From the NCBI GenBank assembly GCA_907165135.1, contig OU015568.1, positions 10,106,001 through 10,170,000 of the forward strand: a DNA stretch of 64,000 bases. Reading direction: 5' to 3'. Made by a program: the position numbers and the translations under genes. Under the pieces are notes generated by a model. That model searched no databases. It had not been told where the DNA came from and saw only the letters and a list, made by a program, of their open reading frames with translations. Of the stretch, positions 1-64,000 are shown piece after piece. This stretch comes from Oikopleura dioica. Taxonomy: Eukaryota > Animalia > Chordata. The stretch's first letter is position 1; each line of letters starts with the position of its first letter.

Positions 1-840
1 AACACAAGAATCCGCCAGGAATACTTCGCGCAGAAAGAACGAGAAGAACGAGAGGCCAAGCGACGCCTGGAGACTCAACAGAAGCTGCTCGAAAAAGCCG
101 ACAAAGCCGCAGAAGCCGCCACCGGAGAAGACAAGCCACTCAGATCCCCTCGCATCAGCATCTTCCAAGTGGCCGAAACCGGAGAGCGTGGAAACTACTA
201 CTACCTCACAAAGAAACAAGGAAAGGGAAAAACTTTAAAACTCTAAATTATAAAGAAAGACTAATAGCCTCCAAAAACAATAAAGTTTAACCCTTGAAAA
301 AGCCAAGCTCATGGACAAAGCCGCCATTCGAGAAGCACTCAACCATCGACGAAGCGAAAACGACAAGCTCAGCGCGGAAGAGCGACAAGCAGCAAAGGAA
401 GCCTGGTTCAGCAGCCTCAGCTTCGAGAAGTTCTCCAACTCGCAGAAGCCTGACCACAAGTTCGCCAAGTACCACCGACCAAGCGGCTGGCGAATCAAGG
501 ACGAGCCACCCTTCAACGCCTCCAGCCTCATCCGCAAGCACGAGATCCGGATGTGCCATTATATCTTTGAATTCGTCAATTATCGAGGCATCAAGCGGCG
601 ATTCAAAGAAGCTTACGGTAAGTCAACAAGCCTTGGAAATTTCCTCAGAAATAACACTTAATTTTAGATGCCGGCCTCATCGACCCTCAGCGTCTGGACA
701 TCCTCATGGTCTTCACGATGAAGATCGTCGGCGGGAAGCTAGTCAAGTTCATCCGCCACATGTTCGTCCGATGCTTCCACGACCACAACATCCAGCTGCC
801 AGGCATCAACATCGAAGCAGCACCATCAGCCGACTACTAA
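1..840 (+). CDS. Element ORF-A (5'-partial, unknown function); inferred exons <1-220, 303-617, 668-840
   Basis: Three open segments join in frame via an inferred GA-AG intron (221-302) and a GTAAGT..TTTTAG intron (618-667); ends ..AAPSADY* at 840. Confidence 0.6.
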
Positions 841-1130
841 AGCAGCCAAAGCAGCAAAAGCATCTACAGACAGAAATTGTCTACTTTCTGAAATCTGCCT
901 CAGATTTTTAGCATCCTTTTTATCCTTTACTCATTGAAAAAAAAAAAACTCTTTTCCTTTCATTGGCAAAAGCCAGCTGTTCCAGAATAAATAAGCAAGT
1001 CTCACTAGAAGACAAATGCCTTTTCTTTTCCAAAAAAAAAAAGAAATATAATAATAAGCAGCTTTATTACAAAACAAAGTTTCAAGAAGCAGTAATTTTA
1101 GAAGCCGAATAACGTACCCTAGTTTCGGAA

Positions 1131-2708
1131 ATGGAAGCAGCAAAGGACTCAGAAGCAGCTGAGTTTCAAATGCCTTCAGCTTCAGGAAAAGGCTACTTAG
1201 CATCGGTTATAATAGAATCCTTTATAGGAGATAATTTTGAAATTAGGACTGATTCTAGTTTTTGCATTTCATCAGTTTCTTCAAAACCCGAGCGGCAAAA
1301 CTCAAAAGAGACCCAACCTCATAAAACTTCGGGTTATGATTTTTTTTTTTTTTTGATAGAAAAGGAAAATATAATAAACAAAGCCTCAAACTTAGAAGAA
1401 TCTCTTGACAGCAATGCCTCCATTGGTTCCGATAAAGACCTCGAAGCAACCAATGATGAGCCCCCTCTTGAGGCTCACGTCGCGGACACGACAGCCAGGA
1501 AATCCAGCCTCAAGCTAGAAATCCTCAAAAGTCTGGTCTGGGACATTCAAAATAGCCTCAACACAAATGCTGCGGTACCACCCAAAAGAATCGCTTGCTA
1601 CGGTGACACAGTGGCAGAAAAAATGACAAATCTAGTCAAAGAAGCCACCAAAATAATTTCCGAGTCTCAAGAAGCATCGAATCAGGTGCGAAAAATCCTG
1701 GCCCAAATGGAAGAAGAAGATACCGAAGCAGCTGAAACGATAGAAGCCTTCCAAACAATAGCGATCATCTCGCACAGCATCTCAATTAAGATAAATCGCC
1801 GACTCGCTTCAACAAACAAAATCGAAATCGAAGAAGGCCAAAGCATGCTGCAGAATAAGGTGCGGCCGGTGGTAGAAAACCTGATGAAGCAAGTCCACAA
1901 GTCTCAAGTCTTCTGCTCGAAGGAGCTAGTATTCTGGGCAAAAATGATGGAGCCCACGGAACAAGATTCAGTCGACAAAGAAGAATTCATCAAACTGGAA
2001 GAAGCTGTCATTTGGATTCTGGAAAAACTCTGGGGCAATTCAGCCACAGCAATCCTCAGAATGGCTCTTGCGAAATGCGAGAAAATCCCAGAAATAGCCT
2101 CTAAAACATCCCCAAGATTCGTCATGTTCGCCCACATCTGGAACATAAGATTCAAGCAGATACTTAGAAGACAGGAAAATGAAAGAGAAGCATCCTTTGC
2201 TAACGAGCAGCAATTAGCAGCAGCTATCACGAAGGCACTCTTTGGAGACATACTTTTCCAAATCACCAACACCCGCTGCATCTTCCCAAGGCTGCTAGCA
2301 AGCGCGGCGAGATCAGCGTGGACGCATCTCAACATCATGTTGGGCGAATCAAACCCACTCAGCAGCAGCCTGAAAGTCTTCCTAATAAACATCGATTCCA
2401 ACCCAAACTTCACGGCCTGGGAAGCGATTCTATCGCTAAGAAAAATTTGGCCTAATCGCTCAAACATCCCCGAGGCAGAATACAGGATCCTTAATCTGGG
2501 CGGGATCGATGATAGGATCGAATTAGGCATCGAGGTTCCAGCATCTTTGAACGGAACAACATACGAGAAGCTATTCTGGCGCATTCCGATTCCACGAAGC
2601 TACGAGAACAATGGATTCCAGCGTCAAAGAAAGAGAAAGAGAGAAGAAAACGAAGAAGCCGCCATCATGGACGAACATCAAGACGGAAATGACGGCTTTA
2701 GCAGCTAA
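1131..2708 (+). CDS. Element ORF-B, 525 aa, unknown function (true 5' end uncertain)
   Basis: Long ORF with element-like codon bias, a predicted helical middle and a basic RQRKRKRE motif at the C-terminus; overlaps the start of pol. Confidence 0.65.
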   Translation: MEAAKDSEAAEFQMPSASGKGYLASVIIESFIGDNFEIRTDSSFCISSVSSKPERQNSKETQPHKTSGYDFFFFLIEKENIINKASNLEESLDSNASIGSDKDLEATNDEPPLEAHVADTTARKSSLKLEILKSLVWDIQNSLNTNAAVPPKRIACYGDTVAEKMTNLVKEATKIISESQEASNQVRKILAQMEEEDTEAAETIEAFQTIAIISHSISIKINRRLASTNKIEIEEGQSMLQNKVRPVVENLMKQVHKSQVFCSKELVFWAKMMEPTEQDSVDKEEFIKLEEAVIWILEKLWGNSATAILRMALAKCEKIPEIASKTSPRFVMFAHIWNIRFKQILRRQENEREASFANEQQLAAAITKALFGDILFQITNTRCIFPRLLASAARSAWTHLNIMLGESNPLSSSLKVFLINIDSNPNFTAWEAILSLRKIWPNRSNIPEAEYRILNLGGIDDRIELGIEVPASLNGTTYEKLFWRIPIPRSYENNGFQRQRKRKREENEEAAIMDEHQDGNDGFSS

Positions 2709-5141
2709 AGGCACTTTCGAAAAAATCAACCTCAACATCATCACACCCGTCACAATTATAGAATCACCCCATAAAGGACCAAGGTCACTCCAGGAATGGA
2801 AATTATACGAATCAAAGCTGCTACATAGAGTCCTCGACGTCTTGAACAATCGAGAAAAACCGGACTGGTCCACCTTATTTTTCAAAAAGGAATCAGACTT
2901 TGTCGCGGGAATCTGGACACACAACAAAGATAACTGGCGTGCACTCATCCAGCAGATGCCAGAGAAAATAAAGCCGCTCATCTATCACTTCGTGATGAAT
3001 GGAGCCGACCTTTTCTAAATTTGAAGCCGATCCCCCACACGAAGCCAGTTGAATTCAAGAAAAAGAAGCTGGTAACGAGATGGAAGAGGAATCATGCGAA
3101 CTCAGAAGCACTGAAGAAGCTGGGCGGCAATCATAAAACCTGGTACAACGGTCGCCTGCGGCTGTCGAAATTTGTGCCAAAACCTTACGAAAAAATTGGA
3201 AAAAGATTCAAGAAGCTTCAAGTCGCTAGTCAAGAAGCAGTCAGAGAAAGAAACGACGAAATCGTGGACCAAATCACAAAATGGTGCAGAATGGGATCAA
3301 TTTCCAGACTCTCGGAAGCATCAACGAACTGCTGGCTTCAATCAGGCTTTATCCTGGTAGATAAACCGGGCAGGGAGACAAGAGTATGCCTCAATGGAGG
3401 AATCCTAAAGCCGCTACAGCTGTACACGTTTCCATGCAAGCTAGAAGCAGTGGGGACGGCAATTCAGATGCTCAAGAAAGGAGATCTGCTCTACAAGTTC
3501 GATGACAAAAAAGGTAATTATTGGAAAAAGAAGATTACCTAGCGCCGATATTCAGGTTTCCATCAGCTGCCACTCTCCGAGGAGAGTAGAAAAATGGCAT
3601 GCTTCGAATGGGGAGGCCAAAGATTTAGAAACAACATCCTGGCATTCGGACTCCCGGCAGCTCCAGGCATCTACCAATTAATGAATCTCTGCGGCGTAAA
3701 TTTCCTGCGGAAAAATGGCATCAAAATCACGCTCTACTTGGACGATAGACTCCTAATCGTCACACCAGCATCAGATAAAGAAAGAAAGCAGCTCCTGGAA
3801 GGGAAACAAACCAGCAGAGAAGTCTGGGCAACAGCAGCAACTCTAGTAGCTCTGGGCGGCTACGTAAACATCGAAAAGAGTACCTTTCTACCGACTCAGC
3901 GAATAGAATTCCTCGGCTTCATTCTTGACACAGTCAAGGAAACAGTGGAAATCCCGCCGCAAAGATGGAACGCGCTAATTTCACTGATGAACGAGGCCCT
4001 GGAAAAGCAGCTAGTGGAAATGAAGCTGCTAGAAAGAATCAGGGGAACAATGGCAAGTATGGCGGAGGTTTTTCCCAACATGAGGCTTCTCATAAGACAG
4101 ACGACGCTTCTGATAAAGCAGGCCGACAACAAGAACCAAGAGAAGATCCAGCTCACGCGCCAAATCAAGGCGGAATGGAACAGGTGGCGGAAGCTAGAAG
4201 AAAAGGGCCTCTCAAGAATCTGGACGCAGCACAGCCGCCAAGACACGGGTATAATCATTTACACCGACGCGTCATCACATGCAGGGGCAATAGTAATCGA
4301 ACAATGGGCGCTCGAAGAAAAATTCGCCTGGGACGAGGAAGCGGCCGATAAACACATATGCATCAAAGAAGCACTGGCGATCCTCTACGCCGTGGAATGG
4401 TACGGCCCAAAGCTCGAAAACAAACGAGTTCTTTTCCTCTGCGACAACGACTCAGTAGTCCAGGGAATAATCGCAGGAAGTAAAGACCTAGAAATGAACG
4501 ACATCCTGGTCAGAATCTGGGAAGCAGCACAAAAATTCAGCATCGACCTGAAATGCGACTGGGTTAGCACCAAAAAGCAGCTAGCAGATGCGCCGTCAAG
4601 AATCATCGACTCAAGAGAGCAGCGCCTTACGGCCAACGGCTTCGCATATCTTCAATCTCATCTCTCAGAAGCGCTTGATGTCGACGTGGCAGCAACGGTA
4701 AGCAAAAAAAAGAGAGAGCGCAAACGCGTCATTAAAAATAAAACCAAAAGGCGAAGAGAGAAAAACCAGATTTTTCAGATTCTTAATACGAAATGCAAAG
4801 ATTTCATAAGCCGCAGAGAATCACAAGGAGCCATCGGGGCAGATTTCCTCAGCTTCCCGATCCACAAACTAATAGGAAAGAATCTATACGCTTTCCCTCC
4901 GCAAGCAGTCGTTTACAGATTCTTCAAGAGGCTGTTGGAAATCCCAACACCCTGGGTGCTTCTGGTGGCAATCTACGAAGCTGAGATTCCAGTCATCACA
5001 GCAGCCAGATCTAAAGGTTTAAGAATCTTTGATCTTCCAGCAGATTCCATCCTCACCCCCACAAAAGTCAAAACAGCATCCGGATACTGGAAAACAGCAT
5101 CAAACATCTCAACTGTAAAAGCTATATCGTACAGACTCTAA
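2689..5141 (+). CDS. pol: reverse transcriptase + RNase H + DIRS-type methyltransferase-like domain; introns 3514-3555 and 4698-4778; frame break at ~3012-3020
   Basis: DIRS-like N-terminus FVAGIW..NW..I..FVMNG; splicing rebuilds KFDDKK/GFHQ; FGLPAAP; YLDD; RNase H motifs; splicing rebuilds DVDVAAT/ILNTKCKDFISR followed by YAFPP. Confidence 0.9.
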
Positions 5142-5263
5142 AAAATAAGCTGCTCTGATTACTATAATTTCCATCCAAAATCTAAAATTTGTTTTTTCTT
5201 TTCGTACAAAAGTCGATGCTAAAAAGAAGCCCCTTTTTTCAGAATCGAGCCAAAGCAGCTAGA

Positions 5264-6511
5264 ATGGCAGAACGCCAAAATGTGTTGTCCATGGTGAAAG
5301 AGCACCTAGCATCAACGCAGCACGATACGAAGACAAGAGCGGCCCGTTTCGCCATCACGCAAGCTGACTACGAGGCCGAAAAAACAGCTCCAGAGACCTC
5401 GGGCGATATCAAACGGCTGCAACTTGAAATCGACGATATCCGCGGCGACCTGGCAATGCACGATTCTATCACCGATGAACTCATCGTAAGCCAACGAGTC
5501 TTATTTTATCATATAAATTTACAAATATTATCCCAAGGCCGAGATGAAGACGCTCGCAGAAAACCGCGAAAGAAGCATCGCCATTAAAGCTGCTGAACCT
5601 AACGCAAGGAAGCGTTCAGCAGAGGACAACCAGTTCTACGACAAGAACAATCCGAAGGAGATCGGCGAAGTTCTGGAGAAGCTAAGCAGCAAGAAAATGG
5701 AACGCTACAACGCGAAATCCGGTATGCTCAAAGCCATCAAGATTCGCGAAGCAGAAATCGCCGATCTCACCTTCAAAAGAGGGGAAACAGCAGCAACTCA
5801 CAAAGAAGTCGACCCCATTACGGGCAAAATATCCTACTACAAGGTAAGTTCAAAAAAAAAGAACATGCGGCTAATCTAACACCTTTCTTACAGACCCAGG
5901 TAGCGGCCGTTGACCTCAACCAACACGAGGGCGAGAACATCGACGATATGGGCCGCTTATTCCGCCAGTTTGTCACGGACCCAAAGAAGCAACGAAGCTT
6001 CAAGGGATCCGAGCTTCTCGAGCTTCTCCGACGCTATAAAGAAGCCATGGGCCCAGAGCACTCGGCGAAGCCGGTCGTCTCAGCCATTATCGACACCCTT
6101 ATCAGAATGCCCGACATGCCAAGACGAAACGCGCTGCTCAGATGCGCATCTCTTATGACAGCTTCTACCCAGCACGATTTCGACTACATGCTTAGCATGA
6201 ACTGGACAACCCCGCACCACAAAAAGTGGATGCAAGCGGCCATGGACGGTTCAGAAGACTGGCGTCACACCGGCAAAGACGGAAGCAGCAGAAAGGGTCG
6301 CCGAGGCGGCTACAACGACTACGGAACGCACAAAAAGCAGAAGACGGAGCAAAGCAGCAGTCAGAAATCTGACAGCTCGGAGGAACAAAAGGGCAAAAGC
6401 TCAAGAGGACGCGGAAGAGGTCGTGGCCGAGGCCGTGGACGTGGCCGAGGAGGCGGAAGCAATCCCAACGGCGGCACCAAGAAGCCCCAAGACCAGGGAG
6501 GAGTCGAGTAA
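5264..6511 (+). CDS. Element ORF-C, gag-like / RNA-binding protein with RG-repeat tail; introns 5486-5537 and 5844-5893
   Basis: Three ORF-track segments join in frame through GTAAG..AG introns of 52 and 50 nt; coiled-coil-like N-terminus; C-terminal RGRGRGRGRGRGRGGG. Confidence 0.75.
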
Positions 6512-6723
6512 AAGAACAACCAAAAAAAAAAATAAGCCGCTCATAAGCCGCTCAATCATTAGATCTTTAAAAGCTGCTAATCTATTCTAAAAACAGGCCC
6601 ATGCCAAGGCGCCTCTCCTCCTTTTTCTTTTTCAAAAAAAAAAGCTTATAAACAACAAAATATTTCCGAAAGCCGCTCCAACCATCTCGGATGCAAGAGT
6701 TAACATTTTTTATCTTTTTAGAC

Positions 6724-7946
6724 ATGACATGGTTAGAATTTGAGCATCTTAAAGAAATCTGGGACGTCACAGAGGCACTCTCAAACCCTAACGAGGAAGA
6801 AAAGGATGACGAATCAATCATCCAGAATTTCCTCGACAGACTCTTAGACAAACCGAAGCTCAAAGCCTACGCCTATGGCAAAGGCGTAGTTATCATCCAG
6901 GACGTAGCAGCTGCGAAGCTCAAAAAGCCGCTCACTTCGAAGCTCAAAAGACAAATAAAGCTCTGGTGCGAACGAAGAGCAAGAGAATCGGCCAAAGAAT
7001 CCCTTCAGTACCCCAAGGTTACCAGAAATTAAAAAAAAAAGAACTAACTCTCACAACCTCATTAAGCAAGCCGAGATACTTGACGAACCGGAAGCGGTGA
7101 AGCTCTGGAAGGGGCTAATGGACACGGATAAGCCCAAGCCGCGAGAAGTAGCCATCGCCTTCTTCGTCACCTACGTCACAGGGGCAAGAATGGGGGAAGC
7201 TCTCAGCCTCAGAATCGAAGACAGAAGCATCATGAAGGAAGCCGCCAAAGAATTCTGGCGTTTCCATATTAGAAGCAGCAAGACCGACCCATTCTGTAAA
7301 CGAATGGAAACAATCAACATCCCAATGGATATAAAACACGGGGTCCCACTTGCGCAAGAACTGCGACACCTAGTCCGGGACAAAGACTCAGGTAAATCCA
7401 AAATTCACCAAAAACCATCAATGGCCACAATTTTTCTTCTAGGGCTGCTCTTCCCGCTGCTCGAAGAAAAAACCAGCATCGCAGGCGACTACCTCAGACG
7501 CTACAGCGACAAAGTAGGAATCGGCAAAAAGGTAGCGGAGTCAAAATAAAAAAAAAAAACACAACGCCGCCAGGTTTCAGCACACTCAGGCCGCGTCAGT
7601 TTCTACATCGAAGGCCGCCGAGCCGGCCAAACCCAGACAACGCTCACCCACACAATGCGCTGGGCACCGGGAAGCACGATGCCAGACTACTACGAGCGAT
7701 GCTGGCTCGAGTGCGCGGAAGACGGAGCACCAGCAGCCATCGCAGAAGCAAGAGCAGCAAAGAGACGCATCACCAACCCTGCAAGCACTCCAGTGCCCAG
7801 TGATGACGAGGAGGCCGAAGTCCCCGCCAAAAAGGTAAGAATATAGGTAAGAAAGTCGTTCAAAAACGTCCACCTAGACACGAACAGACAGCAGCCTCGG
7901 CAGCAGCAAAAACGAAAGTGCGGACACGATTCAGCACGAAAACTGA
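6724..7946 (+). CDS. Tyrosine recombinase; introns 7018-7066, 7392-7442, 7532-7573, 7835-7877
   Basis: Catalytic set GARMGE (R), RSSKTD (K), AHSGR (HxxR), MRW (W), PDYY (Y) is assembled in one frame by four GT-AG introns of 42-51 nt. Confidence 0.9.
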
Positions 7947-8005
7947 AGCCTTCAAGGTTAAAGAATCCAAAAGCTGCCTAATTTTCCTTTTTTAATCAGT
8001 TCAAA

Positions 8006-8011
8006 AATAAA
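8006..8011 (+). terminator. Putative polyadenylation signal after YR
   Basis: AATAAA ~60 nt downstream of the inferred YR stop. Confidence 0.4.
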
Positions 8012-8059
8012 AAGTAAGCCACTTTTTCCAAATGATGAGAATAACAAAAATGGTAGGGA

Positions 8060-8543
8060 GGGAATATTCCTGTTACCATATTTATTAATGCGTGATTACT
8101 ATACGAATATCGGATTCGGATTAGCAGTTGCATGGCTCGGCGAGCTCGGATTAGCAGCTAAGGAAGCAGGAGCGCCATGACCTACTTCCAGAAGCGGAAG
8201 GTGACACAGGCGTAAGAGAGCGAGTGACAAAAAGAAGCTGCAGAGAATCACGCAATTCAGTTCCAAAAATTATAGCCCTAGGCTATAATATCTATAGGGA
8301 AGGTTAAGAGAATTATTGAGAGCCTCCAAACTCGCGCAGCCGAGAATTCGAACAACTCTCAAAAAACTCACCCACCCTCCATCCCTAGAATGAAACGATA
8401 GTATGTAGGTAAAACGAGCACACGCTTACATACTACCCTCACCATAACCACGACTCTCCGAATCAGAGTCTTCCATAGTATAGTAATTGCGCGTGCTCGG
8501 GAATATTCCTGTTACCATATTTATTAATGCGTGATTACTATAC
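8060..8543 (+). repeat. Split direct repeat end: B1 (8060-8104), unique A2 candidate (8105-8498), B2 (8499-8543)
   Basis: Identical 45-mer GGGAATATTCCTGTTACCATATTTATTAATGCGTGATTACTATAC occurs twice. Confidence 0.85.
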
Positions 8544-8698
8544 TAAGTCTGAAAATATTAGGTAAAATTGGAAAAAAAAAGAATGAGAATCGGCGGCGGG
8601 AAAAATGGCTGCCGGCCAGAATGACCCCGCTCAAGCATTTTAAAAATTAGGAATTAACGACTCTGGTGTGAAATCTTCGCTCTCATTAGAAAGAGAAT

Positions 8699-9246
8699 TC
8701 CTACCGTATGTTGTAGTGAATTTCTGCTTCGTCGGCAGTTGTGGCGATTTTAGACTGAGAGTAAATCAACTGGCTGGTTTTGGAAATTGTCGGCGCCTGG
8801 ATGTAGCTGAACACGTCGAATCCGGTTACGTCTGTTGAATCTGTAGAAAGAGTCACTTCCAAGCGGTCAGAAAAATTGGCGGCGGTGAAGCTGGAAGACG
8901 AGAAAGAATCGCTGATTGTTTTGTGATTTCGTGAAAATTCAAAGACCTAGAATTATCTTCAACGTTTCCTCATGCTTTTTTGTACCTCTATGCTCGGAGA
9001 TGAGCTTGAATGAACAACCAAAACTCCTTCAATAAATCGAGCGTCCATTTCAATATGTCTGACGTCAAAATCTTCCACAAGTCTGCCGGACAGAAGCGCG
9101 AGAACAAGCGGAAGAAGCACGCATATTACAGTTGCTCCAACACGCGCTAGAAATCCCAAATCAGCGAGTAGCGGCCCCGAGTTTTCTGAGTAATAGCACT
9201 TTTTCAGATTTCGCCGCCACAGGATCATTCTTTCTGAATAAAACAA
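8699..9246 (-). CDS. TMEM231-like transition-zone membrane protein, partial
   Basis: N-terminal TM segment (LARVGATVICVLLPLVLALLSG) then an exon reading DRLEVTLSTDSTDVTGFDVFSYIQ..SQLIYSQS; resembles the TMEM231 N-half by eye; C-half not found. Confidence 0.4.
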
Positions 9247-9331
9247 AAAGTGATAACCTTAGTACCTTAGTAGGTATAATTTATACCGTATAAATCATGT
9301 ATCCGTTATTATTGAAAGAAGAATAATGTTT

Positions 9332-10418
9332 TTAATTGAACAGAAACTTGGCAATTTGATTATTTTCCCTCAGTTTATGTCTATCTGCCATATCTCGATT
9401 ATAAGCAGTGAAGAGCCCGCCAAGAATGCCCCCCAAATGACCAGCATGAGCAAAAAGACCTCTTCCTGTTTGAATTTGTCTGAATCCGAAAAACAGGGAC
9501 GTAGCGATCATTAACAGGGTCGCTTCTTTCATTGAAAAAGCCGTCGGGATGTTGTACTGACTCCCTGTCGATTCAATCAGTTGATGAGGCAGCTCCAGGA
9601 CGAGATTGAAGGGGAACATTGGCGCGATGACTTTGCGCTCGTTGTTCCACATGAAGTAGGACAAATAGCCCATGATGCCGCAAATTCCTCCAGACGCTCC
9701 TACTGCGTTTATCGTCCTGAAGCAACCGTAGAGAACGCAAAAGAATCCAGACCAAACTGCCCCGATAAGAAAAGGTTCAAGCCAATTATTAGCCTATAAA
9801 TAAATTCCCTATTTGTTTCGCTATCAGATTGTTACCTTGTTAAATCCTTGAATAAATGAATGTCCAACAAACAAATTTACCGCCATATGAAGTAAACTTA
9901 TATGACTGAAACCGGATAGAATCCAAGTTGGCCAGCCAGTAAATGCTCCTCTTAATACCGTAGCTCCAATTATTAATTTGGAGGAACAAATTACCTTGTG
10001 GCATACACTTGAAACCACCTAGACATAAGTGCGGAAGCCCCGTAATGCCAGCCAAGATAGACTCCTAAACACGAGCCGGCGAGGGCGTACCAGGCGATTC
10101 TAGCGTCTCCCAGGGAGATCTTGTTCTCCCTTAGCCATTTAAATCCTTCTGTAAGACCGATAGTTGCGAGAATGAACGGAGCAAAACCATGGAGAAGATA
10201 ATGACCAACAGGAAAAGCTGCGTTTTGGTTATTATTTCTTTGCGTACCTCGGCGAAATCTCACTAATAATTTCGAATATTTTACATGCAAAAACGAAACC
10301 TGCCTGAAACGAGATTCTGCTGAGTCCATTTTTGACTAACACTAGTTCTAGTTCCTTTTTGAAGAAGAGAAAGACAACGCACAGGTCTGGAGCAATACCG
10401 AAGTGATTGAAGAAGCAT
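9332..10418 (-). CDS. PARL: Mitochondrial rhomboid protease, PARL-like (multi-exon)
   Basis: FSHISLLHMAVN, AVGASGG (catalytic Ser) and AHAGHLGG (catalytic His); Arg-rich N-terminus MLLQSLRYCSRPVR. Confidence 0.75.
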
Positions 10419-11240
10419 TGCTCTGAAACCAAAAACTTGTTTTATTTCACACGCAAAATTAATTTTAAAATTACGATAATATATATTTCATATTCACTGA
10501 GCAGGACATGTGTTTAATGAAGGAAAGATTGATAAATTTAGACTAAGGAGGATGAAGTTCGATTGATGCTCAAATAATGAATCACCATTTCCGAAATTTT
10601 CCTCAGCGCACTGACATAAAGGATTACTTTCCAGGATAGAAATCAGGAAGAAATTTGGTGTACATGGTAACTTTGATTCTTGGTCTTTAGCTAACAACTG
10701 GCTGTATTTTTTGTCAGGGATTTTGCTTGGTACTCAATTCAATTGAAGAGATATCTTTTTCGTGTATTTTGATTCCAAAATTAGGATCGACAAAGTAAGA
10801 TCGACATGCTTTGACTGTATTTGTTGAACAAAAAAATAGAAACAAAAAAGGATGAATAATAAGTTTTCTACTAAAGGATTTTGCACAGGATTCATCATTA
10901 AAACAAGGAAATAGTAGGAAGTTAATAAGTCATTAGAAAAAGCCTAACCGGACGACCGCACATGGGCACACTTATCTACCACTCCTCACCCAGTCCTCTC
11001 ATGGGGTCATTCGGGGTTGGGAATCTCGGTTTTTAGGAAAAGTTACAACTTAAATTGAGCGAGAAATGGTAATCTTTGAAGCAAGAAGTTGATAAATATA
11101 CTAAATAGAGAAATGAAATTTGACTAATCGAAACAATAAACATCAAAGCATTTAAATGTTCAGAGATGAGAGTAATCAAAGGTATTTCTTGATTTTTAAT
11201 ACGGTAACCGATGATTTAAGCGAGGAGAAGTGCCGACTTT

Positions 11241-14098
<2,858 letters not shown>

Positions 14099-14370
14099 TT
14101 ACTTGAAATTTTTTTTATGAACGAAGATTAGAGTAAATGGCATATATTCGCCCGGATTATATGCAATGTGTCAATTGGAATCTCTTAAAAACCCTCTAAA
14201 ATGCAGACTTTGCAATAATTTTTTTAAGAACCTCTCTGTCCAATTTTTTTTTCTGAAAATCTCTCACCCAGCACCAAAAAATCAATAGCTCGAGCAGATC
14301 AGAACGATGAAATTGCTCCAAAATGAGTCAGACAAGAGAGAGAAAAGTAAATCTCACCGCTGATTGGGCG

Positions 14371-14393
14371 TTTATAAATTTTCTGGAAAGTTC
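14371..14393 (-). promoter_or_regulatory. Heat-shock element plus TATA box upstream of Hsp110
   Basis: TTCtgGAAagTTC (14381-14393) is a 3-unit HSE; TATAAA on the minus strand at 14371-14376 lies immediately gene-proximal. Confidence 0.6.
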
Positions 14394-14663
14394 CAGTAAG
14401 CCCGAGAATATTGAAGATAAATATGGTCCTTTCGTGAGATGATTATTTTCGTAATTTCAAATCGTAAAAGTTTAAATCGACGTTGTTTTTTGAATAATAA
14501 AGTCATGCCCTGGGGAGATCGATACAGTCACTGTGGCATTATTTCAGAAATTTCGAACGGTAACTTTAATTCCATGATTATTACGTAACATCACATGAAT
14601 ATTTTTTATTAATTTTCTTGGCAGTTTTGAAGTGAACAAAAATTCATCTAGAAATCATCAGAT

Positions 14664-17594
14664 TCAGCAGAGCGCCTGCGTAGGAATGGGCATTACAGCA
14701 GTGTACAGTCTGTGTACCGTTTCAAGAACCATTTCCATGAGTTTCTCGTCTTCCTCGCATTCAACCGTGAGTTGTTTCACATTGATCTCTACTTTTTTGT
14801 TGTCTGCGTGCAAAATAATCACATCTAAAAACAGAAAAAGTCAAATCAACAACGATGATCTTTCTCTCTGAAAATCATACCACTATCTTTCGTTTCCTCC
14901 ACTGCTCCGTCTCCATACATCGTTTCTAATAAAATTCTGCACTTCATTTCGAATTTCTCTTGAAGAAACTTTTCTCCCCCTTCTGGATGGATAATTTGAG
15001 GCTAGAAAGAGGTCGGTTTTAGCTTATTTTCTTTTGCTGCCTTTTCTCACCTTGGCAGTGACCTTTGCTTCTGTATCAACTCGAATGACCATGGCTAGGA
15101 CAGAATCAGCGTAAGCATCGGCTGTTGGAGTTGATTTCCACTCAAGAATGACCATGTTATTCGCTTCGTCGAAGACTATTCTGATGCAGCGGAAAACTAT
15201 GAAACCGCATTTCCCATCCCCGCGCTTCACTTTCTTTCGATCTAAAAATCAACTAGTCCTGATCTTGTGCCAGAAAAACAAACCGCATGGATTGCCGAAT
15301 TCTTTCACATCGTAGCTCAACTGTTCCAAGTAAAATTTGAGCAAATCCGCTGGCGCATGGAAGTCGACGGACAATCTTTGCTTCACTTGAGTTGTTTCCA
15401 ATTCAGCGTGCGTTTTTAAATCGTTAGCAGCGACGATTTTGTAGTTGAAATTTTTCTTGACTAGAATTCCTTCGATCTCGTCTTCTTGCTACAATTGATG
15501 TTACTCAGATAAGCTTCGGATAAGCCAAAACCTTTGGCAAGTAATGAGCTAGTGATCCAACGACTTTTGCGTTTTTCTCTCCTCTGAAGTGGAACTTCAC
15601 TTTCTCCGCATTTCTTGGCATGTGAATCGTAATATCCGTTTCTGCATCGTGTTCGTATTCAATATCCAGCTGTCGTTTTAGCCTTCCCATTTCATTTGCT
15701 TCTCCGTGTACCAGCACGATATGTGGCGGTTTTATTTCACGCACGAATTCTATCAGCGTTTTAGCTCAAAACTAAAGCTTAAAAATTTCATACCCGAAAT
15801 TTGCCTGTAATCAGCGTGAGCTGAAAATGACATGTATTCAACTTGCATTTTCAGCGGCAGCTTTTGGCCGGAAAGGGTCGTAATTTCATCAGGTTCAGTT
15901 TTAATTTGATGAGCGAGCGTTCCTAATAGACGAAATTAATAGATTATGCGGTGTTGAGTCGGCCGGATATTACCTTCAACCGCGTAGCCCGCGAGAATAA
16001 CCCCGTTTCTTTTGTTCGTACACCACTTTTCAAACAGTTCGCGACTGAGGCCAGACTGCATCATTCCAGGCGACGCTAGAACTACAGATGGGCCGATATC
16101 ATCATCGAATTGTTCCATTCCTAAACCAGATGAGCTCTTTTTTGGCCATATGAGAAAATACCTTTCAAATTCGAAATATGTCTAAACTGAAAAGGATTCC
16201 TCGTTGTTATTGCTTTTTGAATTTTCGAATTCATCGCGTTTGTGTATGTCTGATATACACTCATGCACTTCTTTGCCAAAGTCGAGGCGTAGTAAATTGG
16301 AATATCGTGCAGCTCCGAGTGCTGTGCCCAGTAGTCGTCCAAAATCAACAACAGCTCTTGAGCTCTTCCGAGGGCGAAGACTGGAATCAGACATCGACCA
16401 CCTCTGTTGATGATGTCGTGAATGACGGAGGTAAATCTATGTTCTCTTTCTTCTCGCTTTTCGTGCAAATGCGTCCCGTATGTACTTTCCATGATCAAAA
16501 TATCAGGCTTTTGTGGCGGCACTTCCGCAGCCATAAGATGTCTGTCTTCTTCCCTCGAAAAATCACCAGTGAATAGAACCTTGACTCCGGCAATTTCAAC
16601 CATAAACTGCGCGGCGCCAAGGACGTGGCCAGCATGGTAAGCGCAGAATTTTATGCCGTTGACATTTTTTTCTGCGTGAAACTTCACTGTTTCGATTCTA
16701 TCAAGAGTTTCTTCAAGATCTTTTTCTGTGAAGAGAAGTTCTTCTACTCCAACATTTGACACTAACAGGTTTCAAATAAGTCGGACATAAATTGGTGGAG
16801 CGATTTTGAAAGTGTTAGAGTCGAGATATTTCGATTCTCTCTTTTGCACCATGTTGGGGAGGGTCTGATGTGTGTTAAATAAGATTTTGGTGTCATTTGA
16901 ATATGTGGAGGTGGTGTAATGACGTCACAAAGTTGATAGTGCCCTTCTATAATGCATTTTCATGACGTCATAACTCCACCACCATAAATGTTATTGACAC
17001 CAATTCTTCTTAAAATATGTAAACTTATATCCGGCTACAGTCTGCAAGTTACAGATCGTAATTATCTTAACCCAATCAAAAGTTACAGACATCGTATGTC
17101 CGACTTATTTGAAGCCTGTTACTTTCAAAGGTTTTATTAAATTTCGATTTTAAAGTAGCCAAAATGATTATTTTCAACCCTTTGCCTTTAATATAATCTG
17201 ACAGAAGCCACCTGTAGATAGCTTTTGTCGCGTAAGTCATGAAAACACGCCCTTTGAACTGCGTTTTTGTCAAAAACCACGGCAAACCACCACAATGGTC
17301 CAAATGAAAATGACTGATTAACAGAATATCGATTTTGTCTGGTTCTGTATAATCCATGAATGGCAGACCGTTCAATCCGTTGATGCCTGGGTGGATGCCC
17401 ATGTCTTTTCATGAGTTCGAAAAATGCTTCTTTGAGAACATATTCAACTCCTTGTTTTATTAGAATGCTGCTAGAACTCTAACTAATAAAATTTTCTTGC
17501 CCTTGAATTCAATCAAATGACAGGAGCGGCCGACTTCTTGCCCAGCTCCCAACATGGTAATAACCAGCTCTTCATCTGGATTATTATCAGCCAT
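14664..17594 (-). CDS. CPSF3: CPSF73 endonuclease (multi-exon; GC-AG intron 16762-17185)
   Basis: [65 protein letters not shown]. Confidence 0.96.
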
Positions 17595-17795
17595 TTTTTT
17601 CTATAATTATTTCCTTTATTCTCACCAGTTTTACGAATACGATACGGTATTTGAAAATCACATAAATATAGAGAGGAAATTGAGGTTGCTTTTTCGAACT
17701 AAATGGAATGTTGCAAGCTAGAAGGCAGGGAGTGATAAAAAAAGGAAAAATGGTGGAGAAAATAGTGATGGGATGATGATAGAAGTGGTTCATTC

Positions 17796-19159
17796 TTAGA
17801 TGACATCACATTCGTCCAAGTGCTTGAGAAGTAGAGCGTGCTGAGAGACCGGCCATTTCTTCCCACAGTTTTCGCAGCTGAAGAATTACATATTTTTGAA
17901 CATATTCAGATGATTACTTTTCATTTTATCAAATGTAATTATGTTATGAAAAACCCCGCTTATAAGGTCTGCACTGGCCTACTTTTTTATGGACATAATC
18001 TGCTTTCTGCTGCCCCTCAATCAAGAAAAATCAATAGAACTAACCTGATCGCAGTCGTGTCAACAGATCTTCTCGATTTAGTGCTCTTTGGATCAAGCGG
18101 CTTCAGAATCGTATCTGGTCTATAAACTTCCACACCGAGCGATCGACGATCATTGATTTTTGCACGATTTGGCAGGGGTGGGATCGGAGGTGCTCTTTTT
18201 GCCTTGCTTCTGCGTGTTGTCACTTTTGATGTATCTGTCGCGTTTGATGATGTACTTCGTGCTGTGTTTTGACCAGATTGAATGGTGATCTTGTCGAGTT
18301 TGCGAGACATTTTGTCCATTTTTTCTTCGATCGCCGTTGGCTCCGGAGCAGTTTGATTCCTTCAAAAATAATAAGCAAACAGTTCCAGAATTACATTCTT
18401 ACCATTTTGAGGAGCGATCATGTTCAAGAAATCTGTTCAAATTCTGATTCACCGTTTCTAAGTTCGATATTTCAACCTCGAGTTTTTCATTTTTCTGATT
18501 CGCGTTGTATAGCAATTTTTGCTCGAGCTTGAGTTGCTCTTGAGCTTCCTTGAGTCGCGCTAGTAAATCTTCATTGAGTTCTTCTTTTCGTTTGATTTCA
18601 TTTCGAGCATTTGCAAGATGCACGTCCGCTTTTCTTTGTGTTTCTTCTGCTAATTGTTTCTTGAAAAAAATGAGATAAGGAAGGGTGTTGGTCTTTACCT
18701 GATTGTTTTTGAGTGTTTCGATACTTGCTACGGCGTTGCTAAGTTCATTTGTAGTTGAGTGATATTTTGCCGTAAGTTCTTGAACAAATATTTCTCGCTG
18801 ATCATTGTAAGCAACCCAGTCTCTGTTCATGTTTTCGATTTGCACCAGACGCTCAATGAGTTCCTCTTTTGTCAGATTTGCGTGATCATTGAAGCTAGTG
18901 AAATCATTTGTTGGTCCCTTTTCTTTATTGATACTCATGCTAACCTGGTTCTGCTGTCCGCTGGAGCAGTTGGCTCCAGGGTTCGATCTTCATCCGTGAT
19001 GCTCAATTTGCTCTGTCTGGGCGCAGGGGTAGGCACATTCTTGAAATTCTCAGACGCCTTTCGTTTCAGCGAGGCCATTCGCTCCTCATTTGCCAATGCT
19101 CTCATCCTCAGCGCATCCGCCTCTTTCGCGAGTGTCTCTAACATAGCACTATTCGACAT
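17796..19159 (-). CDS. CEP55: CEP55-like coiled-coil protein with EABR motif and C-terminal zinc finger
   Basis: NRDWVAYNDQREIFVQEL matches the EABR pattern; last exon CENCGKKWPVSQHALLLKHLDEC matches the CEP55-type zinc finger. Confidence 0.7.
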
Positions 19160-19269
19160 TTCGGCTCTAAAAACGGAAAAATAGACGACGCATTATTCAC
19201 GGGAGCAGTGATCCGACAGGGAAAATAAGCTCTATCAATCTGAGCAGGCGCAAAAGGGAGTTTTCTTCT

Positions 19270-19513
19270 CTATCGGCCGTCGAAGACGATCAATCGTCGG
19301 GTTCGCTTTTTGTAGAGGATTCGGTAGCCGCATTCTCGGCATCGGACGGGGTCCTGAAAGAAAACCATAGTTCTAGAGATTAGAGAGAGACATTATTACC
19401 TTTGGCTTGACTTCCTGGTTGAAGTGACATTCACCGCAAATGTATTCCATCGTTCGAGGCCCTTCGTCAAGGGTTAACCCGCGGCCGGGGGTGGCCCCAC
19501 CTTGCATCGACAT
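19270..19513 (-). CDS. POLR2K: RNA polymerase subunit RPB12 (2 exons)
   Basis: [40 protein letters not shown]. Confidence 0.95.
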
Positions 19514-19746
19514 TCTTATTGTTAAAAAGTCAGCAAAAATAATTTGGAGATGGTAATCAATCCAATATAAGTTATATTGAACCAGTTGAAAAATATCAGT
19601 AAGAAACAGAAAATATTATTATGAAAGAAAGGGCTTGCAGACAGAAAATAGAGAAGAAGAGGTAAAATGGATTATAATAGGCAAAATTCGGATTTAAAAG
19701 GCACAAAGATAAAGACAGGATTTAGCATGCGAGGGGTTTCTAGTTT

Positions 19747-20572
19747 TTAGCTGTTCTGCATGCATTTGAGCATCTGCTGAGCGACGAGTTTGTCAATTTC
19801 TCCCTTGTTCAAGTGGAACGTCTTCGGTTTCACTCCTTTAGGCTTGTTGAACTCGAGACGGAACTCCTGAAAAATAAAAATCAGCCAATCAGAATCAGAA
19901 TTAACATCATCGCGCTTTGCAATCAAGGAGGAAAATAACTTATTCGTTATTGATTACCTTTTTGAGTCTTTGTGCGGATTCTTCTAGCATCTCGAGCGAA
20001 ATATTTTGAAAGAGTAACTCTAGCTTCGCTTGTTCACCAAATGTCATATTTTCAGCATTCATCGATTTTCGCAAGGCGTTGCGGAATTGTTTCTGGTCCG
20101 CGACGCACGTGAGCTTTTTCAAATCGGAAAGACTCTTGTCTGCCAAGAACTTTCGAGTAGGAAGGGAGAGCCGTTGGAAGTCTTTTTTCGAGGGAGGGCT
20201 GAGAAAATTCGGCAAGATTTCTTTGAAAGCGTGGACGGTGGTTAGCTCTGACGAAAGAAGTGAATCTGGTTTGGAAGTATTTCCGTTTGAAGCGCCACAT
20301 TCGCTAGCGCGAAGTATTGCGGCCAAGACAAGTCTCATAACGATAATGCTGGCGATAATTGAGTTGCAGTCAGCCATGGACAGTGTTTCTTTGTGTGTGT
20401 TGAGTAAGTGACCGATGGAGTAAAATGTCTGAGAGTAGAGAATGGTCGGGTTCGAAAGCTCGATTTCCACGAGCTTTGCTCGACACGCTGCGGATAAGGG
20501 ATAGAGCTGGAAGATTGGATGATTTTGAAGAGCGGCGTCATCAGATGGCGTTGCCGCTTTTTTAGGTGCCAC
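19747..20572 (-). CDS. Hypothetical protein (may be the 3' part of the upstream SH3 gene)
   Basis: 210-aa ORF ending at a GTAATC donor, plus a terminal exon EFRLEFNKPKG..MQNS*. Confidence 0.45.
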
Positions 20573-20579
20573 GGCCTCT

Positions 20580-23030
20580 GGGGGCTAAATTCGTTGTTGA
20601 AACTTTTATTTTCAAATTATTTCTACCTTGTCGTTCAGATCAAGAATCGCGGCCAAAACATCTGATTCTGCTAGATGAGGACGAAGCGCTACTTTTTTGG
20701 CTAGCTCGGTTTGCTGTTTCACAAACTCAATTTTCTCCGCCCTTGACATGGGCTTTGAAGGATCAATTTTCTTCTTTGGAGTTGAGCTCTAAAAATGTAT
20801 TGATCAAATATCAATCAAAATAATATCACTTTTGGCAGCTCTCCTTGGGACTGAATTGACTTCATTGATCTCATCGTTGAATCAGAAACTAGACGCCTTC
20901 TCGGGTCCATCGTTTGAATCGCTTTTTGTCGAGCGAACTCTTCTTTGAGATGACGAGGAATGTAAAGCTTTCCATTTTTACGAATGAATTTTATTCCTGT
21001 GAACTGACTCGGGTCGATCTTGGCCGACTTGTCTACGATTGTTCCAGTCGAACGATTCGATTTCAAAGTGGATCTGTTGACTGTGGAATGAACTGATCGA
21101 TTTGGCACATACTGGGTTGGTCTTCGTGGGATTACTGGCTCGGATCTCCTGACAGGCTTGTCGGGTATCTTGTAGATCGGTTTTTGCGATTTTGGCAGCG
21201 GGGCAATGATTCGCTTCGGTTTGCCTTTTTCTGAGATCCAGCTTGGGAGCTTGTGGACATGGTCATTTTTCTGAAATCCATGGCCCTTCGTTTTAGGATT
21301 CTTGGCGTCCTTCTTATTCCAAGGAAAAGTCATTTCCTCCATCACAGGCTTGCCCCACTTTGCTGGAACTGACCCTTTGTGGCCTTCGATGACCGGTTTC
21401 GCCCAGCGAGGACCGGGTTCTTTGATAATTTTGCGGTTTTCATATTCTGTTATCGCATCGCTTTTGGTAGTAAGTCCTCGTCGGGAGAGCTCAGAATAAT
21501 CGGGCTCTGACCGATAAGTGTTGTTGTTATTGCTGCTGCGTCGATATTGTAAGTCTGGAAGTGGCTCGATCTCGTCAGCATACTCATCGTCGTATTCTTC
21601 CTCGTAATGAGCTTGATTCATTTCGTATTCGTACTGCTCGATCTCGTCCATTGGATATTCTTCTCCTTCGGAATTGTACTCTTCATAATCGTCTGGAACG
21701 TACTGATCGCGAAAATGAAAGGAATTCGTCTCGTCTATTAATAAAATTAAAGAAAAGACAAAATGATGATCATGTTACCTAGGTGAAAATTTTCATCGAC
21801 CTCTTCAAAGTCTTCAAGAATTGAATCATCTTCAGCAAACTCATAATACTGGTTCAATTCTTCCATCTTCATCGCTGGCGTCACTGGCGGCTTACTCGGA
21901 AGTGATGGGCTTGCTACTCGACCCTGATCTCGGAAGTACTCGTCGTCATTGTAAAAATGATCTTGATCACGTCGATCTGGTGATGGAGTCCGCGTCTCGC
22001 GACGTGACGGCATGGATTCTTCAGATCGAGAAATAGAAACAGTTTTTTGAGCTGGCGGAGGGTTCGCTGGCTTTCGTTCCTCGGGGAGGGACGGCTTTCT
22101 TTCTGGGGACAGTGACGGAATCGTCACTAGAGAATGCTATCGAAGCTTACAAAAGATCTTTAAACCTGATGATACGAATCGTTTCTTGTCTTGAGATGAC
22201 TTCTTTTCTGTAGATCTGCCTCGTGTTTCTTCAGTAACGAGAGGTGAAAAGGGTTTCGGAACACGATTTGTTGGATCCTTTGGTTTCGCCTTGTCATCTG
22301 CGACGCTTAGACGATTTGCACCCTTTCGATCTGGGCTTGGATTTCGTAAGATGGACGTGAGAGAGCCCGTCCAAGCGCCCGAGCTTCGTTTGATCTGATT
22401 TTTATCCTGTTCCGGGGGTGCAAAATTAGCTTCACTTATACCCTCCGTATCGTCTTCTGAAAGAGAGAGATCCTCGTCCCCAGATTCTGATTGGCTTGTC
22501 AATGTCAATGTTTCAGAGTCACCTAAAGCCGTATGTTAATGATCCTTTGTACCCCTGTTCCTTGAATCTAAACGACTTCCATGGCTCAAAAAACTGCCAC
22601 GAGTTTTCGCCCCACTTTAGTCGATTCTTAAGTTTCCTATGAGCGCGCGATGGCTTTCGCCGCTTTCCAGCTGCTTTTGGACGGCTCTTCATCATTTCGA
22701 CATATTTATGAAAGCCACCAGGAGTGTAGTGCACTTTCGAGCTTTTCTTACTTTTGATGCTACCTTCTGTTTCGTCTGATACGCCGCCAGTGTATGGCTT
22801 TGTGAAGTTTGTCGGGAAGCAATTCGTTGGACCGTATTCCTTATTTCTTGTTGATATCAAGGAAGAGAAGGGAATCCTACCTCTCCATTTCTTTTAATTT
22901 TGACTCCAATGGCCCAACCATCCTCAATTTCTTCTTTGAGAAGAATCAAGTCTCCCTTTTTCATGGAAAGCTCATCGACCTGCTGCGGCTCGTAATCATG
23001 AAGGACAATTAACTTCCCCCCGACAGTCAT
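20580..23030 (-). CDS. N-terminal SH3-domain protein with long low-complexity region (multi-exon)
   Basis: VLHDYEPQQVDELSMKKGD..EDGWAIG..GPTNCFPTNFTKPY is an SH3 pattern; downstream ORFs 22519-22860, 22137-22508, 21747-22127 and 20815-21651 are separated by short introns. Confidence 0.65.
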
Positions 23031-23113
23031 TTCTTATGAATTATATAAATAATATGTGCTGAAACGCTTTTTTATTTGAGGAATAATTTAACATGTGTAA
23101 TGCAGGAAGTTGA

Positions 23114-24071
23114 TCAGGATGAAGTCGACATTTTTGACCATTTCTGATCGTCGTAGCGCGGGATAGCTCCGGTGAGATTGAAGATGACTTTCTCGACCTT
23201 CCGCCAGAATTGAATGTGCTCTAAGTTGTGTCATAATAACTTTCAAGTGACGAACGATATCTTACCAAATAGCGGATCTAACCATCCGACAGTGATACAG
23301 TAGTAATTGGAGTGGGGGCGAACATGATGAATTCGATGATGATTCGGTGGTAGAATAAGCCAACATTTTTGGAGAAATCGGACAAAAGAAGACACGCCCC
23401 GATGAGTATGAGAGAGCTGAAAAAATGGTTATTTTTCTTCAGAGTCTTTGAAGCGAGTATACTTTGTGAAATTCATTTGTGAATCCAACAAACACTGCCA
23501 TCGTCAAATGCATCAGATCGAACGCTCCATCAATATCGGGTTTGTTTCCCATCATAAAATTGAAGAAACTGATAGAAAGCGTCGGAATCATGAGACTGAA
23601 AGTGTCCGCATTGGTTTCAACAAAATCATGCTGACACATGGCAGTAGCATCGATGTGATGCTCGCGAAACGGGCGAATCAACCTTATATTATATTCAATT
23701 TCGAGATAAATTAATAATCTCTTACGCTGGACCAAGGACAGGAGTATCAACGCTGAAGTACGTATCAGCACCCCAGTGAACAAGGCCGGAAAAGAAATCC
23801 GCAATAACAATGCCTGTTATAACCGCGAAGACATTTTTGATCAAGAATGAAGTGTCCCAATTTTGTTCGGCCAACGTTGAAAAGGTAAAGTAAGCCTGGA
23901 TTCCTATAAGACTGCAAGCAAGAGCCAGTCCAATTATTTCCTGTCGTCTTTTCGCCGGTGTGTATAGTTCCTTAGAATAATCGTAAAACTAGAGAGATAA
24001 GGAGCCTCTCTCACCTTCAACTGCTTCTTTCGTTCAACAACATTCAATTTTTCAGGTCGATATTCTTCCAT
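23114..24071 (-). CDS. PEDS1: Plasmanylethanolamine desaturase (TMEM189/Kua family)
   Basis: RPFREHHID..HDFVETNAD; FTNEFHK..SH; HHRIHHVRPH..YYCITVGWL. Confidence 0.9.
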
Positions 24072-24093
24072 TATCTCTCTTTCAAAAAATCAA

Positions 24094-24865
24094 CTAGGTC
24101 ATCCGCGGTCCGTGACTCAGCCAGAAAATGCGACGGAGACATGTTTGGCCGCTCTTTGCTCGATTTATTTGCATTCTGAATTTGGTAACCATCACACCAC
24201 TATTTGCTGAATATTAGTAAAGAACTGGTTTAATTGCGCTCTCACGAACTTTCTAGCATAGAAATAGTTGCTTTATTCAGCTCCATGTTTGATAAAATGA
24301 GAGCTTTTTCACGCTTTAGCTCTCTCATTTCTTTCTGGATTTCGCGCATTATAACTTTTTGCTTTTCTACGAACCATTCTCGCAAAACTCTAAAATGAGC
24401 TTCAGAAATGAAGTCTGCTTGTTTTGCTTACAAAAATGGCACGACGCAAATCGGAATCATCAAAGCAATGAGCAGAATTGAAAGTTCATTTATGTTCCTT
24501 GCCATAAACTTGTCCACAGGATTGAGACCCGCGCCCGTCGTCTTTTGAACTTCGCCTGTCTTCAAATATTGAATGATCGCCTCTTTCGTCTAAAATACAG
24601 GATTTCAAGCCGACAATTATTTGACTAGGATTACCTCGTCGAAGACAAGGTCTGTATTAATATATTCTTTGTACAAATTCGGGAAGGACTTTTCCAAAAC
24701 GAGAAGATCTGACCGTGTCGCTCCGTACATCATCGAATCTTCACTGTCGTAGGATTGTAAGTATTTCAATGTGACTTTCTGGCTCGGCTTGACTGAAACA
24801 TTGTACTTTTTCAAGCGCAAATGACGCATTTGATAACCAACTCCCCGGTTCAAATTTGCTAGCAT
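24094..24865 (-). CDS. Hypothetical single-TM protein, possibly mitochondrial (multi-exon)
   Basis: Spliceable ORFs with a basic N-terminus, a hydrophobic LSILLIALMIPICVVPFL segment and a following coiled coil. Confidence 0.45.
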
Positions 24866-25032
24866 TCTTTTGGAAAATCAAAATTATGTATTTTAGTCAA
24901 GTGGACAATAAGTTAATTAATTAAATAAAAACAGTATTTCAATAAGTTGGTAATAAAAAATAAGTGAAGTTCTGAAGAACAAATTTGTAGTAGTCTAGGC
25001 AAAGATGAAAAAAGTCTGTATGGTCATGGTTT

Positions 25033-25559
25033 TTATTTAAAGAAGATTGCGGCCCCAACGAGGAAGGCTCCAAGCCCTGATAAGCTCATCGATTTATTCA
25101 CTTTGAAAAACTGGTTCATCTGGTTTGTTGTGGGAAGATCGCGACGACGGAGTTCATCGTCGAGCTGACGACGGGCGGATCGAGCGTCGCGTTTGAGCTG
25201 TTTTTTGTCAACGTCATCGAGAAATCCGCCCTTATCAGCTTTGAGAAATATTATTGCAAAGCACACGAACCTGATTAGCGGCGGTAGCGATTATAAGGGT
25301 GCCTCCAACGAGTATCATTGTCTGTTTCGACTGACGACCAACAACTGCTCCTAGTAAAGCTCCACATGGAATTCCAACGAGAAGCTGCTGCTCTAAATGG
25401 TCATTAGAAATTCGATGACGTTTAAAAAGTCTTACCAAGGGGCAGCGGCTCTACTGGCTTATCCATTGCGTTGCTAATTTCGTCGTCGATTCTATCAGCA
25501 AGATCATCAGCGGCTTCAGAAGCCTTTCTCGCTAGCTTGGACAAACTATCGATAACCAT
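25033..25559 (-). CDS. FUNDC1: FUN14-domain mitochondrial outer membrane protein
   Basis: QLLVGIPCGALLGAVVGR..LVGGTLII; DKKQLKRDARSARRQL; terminal SGLGAFLVGAA. Confidence 0.6.
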
Positions 25560-25614
25560 TTTTTCTGAAAAGAAATAAAGCTACATTGAGAAATGTAAAT
25601 TTACAATGGCAAAT

Positions 25615-26493
25615 TTATGATGCCACAGGCTTAAACTTTCGCTCCTGCTTCATTCTGTTGATCTTCTTCTTATCTTCCTCGAACTTTTTCCTCATTTCCA
25701 CGATCTTGTTTTTCTTGCTCTCGCGTATTTGGAAAGAGTAAAAATTCAACTGAAAGAGCAAATGTTACGACTGACCAAAGCGAAATCCAATTCACCTGTT
25801 GATCCTTCTTTCGCTTTTTAGCGACCTTCTTTTTCATCTCATTTTGCTCCGCTTCAGTCAAACGCACGAATTTCTTTTTGCCAGCGACTTGCCAGCCATC
25901 TTCTGCTTCCATCTCCTCTTCGGTCTTTTTTTCGTCGAAATTTGCCATGAACTCGTTAATTTCAGCTTAAAAAGCTCTTACTTTTTGAATGAAAAAATAT
26001 TTTCCATACTTTGAAGCTTCTTTATATCAGGGAAAGACTGGTTGTACTCTGCGCAGAAAAGTGGGTAACCAGTAATTACAGTATGCTCGACTGTACTCGC
26101 GTACATTGTCTTCGTCTTCTTAGCATTCGCGGTTTTCTTGAGCTTTTCTATCGACGCCTCTTCAGCGTAGACAATATATGCCACTACAAAACGATCAAAT
26201 TCTATCGAATAAATGCTTTACAGACCTGAAAATCTATTTCGCGTATCTTCCTCCTCTTCAGGTTTCTTTCCCGGCTTGAGTTGAAGTTGAATGTCTTGGA
26301 TCTTTCCAAATCGCACGAAATTGGCTTTGATGCTATTCTTTGGGCACCATGGGGGAATATTGCAGACAATGATAGTACGCCCAGTGGGCCTATGAGCCTC
26401 TTCGACTCTTGTTTTGTGCTCTCGGATGAACAAAGTATGCCCGCCTTCGGATTTCTCGTCAAACTTGATAGCGAACGTCAACGAGTCCGACAT
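25615..26493 (-). CDS. RRP7A: Ribosome biogenesis protein RRP7A
   Basis: GRTIIVCNIPPWC RRM start; VAYIVY; EDGWQVAGKK; FYSFQIRESKK..RKKFEEDK. Confidence 0.8.
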
Positions 26494-26572
26494 TTGACTA
26501 ATCTGAAAATAGAGACTGTTTCTACTATTTGCTACATATTTATGCCACATTCGATTCGAAACAGTGAGCCAT

Positions 26573-52510: not shown

Positions 52511-55500
52511 ATGTCGAACACAAAGAGAACGCATAGAGATTCAACTCGAGCAAGCAGATATCTACGCATATTGTAAGCATATTTTATATTCTAAGCTCAA
52601 CTAATTAAAATCAAATTAAGATGCAACAACACAAAGTGGCAAATATTCTACTGAAGACATAGAGGACTTTTCTGAACGGGAAATCGAGTTGAGGTCAGTC
52701 TTCATTTTATATCTCTATTGATCAAGCTTCTTTATAGGAAAAATATTTTAGAACAAGGTTCAGAATTTGGTGTTAAAATCGCAGCTCAGTTGCGTTACAT
52801 TGGGGAAGCATATGACCGGCTGGGGGATTTCAATGAAGCTCTCTCTTTCTTTCACAAACTTGTGGATGAAGCGAATACAAGTTGCGTCGATTTTCAGAAG
52901 CGATCCGAAGCATATTACACCCGTGGAAAACATTTCTTCGATAATGGGTTTATAAATCAAGCAATGCCAGATGTAAAGGAAGCGCTGAAGCAAATTTCTG
53001 TTCAAGCAAAAGGAGGTGTTGCTGCTTTTGGGTGCTCAAAGAAGAAAGAGGAAGAAATGCACAGAATGCGTTTCAAATGTGAAGGACTGCTTGCGATGAT
53101 TTATACAAAGCGCAATCAAGAAGGAGATAAGCACAAGAGTCAATCAAGACTGAATAACGCTATCAGAATATCCAAAGAGCACAATCTTTACGAAGACAAG
53201 TTCGACTGGTTCAATATCATCGCTGCAGAAGAGGCTAATCGTGGGTGCTACTCTTCAGCAGAAACGAAGTTCAAGGAAGCGATGGCGTCTATTGATCACT
53301 TGAAAGAAAAAGACGTTGTGAACGAGAAAAAATTTGAACTATTCACCTGCTGGGGCAGTATGTACATCTACCAGTATAAATTCCAGAAAGCGATGGAGCT
53401 CTATCGCGATGCTCATGCGATTTACCCGAAAAACCAGGAATGCAAAGAAATATATAAAGTATTGTATCTCAATGATTGCCAGAAGAAAGAGTTAGAGGCT
53501 GTGGATCCTGTGGATTTCGAGGAGATCGCACGAATGAAGGATATTATGGGCGACATCTGCTTCTTCTTCCATGATAAATTTTCAAACCGAGTGTCAAAAA
53601 GCACCCTTCTCGTTGGCGCCTTGGCTCGTTACACAGAACGATTAACTGCTCTTACAGAGGCGAATTCCGAAAAAGTAGCTTCAGCTCACGTTACATTAGC
53701 CACTGTCCACAACGAGCTAGGAGATCATGAAAGTGAAATTGATCACTACAGGCTGGCTATGGAGGCAGAATCCACTCCTCTTGAAAAGCGCTACAAGTTC
53801 CTGGACGAAGCTGTTACTTCGATGCAGGATGCGAAGAAATCAAACAGTTGTATCGTTGAGTTTTTCGAGGATGTGAAGACTATTTTCGATTCTTCTGCCG
53901 CGTTGAAAATTGGTGTCCTGAAACAAATGAAAGAGTTTCTTAGCGATAACAGTAGTACTATTGCTTCCAGTGAAGATATGATTTTTGAGGTTACAGAAGA
54001 GCTTGATCAGCTTGAGTCTTCAAGCTCTCAGTCTGTGCGTGAGTTGGACTCACTTGAAGACAACGAAGAAGCTACTCCCACTGACATCAAGGACAGAATA
54101 AAATCAGTGAAGTTGCCCAAGCCAATGAAGCAAACGAACTCGAACAAACCCTGGTGGGATCTTGATCGAAATCGTCTCGGGGAAACTCTTTTGCAGAGAA
54201 AAGTGATTGATCTAAAACTCACTGACGAGCCAAGAGCGAAGTTAACAGAAATCGAGCAGCTGATTACTGTCCAGAAGCATCCAGTCAATGTTTGGGACAA
54301 TACTGGTCTTACTCCGCTCCACGAAGCCGCCAATTGGGGCCTTCCTAAGGTTGCGAAGATCCTGCTCAAAAATGGGGCAATGGTCAATGCTTTAACACAC
54401 TCAAATATGGAATTCGAAAAAGAGGAGTCTGGCGAAGGCACGAAAGAGGGTTCAATAACACCACTTCAAGATGCAATTGAATCACTGGTTGGAGAATCAT
54501 CTGATATTCAACTTAAAAAACTGGAGTTCATTCAAGTTATTGTCGAATACGGGCCAAATGTTCTAAGAAAGAACTCAAAGAATGAAACTGCTTTGAAATC
54601 GTACAACAGAATCAAGGAAAGTATTCAGTACCAATACAAATCTGCTCTTACAGATGATTTGAAAAACAAACTCGATTCGGTCCAGACATCCTTGTATCAG
54701 CTCACTCAAGCTCAGCGTGATAATCCTCGGATGATAGCAGAAGCCGCGAAATCAGGGAAAGCTGGAGCGACTGCAACGCCAACTAGTACTCGAAGACCAC
54801 CACCGAGGCCGACCACGCCAGAGGAAGCGATCGAAGTTGCACCGAGAAGACTTCAAGGAGTTAGCAGACTTATGCACGACGAGGATGATGATGAGCAAGA
54901 AAGGGATGAACGAGAGGCAAAGAATCCAATGAAGCATTTTCTCAAAAAAGTAAAGCGTGCTGGATCGATAAGCTCTGGTGGTTCTAGTGATTACGGTTCT
55001 TTACATCAATCAAATGGAGGGAATTCTCCGAGAGTAAGCTCTTCTGGAAGTCGAAAAAGAAGACAAAGCTCGCCACAGAGAGAAGTTCGAGACTCAAAAA
55101 GGATTCAAATAGTAAGCTCTGAAGATGAGGATTCCCGAAGTCATCTATCTTCTCTAACGCTCAATAGTGATCCAAAGCCATCAGAAATAACAAGTAGCAT
55201 GAATATTTCTTCCACGAGCAAGAAGAGACGACTGACGGTCTCATATTTGAATGAGGATTATGCTCGGCGAAGACTTCGGATCACAATCGAAGATTGTGTC
55301 ACCATCGAAATCCTCAGGTAACTTGAATCAGTGTTGGAAAACCCGCAACATTTCCCGCGGGCGCGGGCGGGCGCGGGGGCCGATTTCAAAATTTTCCGCG
55401 GTTGCGGGCGGGCGCGGGGGCCGATTCCTAAATTTCCTGCGGGTCCGGGCGGGCGCGGGGGCCAACTCAAAAATTTCGTGCGGGGCCGGGCGGGCGCGGG

Positions 55501-58500
55501 CGGGGGCCCCGCAGATTTTCGCGCCCGCGGGCGCCCGGGGGGTTGAGGGCGCCCGTAACCCTCGCGCCCGCAAGCCCCGCGGGTTCAGAAATCAGCAAAT
55601 AAAAAAAATAATTTTTGATAAAAACCATAATAGAGTGATAAACTAAGATAATTTGAATTTTTCAAACGATGGGTGTGGGTGGGGTTGGGGACAAAACTGA
55701 GATTGATCAACTTAGAGTTCCCAGCCAAGCCCCTTAAATTCAAAAATCATGGAACAGGGCTGAGACGGCCCGAAGGGCCGTCAAGCCCTTAAATTCAAAA
55801 ATCATGGAACAGGGCTGAGACGGCCCGAAGGGCCGTCAAGCCCCTAAAATTCAAAATCATGGAACAGGGCTGAGACGGCCCGAAGGGCCGTCAAGCCCTT
55901 AAATTCAAAATCATGGAACAGGGCTGAGACGGCCCGAAGGGCCGTCAAGCCCTTAAATTCAAAAATCATGGAACAGGGCTGAGACGGCCCGAAGGGCCGT
56001 CAAGCCCTTAAATTCAAAAATCATGGAACAGGGCTGAGACGGCCCGAAGGGCCGTCAAGCCCTTAAATTCAAAATCATGGAACAGGGCTGAGACGGCCCG
56101 AAGGGCCGTCAAGCCCTTAAATTCAAAAATCATGGAACAGGGCTGAGACGGCCCGAAGGGCCGTCAAGCCCTTAAATTCAAAAATCATGGAACAGGGCTG
56201 AGACGGCCCGAAGGGCCGTCAAGCCCTTAAATTCAAAAATCATGGAACAGGGCTGAGACGGCCCGAAGGGCCGTCAAGCCCTTAAATTCAAAAATCATGG
56301 AACAGGGCTGAGACGGCCCGAAGGGCCGTCAAGCCCTTAAATTCAAAATCATGGAACAGGGCTGAGACGGCCCGAAGGGCCGTCAAGCCCTTAAATTCAA
56401 AAATCATGGAACAGGGCTGAGACGGCCCGAAGGGCCGTCAAGCCCTTAAATTCAAAAATCATGGAACAGGGCTGAGACGGCCCGAAGGGCCGTCAAGCCC
56501 CTTAAATTCAAAAATCATGGAACAGGGCTGAGACGGCCCGAAGGGCCGTCAAGCCCCTTAAATTCAAAAATCATGGAACAGGGCTAAGACGAAATTCTAG
56601 TGCATATTCTTTTTCCTTTGATTCAAAGCTATCGAAAGATCTTTGTTTTTTCATTTACATTGAAAAGCGGAAAAATGCGATTTTCACGCTTAGTACTATT
56701 TATATGCATTTTTACGTTTGCCAAAATTTCGGGTTAAGATGTTTGTTAAGGGATAGTGTGATACATCAAAATGATTCTCATAAAACAGGGAATCTTTACC
56801 TTACGACGACAAGTGTGCCATATATGGCACAAAAACTTTAAACGCCCATTTTCTCTCTTCGATCACTTCGGTTACTCTATTTCATTCATTTTTGGTCACT
56901 AGTCTGGGATTGACACTAGGTTCATGTTCGAGTTTAGGTTTCGGGCTGTGTTTCGGTTTGGGTTAAGGTTTGGTTTTCGGAATTCTATTGGTCAAACGAT
57001 GGCATTAAAGTCCATGTGCCATATATGGCACAATTGTCGTCGGCGGGTGAAATTTTGGTTTTTCGTCGTAAGGTTTACATGCTATGAGACCTGTGATAAA
57101 GAGTTGAAAAAACAGGGGGGATCCCTTAAATTCAAAAACCAAGGAGGGAGAAAAAGGGGGGAATTGGCCATTTGGGCCGTCAAGCTCAATTCAAGGCGAG
57201 GGAAGAGAATTATAACAACGCCCGGGGGCCCCGGGCGGTTGAAAAAATTTTGTACGGGCGCGGGCGGGCGCGGGGGCCAAATCAGAAATTGTTTGCGGTC
57301 GCGGGCGGGCGCGGGGGCCAAATCCGAAATTTTTTGCGGGTTCGGGGGGCGCGGGCGCCCGCAGCCCCCGCCCGCCGCCCCCGCGGGGTTCGCGGGCGGG
57401 TTTTTTCCAACACTGACTTGAATTCAAAGTAAGTTTCTCTATCACTCGTCTTAGACACAAAATCATCAAAGAAATTATACGCAAAGAAGATCGGAAGCAC
57501 GACACACCTCAGATTTCAATTTATGTTGGTGAAGATGTAAACGACCGTGTGGAGCTTACTCCCTCTGAAGTCGTTTCTGATTCAATAGACTTCGACAAGA
57601 ATGAAGGAGACATAATTTTTGTCAAAATTCATGAATGGTCAACAGGATTTAGTACATCGACGGCAATTGAGGAATATCGTGATATTGTGCGCAAAGCAGG
57701 TGCAGAGCCCTCTGAGGATTGCATTAATGCCCTGCAATTATCAGGAATCGTTTTTAATCTACCTTCTTGTAAAGGCCCAAGAACTTATTTAAAAACGTTT
57801 ATCAGAAACAACAAAATCGATCTCGCTGACTGGTGTTGTTTTTCAATCAAATCCCAGTGCGCATATAACTGCCATAATGAACATTTTTTCTGGACCATCT
57901 CTTGTCGACTTGAATTTATCCGCACAAAACTTGGAACCGATCTTTGATAAGATCACACTAGCTTTGCCAGAGCTTCAATCTCTCGCTTGTCTCCAGCTCG
58001 CAAAATGCCGTCTGACAAAGTCAAGCCTAGATATGCTTGCAAACTCGACTCATCCGACACTGCGATCATTGGACATTCAAGCAAACGTCACTGGCGACAT
58101 CGGCCCACAACTGTCGAAAATCATTGAGAATTTCAAAGAATTGAGGGACCTGAAACTCTGCCGGATGAAACTGACCGATCTTACCTTTGAAACTAGGATG
58201 GATTTGAGCCAGGTAGCGTAACTAAGTCTTGACTTTTTTTATAAACGACGTTAGTTGACCAACCTCGACATCTCGCAAAACCTCAAGATCGGCCAGATGG
58301 GACTGGAAAATATAAGAATGAGCCTTGGCGATTCTTTCTCGTTACACACCCTTGAAGCAGCGCAAATCACCACTTCTGAGGATATAGTCACGCCTTTGAC
58401 AAAACTTTTCCTCGACACCGTCCAAGACCTCAAACATCTGAACATCTCCAAGAACAATATCAAACAAGAATACATAGAGGACAACCTCGACGATCTCGAA

Positions 58501-58716
58501 TCAAATTGTCAGCTAGAAGTGCTTAATTTTTCCAACAACCGAGAAATAACCTCAAACAGTAAGTTTCACCTTCGTCAGCGCAAATTTATCTTTTTAGTTG
58601 TTCAAAATCTACTTCAAACCATTCCTACTCTCCAAGAGATCATTCTGTTTGGAACAAAATGTTCCCAAAGCGACTTTGAGCCTCATCAGATATCAAAACT
58701 AAAACTCTCCTGCTGA
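52511..58716 (+). CDS. TONSL: Tonsoku-like protein (TPR, ankyrin, UBL, LRR); large intron 55318-57454
   Basis: TPR-like N-terminus; RNRLGETLLQ..DNTGLTPLHEAANWG; ITPLQDA; C-terminal LRRs. Confidence 0.85.
55736..56590. repeat. 55-bp tandem repeat, about 15 copies, each with an internal hairpin
   Basis: Unit AAATTCAAAAATCATGGAACAGGGCTGAGACGGCCCGAAGGGCCGTCAAGCCCTT; copies differ only in homopolymer length. Confidence 0.97.
56799..57073. mobile_element. Short piggyBac-like MITE nested in the hAT element
   Basis: TIR CCTTACGACG shared with 34649-35326; TTTA duplicated on both flanks; two GTGCCATATATGGCAC palindromes. Confidence 0.8.
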
Positions 58717-59475
58717 TCCTTTTAACCTGACAGGACACATGTGAGTCCAATAAATATGCCTATAAATATTTAATGGTAATTTGCTTTCAAGATTTGTTGT
58801 AATCTTTATTCAAATTTTGAGAACTTCATACTTTTCATCTTCAAGAGCAGTAATTCGCCAATAATCAGCTAGTGCCTGGCGGTACTCACTGATTGGGAGG
58901 TGTTCCGCTGAGTTCGTATCTAAGTTTTTGTAAAAGCAAAGACTACAGTAAGGCACACGCACGCGGACAACAATAATTTATGGAAAATGATCGGAATAGG
59001 TTAAAAGTTGTCAAGGGAATGTTCACTGCGGAAAATTCACTTACAAAATTTATAGAAAGAGGAATTACTTTAACCTTCAGGTGGAGTCAAAGTCATAATG
59101 GGAATGCCTTTTTTCATCACACTTTCTCCTAAAAGAACTTGTTCAACGAAAATTCAAATCATAAGAAATTTCAGATGTATGCCTTTCGAAATTTCCCTTT
59201 TGCGAAAGAAGCAAACAAAAGCCAAAAAAGCAAAAAGCGCTTACTCAAGAACGGGTTGCAAATTTTGCCGTTTAAAGATACTGTTACGCGGTGCAGGAAG
59301 CATCGTCGATCCTCCTTTAGCTGCTTAGTTAAAAGAAGAAGCATTAATGAAAATCAACCTTTGGTTTTTAAAAAACAAGCACACAACATAAAAAACAAAG
59401 ATTAATATTGATTAATCTTTGATAATGATATTTCAGTTGTTGAATCAATTGTTCTATAAAATTAACGGAATGAAA

Positions 59476-62400
59476 TTACGGTGGAACATCAAAATTGACA
59501 GAGAGCTTTCGCTCTTTGGAACCTTTCTCCGTCGTTTCGCCTAGCGGCTCGTGGCGTTCTGATCGAGGAGTAAAACCAGTCGAGCTGGTAGTTGTTGTGT
59601 TTTGACGATTTGTCGGTTTGATGTTTGCAATCGCTTCTTCCAGCAGGAAGAAATCGCCGAGGTTTAGCTGAGTATCCGCCCTAGAATTTTTATAAAAATC
59701 AATGCGAAATTTTGCTTCTTACTTGATGACTTGGAGCTTGTTTCGCATTTTCATTAGGAAATTCCCTGTAATGTTTTGTTCAAGAACATATTTTTCCAGT
59801 CGCGCTTTTCCACCGGCAGTCATATTTTCAATGCTCAAAACCCAGTTCGCGACTTCTTCAGAGTTCATGTCAAAGCAGACAGACACTTGAGAGGCAGGCG
59901 GAACGCTGCTTAGAGACATCATATTACTCAAGTTTCCGTGGGCTGAAATTTGCGGAGTTTCGGATGAGCTTTCAGTTGTTTCGGAAACTTTCGTCAGCGG
60001 CTGAAGAAGGAGGTTTGAACCGGAAGGTGGCATTTGGTTTGGGCTCTGAAGCTTCAGCTGGCGAGTGTGGAAGACATCGTCGATCCATTCTCGTAGGTTA
60101 GGATCGAGATTGACAGTGTTGGGAAGGAACATGACGACGTCTTTTACAGTCAACGCGTCCTTGGGATCTCGGGCGGAAAGTAGCACTTCCATGTCTCGGG
60201 AGTCGACAGAATCAATCGCGAGGACTTTGTCCTCCTGAGTTGAGTTCGGAATGGACGGCAGAATCTTTTGGTAGACTGATTTTAGAGGTAGATGCAAGTC
60301 GAGGTCTTCGTTCTCTTCGATATACCAGATGATCCAGGATGTTCGGTAAGGAGCCAATTCAGTCAACTTTATCCAACGAGAGAGTCGATCGGAAGAAACA
60401 GGGATGAAATTGGCACGGAGAAGTCGTCCAGTCAAAGATTTTGAGTTGAGAATGCGCTTCATTATCTGGGGAGAGATGGAACTGAGCCAATCTTCATCAA
60501 GGAGCATTTCTGCTTCGTTATTCTTGCTCTTTTCGAATCGTGACTTTCGCGTTGAGCTAAATTATTGTAAAGAAGACGGATTTTCTAAATATTCTTACTC
60601 TGTAAGTTTCACTCCATTTTCATCAAACAAGGTGTTACGTCGTCCCTCACGACCACTAAAACCACACGTCACAAACACTCGAAAACGTAAAAAAACTATT
60701 CAAAAACTGATCATTAAAAACAGATCACTCAAACTTACCGTCTTCGAATAAGACCCTGATCATCTTGTGGGCTGAAAAGCGAGTCGCGACTCTCTTGCGG
60801 TGCATAGATAGATTTGGTAGAACCAGCAACAGAGCCATGTCTATCATCAAAGGGTCTTAGACTGATCATGTCGAAGTGAGAGTCACTGTCGCTTGGGAGA
60901 ATCTTTCGACGACGGAGAGTCAAGTCATTGGATTGCTGATGCATGTAGAAGGGAAGGTGGATCATATTTTGAAGGTAGTCTCGGCCGCTGATCTCCCAGG
61001 TGTCTTTTCGATCCTTGTCGACAGCTTTTCGAATGAGGTTATCATCAACTGCGAAGATGACGATGTAAGGCGATTGGGTGAAAAGAGAGTTGACAAGTTC
61101 CAAAATCTTGAGGACATCGTCTTGCTTGTAACTGTCCAAGCCATTGACGACGATAACCATTCGAGTTTGATGACTTCCATACTGATCAAATGCCTTGACC
61201 ATCGCAGCTAGGTAGTCCACTTCTCTCTTGAGCTGTTCTCGTCCTGATTTCTCGCCTTCTTTAATCTTGTTTGCTTCTTTCAAAACTCGAGAATAGGGAG
61301 ACTCAATCATGTGCTTGATAATTTGCCAGTAATGAGCAGTGAGAATGGCCAGAAGAATTCCACCGACAACTCCTGTCAAAATTGCTGCTGTTTGGAAATG
61401 AGCTGGTGTTGGAAAGTTGTCCTTTCCAAAAGCGAGACAGCAGGTTAAACAGAAGATGTCCAACCAGAAGAGGATGAAAATCGACTGAAGAGGCAAACAA
61501 CAAAACGATCGAGTTTCGACAGACTCTTTTCTTGGCTTCATTGCTCGGTAAATTCTGACAGGGAGAAATCCATACGCTTCTTCAGCTGTTTTGCTCAAAG
61601 CTCCAATAACTTCTGCAAGGGAGTTTTCAGAAGCACCGATGTTGAGTCTAGCTTGATTCGCAAACAGAAATTTGACAGGCTTAGTTTTGGAAGCATCCGG
61701 ATTAGGCACACCAGTCTTGAAAAGCATCGCCATCACTAGCTTCAAGCGAGTTCCAAATCTAGTGAGAGCTTTTGCGATGCTATTGCAAAAGCGCCACTTT
61801 TTCTTGCGATCATTTTCGATATACTTGACATTTCCATAAGTTGCCAGAGCCATTATTATTCCGTAGAAAAGCAAGATAGCCCCACCGATGCAAGGGATGA
61901 TGATGGCCAGATTAGACGTGTTCGGATAAGCAAGGCCGGTAATGAGAGTGCAGAGCCAGCCAAGAATAATCAAAAAAGTTACGTGGACGGAAAATGGCGG
62001 TTTGTAATGAACATCACCTTCATCACCAACAAATGAGCCCATGACTTTCGCCAGAGTGAGGAGGAGAAAATCTTTTCCAGATCCCCACTTTGCAAAAATA
62101 CCAACAGTGATTGGAAGTTTCAACTCTGGCTCAGCCAGAATATCGGCAAGAGAGTTTGTGTACAGCTCGTACTGGCTCATATCATCAGCGAGACCCTTGG
62201 TGGATGAAGTTACCATTTTCTCGCCCCAGATTTTGGTAAGGATTGAAACTGGGTTTTCGAGATCGATCTCGTGGGGAGTTTCATTTTCCTTGTTCTTCTT
62301 GTAAACCAGGTTGGAGTTTTTGGGATTTCGAAGGAGCATTTCGGTGATAGTCTTGTCCCGAAATCGAATAGAAAGATGAAGAGGATTGTTCCAGTCTTGG

Positions 62401-63960
62401 TCACGGACATCGACAGAAGCGCCAGCCTTGAGAAGAATATTGACAATTGATGCGTTTCGATTCCGGACAGCTTTCAATAAAGCGGTTTCAGTTATAATCT
62501 TCTTGTTGTCGTTGATCTTGGTGAAAGCTTCGAGATAAATGTCCTTTCGCTTGACAAGAAGCTTGATTATTTCTTTATGCGGATTCTTTCCTCCCATTGT
62601 CGATTCTTTGACAGCGAGATACAGCGCGGATCGATTTTCTTTGTCGAGTAAATTGACGTTGACATCGTGGTTGAGCAAAAGTCGGACAATTTCTAAATGA
62701 CCTTTCTTTACGGCGAGAATGAGAGGAGTTTGTTTTTTCTTATTTTGATGGTTCTTTGATGCTCCAGCTTCCAAAAGTATACGAACCGTGGCAGTCAGGC
62801 CCTAAAAAGAGGATTAACGACGCGTAAATAATATTTAGTTGTTCATTCAAAAAAATTAATTGACATACTAGAAGATGGCGAGAAACTCGAGAAAATCAAA
62901 TGTGAACTAAAAGTTTTAGTCTAAAACTTTATTTGTGCTTAGATCATTTGTGCCCATGTTTGAATACACAATTTATTGGATAAAATTTCATAAAAATGTC
63001 TAACCTTATCAGCAGCAAAGTTGAGCGCAGTATTGTTATCCGAGTCTACATGACTGACATTGACAGGATCGCTTCCTTTCAAGTTCGCACTTAACAGCAT
63101 CTCAACGACTTCTTCGTGCATATTTCTAGTCGCAACAATAAGCGCGCTCTGGCCATGAGCACCGATAGCATTGATGTCAATTCCAGCTTTGAGCAATCGC
63201 TTGACGACCCCAGCTTCGCCCTTTCTACAGGCCCAGAAAAGAGCATTGCAACCGAATTTATCGGTCTTATTGACATCAACGCCATTTCCATCTTGCAGGA
63301 GCACATCTACTGCATCAATATGTCCTCGGCCCGCAGCCCAGAGAAGAGGGGTCACGCCGTAAGATGCGCCCTGGTCGAGGCCATTGAAATTTGGATCGCC
63401 ACGAGTAGCTGGGTTTTCCAAAAGAGCTTCGAGAACTCTTCCGTGCCCGCGATAAGCAGCCCATGTTATAGCAGACCATTCGCCCTGAATTTACAAAATT
63501 AATATCATGTTCGGCTATGTTTTATAATTGTAAGAACTAAAGAATTTGACGATAAATTACCATTTCGCAAATGTCATCATCTTTTGACTTCTGTTTCGCA
63601 CCTCTCTTGAGCAACTCCCTCACAACTTCAACATTACCAAATTTGGATGCTGAAATCAACGGCGTCCACTGGGATCTGTCGACCGTATTGACTTCATGTC
63701 CAAGTCTAAGTAGAAACAACGAGATCTCATGTTGTTGCTTTTCGATTGAAAAATGAAGCGGTGTTTGACCTTCTTCGTTGACTCCGAGGCACGATTCGGG
63801 CTCTTTAGCTGAAGCAAGAAATTCAATTAGTTGAATATCGATTTTATTTACCTAGAATTTTGACCTCATCGATTTTCCCTTGCTCTATTCGTAGGAAAAT
63901 GGCAGAATTGGAGCTTTTGACGGAGGTCAGATCAAAACCTGTATTTTTCACGACTCCCAT
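59476..63960 (-). CDS. KIDINS220: KIDINS220/ARMS (ankyrin repeats, KAP P-loop NTPase with TMs, SAM)
   Basis: Many ankyrin repeats; LPITVGIFAKWGSGK; TM pair inside the NTPase; YLQNMIHLPFYM; SAM motif EEVANWV..LNLGDF. Confidence 0.9.
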
Positions 63961-64000
63961 TGATCTTCACTGAAGAATCTCCAGTGAGATCTTCTTAGAT

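Follow-up and report, generated by a model that had tools for sequence, protein, structure and literature searches.

Genes and terminal repeats at the locus

The window, by which we mean the whole 64,000-nt stretch of DNA analysed here, comes from the Okinawa assembly OKI2018_I69 of Oikopleura dioica (64.3 Mbp in 19 scaffolds; PMC8008620), and it carries the right-hand 8.5 kb of an element whose full length is 14,988 bp. The original prediction had the element begin at window position 1 and measure more than 8.5 kb; its left repeat, A1, starts at C1:10099556, which lies 6,445 nt before that position. The genes W, ORF-A, pol, ORF-C and YR lie inside the window and at least three further genes lie upstream of it, all of them co-oriented (+ strand of the window) on a strand that is T-poor and A-rich. 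At the left edge, positions 1-246 are the 3' part of a gene of the element that starts upstream, a K/E-rich coiled-coil-like ORF (L013 7740-8246) in which divergence is codon-periodic between about -100 and +240. Next comes the small gene W (311-840; exons 311-617 and 668-840), to which no function is assigned and whose dN/dS is 0.10-0.39. ORF-A (1131-2708; dN/dS 0.07-0.09) consists of a mini-exon at 1131-1185 and a main exon at 1396-2708. An AlphaFold2 model of ORF-A, made from a 7-sequence alignment, is all-alpha with a mean pLDDT of 62, and comparing this model with the PDB by Foldseek gave no match at E<=0.001 and no capsid-like fold; 'gag-like' is a description taken from gene position only.

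The pol gene (2611-5141; exons 2611-3513, 3556-4697 and 4779-5141) encodes RT, RNase H and a Dam-like MT. Exon 2 alone matches Pfam RVT_1 (E=7e-07), matches to RT_RNaseH are weak, and pol aligns over its full length with the RT-RNaseH proteins P0035 and P0013. The MT-like domain has no direct Pfam match in the element's ORFs; in P0035 and P0025, the stretch that aligns with the C-terminal 150 aa of pol scores as Dam (PF05869), and the alignment takes in the D-x-F/V-A-S/T ... N and FPP motifs. An MT-like domain after RNase H, which separates PAT- and DIRS1-like elements from Ngaro and VIPER, is therefore part of the element. The RT, RNase H and MT exons show the strongest constraint in the whole element (dN/dS 0.02-0.12). 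Downstream lies ORF-C (5264-6511; exons 5264-5485, 5538-5843 and 5894-6511), which ends in an RG-repeat tail and has no assigned function, followed by the tyrosine recombinase gene YR (6724-7946; exons 6724-7017, 7067-7391 and 7443-7531, with exon 4 from 7574). YR exon 2 has a weak match to Phage_integrase (E=0.015), exons 2 and 4 align with the YR of the environmental contig L029, itself a PF00589 match at E=1e-09, and the R, K, HxxR, W and Y motifs can be recognised within these two exons; by dN/dS the gene is under strong constraint. Pfam found neither an integrase family of the DDE type nor a GIY-YIG endonuclease family in any ORF of the element. No family in Pfam matched the large upstream ORF (1,020 aa in copy C2), the Atlas returned nothing usable for it, and none of the remaining accessory ORFs reached the threshold for a Pfam family. 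The predicted YR retroelement is thus present with RT, RNase H, MT-like domain, YR gene and accessory ORFs, and its genes are readable only after splicing.

The right end of the element is built from split direct repeats. B1 (8060-8104, 45 nt) is identical to B2 and contains the palindrome GGAATATTCC; A2 (8105-8369, 265 nt) is 100% identical to A1 (C1:10099556-10099820); a conserved A2-B2 spacer (8370-8498) has short hairpins (8399-8407/8427-8435, and 8476-8492 pairing with 8529-8545); and B2 (8499-8543) is the right end. Within each of eight copies, A1 and A2 (262-275 nt) and B1 and B2 (43-50 nt) are 98.5-100% identical. The F2 copies share the layout with A and B repeats, and L029 and a Norwegian O. 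dioica copy (L028) have B repeats only. Self-BLAST on both strands returned direct repeats only and no inverted terminal repeats, target-site duplications were not seen, and the flanks of the copies are unrelated. The element is a member of the DIRS order whose split direct repeats are of PAT type (A1 ... B1-A2-spacer-B2). The suggestion of an undescribed lineage did not hold up, since DIRS-like elements have been reported from O. dioica before (PMC3266345); the intron load seen here is not described in the literature that we found.

Introns shared across the family

Eight short GT-AG introns of host type interrupt these genes: one of phase 1 in W (618-667; 44-81 nt in other lineages), two in pol (3514-3555 and 4698-4778), two in ORF-C (5486-5537 and 5844-5893) and three in YR (7018-7066, 7392-7442 and 7532-7573), several of them within catalytic domains (RT, MT-like and recombinase). 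All eight positions are identical in six diverged lineages of the assembly and in the Norwegian copy, and both pol introns are present in the public contig L035. The ends are GT..AG in essentially every copy, with a single GC-AG exception, and the lengths (38-87 nt) represent every class mod 3. Intron interiors are only ~35-75% identical, near saturation, beside highly constrained exons (dN/dS 0.02-0.39, i.e. purifying selection), while the intron ends are conserved, and the third-codon-position class changes across each intron as predicted by its length mod 3. Fixed position, GT..AG or G[ACG]..AG ends, an unconstrained interior and a frame restored only by removal, by which spliceosomal introns are recognised, were all observed. 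Removal also produces the motif joins KFDDKK/GFHQ, DVDVAAT/ILNTKC and GKK/VSAHSGR, all three as predicted.

Ten introns had been claimed, and eight of them are confirmed at the coordinates given above; the other two needed revision. The supposed GA-AG intron of ORF-A is best placed at 1186-1395, with GA-AG ends here and GC-AG or GG-AG ends in other lineages. This ninth, non-canonical and still putative intron is supported by frame conservation: one and the same aligned acceptor fits the frame in 6/6 lineages, and stops separate the mini-exon from the main ORF in 5/6. At 210 nt it falls outside the claimed 42-82 nt. The proposed fourth YR intron (7835-7877) does exist as a 43-nt GT..AG interruption but is an insertion confined to this copy; YR would stop at 7844-7846 with the insertion unspliced and at ~7946 with it spliced. 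We found no second genomic copy of it at <=3 mismatches, which rules out a mobile introner. A further candidate in pol, near 3013-3030, was rejected: at ~3011/3012 this copy alone, compared with all others, lacks 1 nt of a T run, which breaks the frame. A second frame-breaking 1-nt deletion of this copy is in the large upstream ORF; both deletions could be genuine, or they could stem from homopolymer errors in the Nanopore-based assembly. Altogether the element has at least eight introns, probably eleven or more.

The deletions and the private insertion are what one would expect if the interruptions were post-insertion junk in a dead copy, or if the locus were a domesticated single-copy gene cluster. 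We give this explanation almost no weight. All lineages, and a further cryptic species of O. dioica, have the same eight interruptions with conserved GT..AG ends; the exons are under purifying selection; and at least ten pol-bearing copies with intact terminal repeats occupy unrelated loci, which contradicts a single-copy cluster. Identity between lineages is only 57-79%, the lineages that retain the introns are saturated at synonymous sites and span two O. dioica cryptic species, and near-identical copy pairs occur at different loci. When intron presence was compared across the genome, 10/10 pol-bearing copies retained the introns, near-identical pairs included. The introns are also kept by the Norwegian copy and by a further public contig, and are thus an inheritance of the family, not the product of decay after insertion.

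That the introns are spliced is indicated by this comparison and by the public contig L034 from run SRR23998815 (RNA- or DNA-derived), in which pol exons 1 and 2 are joined exactly at the predicted boundary while another intron is retained. The element was not found among the indexed RNA runs; four RNA runs of the same species label gave 2-21 reads each on 2544-8543, all partial poly(A)-type or A-rich matches lacking intron junctions, and are uninformative on expression. The annotated proteins P0001 and P0002 mapped too uncleanly to provide independent support for the gene models.

Intron gain within the family

The genome of O. dioica is known for rapid intron turnover. In BLASTP comparisons of pol with P0013 and P0035, exactly 27 aa are skipped, matching the 81-nt intron in length. 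Aligned to the uninterrupted pol of L029, or to that of a second giant split-repeat YR family in this genome (C4:2814992-2832337 and C5:14563310-14578868), the pol exons of the window lie end to end. This second family and L029 resemble the element in repeat architecture, giant size and acceptor-ATG gene starts, with pol and YR 32-40% identical; unlike the element, they have pol (749-829 aa) and YR as uninterrupted ORFs, with no introns at those sites. In our tree the family is monophyletic, and because the two relatives lacking pol introns both branch outside it, the pol introns were gained within the family. Intron content also differs by lineage, a sister clade and the Norwegian copy having an extra GT-AG intron at ~6139 in ORF-C. 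A DIRS/PAT-type family thus keeps introns while sister families of the same genome have none, and the element offers dated, polarised cases of intron gain or loss. Annotation of transposons from ORFs will fragment such intron-rich elements.

Unpaired splice acceptors and the route of replication

Most gene starts have a conserved splice acceptor 0-21 nt 5' of the start codon, with no paired donor. For ORF-C this is a conserved pyrimidine tract with a CAG acceptor (5229-5242), 21 nt before the ATG, and for YR it is the conserved acceptor TTATCTTTTTAG (6710-6721), 2 nt before the ATG at 6724. A conserved AAG|GTAGACC site directly follows repeat A1. The unpaired acceptors suggest that subgenomic mRNAs are made by splicing, from a leader donor or from the host spliced leader.

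Copying from mRNA should strip an element of its introns. As those of this family are ancestral to it and travel along at every transposition, the template must still carry introns, and the predicted intron-bearing template agrees with retention in all ten pol-bearing copies. We propose that spliced mRNAs would be translated into the proteins of the element, while full-length primary transcripts that escape the spliceosome would be reverse-transcribed into new copies. RT and YR would then act in trans, because the copied unspliced RNA cannot itself encode either of them; the copied and the translated RNA must be different molecules. Taken together, we put a probability of roughly 75% on the reading that the window holds the right-hand 8.5 kb of a young 14,988-bp giant multi-gene YR retrotransposon whose introns are ancestral, whose spliced mRNAs are translated and whose unspliced transcript is copied.

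Reverse transcription of an unspliced template is what we infer, and a route at the DNA level would keep the introns too. The YR might excise and reinsert a double-stranded copy, as in Cryptons, with the RT serving another role; introns would then be kept trivially, as is the default for DNA transposons, and the strong constraint on YR and the lack of a visible target-site duplication would fit. We nevertheless regard this route as unlikely. It leaves the RT, RNase H and MT exons as the most constrained in the element (dN/dS 0.02-0.12), and terminal repeats that are 98.5-100% identical per copy (A1/A2, B1/B2), against 57-79% between lineages, fit better with repeats rebuilt at each round of replication. 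Pairs that are nearly identical yet occupy two loci suggest spread by copy-and-paste, and the co-orientation of all genes on a T-poor, A-rich strand also speaks against movement as DNA. Alternatively, the template could be an antisense transcript, in which the introns would read CT..AC and be invisible to the spliceosome. Such a template would explain the stable keeping of more than ten introns with no special packaging, and the present results do not indicate the template strand; three features are in sense orientation, however, namely the leader, the conserved and promoter-like A repeat, and an AATAAA near 8010 that resembles a poly(A) signal, and we consider an antisense template very improbable.

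Within the preferred reading, in which an unspliced sense transcript is copied, the acceptors before the genes allow a further, tentative proposal, which we think somewhat improbable as it stands. The layout may be that of a host operon, with a 15-kb primary transcript cut at the pre-ATG acceptors into monocistronic mRNAs, either by spliced-leader trans-splicing or from AAG|GTAGACC, and with RNAs that evade the spliceosome alone serving as templates. If so, contact with the spliceosome would both splice an RNA and sever it from its terminal repeats, which would explain why more than ten introns were never purged. The family would also be a trap for new introns, in that the RT of the element would fix any intron that had been reverse-spliced into its genomic RNA, and such a trap would account for the lineage-specific introns. 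The element is in any case a tractable system for studying how transcripts evade the spliceosome.

Comparison with known systems

Among known systems, PAT and PAT-like elements (Panagrellus PAT, Volvox kangaroo, Chlamydomonas TOC3; PMC3266345) share with the element an RT-RNase H-MT-like pol plus YR, split direct repeats in place of LTRs or inverted repeats, and the lack of a target-site duplication. The element differs from them in its size of ~15 kb, its eight or more genes, the extra ORF between pol and YR, its conserved spliceosomal introns (at least eight, probably at least 11) and the acceptors before most genes. O. dioica is listed as a host of DIRS1-like elements (PMC3266345), whose replication is thought to go via a cDNA intermediate and YR integration (PMC7192593). 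DIRS1-like elements such as Dictyostelium DIRS-1 have the same enzyme set, the MT-like domain included; unlike DIRS1-like elements sensu stricto, the element has, by self-BLAST, no inverted terminal repeats and no internal complementary region. We found no description of introns in DIRS, PAT, Ngaro or Oikopleura DIRS-like elements in a literature search that did not take in Volff et al. 2004 and Denoeud et al. 2010, so an earlier description is possible.

Penelope-like elements keep spliceosomal introns through retrotransposition, which a review has called 'highly unusual among retroelements' (PMC8557442). They belong to another RT clade, however, and have a GIY-YIG endonuclease, pseudo-LTRs and usually one or few introns, whereas the element has a YR, split direct repeats and many introns within catalytic domains. 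Retroviruses and the Tor elements of Oikopleura (PMC4402516) resemble the element in that unspliced RNA is the genome and spliced RNA serves downstream genes, and the env mRNA of Tor3a uses a non-canonical GA donor (PMC4402516). In retroviruses and Tor elements, on the other hand, introns span whole genes and gag-pol is made from unspliced RNA, while the pol and YR of the element described here are unreadable unless spliced.

Conserved introns in a split-repeat retrotransposon

The element that fills window 1-8543 carries split direct repeats in the layout A1 ... B1-A2-spacer-B2. B1 and B2 (8060-8104 and 8499-8543) form a 45-nt direct repeat, while A2 (8105-8369), the 265 nt after B1, shows 100% identity to A1 (C1:10099556-10099820); as A1 lies 6,445 nt before the start of the window, which spans C1:10106001-10170000, the element measures 14,988 bp. 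Its split direct repeats are those of PAT-type tyrosine-recombinase retrotransposons (PMC3266345). Searching the 64.28-Mb assembly (19 contigs), we found 7 further full-length copies of 13.9-15.0 kb with the same layout. Inside each copy A1 matches A2 and B1 matches B2 at 98.5-100% identity, and the copies form six lineages with a mutual identity of only 57-79%. The element copies have no inverted terminal repeats, and we saw no target-site duplication, the flanks of the copies being unrelated. The + strand is strongly A-rich and T-poor in window 1-8000 (AT skew 0.27-0.36, versus about 0 elsewhere). Conserved hairpins are present in the spacer and B2 (8476-8545 and 8399-8435), and the B repeat contains the palindrome GGAATATTCC; both the hairpins and the palindrome are candidate sites for recombinase action or priming.

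Alignment of the eight genomic copies, to which the Norwegian copy (FN654278.1) was added later, revealed eight interruptions at identical positions in every lineage aligned (window 618-667, 3514-3555, 4698-4778, 5486-5537, 5844-5893, 7018-7066, 7392-7442 and 7532-7573, all on the + strand). They are 38-87 nt long, with all three length classes modulo 3 represented, and have GT..AG ends throughout, except for one GC-AG. Their interiors are indel-rich, with identity mostly 35-60%; in the exons beside them dN/dS is 0.02-0.39 and synonymous sites are close to saturation, and the codon-position periodicity of substitutions changes class across each intron, matching its length modulo 3 exactly. Some of these introns already figure in the gene models of the Norwegian annotation. 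Taken with the intron-less homologues (see below), the conserved sites, the GT..AG ends and the periodicity shifts bear out, at eight positions, the original prediction that the interruptions are real introns; the genes of the element need splicing.

In BLASTP comparisons of the read-through ORF at 3594-5141 with the homologous proteins P0013 and P0035 (RT-RNaseH-Dam), the gap was exactly 27 residues, equal to the 81-nt intron, and DVDVAAT was joined to ILNTKC just as predicted. Taken singly, the window pol exons abut on the uninterrupted pol of an environmental contig, L029, and also on that of a second giant YR family of the same genome (ORFs of 829 and 749 aa). The L029 YR, a single ORF, aligns in order with YR exons 2 and 4, in which the R, K, HxxR, W and Y motifs are found. 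Pol in L029 and in the second family has no introns at the sites of the two window pol introns. L029 (ENA ERZ27286976 k119_502930; 24 kb) is a distant relative of the intron-bearing family, with co-oriented ORFs including an 818-aa pol without introns, a YR, and 49-nt B1/B2 repeats. The second family, also split-repeat, is found at G000:C4:2814992-2832337 and G000:C5:14563310-14578868 (17.3 and 15.6 kb; L030-L033), with an ORF of 1,438-1,756 aa and uninterrupted pol and YR.

Two other proposed introns stand in altered form. ORF-A has a conserved mini-exon of 55-64 nt ending in TCAG|G[A/C/G], stop codons lie between it and the main ORF in 5/6 lineages, and one aligned acceptor, at window 1395, fits the frame in 6/6, with intron lengths of 76-210 nt. 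The non-canonical ORF-A intron is retained, and its putative placement, GA-AG in the window copy, is revised to 1186-1395. At 7835-7877 the proposed fourth YR intron is, compared with sister lineages, a clean GT..AG insertion of 43 nt; its removal restores tail homology, and it is private to the window copy and unique in the genome. An intron at the pol frame break (about 3011/3012) was ruled out: here a T run has lost 1 nt that all other copies retain. The large upstream ORF is broken by a comparable loss of 1 nt, and comparison with the other copies revealed no frame-breaking indels in the remaining window exons.

Gain and transmission of introns

In pol-block trees the intron-bearing family is monophyletic (99/99), with the intron-less second family and L029 outside it, which places the gain of the pol introns inside the family. 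Two GT-AG introns, one in ORF-C exon 3 and one in the upstream gene, are shared by the C1b/C1c/C5 clade and the Norwegian copy and are missing from C1a, C2 and C4; the Norwegian copy also has a private 50-nt intron inside pol exon 2. Another diverged lineage, on the public contig L035 (ERR13954067), keeps both pol introns. The Logan contig L034 (SRR23998815; 1,576 nt) comes from a diverged member of the family; its pol exons 1 and 2 meet exactly at the predicted boundary (KFDDKK-G-YHQ), and a different GT..AG insert of 43 nt lies inside pol exon 2 (L034 1221-1263). L034 is either RNA that was spliced in part or a lineage that lost the intron precisely; under either reading it confirms the predicted boundary of pol intron 1.

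Comparison with other genomic copies, proposed as a check on the original prediction, favoured it: introns are kept in 10/10 pol-bearing family loci of this genome (the eight copies of the alignment plus two near-identical twins), with no intron-less copy among them. Over 14.7 kb, 52 substitutions and 25 indels separate copies C1b (C1:7996224-8010909) and C4b (C4:14190609-14205312), which are 99.6% identical, have unrelated flanks and keep their introns; the introns have therefore passed through recent transposition. About half of these indels change the length of A or T runs, several within introns, and could reflect either real slippage or errors of the Nanopore assembly.

Introns are transmitted, RT, RNase H, MT and YR are strongly constrained, and the terminal repeats are identical within each copy while lineages diverge. 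We infer that the molecule copied would be a full-length transcript that escaped splicing, on which enzymes from spliced mRNAs would act in trans. Movement by a purely DNA route fits less well, both with the homogenisation of the repeats and with the constraint on RT. In four raw-read RNA runs bearing the same species label, 2-21 partial reads per run matched A-rich stretches of the element, without intron junctions, and are uninformative; none of the indexed RNA runs contains the element, which is uninformative on expression.

Upstream genes and acceptor-ATG starts

Upstream of the window the element has a leader, a large ORF of about 1,000 aa with a conserved GA-AG 5' intron, a further spliced gene (ATG at about -1640) and a K/E-rich ORF running into window 1-246; no Pfam family was found for these ORFs. 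On the 15-kb strand we found only 11 matches to a stringent acceptor motif; four of these acceptors, conserved in all lineages and without a paired donor, are followed 2-21 nt later by the start codons of the large upstream ORF, the upstream gene, ORF-C and YR. Most ORFs of the second giant family likewise start 0-4 nt past a YAG acceptor. After repeat A1, where A1/A2 identity ends, every lineage has AAG|GTAGACCATCA (1820-1835 of L013, the stretch holding the window copy and upstream DNA; about window -6180), which may serve as a splice donor for a leader or as a site of priming. Together, this motif and the acceptors without donors suggest that splicing could produce subgenomic mRNAs, either from a leader donor or by means of the spliced leader.

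Other repeats in the window

Tandem arrays of 54-55-nt and 41-nt units occupy 55336-57390, the 54-55-nt units being seen in 13 overlapping 300-nt windows (55676-56632). An inverted repeat of 374 nt (36501-37460; arms 99% complementary, 212 nt apart) resembles a foldback or MITE-like structure. The palindromic motif GTGTCATATA[CT]GACAC followed by ATTGTCGTCGG recurs at several sites in 34855-35308 and 56795-57051, and is probably a small mobile element.

Comparison with known elements

Some fungal YR elements carry introns. The suggestion of an undescribed lineage does not hold for the lineage itself, as O. dioica is already known to host DIRS-like elements (PMC3266345, PMC5240408); we found no description of intron retention in DIRS/PAT elements in the literature searched. 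A 2021 paper describes Penelope-like elements as highly unusual among retroelements because they retain introns (PMC8557442). For leader-donor splicing, by which the window element may make subgenomic mRNAs, a precedent is Tor3a (PMC4402516).
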